Shown here in pieces: positions 1 through 64,000 of a stretch of DNA of 64,000 nucleotides. This stretch comes from Polyangiaceae bacterium (GTDB taxonomy: Bacteria > Myxococcota_A > Polyangia > Polyangiales > Polyangiaceae), in contig JACKEA010000011.1 in the NCBI GenBank assembly GCA_020633235.1, forward strand, positions 7,979 through 71,978, given 5' to 3'. The notes beneath the pieces are model-generated. The model had not been told where the DNA came from and did not search any database. It worked only from the letters and a program-made list of their open reading frames with translations. The position numbers and the translations under genes were made by a program. Each line of letters opens with the position of its first letter. The stretch's first letter is position 1.

Positions 1-12
1 AAATTCCGGGTG

Positions 13-31
13 ATGTTGGTCCGCCGCGGAA
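13..31. repeat. dispersed intergenic motif copy (reverse orientation, 18/19)
   Basis: atgttggtccgccgcggaa is the reverse complement of TTCCGCGGCGGACCaACAT. A possible degenerate partner lies at 81-97. Confidence 0.55.
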
Positions 32-118
32 CCACTCTTTGAAGGGGCGCGGAAGTGGGCAGAGCGAAGAGTGGGCGGCAATTGCGGGCGCCGACATGCG
101 GGGCTACCGTCAACGTCA

Positions 119-445
119 GTGAAGGCCGAGCTCGAGCTTCGTTGGGAAACGGATCGGGTGGTGCTGGCTCGGCACGACCAGGTCGTTGGCAGCGCGCGCT
201 GGGTCGGCGGGAAGCTGTCGGAACGCGAGGGTGCCCTCTCGCCCGAGGAATGGCGGGAGCTCGAGGTCAGGATCCGCGACAGCGCCACCGAGGACGTGGA
301 CAAGAGCTTCGAGCATGCCTACGACTCGCGCGGAGTCGACGTGACTCAGATCGACCGCATGCTGGAGCGTACACCCGCCGAGCGATTGCGGTGGTTCGAT
401 GCGGCACGCCGTTCCGTCGCCGCGCTCAGCCAAGATGCCCGCTGA
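119..445 (+). CDS. small hypothetical protein, first gene of a two-gene cassette with a nucleotidyltransferase-fold protein
   Basis: In-frame part of ORF 71..445. I placed the start at GTG 119 because nt 81-97 resemble a copy of the dispersed intergenic repeat. Its TGA (443-445) overlaps the ATG (434) of the next gene. Confidence 0.45.
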   Translation: MKAELELRWETDRVVLARHDQVVGSARWVGGKLSEREGALSPEEWRELEVRIRDSATEDVDKSFEHAYDSRGVDVTQIDRMLERTPAERLRWFDAARRSVAALSQDAR

Positions 446-914
446 CACCGTTGCGCTGCTTCGGACCCTCGCGCTCCACAAGGTGGACCACATCGTCGTC
501 GGGATGACCGCAGGGGTCCTGCAGGGCGCACCGGTCATCACCCTGGACGTCGATATCCTCTACGCTCGCACGCCGACGAACATAGCTCGCCTCGCCGCGG
601 CGCTGAGCGAGGTGAACGCCCGGTTCCGTGGCGATCCGCGTCAAATCGTGCCCAACGTGTCTCACTTGGAATCCATGGGACACAAGCTGCTCGAAACCGA
701 TCACGGGGATCTCGACGTCCTGGGCACTATCGACGAGTCGGCGGAGTACGCGGACTTGCTCGAGGACACCGTCACGGTGGACGTGGAGGGCATGAAGATC
801 GCCGTGCTGTCGCTGGCGCGCCTGATCGAGATCAAAGAACGAGCTGGCCGTCCGAAGGACTTGGCGGTGCTTCCGGTCCTGCGCTCCACGCTCGAGCGCG
901 CGCAACGCAAGTAG
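434..914 (+). CDS. minimal nucleotidyltransferase-fold protein (MNT/AbiEii-like, toxin-antitoxin type)
   Basis: ORF 399..914 with ATG at 434 (MPADTVALL...). VGMTAGVLQGAPVITLDVDIL matches the Gly-rich loop plus DxD of pol-beta-type nucleotidyltransferases. The C-terminal IEIKERAGRPKDL motif is typical of this family. Confidence 0.65.
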
Positions 915-929
915 TCACCGTGCTGACGG

Positions 930-948
930 TACCGCGGCGGACCAACAA
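930..948. repeat. dispersed intergenic motif copy (16/19)
   Basis: taccgcggcggaccaacaa lies in the 40-nt gap between convergent genes. Confidence 0.45.
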
Positions 949-954
949 ACAAAT

Positions 955-3918
955 TCAGAAGGCGCTGGAGACGACGACGTAGGTCTGGCCGCCGCTGACG
1001 GCTTCGGAGTCGGTGCCGCGAGCGTGGCCGATGCGGACGTTGCCGCGACCGTAGTAGCCGAGCACGAGATCGAACCAGAGCTCCGCGCCCACACCCAGGT
1101 GGTAGAGGTCGAAGGGCTTTTCGAGGTCCATCTGGTTGAAGGCGCCGCCGTAGTCGGCGAACACGGAGCCGCTGATGGTGCGCAGGAACACCGGCAAGGT
1201 GCTGATGCCGCGATCGGCGTACAGGATCGGGAAGCGATACTCGGCGTTCAGCAGGTTGAACTGCGTGCCGATGAACTGCGCCGGTTGGTAGCCGCGGAGC
1301 ACGAAGGCGCTCTGGTACACGCCATCAGTGAAGGCATCGAGCACCGGTAGGTCCACGAAGCCTCCGGCGAAGAACAGACCACGGCGCGGATAGGTGCCCA
1401 CGGCGGCGCCGCCGGAGAGGGCCGCGGCGATCACGTGGTGGTCGGCCCAGGGCATCGGCAAGTAGCCGGTGGCGCGCCCGGTGAAGGAGGTGAGCGTGTC
1501 GTCGCTGCCGGTCTCTTCGCCGGCGAAGTCGGCGCCCAACGCCAGGGTGAAGCCGCGCTCGGGGCCGATGCCGTACACGGTGCCGTCGGCGTTGGAGTAG
1601 AAGTAGCCGAGGCTCACTTGCCCCAAGAAGCCGCGATGCGGATCGCGGGTGACCTGCGCGTAGGGATCGCCGAGGGTGCCCACCGGCAGGTCGGAGTCGA
1701 ACTTCATCGCGGTGTAGCTGAGGTTCAAGAACTGCGCGTCGAACTCGCCCGGGATCGAGTAGCCGATGCCCGTGCGGGCTCCGATCTGCCGCTCCACGAA
1801 CACCGGCTGGTGGTCGCCGTAGCGGTAACCGGTGCGAGGCGCCACGCGGCGAAAGAGCGAAGCGGAGAAGTCGAAGGGCAAACGGCGATAGGCGTAGGCC
1901 GCGCTGCCGCTCACTTCGCCCTGGTCCGGCGACTCCACCAAGAGAGAGAGCGCGAAGGCGTGGTGTCCGACGATGTCGGAGCCGCGGGTGATGATGCTCA
2001 GGGCGTCGCCGAAGGTGCCGGGGCCGAGCTTGAGCTCATAGGCGCGCGGGCGAAGCGTGGGGAGCGGATTGTACTCTTCGACGGGGTAGTGGCGGCGTGG
2101 TGGATCGGGATGCGGGATCGGTCGCGGGCCGGGGGGCGGCGGCGCCTTCAGGTAGCGCGCGGCGTCGAGCGGCATGCTGAACAGGTCGAAGCCGTCGGCG
2201 GTGTAGCCAATGTAGAACAGCGTGCGTCCGTCCGGCGTGACCTCGGGCATGAAGGCGCCGGTCTTCACGTTGGTGACCATCGAGAGCTTGCCGCTCTCGA
2301 TCTCGTACACGTAGATGTTCGAGATGCCGGTTCTGTCGGAAGAAAAAAAGACGCGCTTCCCATCCGGTGAAAAGGTTGGTTGTTGGTCCAACGCGGTATC
2401 CCGCGTGACCTGGTAAAAGCGTCCGCTGTTCACGTCGACCACACGCACGTCGCGGTAGCCACCCGCGGTCCAGGCGCTGTACGCGACGCTCTGCCCGTCC
2501 GGCGAGAAGCGCGGCGTGAAGGCTTGCTCGTAGCGGGCGCTGGGCACCAGCGTGCGCTGCCGCACGATGCGGCCTTCCGTGGTGATCTCGGCGATTTGCA
2601 GCGTGCTCGTGCCGGCGTGGTTCGTCACGTAGGCGACGTGCCGCCCGTCGGGGCTCACGTCCGGATCGCGCGCGCGGCGTCCCTTCGTGAGGCGCTGCCG
2701 GCTCTTGGAAAGCCCGCGGGGCGCCGTCGTCCCCTTGGGCTGCCGGAACAGGTCATTGAAATAGTAACGTCGCTCCGACGGCGCCACGCTGTCGAACACG
2801 AAGCCGCAGCTCGGCTCATAGCTCGCCACGCGTCCCGCGCTCTTGCTGACGATCTCCGCGTCGCTCTCGTCGGCGCGATCCCGCGCGTCGAGGGGCACGC
2901 GGTAAAAGCCCGGCGGGGTGTCGCCGTCGTCGCGGTAGTAGAGCACCTCTTCGCGGCTGCCCGCGCGGGCGCACGCTGGAACGAAGCGCGGGCTCGACGC
3001 CACTCGGCCGCGATGCGTGAGGCGCGTCCCTTCGCGCAGCCCGCGGCGCGCGACCTCCGCCATTTGCCGCCCGTACTTCTGCGATAGGTAATGCTCCCAG
3101 CCCTTGTACAGCTCGGGATACGTCCTGCCCGTGGCGCGCTTGATGGAGCGGTTGACGCCCCAGGGGATCACGTTCGAGCCGTAGTCCGTGGCGACGGCTG
3201 CGAAGGTGTCCGGACCGTACACGTCGGCAATCCAACCGATGAACTTGCCGCCGTACAGGTACCAGAGGTTGCCGCTGGGCCAACGGCGGGCGGGGTTGCT
3301 GATCTGATCCAGGCGCGCGAGGCGGTTTTCGAGCACGTCGGCGCGGAGGTACATGTCGAACTGCGACGAACGCAGACGCCCGCCACCCGTGTGCTCGCTC
3401 TCCAGCGCCACCGCCAGGCCCTCCAGGATCCACCGCGGCTGGGCTTGGTTGGGCGCGTAGGTCTTGCCCAGGATCGAGTTGAGGATGGCCGGAATGCCGC
3501 TGATGTTGTCGACGTGCAGGATGTGCACGTACTCGTGGGTGATGAGCTCGCTCAGCCAGTCGTCGTAGTCACCCAGCGGCGACATGTCGTCCGGCGCGCT
3601 GACGAACAAGCGCACCGCGTTGTACGGCAGTGCCGTGGCAGAGCCATTGGCGGAGTCCGTCACGTCCGTGAGCAGCACCTCGGTGACCTCGCTGGGCTCC
3701 CAGGCGAGCTCCGGCACCAGCCGGCGATAGACGGCTTCGCCCAACGTGGCGACGCGCTGCGCCGGTACCTCGAGCCCGCTGTGATAGGTCACGCGGAAGT
3801 GCGGAGACTTCACCGTGTACCACTCGAGGTACGGATCTCCGGCACGCGCCGGCGCGGCCACGGCGGACAGCGCCAGCCCGACGAGTGCCGCTAGACCAGT
3901 GCGGCGCGCCGAGTTCAT
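955..3918 (-). CDS. outer-membrane protein: HExxH metallopeptidase-like region + TolB-type beta-propeller repeats + Omp85/bacterial surface antigen beta-barrel
   Basis: 987-aa ORF with a signal peptide (LALSAVAAPARA). It has an HEYVH zinc motif and repeated SPDG/TPDG propeller blades (SPDGRHVAYV, FSPDGQSVAYS, FSPDGKRVFFSSDRTG, TPDGRTLFYIGY). The C-terminal barrel ends in ...VVVSSAF (terminal aromatic). Confidence 0.85.
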   Translation of the reverse strand: MNSARRTGLAALVGLALSAVAAPARAGDPYLEWYTVKSPHFRVTYHSGLEVPAQRVATLGEAVYRRLVPELAWEPSEVTEVLLTDVTDSANGSATALPYNAVRLFVSAPDDMSPLGDYDDWLSELITHEYVHILHVDNISGIPAILNSILGKTYAPNQAQPRWILEGLAVALESEHTGGGRLRSSQFDMYLRADVLENRLARLDQISNPARRWPSGNLWYLYGGKFIGWIADVYGPDTFAAVATDYGSNVIPWGVNRSIKRATGRTYPELYKGWEHYLSQKYGRQMAEVARRGLREGTRLTHRGRVASSPRFVPACARAGSREEVLYYRDDGDTPPGFYRVPLDARDRADESDAEIVSKSAGRVASYEPSCGFVFDSVAPSERRYYFNDLFRQPKGTTAPRGLSKSRQRLTKGRRARDPDVSPDGRHVAYVTNHAGTSTLQIAEITTEGRIVRQRTLVPSARYEQAFTPRFSPDGQSVAYSAWTAGGYRDVRVVDVNSGRFYQVTRDTALDQQPTFSPDGKRVFFSSDRTGISNIYVYEIESGKLSMVTNVKTGAFMPEVTPDGRTLFYIGYTADGFDLFSMPLDAARYLKAPPPPGPRPIPHPDPPRRHYPVEEYNPLPTLRPRAYELKLGPGTFGDALSIITRGSDIVGHHAFALSLLVESPDQGEVSGSAAYAYRRLPFDFSASLFRRVAPRTGYRYGDHQPVFVERQIGARTGIGYSIPGEFDAQFLNLSYTAMKFDSDLPVGTLGDPYAQVTRDPHRGFLGQVSLGYFYSNADGTVYGIGPERGFTLALGADFAGEETGSDDTLTSFTGRATGYLPMPWADHHVIAAALSGGAAVGTYPRRGLFFAGGFVDLPVLDAFTDGVYQSAFVLRGYQPAQFIGTQFNLLNAEYRFPILYADRGISTLPVFLRTISGSVFADYGGAFNQMDLEKPFDLYHLGVGAELWFDLVLGYYGRGNVRIGHARGTDSEAVSGGQTYVVVSSAF

Positions 3919-3953
3919 GATCGAGAGCGCATCCGCCGCGCGTTATTCCTTGA

Positions 3954-5063
3954 TCACAAGTCGTCGTGGAACAGCGGCTCGCGATTGCGAACGTAGCGGT
4001 ACACGAGCTGACGGCCTTCCGGAGAGATCTGGGTGAACTTGGCTCCGAATCCCGGGGGAGCCTCTACGCCCGCCGAGGAGTTCGGCGCCTCTCGCGTCCA
4101 CTCCACCACCGCCAGCGCTTCGAACTCGTAGCCGCCCGGAAGCGTGACGTGGATGGCGATGGTCTCGCCCAGATTGGGGATTTGGTAGGTGGCGACGAAG
4201 ATGCCACCAGAGTCGATCACGTCGTTGCCGCTCAGCCCCTTGTAGAAGTTGGTCGGACTGTGGGCGCCGAGGTTCGCCTCCAGACGTTTGGTGCCCGGCG
4301 GGACCTGGATCGGCTGGGCCGGACCCGGGGCGGCCTGAGGGTGCGAGCCCATGGCGGCTTGAGGGTGGGAGCCTGGATGCGAGCCCATGGCGGGCGCCGG
4401 CTGTTGCTGGGGTTGCGGCCAGGCTTGCTGGGGCTGCTGCCAACCTTGCTGTTGCGGCGGGGGCCCGTAGTTGGCCTGCGGCTGCGGCGCGGCCTGCGGC
4501 TGCGGCGCGGCCTGCGGCGCGGCGAAAGCCTGTTGTTGCGGCGGCGCGCCCCAACCCGCAGCCGGCTGAGGTTGCTGCGGCCCTGGATCCATCATCGCGG
4601 TCCCGCCCAGCGCGAAGCCCGCCTGAGGGGGCTGCGCGACGGGTTGCGGCGGCGCGACGGGTTGGGGCTGCGCGATGGGTTGCGCCTGCGGCGCGGGTTG
4701 CGGTTGCGGCGCGGGCTGTTGCGGAACGGGTTGCGTCGCCGGTCCCTGGAACTGCGACAGCGAGTGCACCATCCCCAGAGAGCCGGCCACCGCCTCCGTC
4801 GCCTGTTCGACGGCCGGGTGTCCGCTGCCGGCGTGAGCTTGGAGCATGGCAAGAGCGCGCCGCACGGCGTCGAGCGCCTGCGGTGCGGCTTCTCCCAAGG
4901 CGGCGCCGCTGGAAGCTTCGATCCGATGCAATGAGCTCATCGCTGCTGCCACGGGCTCGGCAACTCCACCTAGATCATTGGGTAGGCCGGGCGTCTGCAG
5001 CGCGTTCAAGCCGCGGGCCAAGCTTTCCCGGGCGGTCTTTGCCAGCGTGATCGGATCGCTCAT
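3954..5063 (-). CDS. PilZ-domain protein (myxobacterial TIGR02266-type) with long Pro/Gln-rich linker
   Basis: The C-terminal ~110 aa (GGIFVATYQIPNLGETIAIHVTLPGG...VVEWTRE...PPGFGAKF...REPLFHDD) match the TIGR02266 PilZ pattern as I remember it. The central part is a PQ-rich low-complexity region. Confidence 0.75.
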   Translation of the reverse strand: MSDPITLAKTARESLARGLNALQTPGLPNDLGGVAEPVAAAMSSLHRIEASSGAALGEAAPQALDAVRRALAMLQAHAGSGHPAVEQATEAVAGSLGMVHSLSQFQGPATQPVPQQPAPQPQPAPQAQPIAQPQPVAPPQPVAQPPQAGFALGGTAMMDPGPQQPQPAAGWGAPPQQQAFAAPQAAPQPQAAPQPQANYGPPPQQQGWQQPQQAWPQPQQQPAPAMGSHPGSHPQAAMGSHPQAAPGPAQPIQVPPGTKRLEANLGAHSPTNFYKGLSGNDVIDSGGIFVATYQIPNLGETIAIHVTLPGGYEFEALAVVEWTREAPNSSAGVEAPPGFGAKFTQISPEGRQLVYRYVRNREPLFHDDL

Positions 5064-5085
5064 TCAGAATTCCTCCGTGGCGGCG

Positions 5086-5985
5086 TCAGTCTAACACCAC
5101 GTCCTTGCGGGACGCGATCGCGTGAACGACCTCTTTTCCCGAAAGGATCTGGTCGTTTTCGGCCAGCGTGGCTCGATTCACCCGAATCGCCCCGTCGCCG
5201 GTGCGGATGACCAGGTGCAGTGGCTCTCCCCACAGCGCAGCTTCGCCCGCTTCGAGGGCGGAGGGGAAGTCCTTCGCCGCCTCCGCCCGCGTCACGAACA
5301 GGGGGGTATCCCGCACCTCCACGGCGAGCCCCGGGTCGGGGCTCAGCGCTCGGATGCGGCGCAAGACACGGTCCGTGGGCCACGCCCAATCGACCCGCAG
5401 CAGCGGACCGTCCGGCTCCGGAGCCCAGCTGACCTGGGCGGGATCCTGGGCTCGCCCGCGGAGCACTTCGCCCTTCGAGATCCGTGTGACGACATCGCGC
5501 AACGCTGCGAGAGAGGGGCGATCCAGTGCTCGGGCGAGCTGCCAGGAGTCCATCTCCGCTACCGGCAGGGTCCGCTGCTCCAGAACCTCACCCGCGTCGT
5601 ACTCCGACTCGAGGCGATGAACGCTCACGCCAGTCAGCGGGTCGCCCGCGTCGATGGCCCAGAAGAAGGGATTGGGGCCGCGATGGCGAGGCAAGAGGGA
5701 CGGATGTACGCCAATGGCGGGAGCCCGAGCCAGCCACTCGATGGGCAGCTTCCGCGTCCAGAACCAGCTGACCACCAGATCCGGCCCGTGCTCGTCGAAC
5801 AACGCTTCCACCCGGGCAGAGGGCTCCTCTCGGGCGGCGGACACCACCCGCTGGTCCCCGAGGAGGCGGGTCAGGCGGCGTTCGCCTGGTGCGGCGACCG
5901 GCGAGAGGACTGCAAAAACCACCTCGTGGCCGTCCCGAGCCAAGAGCAGCGCCGCCAGCGGCAGGCCGAAGACCGCGATTTTCAC
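5086..5985 (-). CDS. formyltransferase family protein (methionyl-tRNA formyltransferase-like)
   Basis: This is the 3' 300 codons of track ORF 5086..6726, starting at GTG 5985 (VKIAVFG...). It carries the HPSLLPRHRGPNP motif and an Fmt-like C-terminal domain. The upstream part of the track ORF is antisense to ftsE. Confidence 0.75.
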   Translation of the reverse strand: MKIAVFGLPLAALLLARDGHEVVFAVLSPVAAPGERRLTRLLGDQRVVSAAREEPSARVEALFDEHGPDLVVSWFWTRKLPIEWLARAPAIGVHPSLLPRHRGPNPFFWAIDAGDPLTGVSVHRLESEYDAGEVLEQRTLPVAEMDSWQLARALDRPSLAALRDVVTRISKGEVLRGRAQDPAQVSWAPEPDGPLLRVDWAWPTDRVLRRIRALSPDPGLAVEVRDTPLFVTRAEAAKDFPSALEAGEAALWGEPLHLVIRTGDGAIRVNRATLAENDQILSGKEVVHAIASRKDVVLD

Positions 5986-6054
5986 GCCGTGGGGTGATAC
6001 CCCGGAAGCGCCGAAAAGTTGTTCGGATTTCGCGCACGCTGTTACCTCGGCTCC

Positions 6055-6834
6055 ATGGAGACTGGGGCCACCAGCCGGGGTTTCCGCCCGGTGCTGCGTG
6101 CCGGCGACAAGCGCTTCGATCCCCTCGCCGCGCGACGGCCAATCCTGGTCTTCGAGGACGTCCACAAGGCCTACCGCGCCGATGCGCCGGTGCTGCGTGG
6201 TCTGAACCTCGAGATCCAGCGCGGGGAGTTCGTGTTCATCACCGGGCCCTCCGGCGCGGGAAAGAGCACGTTGCTTCGCCTCTTGTACGCATCGGAGTTC
6301 GTCGACGCCGGGCGCATCCTGTTCATGGGGCGGGAAGTGGGGCGCCTCACCGGCGATTCCGTTCCCTTTCTGCGCCGGAACATCGGCATCGTGTTCCAGG
6401 ACTTCAAGTTGGTTCCCAACTGGTCCGTGTTGGAGAACGTGGCCATGCCCCTCGAGGTGCTGGGGCTCTCCTCTCGCATGATCCGCAAGCGGGTGGGCGA
6501 AGCCCTCGAGCGCGTGGGCCTGGGTGGCCGCGGGCCGGACCGAGCCGGCGCGCTTTCCGGGGGTGAGCAACAGCGCGTGGCGATCGCCCGGGCCATCGTC
6601 GGGGAGCCGGCCTTGGTGCTCGCGGACGAGCCCACGGGGAATCTCGATCCGCAGCTGGCCATCGACATCTTGGGGCTGTTCGAAGACATCCACGAGACCG
6701 GCGTCACGGTCCTGTTCGCGACCCACGACCGCTCGCTCCTGGACGTGCGTCCCCGGCGCGTCGTGGTGCTGGACGAAGGCAAGGCCACGGACGTCCCAGA
6801 CGGGCTGGAACGACTCGGCCGGAAGGTGGCGTGA
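6055..6834 (+). CDS. ftsE: cell-division ABC transporter ATP-binding protein FtsE
   Basis: Walker A GPSGAGKST, signature LSGGEQQRV, Walker B LVLADEPT, and typical FtsE length. It is followed by ftsX with a GTGATGA start/stop overlap. The start could instead be 6019. Confidence 0.9.
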   Translation: METGATSRGFRPVLRAGDKRFDPLAARRPILVFEDVHKAYRADAPVLRGLNLEIQRGEFVFITGPSGAGKSTLLRLLYASEFVDAGRILFMGREVGRLTGDSVPFLRRNIGIVFQDFKLVPNWSVLENVAMPLEVLGLSSRMIRKRVGEALERVGLGGRGPDRAGALSGGEQQRVAIARAIVGEPALVLADEPTGNLDPQLAIDILGLFEDIHETGVTVLFATHDRSLLDVRPRRVVVLDEGKATDVPDGLERLGRKVA

Positions 6835-7703
6835 TGACTCCCATCGAACGAGCGTGGCGCGGCAGCCGAAATGACTGGCGGCTGCACCTGCTCAGCATCT
6901 TCTCCGTCGCCGTCGCCTTCGTGTGTCTCGCGAGCGCGCTGCTCGTCGTGGTGAACGTCCACGGTGTGCAAGCTCGCTGGGCCGAGAGCGGCCGCGCTTC
7001 CGTGTACCTGACTCCAGAGGCGACTCCGGAGCAGATCCAGGCCATCCAGTCCGCACTGCGCGCGACTCAGGGCGTGACGGACGTCCACTTCGTGAGCAGC
7101 GAGGACGCGCGCCGCGAGGTCGTGGGCGAATCCGACAGTGACGTGCTCGCCGCCCTGCCCGCCGAGGCGTTCCCCGCCTCTTTGGAGGTGCACTTGGCGG
7201 ATGACGACCAATCGACGCGAGTGGGAAAGCTGAGCGCGCAGCTCGACGCGCTTCCCGCGGTGGAATCCGTGGAGACGTACCAGGCCTGGGGTCAGCGCTT
7301 GGGAACACTGCTGGCGGGCGGCGTCACGGCCGCCATCATCCTCGCGATCGTAGTGCTCGCCGCGGTGATCAGCGTGGTGAGCTCCACCATCCGGCTCACG
7401 CTTCAGCGTCGCCGGATCGAAGTGGAGATCCTGAAGCTCGTTGGTGCCACGGACTCCTACGTGCGGCGGCCCTTCGTCGTGGAAGGCGCTGCTCAAGGTG
7501 CCATCGGTGCTGCCCTCGCCATCTTGATTCTCGGCGTGCTGTACGCCGTCGTGCGCGGGCACTTCGACGCGCACCTCGCGGCGCTCCTGGGTGTGGCGCC
7601 CAGCTTTCTCCCCTGGACCGTGGCGCTCGCGATGGTCGCGCTGGGAGGCACTTTGGGTGCCTCGGCGGCCTACGCCAGCCTACGCAAACTCCTGGTCGTG
7701 TGA
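6831..7703 (+). CDS. ftsX: cell-division ABC transporter permease FtsX
   Basis: 290 aa. An N-terminal TM is followed by a periplasmic loop (ASVYLTPEATPEQIQAIQSAL...) and three C-terminal TMs. Its position directly after ftsE supports the call. Confidence 0.85.
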   Translation: MMTPIERAWRGSRNDWRLHLLSIFSVAVAFVCLASALLVVVNVHGVQARWAESGRASVYLTPEATPEQIQAIQSALRATQGVTDVHFVSSEDARREVVGESDSDVLAALPAEAFPASLEVHLADDDQSTRVGKLSAQLDALPAVESVETYQAWGQRLGTLLAGGVTAAIILAIVVLAAVISVVSSTIRLTLQRRRIEVEILKLVGATDSYVRRPFVVEGAAQGAIGAALAILILGVLYAVVRGHFDAHLAALLGVAPSFLPWTVALAMVALGGTLGASAAYASLRKLLVV

Positions 7704-7704
7704 C

Positions 7705-8670
7705 GTGAAGCTCCGGGCCGTCTTCCCTGTGGTCGTCGCCCTCGGCGCCGGGATCGCCGTTCCCGCGTCGGGCCAGGGCTATCCGTCAACCAGGCCCGTC
7801 GCCACGGCGCCGGTGGACGTCGACCGCATGCTCGACGATCTCGACAAGCAGGAGCGGGAGCTGAAGCGTGAGCTCGACGAGCTCGCCAAGGACGCCAAGC
7901 GTGCGCACACACGGACCATCGCTCGGGGGCGTGCCTACGTGCGTCTGGTACGGGCTGGACTGCTGCCCATTGGCGGCGGATTCGAAGCGACGGTGGACCA
8001 CGCGTCGCGCATCGAGCGGCTGCGTCGAGCTTTGGCGCGAGACGTGGAGCTCGAACGCAAAGTGGCGAAGCGTCGCGTCGAGCTCGCCAAGAAGCTCGAT
8101 GACCTGCGCGCACGCCGTGGGCCGCTCGAAGTGCAGCAGCAAGCCATGGCGAAGGCACGCACGGCGCTGTTGGCCGAGAGCGATCGCGCCCTCGCGTTCC
8201 AGCGCGCCTTCGAGAGCAGCGGCCCGGCTCAGCATACCGCCGTCTATGGCGCCGGCGTCGGGCCGAGCGACCCTTCGGAGCTCACCGCGGGGTTTGGCAG
8301 CATGAAGGGGCGGCTCCCCTTCCCGCTGCCAGGGCGCGCGGAGATCCGATCCGCACGGCGCCCCGGAGCCGACGGTCCGGGCCTCGAGATGCGGGTCCCC
8401 CGCGGCTCGCCGGTGCGTGCCGTGTACGCCGGGCGAGTTGCTTTCGCCGACACCTACGCCGCCTACGGCAAGACCGTGATCCTGGATCACGGCGGTGGCT
8501 ACTACACCGTGAGCGCGAACCTCGAAGATCTGCTGGTGAAAGCCGGCGACGAGGTGACCGCCGGTACCCGCATCGCCTCCGTGGGCGACATGGGCCAGGG
8601 CCCGATGCTCTACTTCGAGATCCGGTCGGGGACGGAGACGGTGGACCCCGCCGAGTGGTTCGGGATCTGA
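7705..8670 (+). CDS. M23-family peptidase with coiled-coil N-terminus (EnvC-like murein hydrolase activator)
   Basis: GTG 7705 lies right after the ftsX stop. The protein has a signal peptide, long coiled-coil heptads, and a C-terminal LytM/M23 domain (VILDHGGGYYTVSANL...YFEIR). Confidence 0.8.
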   Translation: MKLRAVFPVVVALGAGIAVPASGQGYPSTRPVATAPVDVDRMLDDLDKQERELKRELDELAKDAKRAHTRTIARGRAYVRLVRAGLLPIGGGFEATVDHASRIERLRRALARDVELERKVAKRRVELAKKLDDLRARRGPLEVQQQAMAKARTALLAESDRALAFQRAFESSGPAQHTAVYGAGVGPSDPSELTAGFGSMKGRLPFPLPGRAEIRSARRPGADGPGLEMRVPRGSPVRAVYAGRVAFADTYAAYGKTVILDHGGGYYTVSANLEDLLVKAGDEVTAGTRIASVGDMGQGPMLYFEIRSGTETVDPAEWFGI

Positions 8671-8742
8671 GCCGCGTTTTTCTCGCAACCGCCCTGAAGC
8701 CTTCGACGAAGGGGGGACGTCCCTTTTCATCGGAGGTATTTC

Positions 8743-9183
8743 ATGTCCACTCGTGTCCAGTCCGGCGGTCCTGCCACCGGCGTCTCCCCCACCACCAGCG
8801 CTCCGCGAGTCACGCCGGCTCCTGCGCGCCCCTTCAAGCAGGTGATGAACGCCAGCGCCGGGGCCATCGTCAACGGCGCGGAAGCTGCCGTGCGGCGCTT
8901 GCCTGGGGGGCCGATCCTCGCCGCCGCCGTGCGTCCCGGTGGTTCCGGCGTCGCCACGGGTGCGGCCTCTTCCACCGCTGAAGGCTCGGCGGGGACTGCC
9001 GGCGTAGCCGGCGCCGGCGGTGGCGGTGTGGAGGACGTGCTCGCGCAGAACGCGGACATGAACATGTACTACCTGGAGCTGCAGGAGCGGATCAGTGCGG
9101 AAAGCCGCGCCTACAGCGCGATGTCCAACGTGCTCAAGGCGCGCCACGACACCGTCAAGAACGCGATCGGTAACATTCGTTGA
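8743..9183 (+). CDS. hypothetical protein; Ala/Gly/Pro-rich N-terminus, C-terminal helix resembling T3SS needle (PrgI/MxiH/YscF) C-termini
   Basis: A strong GGAGG sits 7 nt upstream of the ATG. The C-terminus is ...YSAMSNVLKARHDTVKNAIGNIR, compared with PrgI ...RNAQSNTVKVFKDIDAAIIQNFR (recalled from memory). Confidence 0.55.
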   Translation: MSTRVQSGGPATGVSPTTSAPRVTPAPARPFKQVMNASAGAIVNGAEAAVRRLPGGPILAAAVRPGGSGVATGAASSTAEGSAGTAGVAGAGGGGVEDVLAQNADMNMYYLELQERISAESRAYSAMSNVLKARHDTVKNAIGNIR

Positions 9184-9229
9184 CAGCGTCGGGGGTGCTT
9201 CACCGCCGCAGCTGAGATAGGCTTTTCAC

Positions 9230-9565
9230 ATGGGCATCGATGGCATCGGCAAGCCCCCGGGCGCGGGCATCCCCCCGGTTCAGGGGCCGGGCAAGGTCGG
9301 CGGCACCGGCGAGACGTTCAAGGTCGACAAGCCGGCAGCGGCGGAAGGTGCGGGGCCCAGCGAGGCCTTGAGTCGGCTGCAGCGCGGAGAGATCGGCTTG
9401 GACGAGTATCTGGATTCCAGCGTGACTCAAGCGACCCAGGCCCTCGAAGGGAAGCTGTCCCCGGAGCAGCTCGAGTTCGTGAAGAGCTCGCTCCGGGAGC
9501 AGCTTTCCAGCGATCCCGTGTTGGTCGATCTCGTGCGCAAGGCCACTGGCATCGCTCCAGGTTGA
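9230..9565 (+). CDS. hypothetical small protein (Gly/Pro-rich N-terminus, helical C-terminus)
   Basis: 111-aa ORF, 46 nt downstream of the previous gene on the same strand. I recognise no family. Confidence 0.5.
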   Translation: MGIDGIGKPPGAGIPPVQGPGKVGGTGETFKVDKPAAAEGAGPSEALSRLQRGEIGLDEYLDSSVTQATQALEGKLSPEQLEFVKSSLREQLSSDPVLVDLVRKATGIAPG

Positions 9566-9596
9566 GGAGATCTTTCCGGCCTGCTAATTCCGAAGC

Positions 9597-12239
9597 GTGG
9601 CGCGCCAACGCGAGCGACTCTATTCGCTGATCGAAGTGGTCGCCGAAGGCGCCCGCGTTCAGGATTTCGGTCGCGCCGCGGTGGCGCTGGCGGACGCACA
9701 GCGCCGCGGTCTGCCGGTGGCCCCGGGCTGGGTGCTGCCCACGACGGCGTTCCGCGAGGTCGTCGACGGCGCTTTGCCTCCAGGGCACGACCCCGCTTCC
9801 CTGTTGCGGTCGATCCACAAACCGAGCGGCGTGGAACGGGCGGCGCGGGCTCGCGAGCGGCTAGCCACCGGGAGTCTCCCGCAAGGCGTGCTCGACGTTT
9901 TCGGCGAGCTGCTTTCGGAGCAAGGGGCGCCGGAGTGGGGCTGGGTGCTGCGACCAAGCGTGAACGTCGCCGACGACACCCTGGTGACGCTCGCGGGCCT
10001 CGACCTCGCGGAGTTGGTGCCGGGGGGCATCGACGAAGTGGCGCGGGCGGTGCGGGAGCTGTGGGCCCGGGCCTTCGAGGAGCGAGTGCTGCACACCTTG
10101 CGGGACCGCAAGGTACGGGACTTCGCCATTGGCATCGTGATCCAACGCCAAGAAGCGGCCGTTGCCCACGGCTTGGCGCTCAGCGTCGAGCCGGCCCGGC
10201 TCTGGCGCTTCTCGCCGGAGCTCAACGACGACCCACGCGCGGAGAGCGGAGAGGCGGGGCCATGGGCGGTGGTTGCCGCCCATGGCGCGCGAGCCTCCGT
10301 GGTGGACGGCGTCGCGCTGCGCGACGCTCTCGTGCTCGAGCACGACGGCGCGGAGCGCGCCGTGAGCATCGCCAACAAGCCGACCGCCATCGTGATCGAA
10401 GACGGCAAGGTGACGCACGCGGACGTGGAGCCCGCTCGCCGGCGTGAGCTGGCGCTCACTCCCTCCGCGCGCGCCGACCTCGACTCCGCCGTGAAGCGTC
10501 TCGATGCCACGGAGCCCGTCGTCGTGGAGTTCGACGTCACGCGGGGTGCCACGCTGCGCGTCGTGGCTGTGCAAAGCGCCGTGGGGCAGGGCTTCCCCAG
10601 CGGGGGCGCGGCGGACACGGTGTGGTCGCGCTCGGGCCTGGACGCGCTGCTGCCGCGGGTGCCGACGCCCCTCACCGGCGCGCTCATAGAGCGCTTCAGC
10701 GAGGCGAGCCTGCGCAACGCCGTGCGGGAGCTGGGCGGCAAGATGTCGCGCAGCGCCCAGCTCGTGATGAGCGTGCACGGTCGACCCTACTTCAATCTGT
10801 CGGCGCTGTTGCCGGTGGCGCGCACGCTGCCGGGCATCGATCCGCACAGCTTGCTCGAGCTCGTGCGCGGAGCAGCGGACGACGACGTGGCCGCTGCCCT
10901 CGGGGCGCAGTGGAAGTCGCCGTCGCTGGCGGCGCTCTCTCTCGCGGCGGCGCGGCTCTTGGCGCGGCAGAAGCGACTATCGGACGAGGTCACGCGCTAC
11001 GAGCGCGAGGCAGAGCAGCAGCGGCGCTGGCTCGCCGAAATGGATCTCGCGATCCTGCCGGACGATTCCCTGAAGACCACGCTTCGGGAGACGCAGGCGT
11101 TCTTCCGACAGACGGCGCGCCTGCTGCTCGGAAGCACGCTCACGTCGCTCTCGGTGCACTTGGTGCTGCGCGCGCTCATCGCCCGCAGCTTGCCCGCGGA
11201 AGCGTCGCGCTTGGCGCACGCCGTGACCGCCGGGGTGGGGGAGCTGGAAACCAGCAAGCCCGCCCTGGCCCTCTCGCACGTGACGGAGATCCTGCGCGCC
11301 GACGCCCCGGCCAAGGACGCGATCCTCTCCGGCGCCAGCGACGTCGCGGCACTGCCGGCGGGCCCGGGCAAGAAGGCGCTCTTGTCGTGGTTCGATGCCT
11401 ACGGCGATCACGCGGTGGTGGAGGCGGAGCTCGCAAGCCCGCGATGGTTCGAGACTCCCGGTGCCGTGCTGTCCATGGTCGCCGCTGCGCTGGGCTCGCT
11501 GGCGGTGGATTCGGAGCAGCGCATGAGCCACGTGCGCGTGGATGCGGACCGCGAGCTCGCGACGTTGGAAGCGCAGCTGTCCTATGTGGAGGCCGTGCTG
11601 CTCCGCAGTCTGGTGACGCGCAGCCGTGCGCTGCTGCGTCTGCGCGAGCAGATGCGCGCGTGGTTCGCCCGCACCGTGGCCATGATGCGGCGCGTGGTGC
11701 TCGACGTGGATCGTCGGTTGTGTCGTCTGGACTCGCGCTTGCCGCGCGGCGCGGCCTTTTTCTGCACGCCCCTCGAGCTGTCCAGCGCCGTCGGCAACAG
11801 CCGGGCGGACCTGGCGGCCATCGTGCTTTCTCGCAAAGCGAGCTGGCAGCGCGATCAAATGCGGGCGGATCCGCCGGAGATCTTCGTGGGCTGTGCGCCG
11901 CCCTTCAGTGTGCCGTCGAGCCGCGCGTTGAGTGGGGAGCCGACCAGCGGCAAGGCCGCCACGGGGGTGGTGCGCATCGTGGACGGCCAGCGCTCACCGG
12001 CGCACCCCGGGCAGGTGTTGGTGATGCGCTCCCTCGACGTCGGGTTCGCGCCGCAGTTCGTCAACGCCGCGGCGTTGGTGGCGGAGTGCGGCGGCACGCT
12101 GTCCCACGGCGCCGTGCTCGCGCGGGAGCTCGGGGTGCCCGCCGTGGTGGGCGTCGCCGACGCGCGCACCGTGCTCGAAGACGGCGATCGCGTCCGGGTG
12201 GACGGCGAGCGCGGCGTCGTCGAGCGGGTGACCGAGTGA
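9597..12239 (+). CDS. PEP-utilising enzyme family protein (pyruvate-water dikinase / rifampin phosphotransferase-like architecture)
   Basis: 880 aa. It has an N-terminal PPDK_N-type ATP-grasp (RRGLPVAPGWVLPT) and a C-terminal swivelling His domain (ECGGTLSHGAVLARELGVPAVVG). Confidence 0.85.
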   Translation: MARQRERLYSLIEVVAEGARVQDFGRAAVALADAQRRGLPVAPGWVLPTTAFREVVDGALPPGHDPASLLRSIHKPSGVERAARARERLATGSLPQGVLDVFGELLSEQGAPEWGWVLRPSVNVADDTLVTLAGLDLAELVPGGIDEVARAVRELWARAFEERVLHTLRDRKVRDFAIGIVIQRQEAAVAHGLALSVEPARLWRFSPELNDDPRAESGEAGPWAVVAAHGARASVVDGVALRDALVLEHDGAERAVSIANKPTAIVIEDGKVTHADVEPARRRELALTPSARADLDSAVKRLDATEPVVVEFDVTRGATLRVVAVQSAVGQGFPSGGAADTVWSRSGLDALLPRVPTPLTGALIERFSEASLRNAVRELGGKMSRSAQLVMSVHGRPYFNLSALLPVARTLPGIDPHSLLELVRGAADDDVAAALGAQWKSPSLAALSLAAARLLARQKRLSDEVTRYEREAEQQRRWLAEMDLAILPDDSLKTTLRETQAFFRQTARLLLGSTLTSLSVHLVLRALIARSLPAEASRLAHAVTAGVGELETSKPALALSHVTEILRADAPAKDAILSGASDVAALPAGPGKKALLSWFDAYGDHAVVEAELASPRWFETPGAVLSMVAAALGSLAVDSEQRMSHVRVDADRELATLEAQLSYVEAVLLRSLVTRSRALLRLREQMRAWFARTVAMMRRVVLDVDRRLCRLDSRLPRGAAFFCTPLELSSAVGNSRADLAAIVLSRKASWQRDQMRADPPEIFVGCAPPFSVPSSRALSGEPTSGKAATGVVRIVDGQRSPAHPGQVLVMRSLDVGFAPQFVNAAALVAECGGTLSHGAVLARELGVPAVVGVADARTVLEDGDRVRVDGERGVVERVTE

Positions 12240-13090
12240 AGCGACGGGAGGTGCGGCGCGCCGTGGAGCACGACGAGCCCCTCGGCGCGCTGCTCGCGCG
12301 CCTTGGCGAGCACGCGGCCCTGGCGGAGGGCCGCGTGTTCGTCTCCGGGCGGCGTATGAGCGCGCGCCATCATTTGCTGCGCGCGGGCGACGTCGTCGAG
12401 ATCCGCGCGCCGCGCGAGACGTCTGCGGAGGTGACGCTCCTCGCCCGAGACGCCGGGCTCGTGGCTGCCCACAAGCCGCCGGAGCTCCCCACGGAGCCGG
12501 ACCGGCAGGGGCTCGCGTCGCTGTGCACCGCCGTGGCCGCCCAGCTCGGCGTGCCGCAGGTGCACGCCGCGTCGCGGCTCGACGTGGGCGTCAGCGGCGT
12601 GGTGCTGCTGGCGGCGGACGCCGCCGCGCGGCGGCGGCTGTCCGCCGCCAAGCAGCGCGGCGCCGTCGAGCGGCGCTATCTCGGCATCACGACGCGGCCG
12701 CCCGCGCCGCCCGAGGGCACCTGGACGGCTCCCGTCGCAGGGCGGAAGGCCGAAACTCGCTATCGCGTCTTGGCCACCGCAAAGGGCGCCGCGCTCGTCG
12801 CGTTCCAGCCCGTCACTGGGCGGCTGCATCAGATCCGCGTCCACGCCGCGGCCGCCGGCTGTCCGCTGCTCGGCGATCGCGCCCACGGCGGCCCGCCCCG
12901 CGTTGTGGCCGCCAACGGCTCCGTGCACGCGCTCCGGCGCATCGCACTGCACGCCGTCTGGGTCGGGCTCGACGACGGCTTCCGCGTTCATGCGCCCTTT
13001 CCCCCGGACCTGGTGGAGCTCTGGCGCACCGTCGGCGGAGATCCGCAGGCCTTGCCTGAGGGGCCCGAGCCGACCACGATGCGCGCGTGA
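12236..13090 (+). CDS. RluA-family pseudouridine synthase
   Basis: This is the 3' part of track ORF 10622..13090. GTG 12236 overlaps the previous stop (GTGA). It has the catalytic-Asp motif HAASRLDVGVSGVVLLA and the TGRLHQIRVH motif. Confidence 0.8.
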   Translation: MKRREVRRAVEHDEPLGALLARLGEHAALAEGRVFVSGRRMSARHHLLRAGDVVEIRAPRETSAEVTLLARDAGLVAAHKPPELPTEPDRQGLASLCTAVAAQLGVPQVHAASRLDVGVSGVVLLAADAAARRRLSAAKQRGAVERRYLGITTRPPAPPEGTWTAPVAGRKAETRYRVLATAKGAALVAFQPVTGRLHQIRVHAAAAGCPLLGDRAHGGPPRVVAANGSVHALRRIALHAVWVGLDDGFRVHAPFPPDLVELWRTVGGDPQALPEGPEPTTMRA

Positions 13091-13746
13091 CCCTGCGTCC
13101 CGCTCTCGTCCTGCTCGGGCTGTGCACTTTCGCTGCGTGCACCGCCGCTCGCTACGACAACAACACCGGACCGGGGGTCACGCTGCCGGCGCACTTCGCC
13201 GAGGGACGGAACGAACCGGCCGCGGACGCCGGGGCGGACGCTGCGCCCAAGCTGGTCGAGCCCGAGCCGAAGGGCAGCTTGCCGGACCCCGAGGCGCTGC
13301 ACGAAGCGCGGCAGTGGGAGTACGACATCCTCTACGACCACGGCAAGGTGAGCGTGCAGAAGGTGCGCTTGCTGCACTACTCCACGCCGGTTCCGAGCCA
13401 GCGCCACATGGGGCGCTACGCCATCGAGCTGTGGATCGGCAAGGAGCTGGTCGATCGCATCCGCTTCGACTTTCCGCTGCTCGGTGCCGAGGAGCCCGAG
13501 AAGAAGCGGAAGCCGCTCCATGCGCCGCCGACCTTCGCGGCGGGCGCGGTGGTCACACGCAAGGTGTTGGTGCCGGCCAGCGCGCGCGCCACCCGTGCGT
13601 TGCTGGTCGACCGCGCGACCGGAGAGCAGCAGATCCTGCCGTGGCCCCCGGACGCGCCGCTCGGCCCGCCGCGCACGAAAATGCCGCCGAAAAAAGCCGT
13701 CCCCGACGCGGGTGCTCCGGACTCCGGTCCCACCCCTGACGAGTGA
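13087..13746 (+). CDS. lipoprotein, function unknown
   Basis: GTG 13087 overlaps the rluA-like stop. It has a signal peptide with lipobox LCTFAAC. Confidence 0.65.
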   Translation: MTLRPALVLLGLCTFAACTAARYDNNTGPGVTLPAHFAEGRNEPAADAGADAAPKLVEPEPKGSLPDPEALHEARQWEYDILYDHGKVSVQKVRLLHYSTPVPSQRHMGRYAIELWIGKELVDRIRFDFPLLGAEEPEKKRKPLHAPPTFAAGAVVTRKVLVPASARATRALLVDRATGEQQILPWPPDAPLGPPRTKMPPKKAVPDAGAPDSGPTPDE

Positions 13747-13795
13747 CGACCGAAGCTAGCGCGCCGACCCCCCTTCGTGCGACGCTTACGCCGCC

Positions 13796-15547
13796 ATGAA
13801 TTGTGAGGCCTGTGGGCACGAAAACGTCGACGGTGCGCGGTTTTGCGCGAAGTGCGGCGCGTTGATGCCGGTCCAGGAGGCAGAGGCCGAAGACGCGATG
13901 ATCGGCCAGATCGTCGGCGGCCGCTATCGGGTCACCGGCGTGCTGGGCGAAGGCGGCATGGGCGTCGTCTACATCGGCGAGCAGCAGATGGGCTCCACCG
14001 TTCGCAAGGTCGCGATCAAGACCTTGCATCCCCATCTCTCCAAGGACCCCTCGGTTCTGGCGCGTTTCCACCGCGAGTGCGGCACCGTTGCTCAGCTCGA
14101 GCATCCGAACACCATCAAGTTCTACGACTTCGGCTCCACGGCGGACGGAACGCTGTACATCGCCATGGAGTTCGTCAAAGGCGAGCCTCTGATGGACGTG
14201 ATCGAGAAGGGCGGGCCCATGGCACCGGACCGCGTCCTCAAGATCATGAAACAGGTCTGCGGTGCCCTGGACGAAGCCCACAAGCAGGGCATCATCCACC
14301 GCGATCTGAAGCCCGAGAACATCATCCTCACGGATCGCGCGGGCGAAAAAGACTTCGTAAAGGTGCTGGATTTCGGCATCGCCGCGCGCTCGGAGTCCGC
14401 GGACGCGCAGAAGGAGCAGAAGCTCACGCAACAGGGCATGGTGCTCGGAACGCCGCCCTACATGAGCCCCGAGCAGTTCACGGGCAAGGCGCTCGACATG
14501 CGGAGCGACATCTACTCGCTCGGCGTCATGACCTACGAGATGCTCACCGCGCGGCTGCCCTTCGAGGCCGATACCCCGTGGCAGTGGGCCACACAGCACA
14601 TGACCGCCCAGCCGCTGCCCTTCGAGGCCACGGCGCCCGCCACGAACATTCCGGAGCCGATGCGCAAGGCCATCCTCCGGTCCTTGTCCAAAGACCGGGA
14701 GGACCGCCAGGGGACCGCCAAGGAGTTCTTCAGTGATCTGTCCAGCGGTGGCGGCATCACCGTGGACGAGGTCGCGCCCCAGTCCCTCGGCAGCGCGGGC
14801 ACCGCGGCCATGGCCGCCGCCCCCGATTTCGCCGCCATCAGCGCGGGCGGTGGCGGCGGGCCGGCATCCCCCGCACCCATGTCCCCTCCCGTGCACGCTC
14901 CCGCCATGCAGCACAGCCCGCCGGCCGTGGCGGTGCCTCCGCCCCCTCCTGCCACGGGCAAGAGCGGTGGCGGCAAGGGCCTCATCTTCGGGCTCGCGGG
15001 CGTGGGCGCGATCCTGCTCATCGGCATCGTGGTGGTGGCAGCCCGCCAGATGAAGTCCGACTCCAACGACGATCAGCCCCTGACCAACCCCTTCACCAGC
15101 GCGTCCAGCGGTCAGACCAGCATCGCCCCGCAGGTGGACCCCGCCAGCTCCGGCAGCGCCAACACGCCCGACACTCCTGATACGCCGGACACCACACCCA
15201 CGGCCAACACCAGCAAGCCGCCGACCACCAACACCGGCAGCAAGCCGCCGACCACCACCACCGGCAGCAAGCCGCCAGCCACCAACACCGCCGCCTGTGA
15301 CAGCTGCATTTCCGCGGCCCAAAGTGGAAATATCTCCGGCGCTGCCAGCTACTATCGCAGCTGCACCGACGCCGGAAAGAAGGCCTCGTGCAGCGCTCGT
15401 GCCCGCGCCGCTGCCCCCGCCGCCGCCAAGCGGGCGGCCCTCAACGGCCAGTGCGGCCAGGCCAAGGCCATCATCGGCGCCGCCAACGCCATGGGCGCGT
15501 CGAGCGGTCAGCTCAGCGGCGCCCTCAACGGCACCAGCTGCAAATAG
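13796..15547 (+). CDS. Ser/Thr protein kinase with N-terminal zinc ribbon, TM segment and Thr/Pro-rich tail
   Basis: Zinc ribbon CEACGHENVDGARFCAKCG. Kinase motifs GEGGMGVVY, VAIK, HRDLKPEN, DFG and SPEQ are all present. Confidence 0.9.
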   Translation: MNCEACGHENVDGARFCAKCGALMPVQEAEAEDAMIGQIVGGRYRVTGVLGEGGMGVVYIGEQQMGSTVRKVAIKTLHPHLSKDPSVLARFHRECGTVAQLEHPNTIKFYDFGSTADGTLYIAMEFVKGEPLMDVIEKGGPMAPDRVLKIMKQVCGALDEAHKQGIIHRDLKPENIILTDRAGEKDFVKVLDFGIAARSESADAQKEQKLTQQGMVLGTPPYMSPEQFTGKALDMRSDIYSLGVMTYEMLTARLPFEADTPWQWATQHMTAQPLPFEATAPATNIPEPMRKAILRSLSKDREDRQGTAKEFFSDLSSGGGITVDEVAPQSLGSAGTAAMAAAPDFAAISAGGGGGPASPAPMSPPVHAPAMQHSPPAVAVPPPPPATGKSGGGKGLIFGLAGVGAILLIGIVVVAARQMKSDSNDDQPLTNPFTSASSGQTSIAPQVDPASSGSANTPDTPDTPDTTPTANTSKPPTTNTGSKPPTTTTGSKPPATNTAACDSCISAAQSGNISGAASYYRSCTDAGKKASCSARARAAAPAAAKRAALNGQCGQAKAIIGAANAMGASSGQLSGALNGTSCK

Positions 15548-15550
15548 TGG

Positions 15551-15612
15551 TTCCGCGGCGGACCGACATTCCCATGAACCTTGGGGATGGGTTTGTTGGA
15601 TCGGCGCGGAAA
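15551..15612. repeat. dispersed intergenic element: 19-bp core TTCCGCGGCGGACCGACAT plus degenerate inverted partner
   Basis: Exact core at 15551-15569, 3 nt after the kinase stop. The inverted partner tttgttggatcggcgcggaaa is at 15592-15612. Confidence 0.6.
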
Positions 15613-15848
15613 CAGCACTGGTTGCAGTGGTAACGGAACTGCGGAAATCCTGCGCAATGTCACAGAGTTGTGCGGTGTGTGGCTTTCTTGCAACACCGTT
15701 CCCTTGACCTATTTCCGGGAGCGTGGCTAGCTCCGTCCCGGTCGCTTCCGAGGAGGAGCCCCAGCTAGCTTAGGTTCTCCAGTCCGCGCTTTTCTGGGGG
15801 AAAGCACCCTGTTTTTGGGATTTTCGTCCACCTCGAAGGATTTGCTGA

Positions 15849-16121
15849 ATGAAGACCCGGATGACCTGGCAGAAGCTTTGCCGATCCGACGAGTTCAAGG
15901 GCCAGTGGGTGGCCCTCGACAACTGCCGCTACGACAAAGCCACGCTCCAGCCCATCGAGGGGGACGTGGTGGACTCGGACGAAGAGCTGGTCGAGCTCTG
16001 CAGCCGCCTGCGCGAAGTCGGGCGCGGGTCTTGCGCGATTCTGTTCTGCGAGGACGAGGTCCTGGTGGAATCACGCCCTGGACGCCGGCTGGCGACCTCC
16101 TCCGGCGACGTAGCCCGCTGA
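15849..16121 (+). CDS. small hypothetical protein
   Basis: 90-aa ORF with normal amino-acid composition (FKGQWVALDN...DEELVELCSRL). It abuts the stop of the convergent gene at 16122. Confidence 0.45.
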   Translation: MKTRMTWQKLCRSDEFKGQWVALDNCRYDKATLQPIEGDVVDSDEELVELCSRLREVGRGSCAILFCEDEVLVESRPGRRLATSSGDVAR

Positions 16122-16364
16122 TCAGCGGACGATTGGCTTCACGACGGCTTTGCCGTCCTTGATGACCACGTCGAAGTCGATCTTGCGATTTCCGTGCTGC
16201 TTTCGCAGCCGGTCCTCGGTGGCTCGGAGCGTCTTCGCCAAGCCGTCCACGCTGACCGCCTTGGGGTCGTTGGTGCGACGCTTGGCGTCCACCAGCCGTT
16301 GATGGAGCTCGCGCACGCGCTGGTCGGACATGGCGCCCTGACCGGCCGACGGCGCGGGACGAGC

Positions 16365-16436
16365 GGCGGGCTGCGGACGAGCGGCGGGCTGCGGACGAGC
16401 GGCGGGCTGCGGACGAGCGGCGGGCTGCGGACGAGC
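16365..16436 (-). repeat. 4 x 18-nt perfect tandem repeat (encodes AARPQP)
   Basis: ggcgggctgcggacgagc is repeated four times head to tail. Confidence 0.9.
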
Positions 16437-16620
16437 GGCCGGTGCGGCGGGGCGAGGCTGCGGCGCGGCCGCGGGCGCTGGGGTACTCCGGCCACGCTTG
16501 CCGGTGGGCGCACGGGAGCGGAGCCCGGCCGGGGTCGCGTGGGCGCGGAGCCCGGAATGCCGGGGATGGCGAGGGGCGCTGCGGCGGGCCGCCGAGGGGC
16601 GGCGCGAGTGGACGTGCGTT

Positions 16621-16900
16621 GCGGGGTGGCGGCTGCGGCGCGGTGCGGGGTTGGGGTTGCGGCTGCGGCGCGGTGCGGGGTTGCGGCTGCGGCGCGGTGC
16701 GGGGTTGCGGCTGCGGCGCGGTGCGGGGTTGCGGCGCGGTGCGGGGTTGCGGCTGCGGCGCGGTGCGGGGTTGCGGCTGCGGCGCGGTGCGCGGCTGCGG
16801 CGCGGCGCGGGGTTGCGGCTGCGGCTGCGGCGCGGCGCGGGGTTGCGGCTGCGGCTGCGGCGCGGTGCGCGGCTGCGGCGCGGTGCGCACTGGCAGCGGC
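16621..16900 (-). repeat. imperfect 18/24-nt tandem repeats encoding (PQ)nPRTA
   Basis: Units of the form ggggttgcggctgcggcgcggtgc recur about 12 times. Confidence 0.85.
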
Positions 16901-17592
16901 CGCGGCGTTTCCGCGTCCTGGCTGATCGTCTGCGGGGGCGCTCTCCGCGGGGGCGGCGTCACGGCGTCGAGGCCGTCGAGGTCCAAGTCCAGATCCAGTC
17001 GCCCCAGGCCCTGCTGCTGCCGGGGCGGCGGGCGCGACGCCCCCCGCGCGCTGGCGGGCTCCGCAGAGGCCGGCTTCGCCGCGATCGCCCCCAGGGCATC
17101 GTCCACGGCGCGTTTTGCCTCTTCCAGCGGATCGACGTTGCTCTCGAGCATCGCGGCGAGGTCTTCGGAGGCGGTGTCGGCGGCGCGCTTCGCCCGCTCC
17201 CGCGCTTCCGTCGCCTCTTTGCCCTTGGCCAACATGCCGAGGCGCTTGCGCGCGGCGATGGTCAGCGGCTCACCGCCGCCGAGCTTCTCCGCCTTGATCA
17301 GGTGGCGCTTGTACGTCCCATTCTCGATCTCACGGCAGATGCGCTGCCAGTACTGCTGGAACGTGTTGTAGCGCATCACGATCGTCTGCAGCTTGAAGCG
17401 CTTCGCGGTGTTGCGGAACTTCGCCCGCCGCAGCGTCCAGATGCGACGATCCACGTCCTTGCGCGCGACGGCGGGCTCGATCTTCTCGATGCCCAGGAAG
17501 TACTGCTCGTACAGGGCGCGCAGCCGCTCGAGGCGCGTCTCGAGCTCCTCGAGCTCGAAATCGATGTCGGCCTCGGAGCCTTCCATTCGAGG

Positions 17593-18438
17593 TCAGCTCC
17601 CTCCGAGGGGAGTGATCTGCAGATTGTCGAAGCACACGGGCACGGCCCAGTCGTTGAAACCCATGTGCTGGTGACCGGTCCCCTTCATCGGCTCGGGATC
17701 CGTGAAGCTGATGATCTCGATGTCGTCCACGAACCAGCGGATGGTCTTGCCGTCGGTACGCTCCACCTTGAAATGGTAGCTCTGGTTCGGCACCACGGGT
17801 CGAGCGTTGAGCGCGCCGTCCGGGTCGACCTTCACCTGGGGCCGGTTGGGGGCGTGCTCGTCGATGCGCGCGAGGACGTGGAACTGGTTCTTCCAGCCGC
17901 CGAAGATCACGACGTAGCTGGAAGCGTTGGTGTACGAGGTGGCGGTCGCGTAGCTGTGGCCGTCGCCCCACACTTCCACCTTCAAGTCGCCGTCCGGGGA
18001 GGCGCTGGTGGCGTCGAACTCGATGCGGGCGTTGACCGGTAGTCGGCGCTTCAGCCAAACGCCGTGGTTCTTGGCATCTTGACCGCACAGGCGGCCGTTC
18101 TGGATCCGCCACACCGGTGAGGTGCTGAGGTACTCCGGGCCGAGCTGGGCGCGATCGAAGTTGTCCACGAAGCGCTCGCTGATCACGGCCTCGAGATCCG
18201 ACGCAGGACCGGGCGCCGCGCTGGCGGACGCCGCGACGCTCGCGCTGGGGGCTGGCGTCGTGCTGTGCGCAGGGCGGGGAGGCCGGGGCGGGACGGCTTT
18301 CGGCACCGGTTTGGGCGCCGGAGGAACAGCCGTGGGCGGTTGGGAGTTCTGCGTCTTGCTCGAGTCGTCGTTGGGGACGCAGGCTGCCGCCAGCGGGACC
18401 AGGGCGAGGCAGAAATAGCGGCCGATCACGAGCGCCAT
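17593..18438 (-). CDS. lipoprotein with concanavalin-A-like/LamG (DUF1080-type) jelly-roll domain
   Basis: ATG 18438 (MALVIGRYFCLALVPLAAAC lipobox), a Pro-rich linker, then a beta-rich domain ending ...FDNLQITPL. The stop is 7 nt upstream of the next gene's start. Confidence 0.65.
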   Translation of the reverse strand: MALVIGRYFCLALVPLAAACVPNDDSSKTQNSQPPTAVPPAPKPVPKAVPPRPPRPAHSTTPAPSASVAASASAAPGPASDLEAVISERFVDNFDRAQLGPEYLSTSPVWRIQNGRLCGQDAKNHGVWLKRRLPVNARIEFDATSASPDGDLKVEVWGDGHSYATATSYTNASSYVVIFGGWKNQFHVLARIDEHAPNRPQVKVDPDGALNARPVVPNQSYHFKVERTDGKTIRWFVDDIEIISFTDPEPMKGTGHQHMGFNDWAVPVCFDNLQITPLGGS

Positions 18439-18518
18439 GCTAGCACACGTGGCCCCTGGGGCAGCGGACCCGGCCCCTGGCCTCGGCGCGATTTCCTGGG
18501 TAAAGAGGCCCCTCTTCG

Positions 18519-19982
18519 ATGCATCCCATTCTGTTCCGAATTCCCTTCCCCGGCTGGACCATCCCGCTGTTCCCAACGCTGCTGGTGGTGGCCGCCCTCG
18601 GCGCGCTCCTCGGCTTGTTCGGCTGGCGCAAGAAGGCGGTGGACCTGCTCGTGATCGGAGCGGGCATGGCCGTGGCCGGCGGCATTGCCGCGTTCAGCTT
18701 TCGCGGCCAGGTCTACACGCTCTCGGAGCTGCCCATCTACAGCTACGGCGCGATGTTGTGTCTGTCCATCGTCGTCGGCTGGTACCTCACTCTCGGTCTC
18801 GCGCAACGTGACGGGCTGCCGCGAGAGACGATGGCCAACTGTTACTTCGTCACGGCCATCGCTGCGTTGATCGGCGCGCGTTTGCTGTACGTCGCCACCA
18901 ACCCGAGCGAGTTCCAAGCTTTTCGCGATTTGTTCGCGCTACGCCGTGGCGGGCTCGTCGCCTACGGCGGCTTCCTGGGCGGCTTCCTCGGCTCTTGGTG
19001 GTTTCTGCGGCGGCACAAGATCCGTCTGCTGGCGTGGGCGGACGTGGCCGTGCCCAGCCTCGCGTCCGGTCTCGTGATCACGCGCGTTGGCTGCTACCTG
19101 TTTGGCTGCGACTTCGGCAAGCCGCTCAGCGAGAACGCTCCCGCTTGGTTGCAGAAGCTCGGCACCTTCCCGCGTTGGGCTGATGGCACGCTGCCGGAGG
19201 GGTCTGGCTCTCCGGCGTGGATCCAGCACGTGAACCAGCGGGGGCTGTCGCCGGAGGCCACGGCATCGCTGCCCGTGCACCCCACCCAGCTGTACGAGAT
19301 GCTGGCCGGGGCGCTGCTCCTGGCGGTGGTGTTCTTGGTGCGCAAGAAGCAGCGCTTTCGGGGCGAGGTGTTTCTGGCCTTCACGCTGGGCTACGGCATC
19401 CTGCGGTTCCTCATCGAGATCCTGCGGGACGACATCGAGCGGGGCGAGTACGGCCCCTACATCGCGGCCTACTTGCTGATACCGGGTGCGCTCCTGGTGT
19501 TCGCGGTGGCCTACGCCTATGGTCCCGCGCGCTCCATCACCAACGTGACGGTGCGGCGCGCGACCCAGGTGCTCGCTGCGGTGCCCGCCATCGCGCTGTA
19601 CTTCTTGATGAAGCCAGCCAGCTTCGCGACCTCGACGACGATCCAGCTGTCCACCTCGCAGTGGATCGCGCTGGCCACGGGCGTCGCGGCCGCCGTCGTC
19701 TGGGGCACGCTGCTCGACTCCGCCCGCAAGAATCCGGAAGCGGCCATGAGCCTGGGCGAGGGGGCGACCCTCGAGCAGGAAGATGCCGACGCTCCTGCTG
19801 CCGAAGAGGACGAGGAAGAGCGCGAGGTCGTCGTCGAGAAGAAAAAGAAAAAGAAGAAGAAGAAGCGAAAGGCGAAGAAGGCCAAGGTCGTCGAAGCCGA
19901 CGCGGACGAGCCGAAGGAAGAGGAAGCGCCCGTAGCGGACGACGAGGACGAGGACGACGACCTCGCTCCCAAGCCGGCCTGA
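18519..19982 (+). CDS. lgt: prolipoprotein diacylglyceryl transferase with long C-terminal extension
   Basis: Lgt motifs are present: YGAMLCLSIVVGWYL, RRGGLVAYGGFLGG, ITRVGCYLFGCDFGKP. About 200 extra C-terminal residues carry more TM segments and a KKKKKKKKKRKAKKAK / Asp-Glu-rich tail. Confidence 0.9.
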   Translation: MHPILFRIPFPGWTIPLFPTLLVVAALGALLGLFGWRKKAVDLLVIGAGMAVAGGIAAFSFRGQVYTLSELPIYSYGAMLCLSIVVGWYLTLGLAQRDGLPRETMANCYFVTAIAALIGARLLYVATNPSEFQAFRDLFALRRGGLVAYGGFLGGFLGSWWFLRRHKIRLLAWADVAVPSLASGLVITRVGCYLFGCDFGKPLSENAPAWLQKLGTFPRWADGTLPEGSGSPAWIQHVNQRGLSPEATASLPVHPTQLYEMLAGALLLAVVFLVRKKQRFRGEVFLAFTLGYGILRFLIEILRDDIERGEYGPYIAAYLLIPGALLVFAVAYAYGPARSITNVTVRRATQVLAAVPAIALYFLMKPASFATSTTIQLSTSQWIALATGVAAAVVWGTLLDSARKNPEAAMSLGEGATLEQEDADAPAAEEDEEEREVVVEKKKKKKKKKRKAKKAKVVEADADEPKEEEAPVADDEDEDDDLAPKPA

Positions 19983-20861
19983 ATGAGAGCGAGCGCCTGG
20001 ACGGCGTTGGCCGTGGTGGCCGCCTGCACGCCCGCGCCCGCAACGAAGCCGTCCGTGGTGGCCGTGACGACGGCGGCTGCCGCGGAGGACTCCTCCAAGC
20101 TGCCGCCCTCGGTGCACCGCGATCCGGCCTCCAGCTTCGCTTGCGGCGACGAGCGCTGTCGCGTGGGCGTGGAGTCCTGCTGCCAGAGCAGCGACGAAGG
20201 GCACTGCGTGGAAAACGCGCCGCCGGATCCCCCGGACACCCCCCAACTGTGGGCTTCTCAGATCGAGCGCTGCGAGGCGGTCCCGGGCGAGGTCGCCCTG
20301 AGCGAGATCGCTCGCTGTCGGAGCTCCGCCCACTGCCCTGGCGGCGAGCTCTGCTGCAACGAGCTCTTGTACGGCGGCGCTGGAGCCGTGATGTGCAAGG
20401 CCGCAGAAGCCGGACAGCTCGCGTGCAGCTACGGGGAGGCGTGCACGGACGATCTTCCGTGCGAGGCGCCGGGCACCCGCTGCGTGCAGGGCCTGTGCAG
20501 GAAGTCCGCCACCGTGGAGTGCGGCAGTGTCGCGTGCGATCTGTCGACACACACGTGCATCAATCCGAATCCGGACATGCCCGAAGCCCCAACCTGCGAG
20601 GCCAACGATCAGGTGGCAGCATGGCGCAGCGAGGGGCGCCCCATCTTCAGTGTGGGCTGCGCGCGGCACTCCGACTGCCAGAGTGGCGAGCTGTGTCGCA
20701 TCGCGCTGGGGTCGTCCTTCTGTCAAAGGGCGGACGACGGCATGAGCGGCGTGATGTGTGAAACGACGGCAGATTGTCCCAAGGACTCGTGTGCTTGGTT
20801 GAAAAGGACGGTCGTGTGCAACGTGAAGGGGACGTGGCACGGCGTGTGTGACTGCATCTGA
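19983..20861 (+). CDS. Cys-rich secreted lipoprotein
   Basis: The ATG follows the lgt stop directly (TGAATG). Lipobox is LAVVAAC, and the mature part contains many Cys residues. Confidence 0.65.
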   Translation: MRASAWTALAVVAACTPAPATKPSVVAVTTAAAAEDSSKLPPSVHRDPASSFACGDERCRVGVESCCQSSDEGHCVENAPPDPPDTPQLWASQIERCEAVPGEVALSEIARCRSSAHCPGGELCCNELLYGGAGAVMCKAAEAGQLACSYGEACTDDLPCEAPGTRCVQGLCRKSATVECGSVACDLSTHTCINPNPDMPEAPTCEANDQVAAWRSEGRPIFSVGCARHSDCQSGELCRIALGSSFCQRADDGMSGVMCETTADCPKDSCAWLKRTVVCNVKGTWHGVCDCI

Positions 20862-20864
20862 CGG

Positions 20865-20883
20865 CACCGCGGCGTGCCGACAT
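20865..20883. repeat. dispersed intergenic motif copy (15/19)
   Basis: caccgcggcgtgccgacat lies 3 nt after stop 20859-20861, between convergent genes. Confidence 0.4.
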
Positions 20884-20899
20884 GAAAATGTAGAAGGCC

Positions 20900-21700
20900 T
20901 CAGAGCTCGAATTGAAAGCGAGCGGGCTCTTCGCCGTGCACCTGGATCGAAAGGCGCCGGGGAGCGAGATCGCACACCGCGAAGGCCCCCGCCGGGCGCC
21001 CGGGGGCGTCGTCGTCGAGGTTTTCCGTCAGACTCTGCAGCGTGAGGTACGGAATACCGGCGATGACGTCGAGGTGGTTCCAGTGCGCGTGGCCGTTGAA
21101 GACGGCGACGACCTTGCCGCTCGCTTCCAGCACCTTGCGGAGCTCACGGCGCTCGGCGACGCGACAGATGTGCGGCGCCTTCTCGAACCAGCGGTTGCCT
21201 TCGAGCTGCATCTCGCTCGCCGGGTGATGCATCAAGATCACGACCGGCGCCGACGCCGTGCGCAGATCTTCCGCCAGCCACGTCAGCTGCTCCGGCGGTA
21301 GCCGCACGGCGACGTCTTTCGTCTCCAGGGTGTCGAGCACCACGAAGTGAACGCCGCCCTGATCGAACGCGTAATGGAGCGGCCCGGCGTGTTGCCACAA
21401 GCTTCGGAGGTCGTCGTCGCTCAGGTGGATCTGATCGTGATTGCCCGCCACGTGTACCAGCGGCGCTTGGAGCGGCGCCATCGCCGCGAGGAACTCGCGA
21501 TAGCGTTCGAGATCCCGCTCGCGGGACTCGTCCTCGATCACGTCCCCGAGGTTCACCACCAGCTCCGGTCGCTCACGCTCGTTCAGCACGCGCACCACCT
21601 CCGTGGTGAGGCGGCCGGCCTCGTGGCTCAGCTTGCGCAGCTTGCCCTCGAAGCGCGCGGCAGGACCGAAGTGGATGTCCGTGACCAGAGCGAAGCGCAC
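20900..21700 (-). CDS. metallophosphoesterase (calcineurin-like)
   Basis: Motifs DIHFG, GDVIED, GNHD, and GHAHWNH. Confidence 0.85.
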   Translation of the reverse strand: MRFALVTDIHFGPAARFEGKLRKLSHEAGRLTTEVVRVLNERERPELVVNLGDVIEDESRERDLERYREFLAAMAPLQAPLVHVAGNHDQIHLSDDDLRSLWQHAGPLHYAFDQGGVHFVVLDTLETKDVAVRLPPEQLTWLAEDLRTASAPVVILMHHPASEMQLEGNRWFEKAPHICRVAERRELRKVLEASGKVVAVFNGHAHWNHLDVIAGIPYLTLQSLTENLDDDAPGRPAGAFAVCDLAPRRLSIQVHGEEPARFQFEL

Positions 21701-22003
21701 GATGAAGAGCGACGGTAGCTGATCTCTCCGACGGGTTTTCAGTTGGATGTTGGTGCGGCGCGATCCCCGTCGCGCCTCCCAGACGCGGCCCTCCCGACAA
21801 AATCGAAGCCTGCGGCGCGCTCGGCACTGATTAAAATCATGCGTAATTTCAGTAGGTTATGCTCCATTTTGCAGCAGCCTTGTGACTCCCTGGACCCGCT
21901 CCGTCGTCTAAATGTAGCCTTCCGCGCCGGGTGCTCGTAAGCCCAGCGCTCGCCGCACGTTAGACAGGCGTCGGCAAGAACCGAGAGAAGTAACGAGGAG
22001 CTC

Positions 22004-22714
22004 ATGCGTAAGTTCATCCTTGGGGTCGTTGGCTGCGTCGTTCTGGTGAGCGTCGTTGGCTGCAAGAAGAAAGACGAAGATGCCCAGACGGCCGGTTACC
22101 AGCAGGGTGGCTACGGGGCGCAGCCGGGTTACCAGCAGCAGCCGGGCTACCAGCAGCAGCCGGGTTACCAGCAGCAGCCGGGCTACCAGCAGCAGCCGGG
22201 TTACCAGCAGCCGGGCACCCAGCCCACCGCGCAACCGACGACCACGGCGCAGCCGGGCATCCCCGGAATGCCCACCGCGGGCGGCACCAGTGGTGGTGGC
22301 TCCGCGCAGCAGATGGATCCGTCGCTCGGTGCGGCGGCCACTCCGATCCTGAACCAGCTCGCCACCAGCGAAGCTCCCGCCGGCGCCAAGCCGATGGGCT
22401 CCGCGTTGGTCGGCAACTTCCAGCAGGGTCAGACGCTGGAGACCCAGATCCAGCTGCAGTCCGGCAAGTGCTACACCGTCGTGGCCGCCGGCCTGCCGCC
22501 CATCAGCGAGGTCAACGTGAAGTTCCTCGCCGTCACTCCGATCCCGGGCTCGGCCATGGTGCTGGCGCAGGATCAGACGACGGGCCCGCAGGCGGTGCTG
22601 GGCAAGAAGCCCAACTGCTACAAGAACCCCGCGCCCTTCGCCCTGCCGGTGAAGATGGTGGTCGAGGTTGCGGGCGGTCAGGGCATCGCCGCCGCTCAGG
22701 TCTACGAGAAGTAA
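22004..22714 (+). CDS. lipoprotein with PGYQQQ tandem repeats
   Basis: Lipobox VSVVGC. Five 18-nt repeats encode (Q)PGYQQQ. GGAG lies upstream of the ATG. Confidence 0.7.
   Translation: MRKFILGVVGCVVLVSVVGCKKKDEDAQTAGYQQGGYGAQPGYQQQPGYQQQPGYQQQPGYQQQPGYQQPGTQPTAQPTTTAQPGIPGMPTAGGTSGGGSAQQMDPSLGAAATPILNQLATSEAPAGAKPMGSALVGNFQQGQTLETQIQLQSGKCYTVVAAGLPPISEVNVKFLAVTPIPGSAMVLAQDQTTGPQAVLGKKPNCYKNPAPFALPVKMVVEVAGGQGIAAAQVYEK
22121..22210 (+). repeat. 5 x 18-nt tandem repeat (QPGYQQ)
   Basis: cagccggg(t/c)taccagcag is repeated five times. Confidence 0.9.
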
Positions 22715-22730
22715 GCCACAGCGGCCCTGA

Positions 22731-22775
22731 ACGACGCGGAGGCTTCCCGAGCGGAGGCTTCCGCGTCGTCATTTG
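22731..22775 (+). terminator. probable intrinsic terminator
   Basis: A 17-bp stem (ACGACGCGGAGGCUUCC / GGAGGCUUCCGCGUCGU, 2 G-U pairs) with loop CGAGC, followed by CAUUU. It lies 17 nt after the stop at 22714. Confidence 0.55.
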
Positions 22776-22778
22776 GGA

Positions 22779-22841
22779 GTCGTTGCGCGACGGAACCTTG
22801 AGGTTTCGCGCGGCGCGGCGGGGTTCGCGCCGCCCCGACAT
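22779..22841. repeat. dispersed intergenic element (degenerate pair)
   Basis: gtcgttgcgcgacggaacc (reverse orientation) at 22779-22797 and gttcgcgccgccccgacat at 22823-22841. Confidence 0.4.
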
Positions 22842-22907
22842 GCCCTGGAACGAGGCGGAAATTTCGCTGGCCTCGACCGTGGCGGGGGGCGGCGCGATAC
22901 TCGAGGC

Positions 22908-24368
22908 ATGCGGGCGATCTTGGGCGTAGCGGCGGCGGTGTGCGTGGTGGCGGCGGTCAGCGCGTGCGGAGATTCGGGGAGCGACGGCGGCAGCGGCGGC
23001 AGCGGCGGCAGCGGCGCGGTGACCGACGGCGGATCGGGAGGTGGGGGGAACGCGAGCGGCAGCGGCGGCACGGGCAACGCGAGTGGCTCCGGCGGCGCTG
23101 CGGGCGCTGGCGGTGGCGGGAACACGGGGGGTGCGGCGGGCGGCGGTGGTGCCGGCGGCAGCGGTGGCACGGGCGGCATGCCGAGCCTCGACTGCGCGCC
23201 GCTTCCGGCGCCGACGGGGGCGACCGTCACGGTGAAGAACACGGAGGCCGGCAGCTTGCCTCAGACGGTGATGAACGCCGCTCCGGGCACGACGATCCTG
23301 CTCGAGGACGGGACCTACAAGATCACCTCCACGCTGCAGCTCGGTAAGAGCGGCGTGACGCTGCGAAGCGTGTCGAACGATGCCACCAAGGTGACCATCG
23401 ACGGAACCTACACGGTGAACGAGCTGATCGCGATTTCCGCGTCGGACGTGACGGTGGCGCACGTGACCCTGACCCACGCCGTGGACCATCCCATTCACGT
23501 GTATCCGCCGGGAGCCGGCGTCGACGTGAAGAACACCCTCGTGTACGGCGTGCGCCTGATGGACAGCGGCGAGCAGTTCCTGAAGGTGAACCCCACCGCC
23601 GGGCAGACGGGCTACATCGACGAAGGCCGCGTGGAGTGCAGCGAATTCATCATGACCAACGCCGGGCGGCCTCACGTGGAGAGTTGCTGCGGTGGCTGTT
23701 ACACCGGCGGTATCGACGTGCACGCGGGGTGGAAGTGGGTGGTGCGCAACAACCGCTTCGAAGGCATCTACTGCGACGGCGCCGGCTTGGCGGAGCACGC
23801 CATCCACTTCTGGAAGGGCTCCCGCGACACGCTGGTGGAAAACAACGTGATCGTGAACTGCGCCCGGGGCATCGGCTTCGGCCTGACCAACGGCACTGGG
23901 GAGCGCGTGTATCCGGACAATCCGTACGGTGGACAGAAGCTGGCGCACTACGACGGCATCATTCGCAACAACGTGATCTGGAACACGATCCCGTACTACG
24001 ACACGGGCATCGAGCTGGACATCGCGAAGAAGCCCATCGTGGTGCACAACACCGTGGTGAGCTCGTCGGCGGCGAGCGGCTTCTTCTCCAGCATCGACTA
24101 CCGCTACCCGGAGACGGACGCGGTGATCCAGAACAACCTGACGCGCAAGATCACCCAGCGAGACAGCGCTCAGGGCACGGTGGACCACAACCTGGAGAGC
24201 ACGCCCCAGAGCTACTTCACGGATCCGAACGCGGTGGACTTCCACCTGACGGCCGGGGCAGCGAACGCCATCGACAAGGGCGTGAGCGTGCCCCAGGCCG
24301 GCGTGGACATGGACGGCGAGGCGCACGACGTGAACGCGCCGGATCTGGGGGCGGACGAGCGTCAGTGA
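22908..24368 (+). CDS. lipoprotein with right-handed parallel beta-helix domain (polysaccharide lyase/hydrolase-like)
   Basis: ATG 22908 (MRAILGVAAAVCVVAAVSAC), a Gly/Ser-rich linker, then repeated beta-helix coil patterns (VTLRSV..., VTVAHVTLTHA..., NNVIVNCARGIG, RNNVIWN). Confidence 0.75.
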   Translation: MRAILGVAAAVCVVAAVSACGDSGSDGGSGGSGGSGAVTDGGSGGGGNASGSGGTGNASGSGGAAGAGGGGNTGGAAGGGGAGGSGGTGGMPSLDCAPLPAPTGATVTVKNTEAGSLPQTVMNAAPGTTILLEDGTYKITSTLQLGKSGVTLRSVSNDATKVTIDGTYTVNELIAISASDVTVAHVTLTHAVDHPIHVYPPGAGVDVKNTLVYGVRLMDSGEQFLKVNPTAGQTGYIDEGRVECSEFIMTNAGRPHVESCCGGCYTGGIDVHAGWKWVVRNNRFEGIYCDGAGLAEHAIHFWKGSRDTLVENNVIVNCARGIGFGLTNGTGERVYPDNPYGGQKLAHYDGIIRNNVIWNTIPYYDTGIELDIAKKPIVVHNTVVSSSAASGFFSSIDYRYPETDAVIQNNLTRKITQRDSAQGTVDHNLESTPQSYFTDPNAVDFHLTAGAANAIDKGVSVPQAGVDMDGEAHDVNAPDLGADERQ

Positions 24369-25360
24369 GCGCGGGCGCGCGTCCGATACAGGATCACGAG
24401 GAACAGCGGACCGCCGACCAAGGCGGTGATGGCGCCTACCGGCGGCTCGGTGCCGAGCCACACGAAGGCGGAGCGCGCGAGCAGATCGCAGAGCACGAGC
24501 GTGATGGCGCCGAGGAACAGGGACGCGGGCACCACGACGCGGTGATCCGGCCCGAACATACGGCGCACGGCGTGAGGCACGACGAGCCCCACGAAGCCGA
24601 TCAAGCCGGTGAGGCTGACCACGGCCCCGGCGATGGCTGAAGCCGCGAAGAACACGCGGCGCTCGAGGCGCGGAACCTCGACCCCGAGGTGCGCCGCGGG
24701 CTCCCGGCCGAGGGCGAGCAGATTGAGGCGGCCGGAGTCCATCACGATGAGGGCGGTGCCGAGGGCGACCCACACGGAGCACGCCACCAGTTGCGGCGTG
24801 GAGGGCACGTCCAAAAAGCCCATCAGCCAGAACAAGAGCTCTTGAGCCTTGGCGGCGCTCACCAACGTCTTGATGAACGTGATCACGCTGGCGGCGATGG
24901 CGTTCACGATCACGCCGGCCAGGATGATGGTGGTGCCGCTCACCTCGCCGCCGGCTCGGGCGATGGCGTAGACCAGGAGCGTGGCGGCGAGGCCGCCGAC
25001 CAGGGCGGCGGCCGGCACCAGCGCTGCCCCGAGCAGCGTGAAGGTGCTGGCGCCCGCCACGATGGCCAGCGTCGCTCCCGCCGCTGCGCCGCCGGAGACG
25101 CCGAGCACGTAGGGATCGGCCAGCGGGTTTCGGAGCAATGCCTGGAACGCGACGCCCACCACCGCGAGGGCAGCGCCGGCGAGGGCGGCGAGGGCCACCC
25201 GCGGCACCCGTGCGGTCCACAGGATGGTGGCGTCCAGGCTCGAGGCGTCGCTCCAGGCCCGGGATAGGCTGATGGCCTGCCCGCCGAAGCTCACTGCCAG
25301 CGCCACCGTGATGACGAGCAGCACGGCGAGGAGCAGCGAGACGGAGAGCGCCTTGGGCAT
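24362..25360 (-). CDS. FecCD-family ABC transporter permease (iron-siderophore/B12 type)
   Basis: This is the 3' part of track ORF 24362..26179, with ATG at 25360. It is polytopic with typical motifs RVPRVALAALAGAALA, RNPLADPYVLGVSGGA and GAITALVGGPLFLVIL. Confidence 0.9.
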   Translation of the reverse strand: MPKALSVSLLLAVLLVITVALAVSFGGQAISLSRAWSDASSLDATILWTARVPRVALAALAGAALAVVGVAFQALLRNPLADPYVLGVSGGAAAGATLAIVAGASTFTLLGAALVPAAALVGGLAATLLVYAIARAGGEVSGTTIILAGVIVNAIAASVITFIKTLVSAAKAQELLFWLMGFLDVPSTPQLVACSVWVALGTALIVMDSGRLNLLALGREPAAHLGVEVPRLERRVFFAASAIAGAVVSLTGLIGFVGLVVPHAVRRMFGPDHRVVVPASLFLGAITLVLCDLLARSAFVWLGTEPPVGAITALVGGPLFLVILYRTRARAH

Positions 25361-26163
25361 CAGCGCGTGGCGCGCGGGCGCGGGCTCGGGGCCTCGGTGC
25401 GCCGATTCTTGTCGAAGATGATGCGCAGGCCTTCCAGCGTGAGGTTCTCGTCCACGAGCTCGAGCGCCTTGGTGTGCTTGGCGATCAGTGGCGCGAGTCC
25501 ACCCGTTGCGATCACCTGGCACTCGAAGCCGAGCTCCGCGACGATCTTCTCGATCAAGCCGTCGACCAGGGAGGCATAGCCGTTCACGATACCGGACTGG
25601 ATGGCGTGGGCGGTGTTCTGGCCCACCACGCGAGGTGCCTCGGCGATTTCCACCGGGATGAGCTTTGCGGTGCTGCCGAGCAATCCATCCAGACTGACCA
25701 TGATGCCCGGCACGATGATGCCGCCGAGGTATTCCGCCTTGGCGGAGACGCAGTCGAACGTCGTGGCAGTCCCGAAGTCCACGACGATGACCGCCGCTCG
25801 GAAGCGCTCGAAGGCCGCCACGGCGTTGACGATGCGGTCCGCGCCCACGTCCCGCGGGTTGTCGTACAGGACGGAGATACCCGTCTTCACGCCGGGACCG
25901 ACGACCAGGGGCTCCCGCGCGAAGGCGTGGCGAATGGCGTCGCTCATCACGTCCGTGAGCGGCGGCACGACGCTGGCGACGATGGCCGCCTCCACGCGCC
26001 CGGGGGGCAACCCGTGCAAGGTCATCATCTGGTGCAAGAGCACGCCGTACTCGTCCGCGGTGCGGGTGCGCACGGTGGAGACGCGAAAGGTGCGTGTCAG
26101 CGTGGTGCCGTCGTACAGACCGAAGACGACGTTGGTGTTGCCGATGTCGACCGCCAGGAGCAC
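25360..26163 (-). CDS. coaX: type III pantothenate kinase
   Basis: MLLAVDIGNTNVVFGL..., DRIVNAVAA, VVDFGTATTFD, ATGGLA. The stop overlaps the permease start by 1 nt. Confidence 0.9.
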   Translation of the reverse strand: MLLAVDIGNTNVVFGLYDGTTLTRTFRVSTVRTRTADEYGVLLHQMMTLHGLPPGRVEAAIVASVVPPLTDVMSDAIRHAFAREPLVVGPGVKTGISVLYDNPRDVGADRIVNAVAAFERFRAAVIVVDFGTATTFDCVSAKAEYLGGIIVPGIMVSLDGLLGSTAKLIPVEIAEAPRVVGQNTAHAIQSGIVNGYASLVDGLIEKIVAELGFECQVIATGGLAPLIAKHTKALELVDENLTLEGLRIIFDKNRRTEAPSPRPRATR

Positions 26164-26215
26164 GGGCGTACTGTATCACCGTCGCCGCCCGCCGGACCGG
26201 CGAGACACGGGATGT

Positions 26216-26234
26216 TTCCGCGGCGAACCGACAT
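26216..26234. repeat. dispersed intergenic motif copy (18/19)
   Basis: ttccgcggcgaaccgacat lies between the coaX start and the stop of the HEAT-cyclophilin gene. Confidence 0.55.
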
Positions 26235-28405
26235 CATTGGGAGACGACGATCTTCTGGATCACGTCACCTTGCGCCACCCGGTCCCAGCCCTTTTCGGCG
26301 TGCCCAATCAACGGATAGTCGCCGTCCAGATGCGGGTAGGGGCCGAGGGTCACGAACAGCTGGCTCGATCCGGTGTCGCGGCCGGCCAGGGCCACGCCCA
26401 CGGCGCCGGTGTCGAAAGGGGCCGGCGAGGTCTCGCAGCGCAGGGGTTCCTTGCCCGCACCGCCATAGCCGTCGCCTTCGGGATCTCCGAACTGCACGAC
26501 GAAGCCGGGCACCACGCGGTGGATCACGATGCCGTCGTAGAAGCCGGACTTGGCGAGCTCCGCGATGCGCGTGACGGTGACGGGAGCCAGCGCGGGATCG
26601 AGAGTCAGCGACAGATCCCCGGAGTCCGTGCTGAGGCGAAGCTTGACGACGGAAGTTCGCAGCTTGGCAAGCTCCGGTGGTGGCGCGCCGGGTTTCGAAG
26701 CGTTGCACTTCTTGCTGCGATCTCCGAGCAGGCCGAGGGTCTTCTCGGCGGCGGCCCGGAGCGTGGGGTTGTCGCTTGCGCACAGCTTGTCGACATCGGG
26801 CTTGAAGCTCATCAGCTGCAGCGCGCCGACGGCGCCCAGGAGCGCTGACGTGGTCTCGATGGTGTCCGCCGGGCGCTGGGCCTCGAAGGCCGCCTTCAGG
26901 GCGCTCACGATCTTGGGGTCCGGTGCGATGGGGGGCGGGGCCTCGCCCTCGGCGGGCTCGGTCACGGGCTCCTTCGCGGCGCGAGCGGGGTAGGCCGCGA
27001 TCACCTGGGCGGCGGTGGTCATGGTGCCGAGATCCTTGGCGGCCAGCGCTCGCGCCAAGATCTCGCGCGTGCCCGGCATCTCCGGATGCGATGGGAGCAG
27101 CTCCAGCGCGGCTTCGCGGACGCGAGGGTGCTCCGAGCGCGTCAGCTGCTCGAAGCGCGTAGCCCGGGCGCCTTTCAGCGGACCGCGATCGAGCACGCGG
27201 ATGACCGCCAGCTGACCCGTCTCGCCGTTCTCCGTCGGGTCGCAGCTCTTGAGCTTGGAGTACAGGCTCGCGGTTCCCGCCAGCAACGCCGCTGCGGTGC
27301 AGCGCACCGTGACCAGGCGCCGCGTGAGGGTGGCGGAGGCCTTGTCCGGAATGGGCGCTTCTTGCAGTCGCTCGACGATCTCGCGCGCGCCACCGGCGAG
27401 GGGTGGCTCGAGCGCGCTCAGCGTGGTGATCAAGGGGCCCCAGGCGTCGCTGGTGAGGGATTTCTCACTGAGCGCCTCCGGGCCGGGGACCAGCTCGCCG
27501 AGGGCGCGACCGAGGGCGGCCAAACCGCCTTTGCCCAGCTTGGCCAGCTCCCGCGCAGCGTCGGCGCGTTCACTCGCGCTGAGCTTGTCGTCGCTCACCA
27601 ACTTCTCGAGCACGTCGATGGCGGGATCCCCCGCACGGCCCAGGGCGCGCACCGCGAACGTCCGCTGCCGTCCCGCCTTGCCGAGCGCGCTTCGAGCCAC
27701 CTCGAGCAAGCGCGCTTCTACGTTGTCGTCCACGCTCGAGAGCCGCGTGAACGCGAACAGCGCATTCACCAGGGGACGCTCCGGGTCGCTCGCCGCGTCC
27801 AGCAACGCGACCACGGACGCGTCGTTCAGCCGCTTCCTGCGCGAAGCGAGGCGGCCGAGGGCCAGCGCCGCGGCTTCCGCGCGCGGCGTGGGTCCGCTGA
27901 GCCAAGCCCGGAGCGTGGCCTCCGCTTCCGCGTTGCCACAGCGGCCGAGGGCGTCGGCGATGGCGGCCTCGGGACCGTCGATCATCTTGACGGGCGGCGG
28001 CGGCGAAGCGGCCAGCGACGCGGCCCGCGCCACCAACGCGCGGACCGTCTGCGGCTCACGCCCTTTGCAGGTGTAGCCGAGGCCGTAGGCCGCCCAGGAA
28101 ATGACGACCGGATCCTCGTCGGCCAGGGCGCGGTTGAGCTTGTCGGCAGCGGCGCCGTCGGCGATGCGGGCCAGAGCGCGGGCAGCGCGGCGTCGCAGCG
28201 TCACGTCTCGGCTCGCGAGATCCGCCGGGGTGATGGCGCTGGCCGTGCGGGTCTGTTCTGCCGTCTCGATGACCCGCAGGCGCTTGTCGGGAGCGGGGCT
28301 GGCGCTCGGACTGGCGCTGGGCGCTCCGGCTTCCGGCGTGGACTTGCCCTGGCAGCCGTTGCAGCCGGAGACCAGCAGCGAAAGCAGCAGTGCGGCGCGC
28401 TTCAT
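26234..28405 (-). CDS. lipoprotein: HEAT/armadillo-like repeat region fused to C-terminal cyclophilin-type peptidyl-prolyl isomerase
   Basis: ATG 28405 (MKRAALLLSLLVSGC). The Leu/Ala-rich region has repeated RRRAARALARI / AVRALGRAGD motifs. The C-terminus carries FYDGIVIHRVVPGFVVQFGDP...SQLFVTL. Confidence 0.8.
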   Translation of the reverse strand: MKRAALLLSLLVSGCNGCQGKSTPEAGAPSASPSASPAPDKRLRVIETAEQTRTASAITPADLASRDVTLRRRAARALARIADGAAADKLNRALADEDPVVISWAAYGLGYTCKGREPQTVRALVARAASLAASPPPPVKMIDGPEAAIADALGRCGNAEAEATLRAWLSGPTPRAEAAALALGRLASRRKRLNDASVVALLDAASDPERPLVNALFAFTRLSSVDDNVEARLLEVARSALGKAGRQRTFAVRALGRAGDPAIDVLEKLVSDDKLSASERADAARELAKLGKGGLAALGRALGELVPGPEALSEKSLTSDAWGPLITTLSALEPPLAGGAREIVERLQEAPIPDKASATLTRRLVTVRCTAAALLAGTASLYSKLKSCDPTENGETGQLAVIRVLDRGPLKGARATRFEQLTRSEHPRVREAALELLPSHPEMPGTREILARALAAKDLGTMTTAAQVIAAYPARAAKEPVTEPAEGEAPPPIAPDPKIVSALKAAFEAQRPADTIETTSALLGAVGALQLMSFKPDVDKLCASDNPTLRAAAEKTLGLLGDRSKKCNASKPGAPPPELAKLRTSVVKLRLSTDSGDLSLTLDPALAPVTVTRIAELAKSGFYDGIVIHRVVPGFVVQFGDPEGDGYGGAGKEPLRCETSPAPFDTGAVGVALAGRDTGSSQLFVTLGPYPHLDGDYPLIGHAEKGWDRVAQGDVIQKIVVSQ

Positions 28406-28902
28406 GGGCCCACCGCGCGATCCACCGCGGCGCTGACGGCTTCCCTCAGCGAGCGCACCAGCCATGCGGTCCCCGAAATGCTCGGCGACGGCGCCGGGAT
28501 CCCTTCGGCACGGAAGCCCACGCGCTGGAAGCTCGCCAGCGCTCGCGGCAAATGCCAGTCGCAGGTGACGACGGCCACGTGCGGGTGCGCGCCCAGAAGC
28601 CGCAGCGCGTAGCGCGCGTTCTCCGTCGTGGAGAGGCTGAGGAGCTCGGGCACGATCGCGCTCTCCGGCACGCCTTGCCTCCGAAGCTCCGCCGACAGCG
28701 CTTCCGCCTCCGAGACGCCATGCCAGCGGCGTCCTCCACACACCACGATCCGGGGAGCCACGCCGCCCTTGAACGCTTCGGCGGCGGCACGCGCGCGTCG
28801 CCGCCCCGCGTCCGACGGGCGGCCATCCGCTTCAACGCGGCAACCGAGCAGCACGATGGCATCCAGCGACACCGGCGCCACCATAGCGTAGGGTTCGACC
28901 AA
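28402..28902 (-). CDS. YdcF/ElyC (DUF218) family protein
   Basis: AIVLLGCRV..., GGRRWHGVSEAEA..., STTENARY, VVTCDWHLPRA. ATGA overlap with the downstream gene. Confidence 0.75.
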   Translation of the reverse strand: MVEPYAMVAPVSLDAIVLLGCRVEADGRPSDAGRRRARAAAEAFKGGVAPRIVVCGGRRWHGVSEAEALSAELRRQGVPESAIVPELLSLSTTENARYALRLLGAHPHVAVVTCDWHLPRALASFQRVGFRAEGIPAPSPSISGTAWLVRSLREAVSAAVDRAVGP

Positions 28903-28913
28903 GGAGTAAGGGA

Positions 28914-29333
28914 GTGAGCGACGAAACCCTCGGCGGAAGCTGCGTCTGCGGCCGCGTGCGCTACACGGTCCGCGGACCTTTCATGGCATTTCAGTACTGT
29001 CACTGTCAGCGCTGCCGCAAGGCATCCGGGGCGGCGCACGCGGCCAACCTGTTCGTGGCCACGGAACAGCTCGCCTTCGTGGAGGGCGACGAGCACGTGC
29101 GGCGCTTCGATCTGCCGGAAGCCAAGTACTGGAGCCACTGCTTCTGCGACACATGTGGCTCGGCGCTCCCCTGGCTGTCTCGGACGGGCAAGGCGTACAT
29201 CATTCCCGCGGGCACGCTGGACGGCGACCCGGGCGTGCGGCCGACCCGCAACATCTACTGCGCGTTCCAGGCGAGTTGGTACGCTCCGGCCAACGAGCTA
29301 CCGCGTTTCGACGAAGCCGCCCCACGTAAATAG
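28914..29333 (+). CDS. GFA (glutathione-dependent formaldehyde-activating / CENP-V) family protein
   Basis: Cys pattern CVCGRVRY...CHCQRCRK...CDTCGS. Confidence 0.85.
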   Translation: MSDETLGGSCVCGRVRYTVRGPFMAFQYCHCQRCRKASGAAHAANLFVATEQLAFVEGDEHVRRFDLPEAKYWSHCFCDTCGSALPWLSRTGKAYIIPAGTLDGDPGVRPTRNIYCAFQASWYAPANELPRFDEAAPRK

Positions 29334-29350
29334 CTCGTAGTGCCTCCACG

Positions 29351-31231
29351 GTGTACGCTTCGCGGCCCATGCGGCGCGCACGCTTCGTAACCCTGGGTGC
29401 CCTCGCCGCCATTGGCGGCGCGGTAGCCGTGGGGCTGTGCTCACGAGCGCCGGAGCGGGTCAACGCGCGGCTCGGTCGTTTTCGCGGCCCTGCGCCGCTG
29501 GATCCCGCCGCGCAATGCTCGGTGCGCCCCCTCTCGATGCCAACCGGTGGCCCCGCGGTGCTGGGCTGCCGCGATGCGCGTCGAGTGGTGAGCGAGGTTC
29601 GGGCGCGTCTCGCGGCTCCCGCCGGCGAGCCCATTCCGAACGCGTTCGCCTCGGCCACTACCGGTTGGCTCGATCCCCACGGCCTGTGGTCCGCCGCGCC
29701 GGACGCGCCGGCCAAGGCGCTGATCCGCCGCCACGCGGCGGAGCTCATCGCGGAGATCGAGAAGAGCCCGCGAGATGGGAGCGACTGCACCGTCGCACGG
29801 GAGATCGGTCGCGCCACGCAACTGTGGGTGAACGACCTGCGCAAGATCTACGAGTCTGCCACCAGCGACAGCCCGAAGCGCGCCTACCCGCTGGCGACCG
29901 CTGCGGTGTTCGAAGACGATCCCGTGCAGCGCCCCGCGCGGCAGCTGGCGCGGGATCTCGGCGCCCGCGGCAAGAGCTTCCGCGCCGCCTACGGAGACGC
30001 AGAGCATGCCGCCAGCAAGGCCGAAGCGCGCTTGTTTCCCGAGTTGAGCGTGGAGCAGTGGGCCGGCGCGGTGCTGGCCGCGGCGGTGCGTGCCTACGTT
30101 CCGGCGGTGGATGCTCACGGCCAGTGGGCGCCGCTCGATGAAGAATGGTCGCTGTACGCGGCGGACTCCGCGCTGGACGTGGGTCCGCGGCTGTGGGGGC
30201 GCATGATGCGCACGGCGCTTGGCATCGTGGTGCTGGAAGATCCCACGCCTCCCTTGGAGCAGGGCGATCTAGTGCTGTCCATCGGCGGCATCGCCACGGC
30301 CGGCCTGAGCGTGGAGCAAGCCGAGCAGCTCTCACGCCTCGAGCCCGCCGGCGGCGAGACGGTGCGCGACGTCGTGGTGTTGCGCAAAGGCGAGAAGCTG
30401 CCGCGTCGCTTTCGCGTGTCCCTCGACGACGAAGCGCCGGCCGAGCCTCTGGGCGACGATTTCGAGGTGACGCGCGTGAGCTATGGCGACGGTGAGGTCG
30501 CCGTCATCGCGATGCCCGACGTGCCCGACGGTTTGGGGGAAGACCTGGGTCGCACCGTCAGCGAGCTTCGCAGCGAGAGCCCAACGCCATTGGCCATTTT
30601 GTTGGACCTGCGCGGAAACGGCGGGGGCTCCATCGACGGCGCGGCGGGCGCCATCGGCGTCTTCATCCCGGGGGCGCCCATGTTCCCGCTCCGGCGTCGC
30701 GGCGGCGCCGTCGAGGTGCAGCGTTCCCCCGCACCGTCCGGCGCGATGCGTTGGCCGGGCCCCGTCGCGACGCTCGTGGACGGCTACACGGCGAGCGCGG
30801 CGGAGATGATCGCCGGCGCGCTCGCCAGCTACCGACGCGGTGAGATGATCGGCGCTCGCACTTTCGGCAAGGGGTGCGTGCAGGAGTACTTCGACGATCG
30901 CTCCGGCGTGGGCGTGCTGCGGCTCACCACGATGCTGTTCGCGATGCCCGACGGCTCCCCGCTGCAAGGCGTGGGGCTGTTGCCGGATCTCTCGCTGGGT
31001 CTGCCCACGCCGCGGGAGCGCGAAAAGACGCTGACGGCGACGTTTCCCGCTTGGCGGGGGCCGGACATCCGCGTGGCCGGCGCCCTGGGCGGCCCAGAGT
31101 TTCCGGCGCACCATGGCCACGTGGGCGGCTGCACCGATGCCGTAGTGTGCAGCGCGCTGCGGCACTTGGGCGCCGCGCCGCCGCGCCGTAGCGCGGCGCG
31201 CGGCCACAGTCCGAAGCGCGGCGCTCGCTGA
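29351..31231 (+). CDS. S41-family peptidase (C-terminal processing protease-like) with PDZ domain
   Basis: PDZ-like GDLVLSIGGIATAGLS. S41 motifs LDLRGNGGGS, TASAAEMIAGAL and FGKGCVQ. The start could instead be ATG 29369. Confidence 0.8.
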   Translation: MYASRPMRRARFVTLGALAAIGGAVAVGLCSRAPERVNARLGRFRGPAPLDPAAQCSVRPLSMPTGGPAVLGCRDARRVVSEVRARLAAPAGEPIPNAFASATTGWLDPHGLWSAAPDAPAKALIRRHAAELIAEIEKSPRDGSDCTVAREIGRATQLWVNDLRKIYESATSDSPKRAYPLATAAVFEDDPVQRPARQLARDLGARGKSFRAAYGDAEHAASKAEARLFPELSVEQWAGAVLAAAVRAYVPAVDAHGQWAPLDEEWSLYAADSALDVGPRLWGRMMRTALGIVVLEDPTPPLEQGDLVLSIGGIATAGLSVEQAEQLSRLEPAGGETVRDVVVLRKGEKLPRRFRVSLDDEAPAEPLGDDFEVTRVSYGDGEVAVIAMPDVPDGLGEDLGRTVSELRSESPTPLAILLDLRGNGGGSIDGAAGAIGVFIPGAPMFPLRRRGGAVEVQRSPAPSGAMRWPGPVATLVDGYTASAAEMIAGALASYRRGEMIGARTFGKGCVQEYFDDRSGVGVLRLTTMLFAMPDGSPLQGVGLLPDLSLGLPTPREREKTLTATFPAWRGPDIRVAGALGGPEFPAHHGHVGGCTDAVVCSALRHLGAAPPRRSAARGHSPKRGAR

Positions 31232-31249
31232 GCGCCGCGCCTCTTCGAG

Positions 31250-34021
31250 TCAACGCATGACGGGGATCCAGGTCACCTCGTAGGAGTCGGACCAGACCAC
31301 GCCCTGGTTCTGTTGGTAGAACAGCGGCTGAGACGGCGCGACAGTGTAGGGCAAGGCCTCGGGCGCTCGGAACAGGATGCGCTCATCTGTGGCATCCCCG
31401 CTGACGTCCGCGAAGATCGGAATGTCTCCGGGTGCTCCGAAGCTCACCGACGTTGACGTGCTGTTGCCCGTCTGCAGGTACAGCTTGCCTTCGTCTGGGC
31501 GGAAGAAGGCGAGCTTGTCGCCGCCGCTGTCGTGATGAATGCGCGGAATGTCGCCCTGCTTGCCAAACGGTATGAACGCGCTGAAGTTGAGATTCGACGT
31601 CTTGGCGATTTCCCACGTTCCGCCCTTGAACGTGATCAGGTCGTCGGCGCCATCGCCATCGAGGTCACCGGTGAGGGGGGTCGAGTCGAACTCGCCCACG
31701 GGTAGCTGGGCCAGGGTAGCGCTCTGCGTCTGGTCGCGGATGTACCAACGGCCGTGGGGGAAGTAGCTGTAGCGATCGAACACCGCCAGGTTCGCCTTGC
31801 CGTCCCCATCGAAGTCGAGAGCGATCGGAATGTCTCCGAACGACCCATAGGTGATTGTGCTCGTGGAACCATTCTGGAGGTTCTTGATCAGCCACTGAGT
31901 CGTGCTCGGGCGGTACACCACGAGCTCGGCGCGGGAATCTCCAACGATGTCCGCGGGACACGGAATGTCGCCGTCCTGTCCCCACTGGAAGAGATCCTCA
32001 CCACCACCGGAGTAGCGGATCTTCCACAGCCCGCCAAAGCCGCGGGAGGTGCGGTAGAGCGCGAAGTCCGCCTTGCCGTCGCCGTCGAAGTCCGACGAGC
32101 GCCCGCAGAAGTGGCGCGCGTTGATGACCTCGCCGAGCTCCATCAAGTCCGGCCGCGCGACGCGCGTGCGTTTGATGTAGGTCGTGCCGATGCCGTTTGG
32201 GTTCTGAGAGAGCAACGACGGCTCGAGGCGGATGTCTCGGATCGTGCTGTGTCGCCTCAACATGCGCCGCAGTTCCTTGGGCGTGAAGGCGCCGCCGTGG
32301 TTGTTGAACAGGATGCCCTCTAGGGCCACCATTGCACCGGTGACGATTGGCCCTGCCCCAGACGTTCCGCCGAAGGTGGAAGTGTAGAAGGTGTCTTCGG
32401 CGTTGGCGCTGTTGTAGAAGTCGCCGTACCCGGTGGTGACGATCTGCGAGTCGCCCTGTGCTTGCGCGTCGAAGCGGCTGCCGTAGGTCGAGAAGAACGC
32501 CCAGTAGGACGCCGGCACGTTGGCGCCTCCCGCTCCAACGAATACGGCGCCGGAGTCTTGGGCATTGACGCTCGCATTGACGTTGACCTCGTCATACATG
32601 GCGAACGCGCCCAGGAAGCCGGGCAGGTCGAGGTTGCAGCCGCCGTTGCCCCCAGTGGCGATCACGTGGCGCCCGTTTGCCGTGGCGAGCTTGACCGCGT
32701 CTTTGACCGCGGGGTCGTGCTCGGCGGGAACGAAGTCGGGCAGGGACGCCTGATTGTAGTCGGATGCCGCGATGTTGTCGCCGTTGCAGTCGAAACCGGC
32801 GAAGGTCTGCATCTCGATCAGGATCGCGCCGCCCGGCCAGAGATTGGCCGAGGCATTACTGACCGCAGCGGGACGATTGGGGCCGGTGGTCGGGAACTCG
32901 GTCGATAGGCGAACTTCGGCTTCCGATGTCAATCCGGTCACGCCGAAGCCGTTGTCTGCCGCGCTCAGAATGCCAGTGACGGCGGTGCCGTGATTGCGGA
33001 AGTCCGTGATGTTGATGCTGGAATGTGGAGTGCCGCTCACGAGGTTGCTGCTGCTGAGCGACGTGAGGTCTTGATGCGTGGTACGCCACGCGTACTCGAC
33101 GTCGCCATAGCCCGTGTTGGTCGCGTATGCGCCGAAGTAGGTCGCCTGCGCGTCGATGGCGTTGATGCCCCGGGGCCAATCTTGCGCGTAGTGCTGTAAA
33201 GGCGAGTAGTCTCCCGGGGGCGCCGGCGGCGGGGTCGGAATGCCGGGCGGATCGATCGAGCGTTGCACCTGAGGGTCGATGCCCTTCTCGAGCTTGGCGA
33301 CACGATCTGCATCGGGTACCGGGGCGTGTCGCGCCGCCTTCTGCAGGATCTCAGTAGCCTTTTGCCCTGCTTTCCCGAGCTCGGCAGACACGGGCAAGAA
33401 GCAGGGATAGGCGAGCTCCACGAGCGGGTTCTTGTTCAGCTCGTCGAGCAGCTGCGACATGTGCTCCGCATCCTTGGGCTCGACATAGGAGTAGAACCAG
33501 AGGTTGAGATCCGGAACGTCGCGGCCGGTCCTTGCTTGGCCCTCCGCGCGCGCCTTCTCCAGGTACTTCTCGCTGAGCTCGTGCATACGCACGCTGACCT
33601 TGTGGTCGTACTTGTCCAGCGTGGCGCGGACGGCATCGAGGGCCTTGAAGGCCGGCTCTCCCTCGACCTTGTCCTTCTCGATGGTGAGCTTCCCGCCACG
33701 AGAGCGCACGCCGGAACCGACCTTGAACTTGATCTGGATGCGGTTGTCCATCGCATCTCGGGCAAGCTCCTCGGGACCGAACGTCCGCTTGCGGAAGGAA
33801 TGGCTGGCCCATGGCAAGAGGCCGGTCTTGGGATCGGGCTCGTCGAAGCCGCTGGCGCCAACCACGGGCGTGGACTGCGCCGCAATGTCATCTGGATCGC
33901 TGGAGCGGTCCCCCGAGCAGCCGGAAAGGGATGCGGCGAAGCTCAACGCTGAGAAGAGTGCGAATTTACGAAGAAGTGTCACGAGAACTGTCCTCCTTTG
34001 AGTGAGGCCGCCGTTTAGCAA
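31250..34021 (-). CDS. S8 (subtilisin-like) serine peptidase lipoprotein with C-terminal FG-GAP/VCBS repeats
   Basis: Lipobox SLSGC. His motif NHGTAVTGIL and Ser motif GGTSGAGPIVTGA. Repeated DFDGDGKAD, DFDGDGKAN and GDLDGDGADD motifs. GC is lower than in neighbouring genes. Confidence 0.8.
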   Translation of the reverse strand: MLNGGLTQRRTVLVTLLRKFALFSALSFAASLSGCSGDRSSDPDDIAAQSTPVVGASGFDEPDPKTGLLPWASHSFRKRTFGPEELARDAMDNRIQIKFKVGSGVRSRGGKLTIEKDKVEGEPAFKALDAVRATLDKYDHKVSVRMHELSEKYLEKARAEGQARTGRDVPDLNLWFYSYVEPKDAEHMSQLLDELNKNPLVELAYPCFLPVSAELGKAGQKATEILQKAARHAPVPDADRVAKLEKGIDPQVQRSIDPPGIPTPPPAPPGDYSPLQHYAQDWPRGINAIDAQATYFGAYATNTGYGDVEYAWRTTHQDLTSLSSSNLVSGTPHSSINITDFRNHGTAVTGILSAADNGFGVTGLTSEAEVRLSTEFPTTGPNRPAAVSNASANLWPGGAILIEMQTFAGFDCNGDNIAASDYNQASLPDFVPAEHDPAVKDAVKLATANGRHVIATGGNGGCNLDLPGFLGAFAMYDEVNVNASVNAQDSGAVFVGAGGANVPASYWAFFSTYGSRFDAQAQGDSQIVTTGYGDFYNSANAEDTFYTSTFGGTSGAGPIVTGAMVALEGILFNNHGGAFTPKELRRMLRRHSTIRDIRLEPSLLSQNPNGIGTTYIKRTRVARPDLMELGEVINARHFCGRSSDFDGDGKADFALYRTSRGFGGLWKIRYSGGGEDLFQWGQDGDIPCPADIVGDSRAELVVYRPSTTQWLIKNLQNGSTSTITYGSFGDIPIALDFDGDGKANLAVFDRYSYFPHGRWYIRDQTQSATLAQLPVGEFDSTPLTGDLDGDGADDLITFKGGTWEIAKTSNLNFSAFIPFGKQGDIPRIHHDSGGDKLAFFRPDEGKLYLQTGNSTSTSVSFGAPGDIPIFADVSGDATDERILFRAPEALPYTVAPSQPLFYQQNQGVVWSDSYEVTWIPVMR

Positions 34022-34136
34022 TCCGCGTACCCACTCTCAGAGGGCGCTTTCCTGCGAGTTTCCGACCCAGCGTGGGTGTTCGCGAACGTGTGCGTCGTGT
34101 GCGCGCACTGCGCAGTGGGAGCCGTCGTGCGTTCGT

Positions 34137-34158
34137 GTGCGGCGCACGTGCGCCGCAC
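34137..34158. promoter_or_regulatory. 22-bp perfect palindrome (possible operator/UAS)
   Basis: GTGCGGCGCACGTGCGCCGCAC equals its own reverse complement. It is flanked by three CGTGTGCG copies (34087, 34096, 34134) and the 10-bp palindrome GTGCGCGCAC (34099-34108). Confidence 0.5.
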
Positions 34159-34202
34159 GGATCTCAGCAGGGAAACCGCGGGGAATTTCCATGGAAGGGC
34201 AG

Positions 34203-34218
34203 CGGCACGGGGGTTGCT
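34203..34218 (+). promoter_or_regulatory. candidate sigma-54 (-24/-12) promoter element
   Basis: cGGCACGggggTTGCT has GG (34204-5) and GC (34216-7) exactly 12 nt apart, against the consensus TGGCACG-N4-TTGCW. It lies only 18 nt upstream of ATG 34236, which is unusually close. Confidence 0.4.
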
Positions 34219-34235
34219 GAGGGGACCGCCACCCC

Positions 34236-34358
34236 ATGAAACCGTCCGACAAGAAGCCCGGGCTCGGCCCCACGACCTTCCGCATCAACCGCCGCGACTT
34301 CATGAAGCTGTCCGGCATCGGCGTTGGCGCTGCGCTCAGCCCCGGACTGGTGGGTTGC
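34236..34358 (+). other. predicted Tat signal peptide ending in lipobox Cys41
   Basis: NRRDFMK matches the (S/T)RRxFLK consensus. A moderately hydrophobic h-region follows (LSGIGVGAALSPGLVG), then Cys. Confidence 0.65.
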
Positions 34359-37300
34359 GCGACGGAAGTCGGCCCGACCCTCAAGTCCGGCTCGCTGGGG
34401 CGCGTGTTCGCGATCAGCGCCAAGCGCCCTCAGGACTTCCTCGAGCTGCGGTTCGAGTTCATCGGGCTGAAGCTCGATACCGCGAAGGAGAACCTGGTCA
34501 AGAACGGCGACGGACCGTTCGCGATCATCGTGCACTTCCCCTCTCAGCACATCCAAGAAGAGACCATCTTCGAGGAGCAGCCGCTGCCCGCGTACTACCC
34601 GCCGGTGGTTCAGACGGTGCTGAGCGGGCCGAGCCGCGTGGTTTTCACCGTCCCGGAGAACTTCACCCCGATCCCCTACAACTTGGACGGTCTGCTCACG
34701 GCGCTCAAGGATTTGCGCTTGAGTGTGGCAGCGACGGCGCTGCCCAAGGATCCGAACGCAGCGCCCTTGGGTGATGGCAGTGGTCTGGTCCTCACCTCTC
34801 AGCAGCAGTCCCAGCAGCTCAGCACGTCGACGCAACTCTCGCTCAGTAGAATGGGCACGAGCAGTGGTGTTTCCGTTGGATACGCCGCGGCCGGTTCCGA
34901 GCCCAGCATCAGCGTCAACCCAGGGCCGCCGGTTGCCCCGGAGCACACCGAAACCGCCATCGAGCTGCCCTATCGGCTGATCCTGTCACCGAACTCGCAT
35001 TCGGGTTTCACACACGCCGGATCGCCGGTGCAGTCCGGCAATCGTGTCGAGCTGTGGCATTCGCGGCTCGCGGTGTTCGACGGAGGATCGCTCCACGAAG
35101 GTTCGTCGTACTACCGCACGCTGCGCGCCATCTGGACGCGGGACAACGACAACCACGCCAACAACCCCTCCAACATCACCTTCGACGAGGCGCTGGACTT
35201 CGGTACGCGCCAGCACCTCGTCAATCAGCAAGCGAACTACACGGCGCTGATCAAGCCGCGGCCCGTCGACGCCAAGCAGCTGATGCTCACCAGCCTGGGT
35301 GGCTATCTGGACGTGCGCGGTGAGTGGGAAGACGACCAGCTGGTTTCGCTCTGGGAGCACAAGACGGCTCTCGGTCGCGACAACTTCGTCAAGGTTGCCT
35401 ACAACGGTTACCTGTACCCCTGCGGTCACCGCGCCACTCTCGTGGTGATCACCGAGCGCAAGCTCAAGCACCCCGACCAGCCGCACACGGCGTACCTCTA
35501 CAAGCGCTGCTACATCGTGTGCAAGGAACCGATTCGGCACTACCCGGGGGAGTGTCGCGACATTCCCTTCGAGTTCTTGCACGTTCGTCAGCTGGTCACG
35601 CCGCCCCTCGACGAGTGCCGCGTCTTCGACAAGCCCAAGCAAGGGGAGACGTTGCCCACGCCGCTCCCACTGCTGGTCAAGGTGGACGGCAAGCCCTACC
35701 GCTTTCCCGTCGAGGTGTTGGACCGAAACGAGCACCGCCACTTCTTCGGCATGCCCATGATGTGGATCCCGCTCGACAGCGGCACGGGCTACGCCATCGA
35801 GGCTGACGGCAGCAACTGGAACGCCGCCCACATCTACGCGAACGAGAAGTACGGCGGCGAGTCCTTCAACACCGTCGACATCAAGGGCCAGCGCTTCGGA
35901 TACGCACCCGAAGAGGAAGTGGACGACACCGTCTTCGAGACGCGATCGATGACCTTCAAGGCCGTGTCCGACGGGAGCAACGGCCACAAGCCCGGGTTCG
36001 GTCCCGGCCTGGTGCAGGCGACGGTGCAAGTCGAAGCGGTGCGGAGCTTGGGGGGCGCCGGCGGTCTCGCGGACGTCGTCTACGCGGCGCCGTACTTGAG
36101 CCAGGCCTTCACCGGCAGCAATGCGCAAGGCCAAGTGCTCTTGGAAGCCACGCCACCGGTGGATCTGTCCTTCTCCGGCAACAGCAAGAACAGCGGCGGC
36201 TTCATCCAGCCCGGCATCAAGATCACTGGGCTATCGCGCACCAAGGGCCCCATCGGCGGCGACGTCAATGCCTTTGCCGCTGGGCAGTTCAATGCCTCGT
36301 CGTTCTTCGATCAGATCGACGCTTACCTCTTCGGCTGCGTTTCGCTGAAGGACATCGTCGCGAGCACTGGCCTCGAAGGCGCACCGACGTTTGCTACGCA
36401 AGCGCTCGACGTGGTGGGCAGCGTCGTCCGGGACGCCAAACAGCTCGTTCAGTTGGCTGGTGTGCTGCCTATCTCACCGCCGCCAGTTCTGACGACGATC
36501 GCCAGCGGTGCCGACGCGTTCACCAGCATCAACCCGTCGCAGCTGACGCCGTTCTTCGATGACGTCGACACCCTGTCGCTGGGCGGATCGACCGATGGCG
36601 ATGTCCGCTTGCTCAAGCGAGTGACGGCCGACTTCCAACGCACGATCACTGACCCTGGCTTCAATGCGGCGCTCCAAGCGTTCAAGAACGCCCAGGAGCT
36701 CGCCAAGAACCAGACCGTGCGGCTGGAGTGGCGCCCCGAGCTGAAGGGCGACCCGTTCGGGTTCTTCGAGCCCCACCAGCCGATGCGCCTGTCCGTGGAG
36801 GCACGTGCCAAGGACCTGCCCGGAAAGCCAGCGGGCGTGGATCTGATCGCGGCGATTCCGGACTTCAACCTGAACCTGCTCGGGAACCAGGCCACCTTCA
36901 TGGTGCTCGAGTTCGACAGGCTCCAGTTCCGCGTGGTCAACGGCAAGAAGCCCGAGATCGACGTGATCTTCAAGAACATCGCTTTCGATGGCGTGCTGGC
37001 CTTCGTTCGGAAGCTGTCGGAGATCATTCCTCTGGAAGGCTTCAGTGATCCGCCGAACGTGGACGTCACCGAAGAAGGCCTGAAGGCCATGTTCACGCTG
37101 CCGCTGCCCAACTTGGCGGTGGGTATGTTCAGCCTGGAGAACATGGCGCTCTCGGCGGGGTTCCACATTCCTTTCTTCGGGCCGCCGATGACCGTGAACT
37201 TCGGCTTCTGCAGCCGAGAGTCACCCTTCCGTTTGACGGTCGCCATGCTCGGCGGCGGCGGCTTCTTCGGGCTGACCTGCTCACCCAACGGCATGGAGCT

Positions 37301-37700
37301 CCTGGAAGCGAGTCTCGAGTTCGGCGCCTCGCTGTCCGTCGACTTCGGGGTCGCCAGCGGCAGCATCTCGATCATGGCCGGCATCTACTTCGCGATGGGC
37401 CCGAAGACGGCCGAGCTCACCGGCTATCTGCGTGCCCGCGGTGAAGTGGACGTGCTGGGCCTCATCAGCGCGTCCATCGAGCTCTACATGGAGCTCAAGT
37501 ACGAGTTTTCGTCGCACAAGGTCACGGGCAAGGCGTCGATTGAAATCGAGGTCTCCGTGCTGTGCTTCAGCGGGACCGTGAAGATCAAGGCCGAGCGCAA
37601 GTTCGCCGGCGACAACGAAGACCCGACGTTGGCCGAGCTGATGGCGCCGATCGGCAACTACCACCCCTTCACCGAATACCTGAACGCTTTTGCGGCCTAG
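34236..37700 (+). CDS. giant uncharacterised protein (1154 aa) with twin-arginine signal and lipobox
   Basis: The long ORF has balanced amino-acid composition. The N-terminus is ...FRINRRDFMKLSGIGVGAALSPGLVGC. GAGGGGA lies upstream of the ATG. I recognise no family or catalytic motif. Confidence 0.8.
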   Translation: MKPSDKKPGLGPTTFRINRRDFMKLSGIGVGAALSPGLVGCATEVGPTLKSGSLGRVFAISAKRPQDFLELRFEFIGLKLDTAKENLVKNGDGPFAIIVHFPSQHIQEETIFEEQPLPAYYPPVVQTVLSGPSRVVFTVPENFTPIPYNLDGLLTALKDLRLSVAATALPKDPNAAPLGDGSGLVLTSQQQSQQLSTSTQLSLSRMGTSSGVSVGYAAAGSEPSISVNPGPPVAPEHTETAIELPYRLILSPNSHSGFTHAGSPVQSGNRVELWHSRLAVFDGGSLHEGSSYYRTLRAIWTRDNDNHANNPSNITFDEALDFGTRQHLVNQQANYTALIKPRPVDAKQLMLTSLGGYLDVRGEWEDDQLVSLWEHKTALGRDNFVKVAYNGYLYPCGHRATLVVITERKLKHPDQPHTAYLYKRCYIVCKEPIRHYPGECRDIPFEFLHVRQLVTPPLDECRVFDKPKQGETLPTPLPLLVKVDGKPYRFPVEVLDRNEHRHFFGMPMMWIPLDSGTGYAIEADGSNWNAAHIYANEKYGGESFNTVDIKGQRFGYAPEEEVDDTVFETRSMTFKAVSDGSNGHKPGFGPGLVQATVQVEAVRSLGGAGGLADVVYAAPYLSQAFTGSNAQGQVLLEATPPVDLSFSGNSKNSGGFIQPGIKITGLSRTKGPIGGDVNAFAAGQFNASSFFDQIDAYLFGCVSLKDIVASTGLEGAPTFATQALDVVGSVVRDAKQLVQLAGVLPISPPPVLTTIASGADAFTSINPSQLTPFFDDVDTLSLGGSTDGDVRLLKRVTADFQRTITDPGFNAALQAFKNAQELAKNQTVRLEWRPELKGDPFGFFEPHQPMRLSVEARAKDLPGKPAGVDLIAAIPDFNLNLLGNQATFMVLEFDRLQFRVVNGKKPEIDVIFKNIAFDGVLAFVRKLSEIIPLEGFSDPPNVDVTEEGLKAMFTLPLPNLAVGMFSLENMALSAGFHIPFFGPPMTVNFGFCSRESPFRLTVAMLGGGGFFGLTCSPNGMELLEASLEFGASLSVDFGVASGSISIMAGIYFAMGPKTAELTGYLRARGEVDVLGLISASIELYMELKYEFSSHKVTGKASIEIEVSVLCFSGTVKIKAERKFAGDNEDPTLAELMAPIGNYHPFTEYLNAFAA

Positions 37701-37715
37701 TCGCTAGAGGAACAA

Positions 37716-40700
37716 ATGGCGATAAAACCCACAGTTATCTGGACCGTTCTCCCCAAGTACGCCGAGGGGACCAAGCTGGTCTTCTCCGTGTTCGCGTCCT
37801 TTCGCTTGGGTGCGGGCGGAAATCTGCTCAGCGACTACAGCTTGGACAACTGGCCCAGTCGCGTGCTGCACCTGGCAGCGACGAGCGGGATCTCGGCGCA
37901 CTTCGACGCTCTGGGGGCATCCGTGCCCGTCTCCATCGACACCAGCCCGCTGCGCCCGGACATCTGGAACGAGCTGTTCAAGCCGAACACCTTGGTGCAC
38001 CCGTTTCAGTTCGAGGACAACAGCATCCGCCCACTGTTTTGCTATCCGGCGCATCAACTGCACGAGTACATCGAGCAGCTGTACACCACGATCGGCAACA
38101 TGAGCCCGAGCCAGTTCCCCGACCTGAACGCGCCCGGGCCGCTTCGCACCATGGTGGACTCGGTGGGGCACGTTCGGAACTCCGCCTACGACATCACCAA
38201 GCTGAACAAGTGGCGGCCGGGCCCGCATCCCGACGCCGAAGCCGAAGGGTACTATCAGAACCTGTCTTCGGCGGCACCGCTGCCCGCGTTCTACAACGCC
38301 TGGCGGTTCTATCACCGCACGCCGCCGGAGAAGTACGTCTCGCAGCGCAATCCGGTGAACCCGGCGGATGTGCCGCCGCCGATCAAGCCGCCCAGCTTCG
38401 ACTTCCACGAAGTGATCGCGGCGCTGGGAGATCATCCCCAGCTCATGCGCATGCTCGGCGTGGCCATCGATTGCAGCATCGATCTGGCGGCGCACGGCCT
38501 CTCGCCCTACTCCACTGATCGCCTGCGGGTGAAGGTCGGCTGGGCGGACAATGCCATTTTCGACCAGACACCGTGGACTCAATACGTGATCGATGCGGCC
38601 GGCTTCCGGGCGCAGGAGCGCAAGGGCACGGATCAAGCCCAAGGTGTGCTCTTGCTCGGCAACGAGGACTTCTTTCAAGTCGCCCAGATGGACGTCGACG
38701 GTAGCGTGCTGAAGACCATGGACTTCGCGTCCAACATGAAGATCTTGCTGAAGAAGAACGGCAGTAGCTCGAAACCCAATCCGCAGAGCCTGCCCGCCAA
38801 GCAGAATGGCGGCATCACCGTACTGCGCAAGAACCGCGACACGGCACTGACCGGCGCGTTCCAGAACCAGAAGGCGATCGACGGCAACCTCGCGGGCGAG
38901 ACCGTCTTCAGCAACGACGTCACGCGAGGCTACCGCGTGGACATGAAGGTCGATGGTCGCTGGCACTCCCTCAGTGCACGCCAGGGCGCCTTCAACATCG
39001 GTTCTCTTGGGACGGTCAAGGCCGAGCCCGACGAGGGCTACATCAAGGCGGCTTCCGCCACCAGTGTGCCCGACTCCGGCAATACCAATCCTCCCGACAT
39101 GTACATGCACGAGTCGGTATTTGGCTGGGAGAACTGGAGTCTCGTCGTGCCACGTCCCGGCAACAGCATCTCCTTCGATCGCGACGATACGAAGATGACG
39201 CAGACCCTCGCGATTCGCAAAGAACCGAACCTTCCGCCTTCGGAGTTTCCCCTGCAGCCGCAGATGGCGGCCGTGCCCGGCAGCTTGCCGCGTCTCCGCT
39301 TCGGCAAGAAGTACGAGGTGCGCGCTCGCGTGGTGGACATGGCGGGCAACAGCTTGCCGAACATGGACGGCGACTTCGGGGTGAACTGGGGACAGACCAA
39401 GGCCTTCGAGTACCTCCGTTATGATCCACTGTCTCCTCCGGTGCTCGTCATGCGCCAGCCGATCGGTTTGGCAGAGTCGGTCGAGCACCTGGTGATCCGC
39501 ACCAAGGTCAATTCATCGCTTCCCAGTGCGTTCGACAGCCAGTTCAACGGCGAGTGCCTGCGCTTCGTGGCCGCCCCGAAGTCATCGCAGTGGATGGCGG
39601 AGGTTCACGGCGCCTTCGATCCGCTCTTCAACGACCCGTTGAAGGCCTACGCGGTGGCGGCGAAGGAAGCGGGAACGTTCAACGATCCAACCCTGCCGGG
39701 TGTCGCCTTGATCGACATCGACGGCAACAAGCTGGCGTTCCCGAGCACCTTCAAGCGGGGCGACCCGCTGCCCAAGTCGACGTATTCGATCCAGACGGTG
39801 AGCACCCTCGATCTGCCCTACTTGCCCGATCCCCTGGCCATCGGCTGGGTGATCCAAGGCTTCCCGGGTCAACCCATGATCGAGCAGCTGTTCGACGGCC
39901 TGAAGGACTGGCCCAACTACAAGCCCTTCTCCCTCGAGCTCCGTTCGGGCAGCTCGGAGAGCTGGGCTAGCAGCATCTTCAAGACGGAAGTGAAGATCCC
40001 GAAGGGCACGCGAGTCACCGTCAAGATGAGCTCGGCCATCGCCAAGGAGAGCCTGCCGCTCCTGGCTCGCTATCAGAAGTTCAGCCCCGCCATGCAGAGC
40101 ACGGTGCAGAACAATCTGAACCAACACTGGATGATCACGCCCTGGCGCGAGGTGACCTTCGTGCATGCGGTGGAGAAGCCGCTGGCGGCGCCGGTGATCT
40201 ACCCGAAGATGGCGGCGTATCGCATGCCGGGGGACAACTTCGTGGAGCTCGATGGGGTGTTCCAGACCGCGCACCCGCAGTCGACCGGATCCATCGAGAT
40301 GCTGGCCAACTGGGTGGAGTACGAGGACCGGCTGACCGACCCTGCGCCCGCGCAGGAACCCCGCAATGCCTCCGTGTTCACCCGCGAGGTCGGCTACGAC
40401 GAGGGCAACGCGTTCTTCCCCAAGGGCACCAACGACGAACGCCCGCGCCAGGAGTTCGGAGATACGAAGCATCGCGTCATCGACTACACCCCCCGCGCGA
40501 CCACTCGCTATCGCGAGTACTTCAGCCCCGAGCTCTACAATCAGATCGATCTGATCACCGAGTCCGGCGCGCCCCTGGTCCGGAACATCCCGAGCTCGGC
40601 CCGGCCGGACGTGCCCGAGGTGCTGTACGTGATTCCGACCTTTCGCTGGGAAGACACCAGCCACGGTCGCAAGCGCATTGGTCGAGGCTTGCGCATCTAC

Positions 40701-41666
40701 TTGGACCGCCCCTGGTGGTCGTCGGGTGAAGGTGAGCTTCTGGCTGCCATCCTTCCGCGAGACAACGCTCCGGACGACAAGCTGCGGCGCTACATCTCCG
40801 AATGGGGCCGCGATCCGTCGTTTCACGGCAGCACTCCCAATGCGGAGGTCACCGCGGCGGACTTCATTCCCGTCTCCGGCGATCCGGAAGATCAGGTCAT
40901 CACCAATAGTGCGCCGCTCCAGCTCGAGGAGCTCATGCCTGCAGCCGCCAACGCCTATGAAGCGAAGTACGAGGTGAACGTGGCGGCCTTCGCGCCGCGC
41001 TACAACGCCGACCGAAGGCTGCACTACGTCGACATCGAAATGGACGCCAAGGGTGCATACTTCCCCTTCGTGCGCTTGGCCCTCGCGCGGTACCAGCCGG
41101 ACTCGCTTCCCCACCTGCACCTCTCCAAGGTCGTCCGCACCGAGTTCTCCCAGTTGGTGGCGGACCGGACAGCGACCCTGACGTACAAGAGCAACGCGGT
41201 GAAGGTGCTGCTCTCGGGTGTTGCTCCGCGCAGCGAGCTCGGCGACAGGATCGCGCCCATCGCCGCGCTCGGCAGCGGCGGCACCGGCACAGGCGGAGGC
41301 GGGGGCGGGGGCGGTGAACCCAGCCTTCAGGCGTTGGTGCCGAGCCTTGCCGCGGGCTCCGGCCGCTTGGTGGAAGCGAGCATCGAGCGCCGCGACTCGC
41401 CTTCAGAGGACTTCGGTTGGGTGCGCGTCGGCAACGTCGTCTCGCTGCCCTCGTTCGTGGAAGCCAACTCCACCGACGACGTCGTGTACTGGGGCGGGGA
41501 GCTGCCGCTGCCCACCACCTACCTGGACAAGGAGCACCGCTTGGTGATTCAAGAGTACGAGCTCTACGAAACGGATTCGCAGACGGCCGAGACCGTTCCA
41601 GTCATGAGCCCCGTCCCGCTGCGAAAGCGCCCCGTGTACACCGACATCTTTCCCCTCACCGTGTGA
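37716..41666 (+). CDS. giant uncharacterised protein (1316 aa), no signal peptide
   Basis: It starts 15 nt after the previous stop, with GAGGAA 5 nt upstream. Composition is balanced, with a Gly run (GSGGTGTGGGGGGGGE) near residue 1190. I recognise no family. Confidence 0.8.
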   Translation: MAIKPTVIWTVLPKYAEGTKLVFSVFASFRLGAGGNLLSDYSLDNWPSRVLHLAATSGISAHFDALGASVPVSIDTSPLRPDIWNELFKPNTLVHPFQFEDNSIRPLFCYPAHQLHEYIEQLYTTIGNMSPSQFPDLNAPGPLRTMVDSVGHVRNSAYDITKLNKWRPGPHPDAEAEGYYQNLSSAAPLPAFYNAWRFYHRTPPEKYVSQRNPVNPADVPPPIKPPSFDFHEVIAALGDHPQLMRMLGVAIDCSIDLAAHGLSPYSTDRLRVKVGWADNAIFDQTPWTQYVIDAAGFRAQERKGTDQAQGVLLLGNEDFFQVAQMDVDGSVLKTMDFASNMKILLKKNGSSSKPNPQSLPAKQNGGITVLRKNRDTALTGAFQNQKAIDGNLAGETVFSNDVTRGYRVDMKVDGRWHSLSARQGAFNIGSLGTVKAEPDEGYIKAASATSVPDSGNTNPPDMYMHESVFGWENWSLVVPRPGNSISFDRDDTKMTQTLAIRKEPNLPPSEFPLQPQMAAVPGSLPRLRFGKKYEVRARVVDMAGNSLPNMDGDFGVNWGQTKAFEYLRYDPLSPPVLVMRQPIGLAESVEHLVIRTKVNSSLPSAFDSQFNGECLRFVAAPKSSQWMAEVHGAFDPLFNDPLKAYAVAAKEAGTFNDPTLPGVALIDIDGNKLAFPSTFKRGDPLPKSTYSIQTVSTLDLPYLPDPLAIGWVIQGFPGQPMIEQLFDGLKDWPNYKPFSLELRSGSSESWASSIFKTEVKIPKGTRVTVKMSSAIAKESLPLLARYQKFSPAMQSTVQNNLNQHWMITPWREVTFVHAVEKPLAAPVIYPKMAAYRMPGDNFVELDGVFQTAHPQSTGSIEMLANWVEYEDRLTDPAPAQEPRNASVFTREVGYDEGNAFFPKGTNDERPRQEFGDTKHRVIDYTPRATTRYREYFSPELYNQIDLITESGAPLVRNIPSSARPDVPEVLYVIPTFRWEDTSHGRKRIGRGLRIYLDRPWWSSGEGELLAAILPRDNAPDDKLRRYISEWGRDPSFHGSTPNAEVTAADFIPVSGDPEDQVITNSAPLQLEELMPAAANAYEAKYEVNVAAFAPRYNADRRLHYVDIEMDAKGAYFPFVRLALARYQPDSLPHLHLSKVVRTEFSQLVADRTATLTYKSNAVKVLLSGVAPRSELGDRIAPIAALGSGGTGTGGGGGGGGEPSLQALVPSLAAGSGRLVEASIERRDSPSEDFGWVRVGNVVSLPSFVEANSTDDVVYWGGELPLPTTYLDKEHRLVIQEYELYETDSQTAETVPVMSPVPLRKRPVYTDIFPLTV

Positions 41667-41686
41667 GCTCGTAGGAGAACCGAACC

Positions 41687-41890
41687 ATGGCCGCAGGTCC
41701 CTGGCAGATTGCCATCGTCGTTTTGATACTGCTGGTGCTTTTCGGCGCTGGCCGCATCGCTTCCCTGGGTAAAGGCCTGGGCGAAGGGATCTCCAACTTC
41801 AAGAAGGGTCTCAAGGGCATCGAGGGCGAGCTCGAGGAAGTCGAAACCAAGAAGGTGCGCGGCAAACGCCGCAAGTCCGCGGCCGTGTGA
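41687..41890 (+). CDS. tatA: twin-arginine translocase subunit TatA/E
   Basis: 67 aa: WQIAIVVLILLVLFGAGRIASLGKGLGEGISNFKKGLK (TM segment, hinge Gly, amphipathic helix). AGGAGA RBS. It lies 20 nt after the giant gene. Confidence 0.9.
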   Translation: MAAGPWQIAIVVLILLVLFGAGRIASLGKGLGEGISNFKKGLKGIEGELEEVETKKVRGKRRKSAAV

Positions 41891-41930
41891 AACAGCTGTC
41901 CATCAGCGCGAGGCCGATGCGACACTCGCG

Positions 41931-42311
41931 TTGATGGAAATGTTCTTGGAGTGCGGTTGGCCGGCGTGGGCGGTCTTGCTGCTCGGACTCGTCTCTTTCG
42001 CGTTCAGCCTGGTCGCTTTGCTGCTCTCCTTCACGAAGAACCGCTTCGCCTTGGTGCTGGCCGTGCTCGCCTTCGGTATCACCCTGACGCCCGCGGCAAC
42101 CGGTGTGGTCGGCACCTACCTGGGGCGTAGCAAGGTGGACTCCGTCCTGGGCGTCGTGACGGCAGACCAGCGTGAGCGTCTCAAAGCGGTGGGCTACGCC
42201 GAAGCCGCACAATGCACCAAGCTGGGCCTCGGCTTCGGAGCACTACCCATGGTGCTCGGTCTCGCGGCCGTCGGGGTCGCCTTCGCGCGACGACCTCAGG
42301 GCGCCTCCTGA
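41931..42311 (+). CDS. small integral membrane protein (about 4 TM)
   Basis: 126-aa hydrophobic ORF, 40 nt downstream of tatA on the same strand. Confidence 0.6.
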   Translation: MMEMFLECGWPAWAVLLLGLVSFAFSLVALLLSFTKNRFALVLAVLAFGITLTPAATGVVGTYLGRSKVDSVLGVVTADQRERLKAVGYAEAAQCTKLGLGFGALPMVLGLAAVGVAFARRPQGAS

Positions 42312-42724
42312 CACGGCCTGCCGCCGGGCGCGTAGGTGCCTTGGAGGGAGTGGACATACTCGGCGACGTCCTCGAGCTCCTGTTCACGAAGCTGGACGCG
42401 CCACGAAACCATGCCCCTGGTCGGCACGCCCTCGGTGATGGTCTGCAAAATGCTCTGGCGGTCGCGGCCGTGGAGAAAGCAGTCGTCCGTCAGGTTGGGA
42501 CCAATGCGCCCTTGGGCGTGCTCGCCGTGGCATGGCGTGCAGCGCTTCTGGAAGATTGCCTGGCCTCGCGTGACGTCGCCCATGGTGCGCGCCGCCGGCG
42601 GCGGCGTGGGATCGCTTTCCATCGCGCTCGCGGTCGGGACCGCCACCACGGGCGGGGTCGTTGGTGTGGAGGCGGCACCCCCGCAGGCGATGACCGGAGC
42701 GGCTAGCAGGGCGACCCAGCGCAT
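42296..42724 (-). CDS. c-type cytochrome lipoprotein
   Basis: Lipobox PVIAC and heme motif CTPCHG. The sequence is similar to cbb3-oxidase subunit III-type domains. Confidence 0.8.
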   Translation of the reverse strand: MRWVALLAAPVIACGGAASTPTTPPVVAVPTASAMESDPTPPPAARTMGDVTRGQAIFQKRCTPCHGEHAQGRIGPNLTDDCFLHGRDRQSILQTITEGVPTRGMVSWRVQLREQELEDVAEYVHSLQGTYAPGGRPCQEAP

Positions 42725-42865
42725 GGCAGCAGGCTAGCAAATACCGAGCTTTTTCCGGGAATTCGCCGACTTCCGGGCTGGTATCCGTCGCCGGCTCCTG
42801 CTACAGCCTGCACTGAGCCTACTCGCTTTCTCCCGGCCTCCAGGGCCGAGCGTTCCACCGTTTTC

Positions 42866-44263
42866 ATGACAGATCCGACGTCGTCTCGGCCGTCCGCAGG
42901 CAAAGCCGCGGATGCCGACGCTCCCGTTCCGCGAGCCAATCGCCGTCGGAGGCGTCCGCGCGCCGACTCAACGCATCGCGTCAAGTACACGGTGGAGGAC
43001 ATGCCGCCGGAGGGGCTGCCGGAGGACGCGCCGCCCAAGCCCGTGAAGCACACCGTCGAGCCCAAGGTCTACGACGTGGAGCTGGACGAAGAACGACTCG
43101 ACTCCGACGCCGCCAAGGTCGTGCGGCGTCTCGTGCGCAATGGCTACGAAGGCTATCTGGTCGGCGGGTGCGTTCGGGATCTGCTGGTCGGTCGCCGCCC
43201 CAAGGATTTCGACGTGGCCACCAGCGCTCGTCCGGACGACGTGCGCCGCCTGTTTCGCAACTCGCGCATCATCGGCCGGCGTTTTCGTTTGGTGCACGTG
43301 CTCTATGGCGGCGGCAAGGTGATCGAGACCGCGACGTTCCGTCGAAACCCGCAAGAGGACGAAGAGCAGCGCGACAGCGAAGATCTCCTGATCCGCAACG
43401 ACAACGTATTCGGCGAAGCCCACGAAGATGCGTTGCGCCGCGACTTCACCATCAACGCGTTGTTCTACGACGTGGATCGCCGTCAGGTCCTCGACTGGGT
43501 GGGCGGCATGCCGGACATCGAGCGTCGCGTGGTGCACACCATCGGCGACCCGACCGTGCGCTTCATGGAAGATCCGGTTCGCATCCTGCGGGCCATCAAG
43601 TTCTCGGCGCGGCTCGACTTCGGCATCTCCCCCGAGGTGTACGACGCCATCGTTCACTGCCGCGGCTCTCTCGCCATGGCGGCGCGCCCTCGCCTGTTCG
43701 AGGAAGTGCTGCGTCTGATGCGCGGGGGCGCTGCGCACCGGTCGCTGTGGCTGTGCTGGGAAACCGGTGTGCTGGACGTGCTGCTGCCGGAGCTCTCGGC
43801 GTACCTCTCGGATCTCGAGCACGAGGACGGCGAGATTTGGCGGCTGTTCACCGAGGTGGATCGCCTCACGGCAGAGCGGGGGGAGCCTCTGGACGACGTG
43901 GTGCTGGTCACCGTGCTCTTGCTCGGCCCCATGCGTGAAGCCTGCGTCGGCGTGAAGGATCGCGTGCAGGCCGCCTACGACTTCTTCGAGCCGGTGGTGG
44001 ATCGTCTGAACGTGCCGCGCAGGATTGCGGATGCGGTGCGACGGCTGGTGGCCATGCTGCCGCGTCTGGAGGCCGGCCGCGCGGGGCGCTTCACGCGCGC
44101 ACCTCTCTACCCCTTCGCTCTCGAAGTGCTGGAGATGCTCTCCGCTGCGCGCGGACATGCGCCGCCGGCGGAGCTGCCGGCTCCCGACAAGAGCAAGTCC
44201 AGCACCGAGCGCGCGCCGCGTCGCCGTCGTCGCCGCCGACCTCGGCGCGGGGAGCCTTCGTGA
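42866..44263 (+). CDS. pcnB: poly(A) polymerase I / tRNA nucleotidyltransferase family
   Basis: YLVGGCVRDLLVGRRPKDFDVAT, RIIGRRFRLVHV, and an Arg-rich C-terminus. Confidence 0.85.
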   Translation: MTDPTSSRPSAGKAADADAPVPRANRRRRRPRADSTHRVKYTVEDMPPEGLPEDAPPKPVKHTVEPKVYDVELDEERLDSDAAKVVRRLVRNGYEGYLVGGCVRDLLVGRRPKDFDVATSARPDDVRRLFRNSRIIGRRFRLVHVLYGGGKVIETATFRRNPQEDEEQRDSEDLLIRNDNVFGEAHEDALRRDFTINALFYDVDRRQVLDWVGGMPDIERRVVHTIGDPTVRFMEDPVRILRAIKFSARLDFGISPEVYDAIVHCRGSLAMAARPRLFEEVLRLMRGGAAHRSLWLCWETGVLDVLLPELSAYLSDLEHEDGEIWRLFTEVDRLTAERGEPLDDVVLVTVLLLGPMREACVGVKDRVQAAYDFFEPVVDRLNVPRRIADAVRRLVAMLPRLEAGRAGRFTRAPLYPFALEVLEMLSAARGHAPPAELPAPDKSKSSTERAPRRRRRRRPRRGEPS

Positions 44264-44877
44264 CCGCTGCCGCGCGCAAGGAAGCCAAGGATCCAGTAGC
44301 GCACGCTCGACGCACTCTGCTCGAGGGCGTGGGTCGCGAGGTCGCGGCTTCTTTCCCAGGCATCACGCGCCTGGGCGGGCAGATCGTCGCCGCGCTGTAC
44401 CTCGCCGGCGAGCCCCGCAGCATGGATCAACTGAGCGCCGAGCTCGGCCGCGCCAAGAGCAACGTGTTCGGCAACCTGCGGGCGTTGGAAGCCGCGCAGA
44501 TCGTCGAGCGCCGCCGAGAGCCCGGCATTCGCCACGATACCTTCGCCCTCCGCGGCGCTTATCCCGACGTGATCGTGGGGGCGTACATCTCGCGGCTGCG
44601 TCAGGTCGTGGGTGACAAGCGCGCGCTGGTCGAGCGCAGCCTGGAGCTCTTGGGTGACGCCACGGGACCCGAGGCGGACGTGCTGCGTGAGCGTCTGGAC
44701 GAGCTCGGGCGTAAGTATGCGCTGTTCGGCGAGGTCTTCGACAAGCTGCTTCCCGGATTGGAAGGGCCCATCGACTTGGAACGACTCGTGCGCAAGATCC
44801 CGCGCGACGTGATCAAGAGCCTCGCCGGATTGGTGCAAAGTGCCGTGAGCCTCGGCAAGCGCTTGCGTCCGCGCTGA
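44260..44877 (+). CDS. winged-helix transcriptional regulator (MarR/GbsR-like)
   Basis: GTG 44260 overlaps the pcnB stop. The wHTH region is RSMDQLSAELGRAKSNVFGNLRALEAAQIVERR. Confidence 0.6.
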   Translation: MTAAARKEAKDPVAHARRTLLEGVGREVAASFPGITRLGGQIVAALYLAGEPRSMDQLSAELGRAKSNVFGNLRALEAAQIVERRREPGIRHDTFALRGAYPDVIVGAYISRLRQVVGDKRALVERSLELLGDATGPEADVLRERLDELGRKYALFGEVFDKLLPGLEGPIDLERLVRKIPRDVIKSLAGLVQSAVSLGKRLRPR

Positions 44878-44945
44878 TTCCGCGGCGGACCGACATCCAG
44901 AAGAAACCGATCACGGATTTCATTTTGGTCGATGCGCCGCGGTAA
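44878..44945. repeat. dispersed intergenic element (core + inverted partner)
   Basis: Exact 19/19 core at 44878-44896, immediately after stop 44875-44877. The partner ttggtcgatgcgccgcggtaa is at 44925-44945. Confidence 0.6.
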
Positions 44946-44956
44946 CACCGCGGACG

Positions 44957-46219
44957 TCAACGCGCGACGCGATAGATGGCGCCTTGAGTGGGCGCATTGC
45001 TGCCGGACAGCAGCCAGTAGACGTGGGTGGCGTCCATTGCGAGCGATTCGGGATTGCCGAGTCCCGTGCCCAGCGACACGTCGGGACCAACGGTCGTCCC
45101 CTGCACCGTGGCCACCCATACCGAGCCATCGCCGAAGGTGGGCCACGTGCCGCGGTTCGCCCAATAGACCTTGCCATCGGCGTAGAGGACGGCGCTGGTC
45201 ACCAACTGGTCCTTCGCAATGGTCAGCGGCGAGCCGCCAGCTTTGGGCACGCGGTAGACTTTGCCGACGCCCCAGCCGATGTTGTCGAAGTCCGCGAAGA
45301 ACGCATGGGTATCCGTCACATCGAGAGCGATGGCGCCGGGGTTCGGCGAACCGATGGCCTGCGGTGTATGGGGTGCGGCTTTCGGCACGCGGTAGATCGC
45401 GATCGACTTGGCGCCGGCGAGGTAGATGTAAGCGGCATCGAGGCGCACGGTGAGCGGACACAGCGTGATGTCGACCAACTTGGCCACTCCGGTGCCGTCC
45501 AGGTTCGCGCGGTAGAGCTCACCGCTGGAAGCCGAGGCACACGTCGCCCAGTACACGCCACTCGCGTCCACGTTGAAGGAATCGGTGGGCGCTCCAATCT
45601 TGACGATGCTCTTTGGGGCGCCGCCGGCCTCTGGGGCGCGGAAGATCTCGTCGCCCTTGTTCACGAAGGCATACACGTAGCTGCCTTCCGTGTAGACCTC
45701 CCAGACGTCGACCCCGACATGCTCGTTCGTGGTGCTCTTGGTCGTGCGATCGTATCTGTACAGATCGCCCGTGAGGCTGTTGCCCCAGAAGATGGCCGAC
45801 GTCGTGGGCGTCACGCTGACGGAACCGTGGATCGCCGTCGTCACCAGCTCGGGTTGGCACTGTCCGCCGGCGCAACTGGCGCCGAGGCAGGAGTGACCGC
45901 AGCTGCCGCAGTTGTCCGGGTCGGTATCGACGTTGGCGGTGCAGCCGCCGCTGCCCGCGGCGCCCGCGCTGCCCCCCATGCCCGCGAGGCCACCGCCGCC
46001 CGAAGCTCCGCCGCCACCCGCCAGCCCGCCGCCGCCTGCGCCGCCGCCGCTCCCGGCCACGCCAGCGCCGCCCCCCGTTGCGCCGTTACCCGCTGCCCCG
46101 CCGGAGGTACCGCTGTCGGTCTTGTCTTCCAGCGTGGCGTCGTCGATGCCGAACAGGGCGTTGCAGCCCAGCGCACCACTCAGCAGTAGGGCCGGGAGTA
46201 TTTCGCGACGTCGGGGCAT
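44957..46219 (-). CDS. lipoprotein with Gly-rich linker, Cys knot and beta-propeller-like domain
   Basis: Lipobox LSGALGC. DPDNCGSCGHSCLGASCAGGQC is followed by repeated ...VYWA / IYRV blade-like motifs. Confidence 0.7.
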   Translation of the reverse strand: MPRRREILPALLLSGALGCNALFGIDDATLEDKTDSGTSGGAAGNGATGGGAGVAGSGGGAGGGGLAGGGGASGGGGLAGMGGSAGAAGSGGCTANVDTDPDNCGSCGHSCLGASCAGGQCQPELVTTAIHGSVSVTPTTSAIFWGNSLTGDLYRYDRTTKSTTNEHVGVDVWEVYTEGSYVYAFVNKGDEIFRAPEAGGAPKSIVKIGAPTDSFNVDASGVYWATCASASSGELYRANLDGTGVAKLVDITLCPLTVRLDAAYIYLAGAKSIAIYRVPKAAPHTPQAIGSPNPGAIALDVTDTHAFFADFDNIGWGVGKVYRVPKAGGSPLTIAKDQLVTSAVLYADGKVYWANRGTWPTFGDGSVWVATVQGTTVGPDVSLGTGLGNPESLAMDATHVYWLLSGSNAPTQGAIYRVAR

Positions 46220-46246
46220 CGAGGTTCAGGGTAGCCCAATTGCGGC

Positions 46247-47287
46247 TCAGAATCTGGCGCCGCCGAGAAGTCCCGCATGCCTCGGACCGCCGGTGGGGCT
46301 GAGCCACCAGCTGGCCGTGGGCTCCCGCGGAGCGGTCAAGAACATCACGGCGCCGCCGACCGTGGCGACCGCGCCAACACTCATGAAGACGGTAGCCAGA
46401 TTGCCGGAGCTCCGTGCGTCGTCGCGCAAGCTCTTCCCGGTGCTGTCACACACGTCCCCACGGCAGTAGGCGGACGAGTCGTCGTTCTTGGAGATGGCAC
46501 GTCCCAAGAACACCCCGCCAACGCCCAGTGCCACGACCCCGCTCCCGCCCACGACCACACCCCACAAGCGCTGTGTGTCGCCTCGGCCGGTGTCCCGGGC
46601 GGGGCTCGGGCGCTCGGGACTCGGCGCGGGCGCCGGCGGTGCTGGCTTCACCGCAGCCGGAGCGGGCTCCTCGGGGGCTCGGGGTTGGACGACCTCGACG
46701 GGAGGCGCCTCGCCGACGGCGGGCACGACCACCCGAAGGGTCTTGCCCGCTATCGCGATGATCCGTTGCTCTGAGCCCTGGCGTCCGGGAGCCGATGCGA
46801 CCAACTGATGCTCCCCGGGGTCTACGGGGATGGGCTTGTCCCACAAGCGGCGAGGGATTTCTTCTTCGTCCCTCCGGATCGTCAGATCGTCCGGACGATC
46901 GCTCGGCTCCACGACGACGTAGGCCAAGCGGGACGTGAGCGCGTCAGCCTTCTTGCGGGCGAAGGCTTCGCGCTCGGCTTGTTGTTGCGTGCGCGCCAGG
47001 GCGGCAGCGCGCTTGTAGGTGACCCACGCGCTGGCAGTGCGGTTCAGCTTCTCGTAACAGGTTGCCAAGTTGAGCAACGTGCCAACCGCCGCGTCGGTGG
47101 CTTGGCTGTCTTCGAACTTCTCGCAGGCCACGGAGTAGTCGCCGCGCTGCATGGCCTCTCGACCCTGCACGAACAATGCTTCGGCGGTTGCCTTCTGTGA
47201 GGCAGTGTCGTCGGCGCTCGCCCCGCTAGCCATGACCAGCGTGGCCAGCAGCGAGACGACCGCCAGGTAGCGTCGAAAGCTATTCAC
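46247..47287 (-). CDS. secreted/membrane-anchored TPR-like protein, downstream partner of the Ser/Thr kinase
   Basis: It has a signal peptide, a TPR-like helix pair (AEALFVQGREAMQRGDYSVACEKF), a Pro-rich linker and a C-terminal TM. It overlaps the kinase stop by 8 nt. Confidence 0.65.
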   Translation of the reverse strand: MNSFRRYLAVVSLLATLVMASGASADDTASQKATAEALFVQGREAMQRGDYSVACEKFEDSQATDAAVGTLLNLATCYEKLNRTASAWVTYKRAAALARTQQQAEREAFARKKADALTSRLAYVVVEPSDRPDDLTIRRDEEEIPRRLWDKPIPVDPGEHQLVASAPGRQGSEQRIIAIAGKTLRVVVPAVGEAPPVEVVQPRAPEEPAPAAVKPAPPAPAPSPERPSPARDTGRGDTQRLWGVVVGGSGVVALGVGGVFLGRAISKNDDSSAYCRGDVCDSTGKSLRDDARSSGNLATVFMSVGAVATVGGAVMFLTAPREPTASWWLSPTGGPRHAGLLGGARF

Positions 47288-48674
47288 GGTCCATCAATAG
47301 CGGGTTTTCCGTGCCGCTGCGCTTGGTGGGCGGCGTGGGTTCCTTCGGCTGCTCGGGGCGCTGGCGGATCACGGTGCGGGGAGTTGGCTCGGGTTCCGTG
47401 CTGGCCATGGGCGGCGCGGGCTTCGTGGTTGAATGCTCCGAGGATGGCTTGCGGGAGAGCGCGTCGAGGAACGCTTGGTACGCCTGGCGTTCCGGCTGCA
47501 ACCCGGTGGTGAGCAAGGCCGGAGCTTCTCCACCGAGCAAGAACAGCGTCCCCGCCAAGGGCACCACCGCGGCCAGCGCGGCCCACCACAGCCGCCGCCG
47601 GGACCGGGGCCGTACCGGCTCCTCGTGCGAGAGCCCGTCCGTGGTGCTGCTGGAGAACGCGGACGGGGGGCCGTGAGAAGAAACGGTGAGGGCGTCCGCT
47701 GCGGGCTGCAGCTCGGACGGCTTCGGTGCCTCGCTGCTCCAGCGGTGGATTCGAGCCAGTTTTGCCTGACTCGTGGCCGGGGCGAAGGGACCGACGGCGG
47801 CCGCCAGATCTCGTATCGAAGCAAACCGGCGCGCGGGGTCCTTCTCCAGGCAGCGCATTATGACTTCGCTCAGGGCCTCGGAAACCTCGACGCGCTGGTG
47901 GAGAGGGGTCGGGTCGACGTGCAGCACGGCGCCGCAGATCTCCGACATCGATTCCGCGTCGAAGGGGGACGCGCCGGACAACAGCTCGTAGGCCGTGATG
48001 CCCAACGCCCAGATGTCCGCGCGCGCATCCACGGTGGAGCTGGGCCGCATCTGTTCCGGTGACATGTAGCGAGGAGAGCCGATCCAGCCGCCGGTCTCCG
48101 TCGCGCTGAAGTCGCCTTCGCTCACCGATTGAGCTGCCTTGGCGATTCCGAAGTCCAGAACGCGCAGGCGCTCGCTGCCGTCCTTGCCACGCGCCAAGAA
48201 CAGATTCGCCGGCTTCACGTCGCGATGAACGATGCCAGCCGCGTGGGCTTCCGCGAGGCCGTCACAGGCCTCGATCAGAAAGCCGGCGACCTGCTCTGGG
48301 GTCAGGGGGCCGGAGCGATCCAAGCGGCGCGCCAGATCCTCGCCTTCCAGGTACTCCATCACCATGTACGGCGCGCCGTCTTCCAGCGTGCCCACGTCGA
48401 GCACGCGCGCCACGTGCTCGCTCTCCAAGCGTACGGCGGCGCGGGCTTCCCGCAGGAAGCGAGCCACGTGTCGCTGCTCTTGGGCCAGCTCGTTGCGGAG
48501 CACCTTGAGCGCGACCGGATGGTTCAAGACCAGGTGCTGGGCCTTGGCGACGATGCCAATGCCCCCACGCCCGAGGAGCCGCTCGATGCGGTACTTCTCG
48601 TCGATCACTTGACCGACGCTGATTGGGCAATCCTCCTCCGACATCCGGCTAGGAATGTAGCGCGCTCTCGCCAC
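47280..48674 (-). CDS. Ser/Thr protein kinase
   Basis: GRGGIGIV, VALK, HRDVKPANLF, DFGIA and SPEQ motifs, with a C-terminal TM segment. Confidence 0.9.
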   Translation of the reverse strand: MARARYIPSRMSEEDCPISVGQVIDEKYRIERLLGRGGIGIVAKAQHLVLNHPVALKVLRNELAQEQRHVARFLREARAAVRLESEHVARVLDVGTLEDGAPYMVMEYLEGEDLARRLDRSGPLTPEQVAGFLIEACDGLAEAHAAGIVHRDVKPANLFLARGKDGSERLRVLDFGIAKAAQSVSEGDFSATETGGWIGSPRYMSPEQMRPSSTVDARADIWALGITAYELLSGASPFDAESMSEICGAVLHVDPTPLHQRVEVSEALSEVIMRCLEKDPARRFASIRDLAAAVGPFAPATSQAKLARIHRWSSEAPKPSELQPAADALTVSSHGPPSAFSSSTTDGLSHEEPVRPRSRRRLWWAALAAVVPLAGTLFLLGGEAPALLTTGLQPERQAYQAFLDALSRKPSSEHSTTKPAPPMASTEPEPTPRTVIRQRPEQPKEPTPPTKRSGTENPLLMDRE

Positions 48675-48696
48675 TCTCGGTCAAGGACGAGGTAGG

Positions 48697-50124
48697 TCAA
48701 CTCTCATCCGAGCGCGGTACGCCCAGCTTCTTCATCAGGCGATAGAGCACGAACCGGTTCTTCAGCCCGAGCGCCTGGGCCGCTCGTGTCACGCTGCCGC
48801 CGGCTTGGGACAGCGCGGACTCGATCGCCTCGCGGGTGAGCTCGGGTGTCTCTTCGGAGGCGTGTCGCGAGAGGGCATCGCTGACTTCGGGGGTCAGCGC
48901 GATGAACTTGTCGCCGCTGGTGGAGAACGCGACCAGCAGCGCTCGCTCGAGCTCGCGCGTGTGCTCCAGGTAGTCATGACGGAGCAGGGTCTCGATCAAC
49001 TCCGGTGCCAGGCGCGGGTGACTCCCGTCCGCCTCGAAGAAGCGCTCGGTGAGGTCTGGGTGCGTTGCGGCAAAGGTCCTGAGCAGGTGGTTCACGAGCA
49101 GCGGAATGTCCTCGATGCGCTCGGCAAGGCCCGGAACGCGAACGCGCATCTTGAGCCGGGCGGCAAAGTCGCGCTTCAGCTCTTCGATGTGGCGATTGGT
49201 CGCCGCCACCAAGCGCAGGTCGGAGCGCCGCATGGCGGAGTCCCCCAGCCGCTGATACTCACCGTCGCGATCGAGCACCCTCAGCAGGTGCGGCTGTAGC
49301 GATGCGGGTAGCTCGCCGATCTCGTCCAGGAACAGCGTGCCGCCATCGGCCTCGGCGATCAGGCCGGGGCGCAGCGGTGATCCCACGTTGGGGTAGTCCT
49401 TCACGGTGCCGAACAGCTCGGCGTCCACCAGGGACGCGGGCAGGGTCGCAGCATTGCGAGCCACGAACGAGCGCTTGGCACGTGGTGACAGCGTGTGTAC
49501 GGCGTGCGCCGCCAGCTCCTTGCCGGCGCCGGTGTCGCCCAAGAGCAACACGTGCTGTTGTGATCGTGCAGCGAACGCCAGCGTGTCGCGGAGATGCCAC
49601 GCCGCCGGACTCTCGCCCACGATTCCATCGGGGTCCGGCGATCCAAAGGGAAAGCTGCGGTCGCCAGGGTAGTGGTTCAGCGGGGAAAAAGCCTTTGGGC
49701 GCCTCACCACCAAGAGCACCATTGCCCAGTGCAGCCGCAGCACGTCACCGTGCCCCACGGTGGCGCTGTCGGTGAGCACACCATTGACGTAGAGCTTGCA
49801 GCGCCCGGTGTTTTCGACCTCGAGCCTTTGACCCCGCGGTCTGAGCACGAGCTGTTCGCGGGAGATGCGTTGCCCCGCCAGGGGCGGCGTGGGGCGCATG
49901 CCGCTCGGGCGTTGCCTCTGGAAGACGACTCGGGACCGCTTGCCGTCCTCGTCGACGGTGCCCCGCCCCAGCATTGAAGCCTGCTCGATCGGGGCCGCTT
50001 CGCCAACGCGATCCGGCTCCTCCAAAGACCAGGCGATGACGACGTGCAGTCCCTCCTCCGTCGGTCCGTCGGGCCCCGTCTCCCACGGGATGCCGTCATT
50101 CGTGTCGGTCGTCTCGCCGGTCAC
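48697..50124 (-). CDS. FHA-domain + AAA+ (sigma-54-interaction type) + Fis-type HTH regulator; GAFTGA loop not conserved
   Basis: This is the 3' part of track ORF 48697..50895. It has FHA-like LGRG...ISREQLVL...LYVNG, Walker A GDTGAGKE, Walker B LFLDEIG, and a C-terminal HTH AAQALGLKNRFVLYRLMKK. The start is uncertain. I prefer GTG 50124 over ATG 50265, which abuts a copy of the intergenic repeat. Confidence 0.75.
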   Translation of the reverse strand: MTGETTDTNDGIPWETGPDGPTEEGLHVVIAWSLEEPDRVGEAAPIEQASMLGRGTVDEDGKRSRVVFQRQRPSGMRPTPPLAGQRISREQLVLRPRGQRLEVENTGRCKLYVNGVLTDSATVGHGDVLRLHWAMVLLVVRRPKAFSPLNHYPGDRSFPFGSPDPDGIVGESPAAWHLRDTLAFAARSQQHVLLLGDTGAGKELAAHAVHTLSPRAKRSFVARNAATLPASLVDAELFGTVKDYPNVGSPLRPGLIAEADGGTLFLDEIGELPASLQPHLLRVLDRDGEYQRLGDSAMRRSDLRLVAATNRHIEELKRDFAARLKMRVRVPGLAERIEDIPLLVNHLLRTFAATHPDLTERFFEADGSHPRLAPELIETLLRHDYLEHTRELERALLVAFSTSGDKFIALTPEVSDALSRHASEETPELTREAIESALSQAGGSVTRAAQALGLKNRFVLYRLMKKLGVPRSDES

Positions 50125-50194
50125 TCGCGGAAACTTATGCGGTTTGTGCCCCGAAGATCCATGATCAACGGCGATGCCGACGACGCCAGGCGGT

Positions 50195-50263
50195 TTCCGC
50201 GCCGGACCAACAACCAGGAATTCCAAGCCACGGAGTTTGGTTTTGTCGGGGCGGCGCGGTTCC
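50195..50263. repeat. dispersed intergenic element (core variant + inverted partner)
   Basis: ttccgcgccggaccaacaa (16/19) at 50195-50213. The partner ttttgtcggggcggcgcggttcc is at 50241-50263. Confidence 0.5.
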
Positions 50264-50292
50264 ATCGCGGACGCTTGCGTATGCTTGGGGCG

Positions 50293-51129
50293 ATGAACCG
50301 GCTCGGGTTCGCGCTGCTGCTCGCGTCGTGTGCCGGCAGCAAAGCGCCCGTGGCACCAGCGCCCGTCGTGGTGCAAGCGCCCGCGGCGGTGCCCGACAGC
50401 ACCGCGCCGCCGCCGGTGCAACAGAGCTCGGCGTTCGCCCAGAGTCCGATCACGCCGTTGGCGGACTCCATCGAGGTACTGACTCGAGCGCTGTTGATGG
50501 GCGGCCGCTTGCCCGACACCGGAATCGAGCTCGAGCCGTACTCGAACGCCGAAGATCTCGTCGAGATGGACGAGCGGCCCGACGCCGAAGCGTTCCACAG
50601 CGTGCTCTTCGACGTGCGCTTCCTCGCCGTGCTGCTTCCCGAGGAAGAGGCGCTGCCCCGCACGTACGGGCCCCAGACGAGCAACGCAGGGGCGGTGGAG
50701 ATCGAGCTGGTGCTCACCCGCGCGGGCCTGAAAGTGGGGAGCGTGCGCGAGCATCGCTGGGTCGACGGGCTTCCGTTGCCTGCTTGGCTCGCGGGCGTCG
50801 CGAAGCCCAGCGAGGACGTCCTTGCCGCGCTGCAGTCCAAGACGCTGGACCGCATGTTGGTGGGCATCGACGAGAAGCGCATTCTGGAGCCCCACAAGCT
50901 GTGGATGAACGATCGCTTCCAGCTGATGGGCGATCCCGGGATTCGGGAGTGCGGCGAGATCGCCGCCGCAGCGAAGACCAAGAAGCCGCTGGGCTATCGG
51001 GGAACCGAAGCGGTGCTATGGCTGGTGGATGGCGACGCGGCCTGGGCGCTCCGCTACGAGCTCCGCGAAGTGGACGGTCGCATCGTGCTGGGCACGCACC
51101 CGCTGGTGATGGGCGGTAAGATCCGCTGA
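50293..51129 (+). CDS. lipoprotein, function unknown
   Basis: ATG 50293 (MNRLGFALLLASCAG lipobox), within track ORF 50044..51129. Confidence 0.65.
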   Translation: MNRLGFALLLASCAGSKAPVAPAPVVVQAPAAVPDSTAPPPVQQSSAFAQSPITPLADSIEVLTRALLMGGRLPDTGIELEPYSNAEDLVEMDERPDAEAFHSVLFDVRFLAVLLPEEEALPRTYGPQTSNAGAVEIELVLTRAGLKVGSVREHRWVDGLPLPAWLAGVAKPSEDVLAALQSKTLDRMLVGIDEKRILEPHKLWMNDRFQLMGDPGIRECGEIAAAAKTKKPLGYRGTEAVLWLVDGDAAWALRYELREVDGRIVLGTHPLVMGGKIR

Positions 51130-51174
51130 TTCCGTTCTCGCCTGGGCAACGAGCTTGCGTGACAATGCACCCGG

Positions 51175-51747
51175 ATGCGCCACGTTCTCGCTCTTGCGTC
51201 GCTCGTCGTCCCCTGCGCCTGCGCGGGCGCGCCTCCCTCCTCCCCCGCGGCATCCGTGGCGGAGGTGCCGCGCGCCGGCACTGGCCAAGCAGCCGGCGCC
51301 GAAGCGCCGAGCCGTGTCGACCCGCCCGCTGCGGCGTGCGACACGGAGCAGCTGCCGCCCAAGGAGCTGGTCGCCGACAACCTCGGCGCCACGGACGTAA
51401 CCGGACTCGCTGAAATCACGGAAGCGTCGGTTTCGGATCCGCAGGCCACGGGCGGCTACGTGAACGTGCTCTACGACGTCCGCGTGCTCGAGCAGTACGC
51501 CGGCTCATCCCTGCCCAACGAGCTGCGCCTGTCACAGGGCGCCGAGGTCCCCGCGCATCCCCGCGCCATCGGCACGCTCTTGTTCTTCAGCGCTTGTCGC
51601 TCCGGCGATGGTACGGCGTTCGAGCCCGACGTCGGCTACTTCTTCCCGATCCCACCAGGGTGCCGGCCGCAGATCGAAGCCATGGCCCGCGCCGCCCAAG
51701 CGCAGCACGCCGAGCGCAGCGGTCCCTTTCCCGCCTGCGCGCGCTGA
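51175..51747 (+). CDS. secreted/lipoprotein, function unknown
   Basis: MRHVLALASLVVPCACAG signal, 190 aa. Confidence 0.6.
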   Translation: MRHVLALASLVVPCACAGAPPSSPAASVAEVPRAGTGQAAGAEAPSRVDPPAAACDTEQLPPKELVADNLGATDVTGLAEITEASVSDPQATGGYVNVLYDVRVLEQYAGSSLPNELRLSQGAEVPAHPRAIGTLLFFSACRSGDGTAFEPDVGYFFPIPPGCRPQIEAMARAAQAQHAERSGPFPACAR

Positions 51748-51921
51748 CTCACATGCTGCGCGTGCATGTCGATCGTGACCAAGTGGAGGTCACATTCGGG
51801 GGCACGACGTGGCTGAGCGCTGCAGCCACTGCGCGTGGGACCACCCTATCCACACACGCAACCAGCCGCGGCTGGAGTCGACAGGTGGCCTCCGCCATCG
51901 CCGGCGGCTACACTGTGAGGA

Positions 51922-52272
51922 GTGAGCATGGGTTCTGACGACGTGACCATCGGGGTCCTACGGGCGATTCGCGACGAGGTATCGCTCACCAATCAGCGCT
52001 TGGACCAGACGAATCAGCGCTTGGACCAGACGAATCACCGCTTGGACCAGACGAATCAGCGTTTGGAGGCGATGCGTGACGAGCTATCGCGCCGCATCGT
52101 GGAGTCCGAGGTGCGCACCGCAACGGCCATCACCGAGCTGGCCGGTACGGTCCGCGAAATGACCGCGATCTTGCGGGCGTCCCATGACCTTCGCCCGCGG
52201 CTCGAACGCTGCGAGGGGGACATCGTCGCGTTGAGTCGTCGGGTGGACGCGCTGTCGGGCTCCGGCGGCTAG
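51922..52272 (+). CDS. small coiled-coil protein with four TNQRLDQ heptad repeats
   Basis: 116-aa ORF containing four 21-nt tandem repeats. The start could be ATG 51928. Confidence 0.55.
   Translation: MSMGSDDVTIGVLRAIRDEVSLTNQRLDQTNQRLDQTNHRLDQTNQRLEAMRDELSRRIVESEVRTATAITELAGTVREMTAILRASHDLRPRLERCEGDIVALSRRVDALSGSGG
51988..52071 (+). repeat. 4 x 21-nt tandem repeat (TNQRLDQ heptads)
   Basis: ac(c/g)aatca(g/c)cg(c/t)ttgga(c/g)cag units lie head to tail. Confidence 0.9.
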
Positions 52273-52444
52273 CTACTGCGAGCGCGCGGCGCCCGATGGG
52301 TCCGGCTCGAGCGCAATTCCGCTTGCGGGGTTCGGCGCGGGCATGAGGGCTTCTGACCTCGGCTCCGAGCAGGTCTCGGTAGAACGAGAGGCTCGCCGTG
52401 AGATCTCTCGAGTACACGTGGACGTGGTCGAAGCTCGTGATCAT
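52270..52444 (-). pseudogene. remnant of a VOC/glyoxalase-family gene (N-terminal about 30 codons intact, rest out of frame/truncated)
   Basis: MITSFDHVHVYSRDLTASLSFYRDLLGAEV is a typical VOC N-terminus. A plausible continuation (...GIALEPDP...) is in another frame, and there is no room for a full ~125-aa domain. Confidence 0.35.
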
Positions 52445-52597
52445 GAAGGGAGACAAGACCAAGCGCAGGGTCGTGTCCAGCAGGCAGGGGACAACCGCGC
52501 ATTTCGCCCGTTTGCATTTGCTTGTTGGAGCGACGCGGCCACGTCTCGCTACGGCCCTGGGATGCGAGCTCCGGGGGAGGCGTGGTAGGTTCGAGGT

Positions 52598-54220
52598 GTG
52601 AGGGGAAGCGACCTGGAATACGGGCGCCGATGCCATGCACAGCGGCGCTGGGCGGAAGCTTTCGACGCGCTGTCACGCGCGGATCGGAGCGAGCCACTCG
52701 CAGCCGACGACCTGGAGCGGCTCGGCCTTTCGGCGGCCCTCTCCGGGCGAGATCCGGAATGGCTGGCCACGCTGGAGCGCTTGTACCGAACGTACCTGGA
52801 AGCGAGGCAATGTGCCCGAGCGGCCCGCGCGGCCTTCTGGCTGGCCACTCGCTTGGCCGCGTTGGGGGAAATGGGGCGAGCGGGCGGCTGGCTCGGGCGG
52901 GCCGAGCGACTGGTCGAGGACAACGACGGCGACTGTGTCGAGCGCGGCTACCTCTTGGTGCCGGCGACGTACCGCACGGCGACTACCGGGGACGGCGCAC
53001 AGGCGCACGCCTTGGCCGTGCGCATCACGGAGATCGGCAAGAGCTTTGGCGATGCGGATCTGATGGCCTTGGGCTGCTATCTCCAAGGCCGCGCTTTGGC
53101 ACAGCAAGGGCGCGTTGCCGAGAGCCTCGCGCTGTTGGACGAAGCCATGGTTGCGACCACCACGGGCGAGCTGTCACCGGTGATCACAGGGATTGTGTAC
53201 TGCGGTGGCATCGCCACGTGCCAGAAGGTGTATGCCCTCGAGCGAGCGCGGGAATGGACTGGGGCGTTGGCAGAGTGGTGTGCCGCGCAGCCCCAGCTGG
53301 TGACGTTCACGGGGAGCTGCTTGGTGCATCGGGCCGAAGTCCTGCAGATGGAGGGCGCGTGGGCGGAATCCTTCGAGGAGGCGCGTAAGGCCGAGGAACG
53401 CTTCACCGGCAAGCCGGATCCGGAGGCCGTCGCGGACGCCTGCTACCAGCAGGGCGAGATCCACAGGTTGAGAGGAGAGTACGGTGAAGCGGAACGCGCC
53501 TACGAAAGTGCGAGCGCACACGGGCGCGAGCCCCAACCGGGGTTGGCCTTGCTTCGACTGGCCCAAGGGGATCGGAGTACTGCCCTGAGCTCCGTCCAGC
53601 GCGTGCTGGATGGCACGAAAGACATGCTGACGCGGGCGCGATACCTGCCCGCGTGTATCGAGATATCGCTTGCGGCGGGCGAGCTACCCCGGGCACAGAG
53701 CGCGCTTTCCGAGCTCGAGCGCGTCGCCGAGAGCTTCGACACCCAAGTCTTGCGTGCGATGACCGCAGACTGTCGTGGTGCGGTGCGGTTGGCGGAGGGC
53801 GACGCCGGCGCCGCGCTCGAACCGCTGCGTCAGGCGTTGCGGGCGTGGCTCGCCATCGACGCGCCCTATCTGGCGGCCCGTACGCGGGTGCTGCTCGCGT
53901 CGGCCTGCCAAGCGCTTCGGGATCAGGATGGCGTTCGCCTCGAGCTGGCAGCCGCGCGAGAAACCTTCGAGCGTTTGGGAGCGACCCGGGACCTGGCGGG
54001 GCTTTTGGAACGAGGGCGTCGTTCGTCGCACGGACTCACGCCACGGGAGCTCGAGGTCTTGCGGCACGTGGCGCGTGGAGAGACCAACAAGGCCATCGCA
54101 CGAGAGCTGTGCCTGAGTGAGAAGACCATCGACCGGCATGTGAGCAACATCTTCGAGAAGACCCAGGTTGCATCGCGCGCGGCAGCGACGGCATTTGCCT
54201 ACGAAAACGGATTGATCTGA
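52598..54220 (+). CDS. LuxR-family transcriptional regulator with TPR-like helical sensor region
   Basis: The C-terminal HTH is LTPRELEVLRHVARGETNKAIARELCLSEKTIDRHVSNIFEK. A long helical-repeat region lies N-terminal to it. Confidence 0.85.
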   Translation: MRGSDLEYGRRCHAQRRWAEAFDALSRADRSEPLAADDLERLGLSAALSGRDPEWLATLERLYRTYLEARQCARAARAAFWLATRLAALGEMGRAGGWLGRAERLVEDNDGDCVERGYLLVPATYRTATTGDGAQAHALAVRITEIGKSFGDADLMALGCYLQGRALAQQGRVAESLALLDEAMVATTTGELSPVITGIVYCGGIATCQKVYALERAREWTGALAEWCAAQPQLVTFTGSCLVHRAEVLQMEGAWAESFEEARKAEERFTGKPDPEAVADACYQQGEIHRLRGEYGEAERAYESASAHGREPQPGLALLRLAQGDRSTALSSVQRVLDGTKDMLTRARYLPACIEISLAAGELPRAQSALSELERVAESFDTQVLRAMTADCRGAVRLAEGDAGAALEPLRQALRAWLAIDAPYLAARTRVLLASACQALRDQDGVRLELAAARETFERLGATRDLAGLLERGRRSSHGLTPRELEVLRHVARGETNKAIARELCLSEKTIDRHVSNIFEKTQVASRAAATAFAYENGLI

Positions 54221-54224
54221 GGGA

Positions 54225-54252
54225 CATGGGTGAAACCACCCATGCTGATTTT
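54225..54252 (+). terminator. probable intrinsic terminator
   Basis: CATGGGTG-aaac-CACCCATG hairpin followed by CTGATTTTC. It lies 5 nt after the LuxR-family gene stop. Confidence 0.5.
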
Positions 54253-54320
54253 CGCGAAATTGGGGGACCTGCCCGAAGCGCCGATCGAGGCCGAACCTTA
54301 CGGTGCCCGAGGAGGTACCG

Positions 54321-55472
54321 ATGGGAAAGGAACTGTTCGAGGCCGGTGAGGCGCTGCGTGAGCTCGCCGACACGCACTACGACGTGATCGTGATTGGTGG
54401 GGGACAGGCTGGTTTGAGCGTGGGGCATCATCTCGCGAGGCGGGGGCTTCGTTTCGTGATTCTGGAGAGCAACGACCGCGTCGGTGATAGCTGGCGAAAA
54501 CGCTGGGACTCCCTGACGCTCTTCACGCCGGCGCGCTTCGACGCCCTGCCGGGACTTCCGTTCCCCGGGGACCCTGCCTCGTTTCCCAGCAAGGATGCGA
54601 TGGCTGACTACCTCGAGCAGTACGCCCGCCACTTCCGCCTGCCGGTGCGCACCGGCGCACGGGTGTCACGGTTGTCCATGCAGGGCTCCGGTTACCGCGT
54701 GGAGCTGGAACGCGAGGTGTTGGAGGCGGACCAAGTGGTGATCGCGATGGCGGGCTATCAGCAGCCAAGGGTGCCGGCCCTCGCTGCCGAGCTCGACGAC
54801 TCCGTCGTTCAGATGCACTCCTCCGAGTACCGGAGTCCGGCTCAGCTCGCGCCCGGTAGCGTGCTGGTCGTGGGAGCAGGAAACTCTGGCGCGGAGATCG
54901 CCTTGGAACTGGCTCGCGCCGGCTTCGCCACGACCCTCGCGGGGCGCGACGTGGGCCAGCTCCCGTTTCGGGTCGGCGGGCTGTGGGGGCGGCTGTTGTT
55001 GGTACGGTTGGTCTTGCGGGTGATCTTTCATCGAATCGTGACCGTGCGCACGCCCATCGGACGAGCGATGCGTCCGACCGTGCTCCGCCACAGCGGGCCG
55101 CTGATTCGCACCAAGTGGGCAGACCTCGAGGCTGTGGGTGTGGTGCGGGCGCCGAGGGTTTCGGGGGTGCGTGACGGCTTGCCGCTGTTGGAGGACGGAA
55201 GCCGCGGGAACGCGGACAACGTGATCTGGTGCACGGGCTACGACGCGGGCTTCTCCTGGGTCGACTTGCCAATCTTCGACGAAGACGGGAGGCCAGAGCA
55301 CGAAAGTGGTGTCGCGACGCGGGCTCCCGGCTTGTACTTCGTCGGGCTCACGTTCCTGCATTCCTTGTCGTCGTCCATGGTGCACGGCGTTGGACGAGAC
55401 GCCGCTCGTGTCGTGAGCAAGATCGGCGCACGAGCCCGCGCCCATCACTCGGGCTTGCAGGCTTCGGCGTGA
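54321..55472 (+). CDS. FAD/NAD(P)-binding oxidoreductase (flavin-containing monooxygenase-like)
   Basis: GAGGAGG lies 6 nt upstream of ATG 54321. Dinucleotide motifs are VIVIGGGQAGLS and VLVVGAGNSGAEIA. Confidence 0.85.
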   Translation: MGKELFEAGEALRELADTHYDVIVIGGGQAGLSVGHHLARRGLRFVILESNDRVGDSWRKRWDSLTLFTPARFDALPGLPFPGDPASFPSKDAMADYLEQYARHFRLPVRTGARVSRLSMQGSGYRVELEREVLEADQVVIAMAGYQQPRVPALAAELDDSVVQMHSSEYRSPAQLAPGSVLVVGAGNSGAEIALELARAGFATTLAGRDVGQLPFRVGGLWGRLLLVRLVLRVIFHRIVTVRTPIGRAMRPTVLRHSGPLIRTKWADLEAVGVVRAPRVSGVRDGLPLLEDGSRGNADNVIWCTGYDAGFSWVDLPIFDEDGRPEHESGVATRAPGLYFVGLTFLHSLSSSMVHGVGRDAARVVSKIGARARAHHSGLQASA

Positions 55473-56998
55473 CCGAGCTTGCAGGCCTTTTCGATCAGGG
55501 CGGCGCCGCGCTCCTTGTCTTCGGGCACGTCGATGCCCCAATCCAGCGCCCTGCCAGCCGAGTAACACGCCTCCGCGTCGCCCAGCTCACAACCACGCTC
55601 CCACGCTTCGAGGGCCTTGTCGTCGTCCTCGCTGCCGGAGATACCGAGGCTGTAGTCGGTGCCCAGCTCGCGACAGGCTCTGGCCTGGTTGGCGCGGCAG
55701 TCGCGCTTCACTTGCGCGAACTCGAGGGCGACGGAAACTGAGATTACGGTCATCAGGGCGGCGACACCGAGGGCGACGAAAGAGCCTGCGGCGCCGAGGA
55801 GCGCATTCCGGACCTCGCGCCGCCGCTGGGTGAGCAACGCCTCGAGGCCGAGGGCGTGCTCGCGAAGCGGGCGAACGGCGGGGCGTAGATCGATGCCGAG
55901 CACGTTGTCCGCCCCGCAGTAGCCGCAGACGCTGACCAAAGATTGCGTTTCTGCGAGTCCCGCGCCACAGCAGCGACACGCCGACGGCTGGCCCGGCGCG
56001 GCTGGGGCGCGAGCGCCAAAGGCCGATGCAAGCAGGGTGAGCGCGCGTCGCTTGGCGAAGGCGCCGCGGGCCAGCAAGAGGGCGAACAGCGACCACGCGA
56101 CGCCGGCGAACAGTGCCCAACCCACGTCGAAGCCGCCGATGTCCCCCAGGCCCGTGAGCGCCAAGCCCCCGAGCACGACCAGCCAGCCCACCCCGCAGAA
56201 GACCAACGCCAAGAGCAAGATGAAGCTCGCGAAGCGTGCGCCGGGCTGCGACAAGAGCGCGCGAACGTTGGCTTCGATGTCGCCATGGGCTCGCTTTACG
56301 TGGGCTTTCGCTTGGACTCGCTCGCGAAGCTCAACGGGGACTGGCGTCCATCGGCCGCAATGGCGACAGCATACCTGCTCGCTTTCCGGAATCGAGAGCG
56401 GCGCGCCGCAGCCCGCGCACGAGAGTACGTGCGCCGGGCCGTGCAGCGCCGGAGGTGCATCTGCCAGACTCGCGATCTTGGCCTGTAGCGTGCCGAACAA
56501 GGCGTCGAGCGAACGCTGCTCGTCGGGATGCTCGGCTTCGGCCAGCTGGAGCCGGCGGCCGTCGCGCGTCGCGAGCGTGAGCCGTCGAACGGGAACCCGC
56601 GTGTCGGGCATCGATTCGCGGTCCGACGACAACAGCCGGAACACCACGAAAGCCAGTACCAGCTCGAAGGTCAGGCGCGGCTCCCGTACCGTTTCCACCG
56701 TGGTGCCGCTCGCGTCGAGATCGGAGAACGCGAACTGGGCTCCGTGCTGCCGACCCCCTTCGAAGCGCACGCCGTGCTCGTCGATCAGTGCGTCGCTCGG
56801 CCGGCTGCGCCATGCATGGCGCACCTGCAACAGGGCGTACACCACCAGGAACAACCCCGGGACGAGCCAGAGCGAGCGACCCTCGCCAGTAACGCCGGCG
56901 ACAGAAAACACCACGCCCGGCGCCAGCGCGAACGCCACCCGGGCGAGGCTCCACAGGGAGCTGGTTCCGACCTGACTCGGCAACCGAACGCTCGCCAT
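55445..56998 (-). CDS. polytopic membrane protein with zinc-ribbon-like CxxC pairs and C-terminal Sel1-like repeats
   Basis: Several TM segments. CxxC pairs are CAGCG...CRHCG and CRCCG...CGYCG. The C-terminus has ...ACRELG...GCELGDAEAC...ACKLGHAEAC. Confidence 0.6.
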   Translation of the reverse strand: MASVRLPSQVGTSSLWSLARVAFALAPGVVFSVAGVTGEGRSLWLVPGLFLVVYALLQVRHAWRSRPSDALIDEHGVRFEGGRQHGAQFAFSDLDASGTTVETVREPRLTFELVLAFVVFRLLSSDRESMPDTRVPVRRLTLATRDGRRLQLAEAEHPDEQRSLDALFGTLQAKIASLADAPPALHGPAHVLSCAGCGAPLSIPESEQVCCRHCGRWTPVPVELRERVQAKAHVKRAHGDIEANVRALLSQPGARFASFILLLALVFCGVGWLVVLGGLALTGLGDIGGFDVGWALFAGVAWSLFALLLARGAFAKRRALTLLASAFGARAPAAPGQPSACRCCGAGLAETQSLVSVCGYCGADNVLGIDLRPAVRPLREHALGLEALLTQRRREVRNALLGAAGSFVALGVAALMTVISVSVALEFAQVKRDCRANQARACRELGTDYSLGISGSEDDDKALEAWERGCELGDAEACYSAGRALDWGIDVPEDKERGAALIEKACKLGHAEACKPE

Positions 56999-57103
56999 GG
57001 TCCTTGAATATCACTTCTCGCGACGAAACCGCATGACGTGCTTCACGAGGGTGCCGCTACGGCACGATGACACCCTGTGCGCGGTCTTGCTACTGCTTGG
57101 ACC

Positions 57104-58069
57104 ATGGCGAGTCACGCTCGGAACGCTGCGATCGCGCTCATGGTCCTTGCCTTCGGTGTTGGTTGCAAGCCGGCGAAGAAGGCAGAGGGCGCCGCTTCCG
57201 ATGCGGCGTCCGCGCCGACCGCCGATGCGACTTCACCGCTGCCTGACGGCCCGGTACCTCAGGGTGTGTTTCCGAGCACGGCGGTGGGCGCCACCAGCGC
57301 GCAGCTGACGATAGCGGGCGCGAAGCGCAGCGTTGCGCTCTACCTGCCCGCGAAGCGAGCCGCAAAGCCGGCGCTGGTGATCGTGTGTCATGGTACCGAC
57401 GGCGACGCCGCGGAGCAGCTGACAGAAGCCGGCGGCGAAAAGCTCGCCGATAGCGAGGGGCTGGTGGTCGCTGCGCCGCAAGCGCGGGTGATGCCGCAGG
57501 CGGACTGGGATCAACACACCGCGGGGCAGACCTTCTTCGAGACCTATCCGAAGGTGACCCTGGAGACCAACGTGGACCTGCAGCTCGTGGCAGCGATCAT
57601 CGCGGAAGCCAAGGCGGCTTACGGAATCGACGAGCGCCGAGTGTACGTCGCGGGCTTCTCCAACGGTGCGTTCTTCGCTCAGTTCGTTGCCATGGCGCTT
57701 CACGATCGGGTCGCGGCCTTCGCCTCCAAGTCCGGAGGTCTGGTGCGTTGCGATACGACCGACGTGTGCACTTTCTCGGGCACGGGCACGAGCTGCGCTG
57801 CGCTCGCACAGCAGGCGGACTGGTGCTCCTGCAGTGGCACCGAGAAGCCGGGCCCCATCGCAACGAGCGGCTACAAGCCCGCGGCCTATGTGGTCCACGC
57901 CGCAGACGATGGCACCGTGTCGCCCTACTACAGCTGTCAGCTTGCGGACCGCCTGAAGTCCTTGGGCTACGACGTTCAGCTGAGCATCCTCGCGACGGGC
58001 GGGCACGAATGGGGGACGGACTTCCTGCCAACCGCGTGGCCCTTCCTCTCGAAGCACAGCATGCCGTAG
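57104..58069 (+). CDS. alpha/beta-hydrolase lipoprotein (PHB depolymerase / esterase family)
   Basis: Lipobox AFGVGC. The nucleophile elbow GFSNGA and LVIVCHG are also present. Confidence 0.75.
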   Translation: MASHARNAAIALMVLAFGVGCKPAKKAEGAASDAASAPTADATSPLPDGPVPQGVFPSTAVGATSAQLTIAGAKRSVALYLPAKRAAKPALVIVCHGTDGDAAEQLTEAGGEKLADSEGLVVAAPQARVMPQADWDQHTAGQTFFETYPKVTLETNVDLQLVAAIIAEAKAAYGIDERRVYVAGFSNGAFFAQFVAMALHDRVAAFASKSGGLVRCDTTDVCTFSGTGTSCAALAQQADWCSCSGTEKPGPIATSGYKPAAYVVHAADDGTVSPYYSCQLADRLKSLGYDVQLSILATGGHEWGTDFLPTAWPFLSKHSMP

Positions 58070-58151
58070 CTCCAGCCTGCGCCGGATTCGCCTTCAGTCC
58101 CCCGAGCTTCGGCCGTTCAAGTGTTCGGCGCACGCCGAAAGGGGTGAGGTA

Positions 58152-58559
58152 ATGGCACTGTTTGCATGGAAGGACGAATACTCGGTCAAGGTCCCCTCGA
58201 TCGATGTTCAGCACAAGAAGCTGGTGGAGCTCCTGAACGAGCTGCACGAAGCCATGACGCAGGGGAAGAGCACGGAGCATCTCGGGCACGTCCTTGGTGG
58301 GCTCATCAAGTACACCGCGGAGCACTTTGCGTATGAAGAGAAGCTCTTCGCTCAATCTGGATATCCCCACGCAAAAGAACACAAGCTCGAGCACGAGCGT
58401 CTGAAGAAGCAGGTCCTCGACTTTCAAAAGAAGTTCACCTCCGGTGAGGCTCGCATCAGCATCGAGCTCCTGAGGTTTCTGAAAGACTGGACGAGCAACC
58501 ACATCCTGGGTTCCGACAAGCGTTACAGCGCGCATCTCGTGCAAGCGAACGTTCGCTGA
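58152..58559 (+). CDS. bacteriohemerythrin
   Basis: WKDEYSVKVPSIDVQHKKLVELLNELHEA..., HFAYEE, EHKLEH, WTSNHILGSDKRY (His/Glu/Asp iron ligands). Confidence 0.9.
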   Translation: MALFAWKDEYSVKVPSIDVQHKKLVELLNELHEAMTQGKSTEHLGHVLGGLIKYTAEHFAYEEKLFAQSGYPHAKEHKLEHERLKKQVLDFQKKFTSGEARISIELLRFLKDWTSNHILGSDKRYSAHLVQANVR

Positions 58560-59240
58560 CTACCTGAGCTCCGCCGCCTGGAAGGGCGGCTCGGGAAGCC
58601 TGCCGCCGCGGATAAGGATCCGGAGCAGCTGCCTCTCGACGTCGGCGATGCCGCCCTGCGCCTCCAAGTACGGAAGCAGCAGGTGGCCGAGCACGATCAT
58701 CCGAAACTGCTCGCCGAGCTCCCCTGCCGGCACTGCCAGCCCGCTCTGGGCCCAGCCGCAGCTGCGGTACACCTTCGCTGTCGTTTCGCGGGGCGGCGCT
58801 TCGAAGCGGCTCATGGCAGTGCGCGCTTCCCCACTCGCAGTGCACACCCTCTGCCACACGGGCGCGAGCGCCGGATCGTCCAGCGCCTCGAACAAGATGC
58901 GCGTGCGCTTGTCGGCCGTTTCGGGCGCGCCGGCCACGAACAGCGCCACGAGCGCCGGCTTTGGGATGCGCCCGCTCTCCGTCTCGTACAAGAGCTCCGC
59001 TGCGGTCTTCACCCGCACGGACCGATCTTGCTGGCGCAACACGATGGGGAGCATCTCTTCCGCTTTGAGCTCGGCCTGCGGTGACATGCCCGTCGCCTTC
59101 GCGGGGGGCGCGGGCGGCGGGGCCGCGGAGGGCGCTTCCGACGCGACGGGAGCGGGCGCGCGTACGGGCGCCGGAGCCGGGGCACGCGCCGGAGCGGGCG
59201 AACACGCGACGAAAGCGACGGCCAGGGCGAAGAGACGCAT
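58560..59240 (-). CDS. lipoprotein, function unknown
   Basis: ATG 59240 (MRLFALAVAFVAC), a Pro/Ala-rich linker, then a helical domain. Confidence 0.6.
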   Translation of the reverse strand: MRLFALAVAFVACSPAPARAPAPAPVRAPAPVASEAPSAAPPPAPPAKATGMSPQAELKAEEMLPIVLRQQDRSVRVKTAAELLYETESGRIPKPALVALFVAGAPETADKRTRILFEALDDPALAPVWQRVCTASGEARTAMSRFEAPPRETTAKVYRSCGWAQSGLAVPAGELGEQFRMIVLGHLLLPYLEAQGGIADVERQLLRILIRGGRLPEPPFQAAELR

Positions 59241-59301
59241 GCCCCACCGTAACGCACGTCGTCGCGCGACGGGCATCGCGCCGAGCCAACAAGAAAAACC
59301 G

Positions 59302-60450
59302 TCAGCGGCTGAGAGCGACGGCCTCGGGCTTTTCGGGCGCGCGCAACGTGGCCCACACGTCTTCGGCGCCACATCCGAAGCGATCCGTCACGGCCTTTTC
59401 GATGGGCACGACGTTCACGTTGCCGTCCTTGTCCATGCGTTCGAGGGCGGACTTCAGGGCGTCGTGGCGGATGTAGTCGTGGATCAGGATCACGCCGCCC
59501 TTCTGGGAGAAGCGCCGGAGATTTCCGGTGAGGAAGCCGTAGTCGTGCTTGCGCTGCTGGTCGGCGTCGCCGGATTCCCCGCTCCACATCACGTTGATGA
59601 GCTTGGCGCGGCTGAGCGCGGTTTCGTACAGCACCTTGTGGGGCGCGTCCGACATACCGAGGTAGGGCGTGCCTGCCGGCGGACGCGAGTACACCAAGGC
59701 GTAGGGCCGGTGCTCCTGCGAGTAACCGCGCTCGGAGAGGATCTGCGCGTGACGCTCGGCAAACGCGCGCCAGTCCGTGCGCAGGGAGCTGGCCGACAGA
59801 TAGGTTCCCGACTTCTTCTGGAACACTCGCTCGAACATGCGATCGAAATCGTCGTCCGAGCGCGCGAGCAGGGCGATCTCGATCAGGATGCGCGTCGTCT
59901 CGTGCTGACCGCGGATGTACTCCACGCTGCGCTCGGTGATGCCGCGCTTGGCCATGCCCACGTCGTGGTTGTAGGTGTGGGAGCCGAGGGTATGGCCTTC
60001 GGCAATCATGCGTTGCACCAGGCGATAGGTGTCGCGGCGGATGTTGTGTCCCACCAGGAAGAACGTGGCCGGGAAGTGATGCTTCTGGAGCAGGTCGAGC
60101 ACCTTCGGCGTGATGCTGGGATGCGGACCGTCGTCGAAGGTGAGCACGACCTCGCCTTTGGGCCACTCGTCACCGGAGTAGAAACCGGCCGGGCTGTCCT
60201 TGGGTGCATCTAGATGGCAGCTCGGCGCGGAACCTCGCGGTTCGACCCCAGGCTGCGGAGCTGAAAGAGCGCTCACCTTCTGGACCGGCGGCGCCGGCAC
60301 GGCGGCGGTGACGGGCGCGCGGGCCACGGCGGCTTCCGTCTTTCGAACTAGGGCGTCGATGAGGGGCGGGGTCGCCGCGGGGGGCAGCGGAGCGTTTGCA
60401 GCGCAGCCCACGGAGGCCAGCAGGAGCAGCAGGGGGATCTTCTTCATCAC
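59302..60450 (-). CDS. polysaccharide deacetylase (NodB homology) lipoprotein
   Basis: Lipobox LLASVGC. NodB motifs are TFDDGPH, FFLVGHN and GHTLGSHTYNH. Confidence 0.85.
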   Translation of the reverse strand: MMKKIPLLLLLASVGCAANAPLPPAATPPLIDALVRKTEAAVARAPVTAAVPAPPVQKVSALSAPQPGVEPRGSAPSCHLDAPKDSPAGFYSGDEWPKGEVVLTFDDGPHPSITPKVLDLLQKHHFPATFFLVGHNIRRDTYRLVQRMIAEGHTLGSHTYNHDVGMAKRGITERSVEYIRGQHETTRILIEIALLARSDDDFDRMFERVFQKKSGTYLSASSLRTDWRAFAERHAQILSERGYSQEHRPYALVYSRPPAGTPYLGMSDAPHKVLYETALSRAKLINVMWSGESGDADQQRKHDYGFLTGNLRRFSQKGGVILIHDYIRHDALKSALERMDKDGNVNVVPIEKAVTDRFGCGAEDVWATLRAPEKPEAVALSR

Positions 60451-60533
60451 ACCCCGGCTACGGAGATCCGTGACGCTTTCTCCGGGATTTTCCGCGTGTC
60501 ACGGATCGGCGTACAAGCGGATCCGGACTCCGA

Positions 60534-61184
60534 ATGGCCCCCGCTCCCGATAGCTCCAAGGCGCGCGACGACGCCGAGCTCCTGGCTCGCGTGGCCACCG
60601 CGGATCCGGGCGTGGCGCATCGAGCGCAGGCGGAGCTGTACGCGCGGCACGTGCGCTACCTGTACGGTGCCGTGCAGCGGCACCGACAGAACCTGCTGCG
60701 CGTCGCCGGAGTGAGCCCGGAAGATCTGGTGCAGGAGACGTTTCGTCGAGCCTTCGAGCGTGCGCACACGTTCCAGCGGGGCGAGGTGAACGATGACGAC
60801 CACCTGCGGCGCCGCACGCGCGCGTGGCTCGGGCGCATTGCCCAGAACCTGCTGGCGGACTACCTGAACCGCGTGCGCGAGGTGTCGGCGACACCCTACC
60901 TGGAGCGGCTCTCGTGCGATGGCATCGACGACGAGCCGTCGACCTCGCCGGAGCTGGAGCTGATGCGACGAGCGCTGGGAGAGCTCACGGAGCGCGAGCG
61001 GGACGTGCTGCGGGTGACGGCGCTCTACCTGCGCGCGGGAGACAACCAACGCTTGCCCAACGCGGTGAGCGCAGAGCTGGCCCAACGCTGGGGCACCAAC
61101 AGCGACAACATCCGCGCGATTCGCAGCCGCGCCATGAAGAAGCTCAAGAGCTTCGTGGCGGAGCGACGAGAGGAGGCTCCATGA
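60534..61184 (+). CDS. ECF-type RNA polymerase sigma factor
   Basis: Region 2 is EDLVQETFRRAFER...WLGRIAQNLLADYL. Region 4 is LTERERDVLRV...AELAQRWGTNSDNIRAIRSRAMKKL. Confidence 0.85.
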   Translation: MAPAPDSSKARDDAELLARVATADPGVAHRAQAELYARHVRYLYGAVQRHRQNLLRVAGVSPEDLVQETFRRAFERAHTFQRGEVNDDDHLRRRTRAWLGRIAQNLLADYLNRVREVSATPYLERLSCDGIDDEPSTSPELELMRRALGELTERERDVLRVTALYLRAGDNQRLPNAVSAELAQRWGTNSDNIRAIRSRAMKKLKSFVAERREEAP

Positions 61185-62287
61185 GCCGAGACGAAGAGCT
61201 CGAAGAGCTGGTGGCGGACGCGCTGGCGCGCGAGGGCGAGCTGATCCCCACCACGGAGTCCGAGGTGCTGTGGGCCGAAGACGCCGGCGTGGAGCACGAT
61301 GGCCCGCTGCCTGAAGCTCTCGCGGAATATCGTCCGGAGCGCGACAACGTGGTGCCCATTGGCCGGGGTCGGCGCATGGCCACACACGCGCTGGCGGCAG
61401 TGCTCGGTGCGGCCGCGGCGGCGGCGCTCTTGCTCTGGCGCCAAGGGCAAGTGCCGACGACCACGCTGCCCGCGGGGGAGTCCGCCACGGCGAAGCCGGA
61501 CGCCGCACCGCCACCCGAGCCGGAGGTCACCGTGGCGCTGTCGGAGAGCTGCCCCACGGCGTGCTGCGCCGGCGCGCGCTGCGCGCTGGCCAAGCCGGAA
61601 CTTTCCCAGTGCAGCTCTGGGCGGAGCTGCGTCGCGTGTGCCGCTCAGGAGCTGCAGAAGACGCGCTATCGCGTGCGCCTCAGCGGGCTCGCCCTCAGTG
61701 GGGAAGGCCAAGCCCTGCGCGATGGACTCCACGTTTCCAAGCTGGAGCTGTGCGTCCGTGCGGGGAGCTCCGCGCTCACCTGCGCCCCCGCTCACGCCGC
61801 GGCAGATGGCGAGCAGCAGTGGACCGTGTTGCCCCTGGTGATCTCTGCGCAGGACGCCGTCGCGGGCTTCGAGCTCCAGGTGCGCCCCGCCGGCGTGGAG
61901 AAGCCGCTCGCCCGCTGGCAGAGCCCGGTGCTGATCAACGCCACGCTGCTCTGCAACGGCCTCTCGCCGCGCCCCAAGACCGACAAGGGCGACGTCTTCG
62001 GCTCCGTGAGCGTGTTCCTGGACGACACCCACTACGTGGAGGTCGCCCGCGCCGCGGGGGTGGAGTCGCTCTTGAAGGACGCCGAGCGCATCCACCTCAC
62101 GGGTGCCGTGCTGGACGTGTACGAGACGGAAAAGCCCGGCGCCGAGCACTTCGCCCTGGTGGTAGGGCCCATGGCCGAGACCCAGGCGGAGAAGCTCCGC
62201 TGGTCGCTGCTCGACGCCGGGGTCGAGGCGCGGGTGGTCCTGGGCGGGGATCACGTCGGGGCACCGCGACCGGTCTCGCGTCCCTGA
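61181..62287 (+). CDS. putative anti-sigma factor (single TM, Cys-rich extracytoplasmic domain)
   Basis: ATGA overlap with the sigma gene. TM segment is ALAAVLGAAAAAALLLW. This is the 3' part of track ORF 60824..62287. Confidence 0.65.
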   Translation: MSRDEELEELVADALAREGELIPTTESEVLWAEDAGVEHDGPLPEALAEYRPERDNVVPIGRGRRMATHALAAVLGAAAAAALLLWRQGQVPTTTLPAGESATAKPDAAPPPEPEVTVALSESCPTACCAGARCALAKPELSQCSSGRSCVACAAQELQKTRYRVRLSGLALSGEGQALRDGLHVSKLELCVRAGSSALTCAPAHAAADGEQQWTVLPLVISAQDAVAGFELQVRPAGVEKPLARWQSPVLINATLLCNGLSPRPKTDKGDVFGSVSVFLDDTHYVEVARAAGVESLLKDAERIHLTGAVLDVYETEKPGAEHFALVVGPMAETQAEKLRWSLLDAGVEARVVLGGDHVGAPRPVSRP

Positions 62288-62402
62288 GGCCGGGATATTC
62301 GTCGGCCCGGGTCGTCCGGAATGGGTTGCAGGTGCTCGACGGCCCGCTTCACACCGCCTTGGCGCGGAGGGTGGCAAACGCGACGCCACCCTGGGTGCGC
62401 AC

Positions 62403-62552
62403 CTGATCGGCGCAGGCTGGCGGTACGCTGAGCTGGCCGAGAACTGCGGTGGTTCAGTGAACGCGCTTCGGGTCCAGGCGATGCGCCTGCGTCGCGACCT
62501 TCGCGAGCGCTACGCGTGCCTTGCCGAGGTCCTCCAGGGAGCCGCCGCGTAG
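62403..62552 (+). pseudogene. orphan fragment resembling sigma-70 region 4 (no start codon, no regions 2/3)
   Basis: The frame reads ...LIGAGWRYAELAENCGGSVNALRVQAMRLRRDLRERY...* (stop TAG 62550-62552). This follows the pattern SYxEIAxxLGxSxGTVKSRLxRARxxL. Confidence 0.3.
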
Positions 62553-62872
62553 GTAACACTACGGCGTAGAGCCGAATGCGGCTCCCATGCGTGACCTTGC
62601 TCTGGTTCGTTCGCGCGGGATTCCACGCGCCCACGCGCTTGTCCGATGGGCCTATGGCCACGCCTGCCTCACGACAAGCGGCACGCCGAGTGCGGCCACA
62701 AGGTGGGGCCGCGGGTCATCTCCTTCTCGCTTTGGTGGCGGGGCGAGCGCACACAAGCCTACCGCAAGAGTTCGCGGCGGCGCTGGTGGAAGATCTTGAA
62801 GCGGAGGTCCGCTGCAGGGATGGAAACCGAGGACGCTTCCGTCATGGCGAGCGGATCAAGGCGACCAGTGGC

Positions 62873-63290
62873 TTAGAGTCGCGCAAGGCTGGTTGCTGGC
62901 ATCAGCATCGCTGCAGCGAACCCATTCGCTGCCACTCGGTGTCGAGGTACGGCTTGTGCCCATCAACGACGCCACGATCCAACCCCGTTGAATCGACGTG
63001 CGCCAGGCGTCGGTCGACCAGTTCCTCCGGATGGATGTTGGCATGTCCAATCTCGTGGCCGAGAGTGAAGAGTGCACGCCCCGCGCCGGCGCAAAGCTCG
63101 TAGTAGGTGTCCTCGCTGAGGGCTCCCACGATGGCTCCATCGTCGTCCGCGTACCGCGCTTGCGCCTCGAGCCCGAGGGGCAAGTCGACGCCGTACTGCA
63201 GCGGCACGGTCCTGCCCTGGACCGTTACTTCGTAGTCGTCTAGACGCTCGAAAAGCTCCGGCCAGGTAGGTGGTCCAGTAACCAGGGCTA
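62873..63290 (-). pseudogene. ImmA/IrrE-family (COG2856) metallopeptidase, frameshifted and probably truncated
   Basis: The HExxH motif is FTLGHEIGHANIH. The family motif EWQANxFAAxLLMP is split between two frames at about 62929 (TEWQ | ANGFAAAMLMP). The 5' end collides with another gene fragment on the opposite strand. Confidence 0.55.
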
Positions 63291-63294
63291 GAGC

Positions 63295-63704
63295 GTGGTC
63301 ACTGATGCGATTCTGACCTTTCAGGAAATCTCCTCGGCGCTCTATGAGGACTCGAAGGCGGGTGCTTTCGCGATCACGCCGACGCAGAACGGCCCTGAGT
63401 TCGAGATCATGATCCACGGCTCGAAGAGCAAGGGAGTGACCAACATGCAAATCTTCTGCTTCGACATGATGCTGTTGAGCCTAACGCACGGTCGAAGCCC
63501 GGGTTTCGTGATCCACGATAGCCATATCTCCGATGGTGTCGATGAACGTCAAATCGGGAAGCCTTGGCGATCGGTGCGGAGCTGGCCCCCGAACACTCAT
63601 GCCATCCGCGCGGACGTCGATGCAGTACTCACATCTACGAGCGCGCGATCCCCGTTCGGCTGACCGATGCGACGGAGGATGGTGGCCTCTTTGGCTTCCG
63701 TTCG
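63295..63704 (+). pseudogene. 3' fragment of a DUF2326-like (ABC/SMC-type ATPase, ABC-3C-like) gene with frameshifts
   Basis: ...MQIFCFDMMLLSL...GFVIHDSHISDGVDERQ continues in another frame as REALAIGAELAPEH ... LTDATEDGGLFGFR. The whole N-terminal ATPase part is missing. The family assignment is from memory. Confidence 0.4.
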
Positions 63705-63705
63705 A

Positions 63706-64000
63706 CTAGGCGAACAGGTTCCGAGCCCGGTCGTAGGACGTAACCGCGTTCAAGCCGAGTCCCTCTCCGGCCACAGTCCTTAACAGGCGGATCTCTTCTC
63801 GATACGGTGCTTCCTCCGCCCTGCCCTGGATGATCGAGCCCAATCGGCGGGTACACATTCCGGCAACCAGGTCTGCGACCTGGATTCCTGCTGCCTCATG
63901 CGAGGTGGCGAACGAGAGCGAGACCTTTCCGGTGCCGAAATCCCAATTCACAAGAGCCTGGGCGACTGACGTACTCAACAGATTCGCGTTCGCGTTCGAC
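63706..64000 (-). CDS. DUF3800-like protein, partial (5' end beyond window)
   Basis: The reading frame is open to the window edge. SHEAAGIQVADLVAG resembles the conserved (L/I)QxAD motif of DUF3800. Confidence 0.4.
   Translation of the reverse strand, partial: SNANANLLSTSVAQALVNWDFGTGKVSLSFATSHEAAGIQVADLVAGMCTRRLGSIIQGRAEEAPYREEIRLLRTVAGEGLGLNAVTSYDRARNLFA

Follow-up and report, generated by a model that had tools for sequence, protein, structure and literature searches.

A widespread two-gene module of giant proteins with, in a Polyangiaceae genome, a predicted Tat lipoprotein signal on one partner and an adjacent tatA

Export of a folded complex in which a single subunit carries the twin-arginine signal has well-described precedents in FdnGH, HybOC and PaoABC (PMC4273604). 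In these E. coli systems, as in DmsAB, the signal-less partner is encoded adjacent to the signal-bearing one and the two assemble in the cytoplasm before export (PMC4273604); they are redox enzymes that contain cofactors, and none exceeds the 142 kDa of FdnGH, the largest known Tat cargo (PMC13186574). A Tat substrate gene may also be linked to its own tat genes, as in phoD-tatAd-tatCd of B. subtilis (PMC3827258), and C. jejuni has substrate-biased TatA paralogues, TatA1 and TatA2 (PMC4148689). The locus presented here lies in a 64,000-nt stretch of DNA from a Polyangiaceae bacterium (hereafter the window, in which all coordinates are given) and shares features with each of these. Two giant genes, A and B, are adjacent, with the export signal on A only, and the same assembly logic may apply to their products; a Tat substrate gene and a tatA stand in one co-oriented cluster. 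Unlike the known hitch-hikers, however, A and B show no cofactor motif or enzyme domain, would form a lipid-anchored complex of 266 kDa, and come from a family most of whose members are not exported. Unlike in the phoD cluster, the tatA comes without a tatC and its linkage is facultative (5/27 lineages), and whereas C. jejuni TatA2 is degenerate, the window TatA is not.

Gene A (34236..37700, + strand) encodes 1154 aa from an ATG, a precursor of 124.9 kDa or 120.8 kDa when counted from Cys41. It is followed, after a 15-nt junction with a GAGGAA ribosome-binding site (37701..37715, + strand) that suggests translational coupling, by gene B (37716..41666, + strand; 1316 aa from an ATG, 145.6 kDa), and 20 nt further on, with an AGGAGA ribosome-binding site, by a tatA of 67 aa (41687..41890, + strand). 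Upstream, a divergent intergenic region of 214 bp (34022..34235) separates gene A from an S8 protease gene on the minus strand and presumably holds the promoter; no match to the sigma-70 consensus was found in it, a consensus that is uninformative for a Myxococcota genome. No terminator was found within A-B-tatA. The first-pass annotation had described both long ORFs and both gaps in just this form, and the A-B-tatA part of the operon that it proposed stands. Both A and B are real genes rather than chance ORFs of a GC-rich genome, since each has hundreds to thousands of homologues and folds confidently in models.

As had been claimed from the sequence alone, neither protein belongs to a recognisable family: A and B had no match in Pfam, NCBIfam, PADLOC, PHROGs or PDB sequences, and their AlphaFold models had no specific structural neighbour. 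Family A itself is nevertheless very large, with 6,710, 5,539 and 3,641 clusters (counted at 50% identity) at E<=1e-3, 1e-10 and 1e-30, respectively, and the A-B module is spread over many bacterial phyla. B lay directly 3' of A on the same strand in 153/153 loci, so that the co-conservation and adjacency on which the earlier proposal depended proved strict. The median gap between the A stop and the B start across the family is about 4 nt, with the genes overlapping in 14/87 pairs, and there is no further conserved neighbour, the largest neighbour cluster (11/81 loci) consisting of ordinary metabolic genes. We are nearly certain that A-B is a widespread, self-contained two-gene module with fixed pairing. 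An invariable A-then-B order with tight or overlapping spacing and no other conserved neighbour is the hallmark of genes whose products are synthesised at a constant ratio as subunits of a single complex. The idea of a lineage-specific operon was rejected, as the local copy is one version within a very large family in which the signal-less form predominates.

The N-terminus of A (aa 1-41; 34236..34358, + strand) reads as a twin-arginine lipoprotein signal peptide, ...FRINRRDFMKLSGIGVGAALSPGLVGC, with the arginine pair at 34290-34295 and LVGC, which fits a lipobox, at 34347-34358. Its NRRDFMK fits the S/T-R-R-x-F-L-K motif, the Tat-signal model TIGR01409 is matched at 17.2 bits (cutoff 16.7), and R19, R20 and C41 are invariant among the 12 closest relatives, in a subfamily with an RRxFLK consensus. 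Residues 1-53 have a pLDDT below 50 in the AlphaFold model, as expected of a signal peptide. The Tat-type lipoprotein signal that had been read by eye is thus borne out, and A is very probably targeted as a Tat lipoprotein.

Across the family, signals of this kind are restricted to one partner. Among 254 A proteins, 70 carry a Tat signal (19 with a lipobox), none a clear Sec signal and one an ambiguous signal, whereas the B of the window and all B proteins of the family sample (0/39) are without a signal sequence, and B in Tat-type loci keeps the conserved signal-less N-terminus. Tat-type A proteins are spread over several clades, requiring about 10 changes on a rough tree; export signals thus appear to have been gained repeatedly, always of the Tat type and always on A. 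Tat on A alone, with no clear Sec case and a signal-less B, is consistent with A and B assembling into a complex of about 266 kDa before export. The hitch-hiking model of the first-pass annotation, which had foreseen an RR signal on one partner only, gains from these family-wide signals an argument independent of the window, and on balance we somewhat favour co-export of B with A. At 266 kDa, just under twice the size of the largest Tat cargo known (PMC13186574), co-export would be an extrapolation, and A·B perhaps exceeds every folded cargo so far suggested for the Tat pathway. Only A might instead be exported, with B staying in the cytoplasm as its folding, assembly or proofreading partner or in a separate role: with its roughly 121 kDa, A by itself already comes close to the upper end of known Tat cargo sizes, 266 kDa would be unprecedented (PMC13186574), and the stable A-B complex is itself a prediction. 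B, however, accompanies A just as invariably in the lineages whose A is not exported (roughly 72%), which argues that it is not a Tat-specific chaperone, and it exceeds A in size, is highly structured and is conserved over its full length, unlike known REMP-type chaperones. The use by A of Tat and never Sec would also need another cause, such as obligate cytoplasmic folding of A, and we consider export of A alone unlikely.

The signal-less state of about 72% of family A, Gram-negative Proteobacteria members included, suggests that the ancestral site of action may be the cytoplasm, which is awkward for an envelope function; any functional model must also suit forms that are apparently cytoplasmic or released by lysis. 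One such model places the core role inside the cell, as an anti-phage or abortive-infection system or as a structural complex of nucleoid, granule or lipid droplet, with the Tat clades as secondary re-uses. The signal-less majority agrees with it, as do histone-H1-like KAP-repeat N-termini in some members, one Bacillus megaplasmid copy set amid HNH endonuclease, helicase and HD-domain genes, and weak apolipoprotein-like matches of the helical linker of A. Those matches, however, are no better than any amphipathic helix would give, PADLOC gave no match, no NTPase, nuclease or other effector domain was found in about 2,500 residues, and the surroundings are mostly metabolic or housekeeping genes. 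The module was found in none of 50,697 phage genomes and none of 2.9 million viral contigs, and the invariant Tat-lipobox signal of the window copy contradicts a cytoplasmic site of action. We regard an intracellular core role as quite improbable.

The 67-aa ORF after B is a canonical TatA, as had been proposed: Pfam TatA_B_E matches at E=5e-14, TIGR01411 scores 53.7 bits against a cutoff of 53.9, and the equivalents of E. coli Gln8, the F-G hinge and Phe39 are kept. The adjacency across genomes that the first-pass annotation had named as a check held in part. A directly adjacent, co-oriented tatA was found in 5/27 Tat-type and 0/118 signal-less lineages (Fisher p = 1.6e-4), but most Tat-type modules lack one (11/15 of those fully observable), so the adjacency is real but optional, with roughly one Tat-type lineage in four or five showing it. 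The other linked lineages have tatA after B (L084, L133) or before A (L085, L122), and the five cases show three arrangements in two distant clades. Four of the five come from one clade, neither tatB nor tatC lies near the window tatA, and related Polyangiaceae MAGs normally have their tatA standing alone; together with its canonical sequence and its absence from most Tat-type modules, this means that the gene may simply be the housekeeping copy, rather than the putative dedicated paralogue of the first-pass annotation, and adjoin the module in a few related genomes without functional meaning. The Tat-type-only association speaks against such a reading, as does the occurrence of tatA both after B and before A within the one clade and in a fifth case, L122, from a distant long-form clade. 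In addition, the genes beyond tatA are not common to the window, L084 and L085, so that inherited synteny alone is an insufficient explanation. Meaningless adjacency seems to us the less probable reading, and a functional tie between this tatA and the A·B cargo an even call.

The AlphaFold model of A (pLDDT 83.3, pTM 0.72) falls into three parts. A beta-rich N-terminal and central body (aa 57-720; 34404..36395, + strand) is conserved in all homologues, with E243, H260, E272, W274, H275, R381, D382 and R408 invariant in the alignment. A helical linker (aa 726-817; 36411..36686, + strand) breaks the conserved blocks; it gave only weak matches, to amphipathic-helix proteins, and in relatives is an insertion site for a coiled coil (apolipoprotein-like in P0098) or a CBM_4_9 carbohydrate-binding module (in the Tat-type P0103). 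LRR-like and Big_2 modules were seen on variant P0250; the accessory modules of P0103 and P0250 appear to be of an extracytoplasmic binding type. The most conserved part of the family is the C-terminal beta-meander (aa 825-1123; 36708..37604, + strand), with 55-70% identity across phyla and the motifs FCTRExPF...GGGGFFG...DFGVASGS...RGEVDVLGLISASIELY...ERKFAG. Its strands of 11-18 residues are joined by turns of 2-4 residues, and family-wide the Kyte-Doolittle hydropathy is about +3 on one face and about -1 to -2 on the opposite one; two-faced strands also occur in an ordinary beta-sandwich.

This last 300 aa of A, a long antiparallel meander with one hydrophobic face, recalls outer-membrane beta-barrels and lipid-transfer beta-sheets; the systems compared were porins, LptD and BamA/FhaC, and MTP and LmeA/TULIP. 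Foldseek gave a weak topological likeness to porins, LptD and MTP, with a probability for porins of up to 0.98, yet TM-scores were <=0.30 and rmsd 17-24 Å. Pfam LmeA matched A at E=0.09 and 13.2 bits, far under its 27.3-bit cutoff. Unlike outer-membrane barrels, the meander has short turns at both strand ends, A lacks a C-terminal aromatic beta-signal (it ends ...NAFAA), and signal-less proteins from monoderms (Actinomycetota and Bacillus) conserve the meander just as well.

Protein B strings together beta-sandwich domains, interrupted by some helical inserts (residues 1-1180: pLDDT 88.5, pTM 0.75). The glycine hinge that had been noticed near its end was placed at aa 1186-1201 (41271..41318, + strand) and precedes a C-terminal domain of about 115 aa (41319-41663, + strand) that is conserved in the family consensus. 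Fold matches of B are generic MG/FN3/Ig-like ones, the best in the PDB being chains of C3b/C3c, alpha-2-macroglobulin and TEP1, which are likewise long beta-sandwich strings. Bacterial alpha-2-macroglobulins are giant periplasmic lipoproteins. The TM-scores, however, were <=0.13, with rmsd above 40 Å over the B alignments, no A2M/MG Pfam domain or CxEQ thioester motif was found in B, and the lipoprotein of the pair is A, not B.

Taken together, we put at roughly 0.45 the probability of a reading that joins the A-B module, Tat co-export, a lipid tether, aid from tatA and a non-enzymatic role. A and B would fold and associate in the cytoplasm, and A·B would cross the inner membrane through the Tat translocase with B as the hitch-hiker. 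A would then be lipidated on Cys41, tethering the ~266-kDa complex to a periplasm-facing membrane surface, and the co-transcribed tatA could raise or time the supply of TatA for such outsize cargo. Once there, A·B might bind, or act on, a membrane without being an enzyme, with the two-faced meander of A perhaps as the working core and the helical linker of A and the beta-sandwich string of B as possible binding or scaffold parts. This binding or membrane-active role, suggested by the anatomy of the proteins, we hold as tentative and rather doubtful; toxin, adhesin or predation-factor roles are speculation.

The membrane-active role could take the more specific form of a binary toxin made of protein alone, which would form pores in, or otherwise damage, the membranes of competitors, prey or hosts and would not compete with the export model. 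Versions lacking a signal would leave the cell through lysis, like Tc and Cry toxins, while in predatory Myxococcota and some Bacteroidota-like lineages Tat export and a lipid anchor would lead to the outer membrane or vesicles. The distribution is patchy but very broad, with copies on megaplasmids or chromids of Bacillus cereus-group strains, Rhizobium, Cupriavidus and Streptomyces. The GC content of the locus is below that of its flanks, the two-gene unit is self-contained, insertion sites vary and carry CBM_4_9, Big_2 or LRR-like binding modules, and the conserved amphipathic meander could insert into membranes. Tc (ABC) toxins are likewise giant, signal-less, multi-subunit proteins from adjacent, sometimes plasmid-borne genes with variable receptor-binding inserts, and two members of the family bear the automatic UniProt name 'TcA C-terminal TcB-binding domain-containing'. 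That name, however, could not be reproduced with the Pfam TcA domains even at E<=10, no TcA appeared among PDB sequence or fold matches, and A is beta-rich and less than half the size of TcA, which has an alpha-helical shell and channel. B, a beta-sandwich string, is not an RHS/YD-repeat partner. Neither family nor fold matched Tc, MACPF/CDC, aerolysin/ETX-MTX2, Cry, RHS or RTX proteins, the surroundings of A-B hold no conserved lysis cassette, immunity gene or secretion genes, and many copies sit amid housekeeping or metabolic genes. We judge such a toxin fairly unlikely.

The small 4-TM membrane protein gene after tatA (41934..42311, + strand), which the first-pass annotation had listed 40 nt beyond tatA, falls outside the A-B module: it is not conserved with it, had no homologue in about 170 related loci except copies of the same contig, and had no significant family match in Pfam or NCBIfam. 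The ORF itself is present, with its start corrected to the ATG at 41934, giving a protein of 125 aa.

Two long genes lie head to tail on the forward strand of the window, gene A at 34236..37700 (1154 aa) and gene B at 37716..41666 (1316 aa), followed on the same strand by a 67-aa tatA at 41687..41890, identified by its Pfam and NCBIfam matches. The ORF table, the translations and reads of the junctions bear out what the first-pass annotation had said of the two long ORFs, their spacing and their ribosome-binding sites: the A-B gap is 15 nt and contains GAGGAA, and the B-tatA gap is 20 nt and contains AGGAGA. No terminator-like site was found within A-B-tatA. The same annotation had also listed the small membrane protein gene that comes after tatA (41934-42311, 125 aa). 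This gene does not belong to the module, and we reject it as a fourth component, since it has no family match and no homologue in about 170 related loci; a cytochrome c gene called on the minus strand (about 42296-42724) overlaps its 3' end.

The genes around A-B-tatA are of a housekeeping kind (S8 and S41 proteases, cytochrome c, pcnB), and the G+C content of the A-B-tatA region is 3-7 points below that of its flanks. The dip (0.63-0.65 at 32001-42000 vs 0.67-0.72 flanking) takes in the S8 protease gene together with A, B and tatA, possibly a sign of horizontal acquisition. The S8 protease gene (31250-34021, minus strand, 923 aa) is divergent from gene A and combines an S8 subtilase domain with FG-GAP repeats in one protein, whose N-terminus resembles a lipoprotein signal (...SFAASLSGC); it is kept in other copies of the window contig and does not stand beside A-B in other lineages.

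The pair in the window represents a very large family in a lineage-specific form. Word-indexed search returned at least 238 A and 39 B relatives, almost all of them named 'hypothetical protein', and an exhaustive profile search for A over 1.84 billion cluster representatives gave about 6,700 clusters at 50% identity (6,710 at E<=1e-3; 3,641 at E<=1e-30). Locus scans located at least 172 loci in species-representative genomes and at least 493 in metagenomes, spread over at least 10 phyla: the hosts include Streptomyces, Mycobacterium, Microbacterium, Micropruina and Nonomuraea among the Actinomycetota, Rhodovulum, Litoreibacter, Sphingomonas, Pelomonas, Aquabacterium and Comamonas among the Alpha- and Betaproteobacteria, and members of the Acidobacteriota, Chloroflexota, Verrucomicrobiota, Gemmatimonadota and Kapaibacteriota. 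The module was also found by tblastn on megaplasmids or chromids of Cupriavidus metallidurans CH34, Rhizobium, Diaphorobacter, Streptomyces and the Bacillus cereus group. A phage or prophage origin was rejected, as neither A nor B had a tblastn match in 50,697 phage genomes or any match in IMG/VR.

Throughout this range the two genes stay together. When family HMMs were run on six-frame translations, B directly followed A on the same strand at 153/153 loci with at least 400 nt visible downstream of A, so that the co-occurrence and adjacency proposed as a check on the two-gene operon are upheld. From A stop to B start the median distance is about 4 nt, and overlaps of 1, 4 or 8 nt occur in 14 of 87 pairs. 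When all other flanking ORFs of 81 loci were clustered, no conserved third gene emerged, only lineage-local synteny of metabolic genes; given this and the invariable pairing, the unit consists of A and B alone. Such tight coupling is what would be expected of the subunits of one complex. At one locus on a long-read metagenome contig (L085, 11833-15890) B is divided into at least three ORF calls (671, 224 and 146 aa) and the HMM covers B end to end; the split is probably due to assembly frameshifts and not a pseudogene.

Export signals are confined to A. The window protein begins ...NRRDFMKLSGIGVGAALSPGLVGC and carries the motif N-R-R-D-F-M-K followed by LSGIGVGAALSPGLVG, in keeping with a twin-arginine signal (S/T-R-R-x-F-L-K and a moderately hydrophobic h-region). 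It scores 17.2 bits with TIGR01409 (cutoff 16.7) and 13.8 with Pfam TAT_signal, below the cutoff of 22.7. RRxFLK is the consensus of the subfamily, with both Arg invariant in 12/12. The lipobox L-V-G-C at residues 38-41 conforms to the bacterial lipoprotein pattern [LVI][ASTVI][GAS]C, and R19, R20 and C41 are invariant among the 12 sequences closest to window A. The twin-arginine motif and lipobox Cys of the first-pass annotation are thus well founded, as is its description of B as signal-less: no signal was seen in any of 39 B proteins or in any of 87 B N-termini read from loci, and B always starts with a conserved '(I/F)WTxLPxG...LSVFVSPRL'.

Of the 254 A proteins taken from gene calls, a Tat-type signal is present in 70 (followed by a lipobox in 19/70), 183 have no signal, one has an ambiguous hydrophobic N-terminus and none has a clear Sec signal. 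Signal-less A occurs also in Gram-negative Proteobacteria and in Bacillus, and Tat-type A is spread over several clades of a rough NJ tree, which would need about 10 state changes. The Tat-type proteins take three forms: a short lipoprotein, with the window in a coherent clade of 10 such lineages; a short form without the Cys; and a long form with 400-550 further aa after the signal. In the long forms (about 1,500-1,950 aa; for example at loci L007, L092, L093, L122, L124-L126, L145, L151, L165 and L167, and proteins P0015, P0018, P0039-P0050 and others) the added segment is a conserved domain ('RVAF..GGKERWVID.RRF.G.P'), and a conserved 'R-L-N-L-x-A-L-R' lies ~40 aa before the twin arginines, which may serve as a binding site for a chaperone or result from miscalled start codons. 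Some signal-less proteins (P0102 and P0120; also at loci L057 and L041) have histone-H1-like N-termini of Lys/Ala/Pro repeats with weak Pfam HC2 and Extensin matches, which suggests that in those lineages A binds nucleic acid or another polyanion.

Among exported bacterial proteins generally, Sec signals are far commoner than Tat signals. Tat has been recruited here repeatedly, exclusively and on A only, a pattern that would be hard to explain unless the cargo leaves already folded, most simply bound to B. A signal on a single partner, with the other partner adjacent and co-conserved, is the gene arrangement of a hitch-hiker pair, and the export logic is like that of the Tat hitch-hiker enzymes (PMC4273604).

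The tatA gene beside the module looks intact. Its product matches Pfam TatA_B_E at E=5e-14 and scores 53.7 bits with TIGR01411, against a cutoff of 53.9; it keeps the equivalents of E. coli Gln8, the F-G hinge and Phe39 (read from the sequence), which are residues absent from the degenerate C. jejuni TatA2 (PMC4148689). No adjacent tatA was seen at the first 80 genome loci, almost all of them signal-less. An adjacent and co-oriented tatA is present in five lineages: in the window, L084 (63% identity) and L133 the order is A-B-tatA, and in L085 (43% identity) and L122, which has a long-form A, it is tatA-A-B. This amounts to 5/27 independent Tat-type lineages vs 0/118 signal-less ones (Fisher p = 1.6e-4), or, at fully observable loci only, 4/15 vs 0/83. 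With these counts, and with the genes past tatA differing among the tatA-linked loci, the association is real but facultative, and the tatA that the first-pass annotation placed in the operon is an optional companion. Co-oriented adjacency of a tat gene and its substrate gene is known from phoD-tatAdCd (PMC3827258). A-B-tatA differs from that system and from the Tat hitch-hikers in cargo type, size, lipid anchoring and the lack of tatC. Searches of the 64-kb window with query seed sequences detected no tatB, tatC or second tatA. The nearest unlinked TatA homologues (54-55% identity) are encoded by stand-alone genes beside ubiA in Polyangiaceae MAGs. Two of these MAGs (L170 5210-6377 and L171 9001-10151) conserve the gene order Ser/Thr-kinase ... 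tatA-ubiA, again with neither tatB nor tatC close by, and a stand-alone tatA beside a UbiA prenyltransferase gene seems typical of this MAG group.

Based on these comparisons we can outline how the window module might work. A and B would assemble in the cytoplasm before export, and Tat would then export A·B together, with B as the hitch-hiker; acylation of A at Cys41 would anchor the complex in the envelope, and the operon tatA may help to supply TatA for a very large cargo. The co-export idea of the first-pass annotation has been strengthened by the comparative evidence, and the passage of B through Tat is still something we infer. Mature A has a mass of 120.8 kDa and B of 145.6 kDa, together 266 kDa. 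Tat substrates known so far reach about 142 kDa (FdnGH; PMC13186574), and the upper size limit of Tat transport has not yet been fixed (PMC4273604). The Tat-type variants make this question directly testable, as Tat appears to have been taken up again and again in evolution for a cargo that would lie between 121 kDa (A alone) and 266 kDa (A·B), and the tatA in the operon of some lineages would provide a natural experiment on TatA dosage versus cargo size.

About 2,500 residues per A-B pair match nothing known in sequence or fold, and no Pfam or NCBIfam model exists for them. Searches of A and B against Pfam, NCBIfam, PADLOC and PHROGs gave no significant match beyond the Tat signal of A, nor did comparison with PDB chain sequences, whether with single sequences or family profiles, return anything we accept: the profile matches of A to apolipoproteins, designed helical bundles and similar proteins fall in its linker (726-846; best E 7e-4) and were rejected as homology, being read as amphipathic-helix/coiled-coil composition. 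Foldseek likewise gave no specific match, and the earlier impression that neither protein belongs to a known family holds. The two are not distant paralogues of each other either (hhalign probability < 1%).

AlphaFold2 models built with family alignments (pLDDT 83.3 and pTM 0.72 for A; 88.5 and 0.75 for B residues 1-1180) show in A a disordered signal, a beta-rich body (aa 57-720), a helical linker (aa 726-817) and a C-terminal meander (aa 825-1123) of strands of 11-18 residues joined by turns of 2-4 residues. B is mostly made of beta-sandwich domains one after another, with helical inserts in places. Homologues of A align over their full length, with a break at the linker, which varies in length: it is a long coiled coil in P0098 and holds a CBM_4_9 carbohydrate-binding module in the Tat-type P0103. 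Another A protein, P0250, has LRR-like repeats and Big_2, and these accessory modules are of an extracytoplasmic binding type. In the longest A members Big_2 was the only accessory domain found; the 310-aa 'extension' of P0263 is a frameshift read-through and not an extra domain.

By far the most conserved part of A is the meander, with 55-70% identity between phyla and the motifs FCTRExPF, GGGGFFG, DFGVASGS, RGEVDVLGLISASIELY and ERKFAG. Its strands are strictly two-faced family-wide (averages of about +3 vs about -1 to -2, Kyte-Doolittle), which agrees equally with a sandwich, with a lipid groove and with a membrane-facing sheet. An outer-membrane beta-barrel was rejected for this part of A. 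The weak Foldseek matches of A are porins, LptD, FhaC and MTP, none of its PDB matches reaches E<=1e-3, the fits are poor (TM <= 0.30, rmsd 17-24 Å), A ends in ...NAFAA instead of the C-terminal aromatic beta-signal of such barrels, and the meander is also conserved where A lacks a signal in Actinomycetota and Bacillus, whereas outer-membrane barrels are restricted to diderms. In the body of A, an invariant cluster (E243, H260, E272, W274, H275, R381, D382 and R408) could form a pocket for binding or catalysis.

In B, Trp, Arg and Pro are invariant at many sites, and the C-terminal domain beyond the Gly hinge is conserved. The fold matches of B in the PDB are strings of MG, FN3 or Ig domains only (C3b, alpha-2-macroglobulin, arrestin; TM <= 0.13 on long alignments), and in BFVD they are FN3-rich phage minor tail proteins (TM <= 0.27). 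We regard all these matches of A and B (TM <= 0.3) as generic beta-meander or beta-sandwich likeness and do not take them as signs of homology. An alpha-2-macroglobulin or thioester protein was rejected for B, given that fold score and the lack of any MG/A2M match in Pfam or NCBIfam; B has three Cys only, with no CxEQ thioester motif. An LmeA/AsmA-like protein was rejected for A (LmeA E=0.093, 13.2 bits vs a cutoff of 27.3; no AsmA/TamB match).

A Tc toxin TcA is suggested by database names: UniProt automatically calls P0099 and P0106, from Herbiconiux, 'Tc toxin complex TcA C-terminal TcB-binding domain-containing protein'. This name was not reproduced with Pfam even at E<=10, and the window protein has no match to a TcA domain (for example PF18276, TcB-binding) at that threshold; the name may have been drawn from a different InterPro member database, or may be an error of annotation liable to spread. 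TcA combines an alpha-helical pore and shell with an RHS-repeat TcB/TcC partner, and A-B is of a different make-up, with no TcA among the PDB sequence or fold matches and no RHS/YD repeats in B.

What remains is the question of function, the weakest layer of our proposal. The absence of an enzyme domain, the two-faced meander, the variable binding inserts and the beta-sandwich partner lead us to favour a binding or membrane-active complex, of which a binary-toxin-like role is the most concrete membrane-active version. An envelope function of any kind is hardest to reconcile with the lack of a signal peptide in about 72% of the family; the signal-less forms would either be released by lysis or another route, or act on membranes or other targets from whichever side they are present on. 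Taken together, the module may be a new, non-enzymatic two-subunit machine, from one of the larger protein families without any annotation, that is assembled in the cytoplasm; lineages needing it exported would have recruited Tat repeatedly and never Sec, sometimes together with an extra tatA, making a pre-assembled cargo of about 270 kDa (more than 330 kDa in the long forms), roughly twice the largest known, and the complex, held by its lipid anchor, would use the meander of A to act on a second membrane by a mechanism unrelated to described toxins or transporters. We would give this reading, as a whole, about one chance in five.

Full-text searches on Tat hitch-hikers, Tat lipoproteins and tatA paralogues brought up no account of the pair, for which there is neither a name nor a domain to search with. 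We rate the A-B module as new in family and in architecture; its Tat aspects (hitch-hiking, a Tat lipoprotein, a substrate-linked tatA) are a variant of known mechanisms. A definition of the module, with a model of its own, would bring annotation to thousands of "hypothetical proteins" in one step and would point to bacterial cell biology so far undescribed.

Finally, A-B was rejected as a known anti-phage defence system, as it has no PADLOC match and no recurrent defence-island context. Its neighbours are mostly metabolic or housekeeping genes, with one exception on a Bacillus plasmid: on pBEMB20-1 of Bacillus tropicus (L087, 8809-16454) the pair (1093 + 1434 aa, both 'hypothetical') has as neighbours two HNH endonuclease genes and genes for DNA/RNA helicase-domain, HD-domain and DUF4143 proteins, a setting like that of a defence or mobile island and unlike most other A-B loci.
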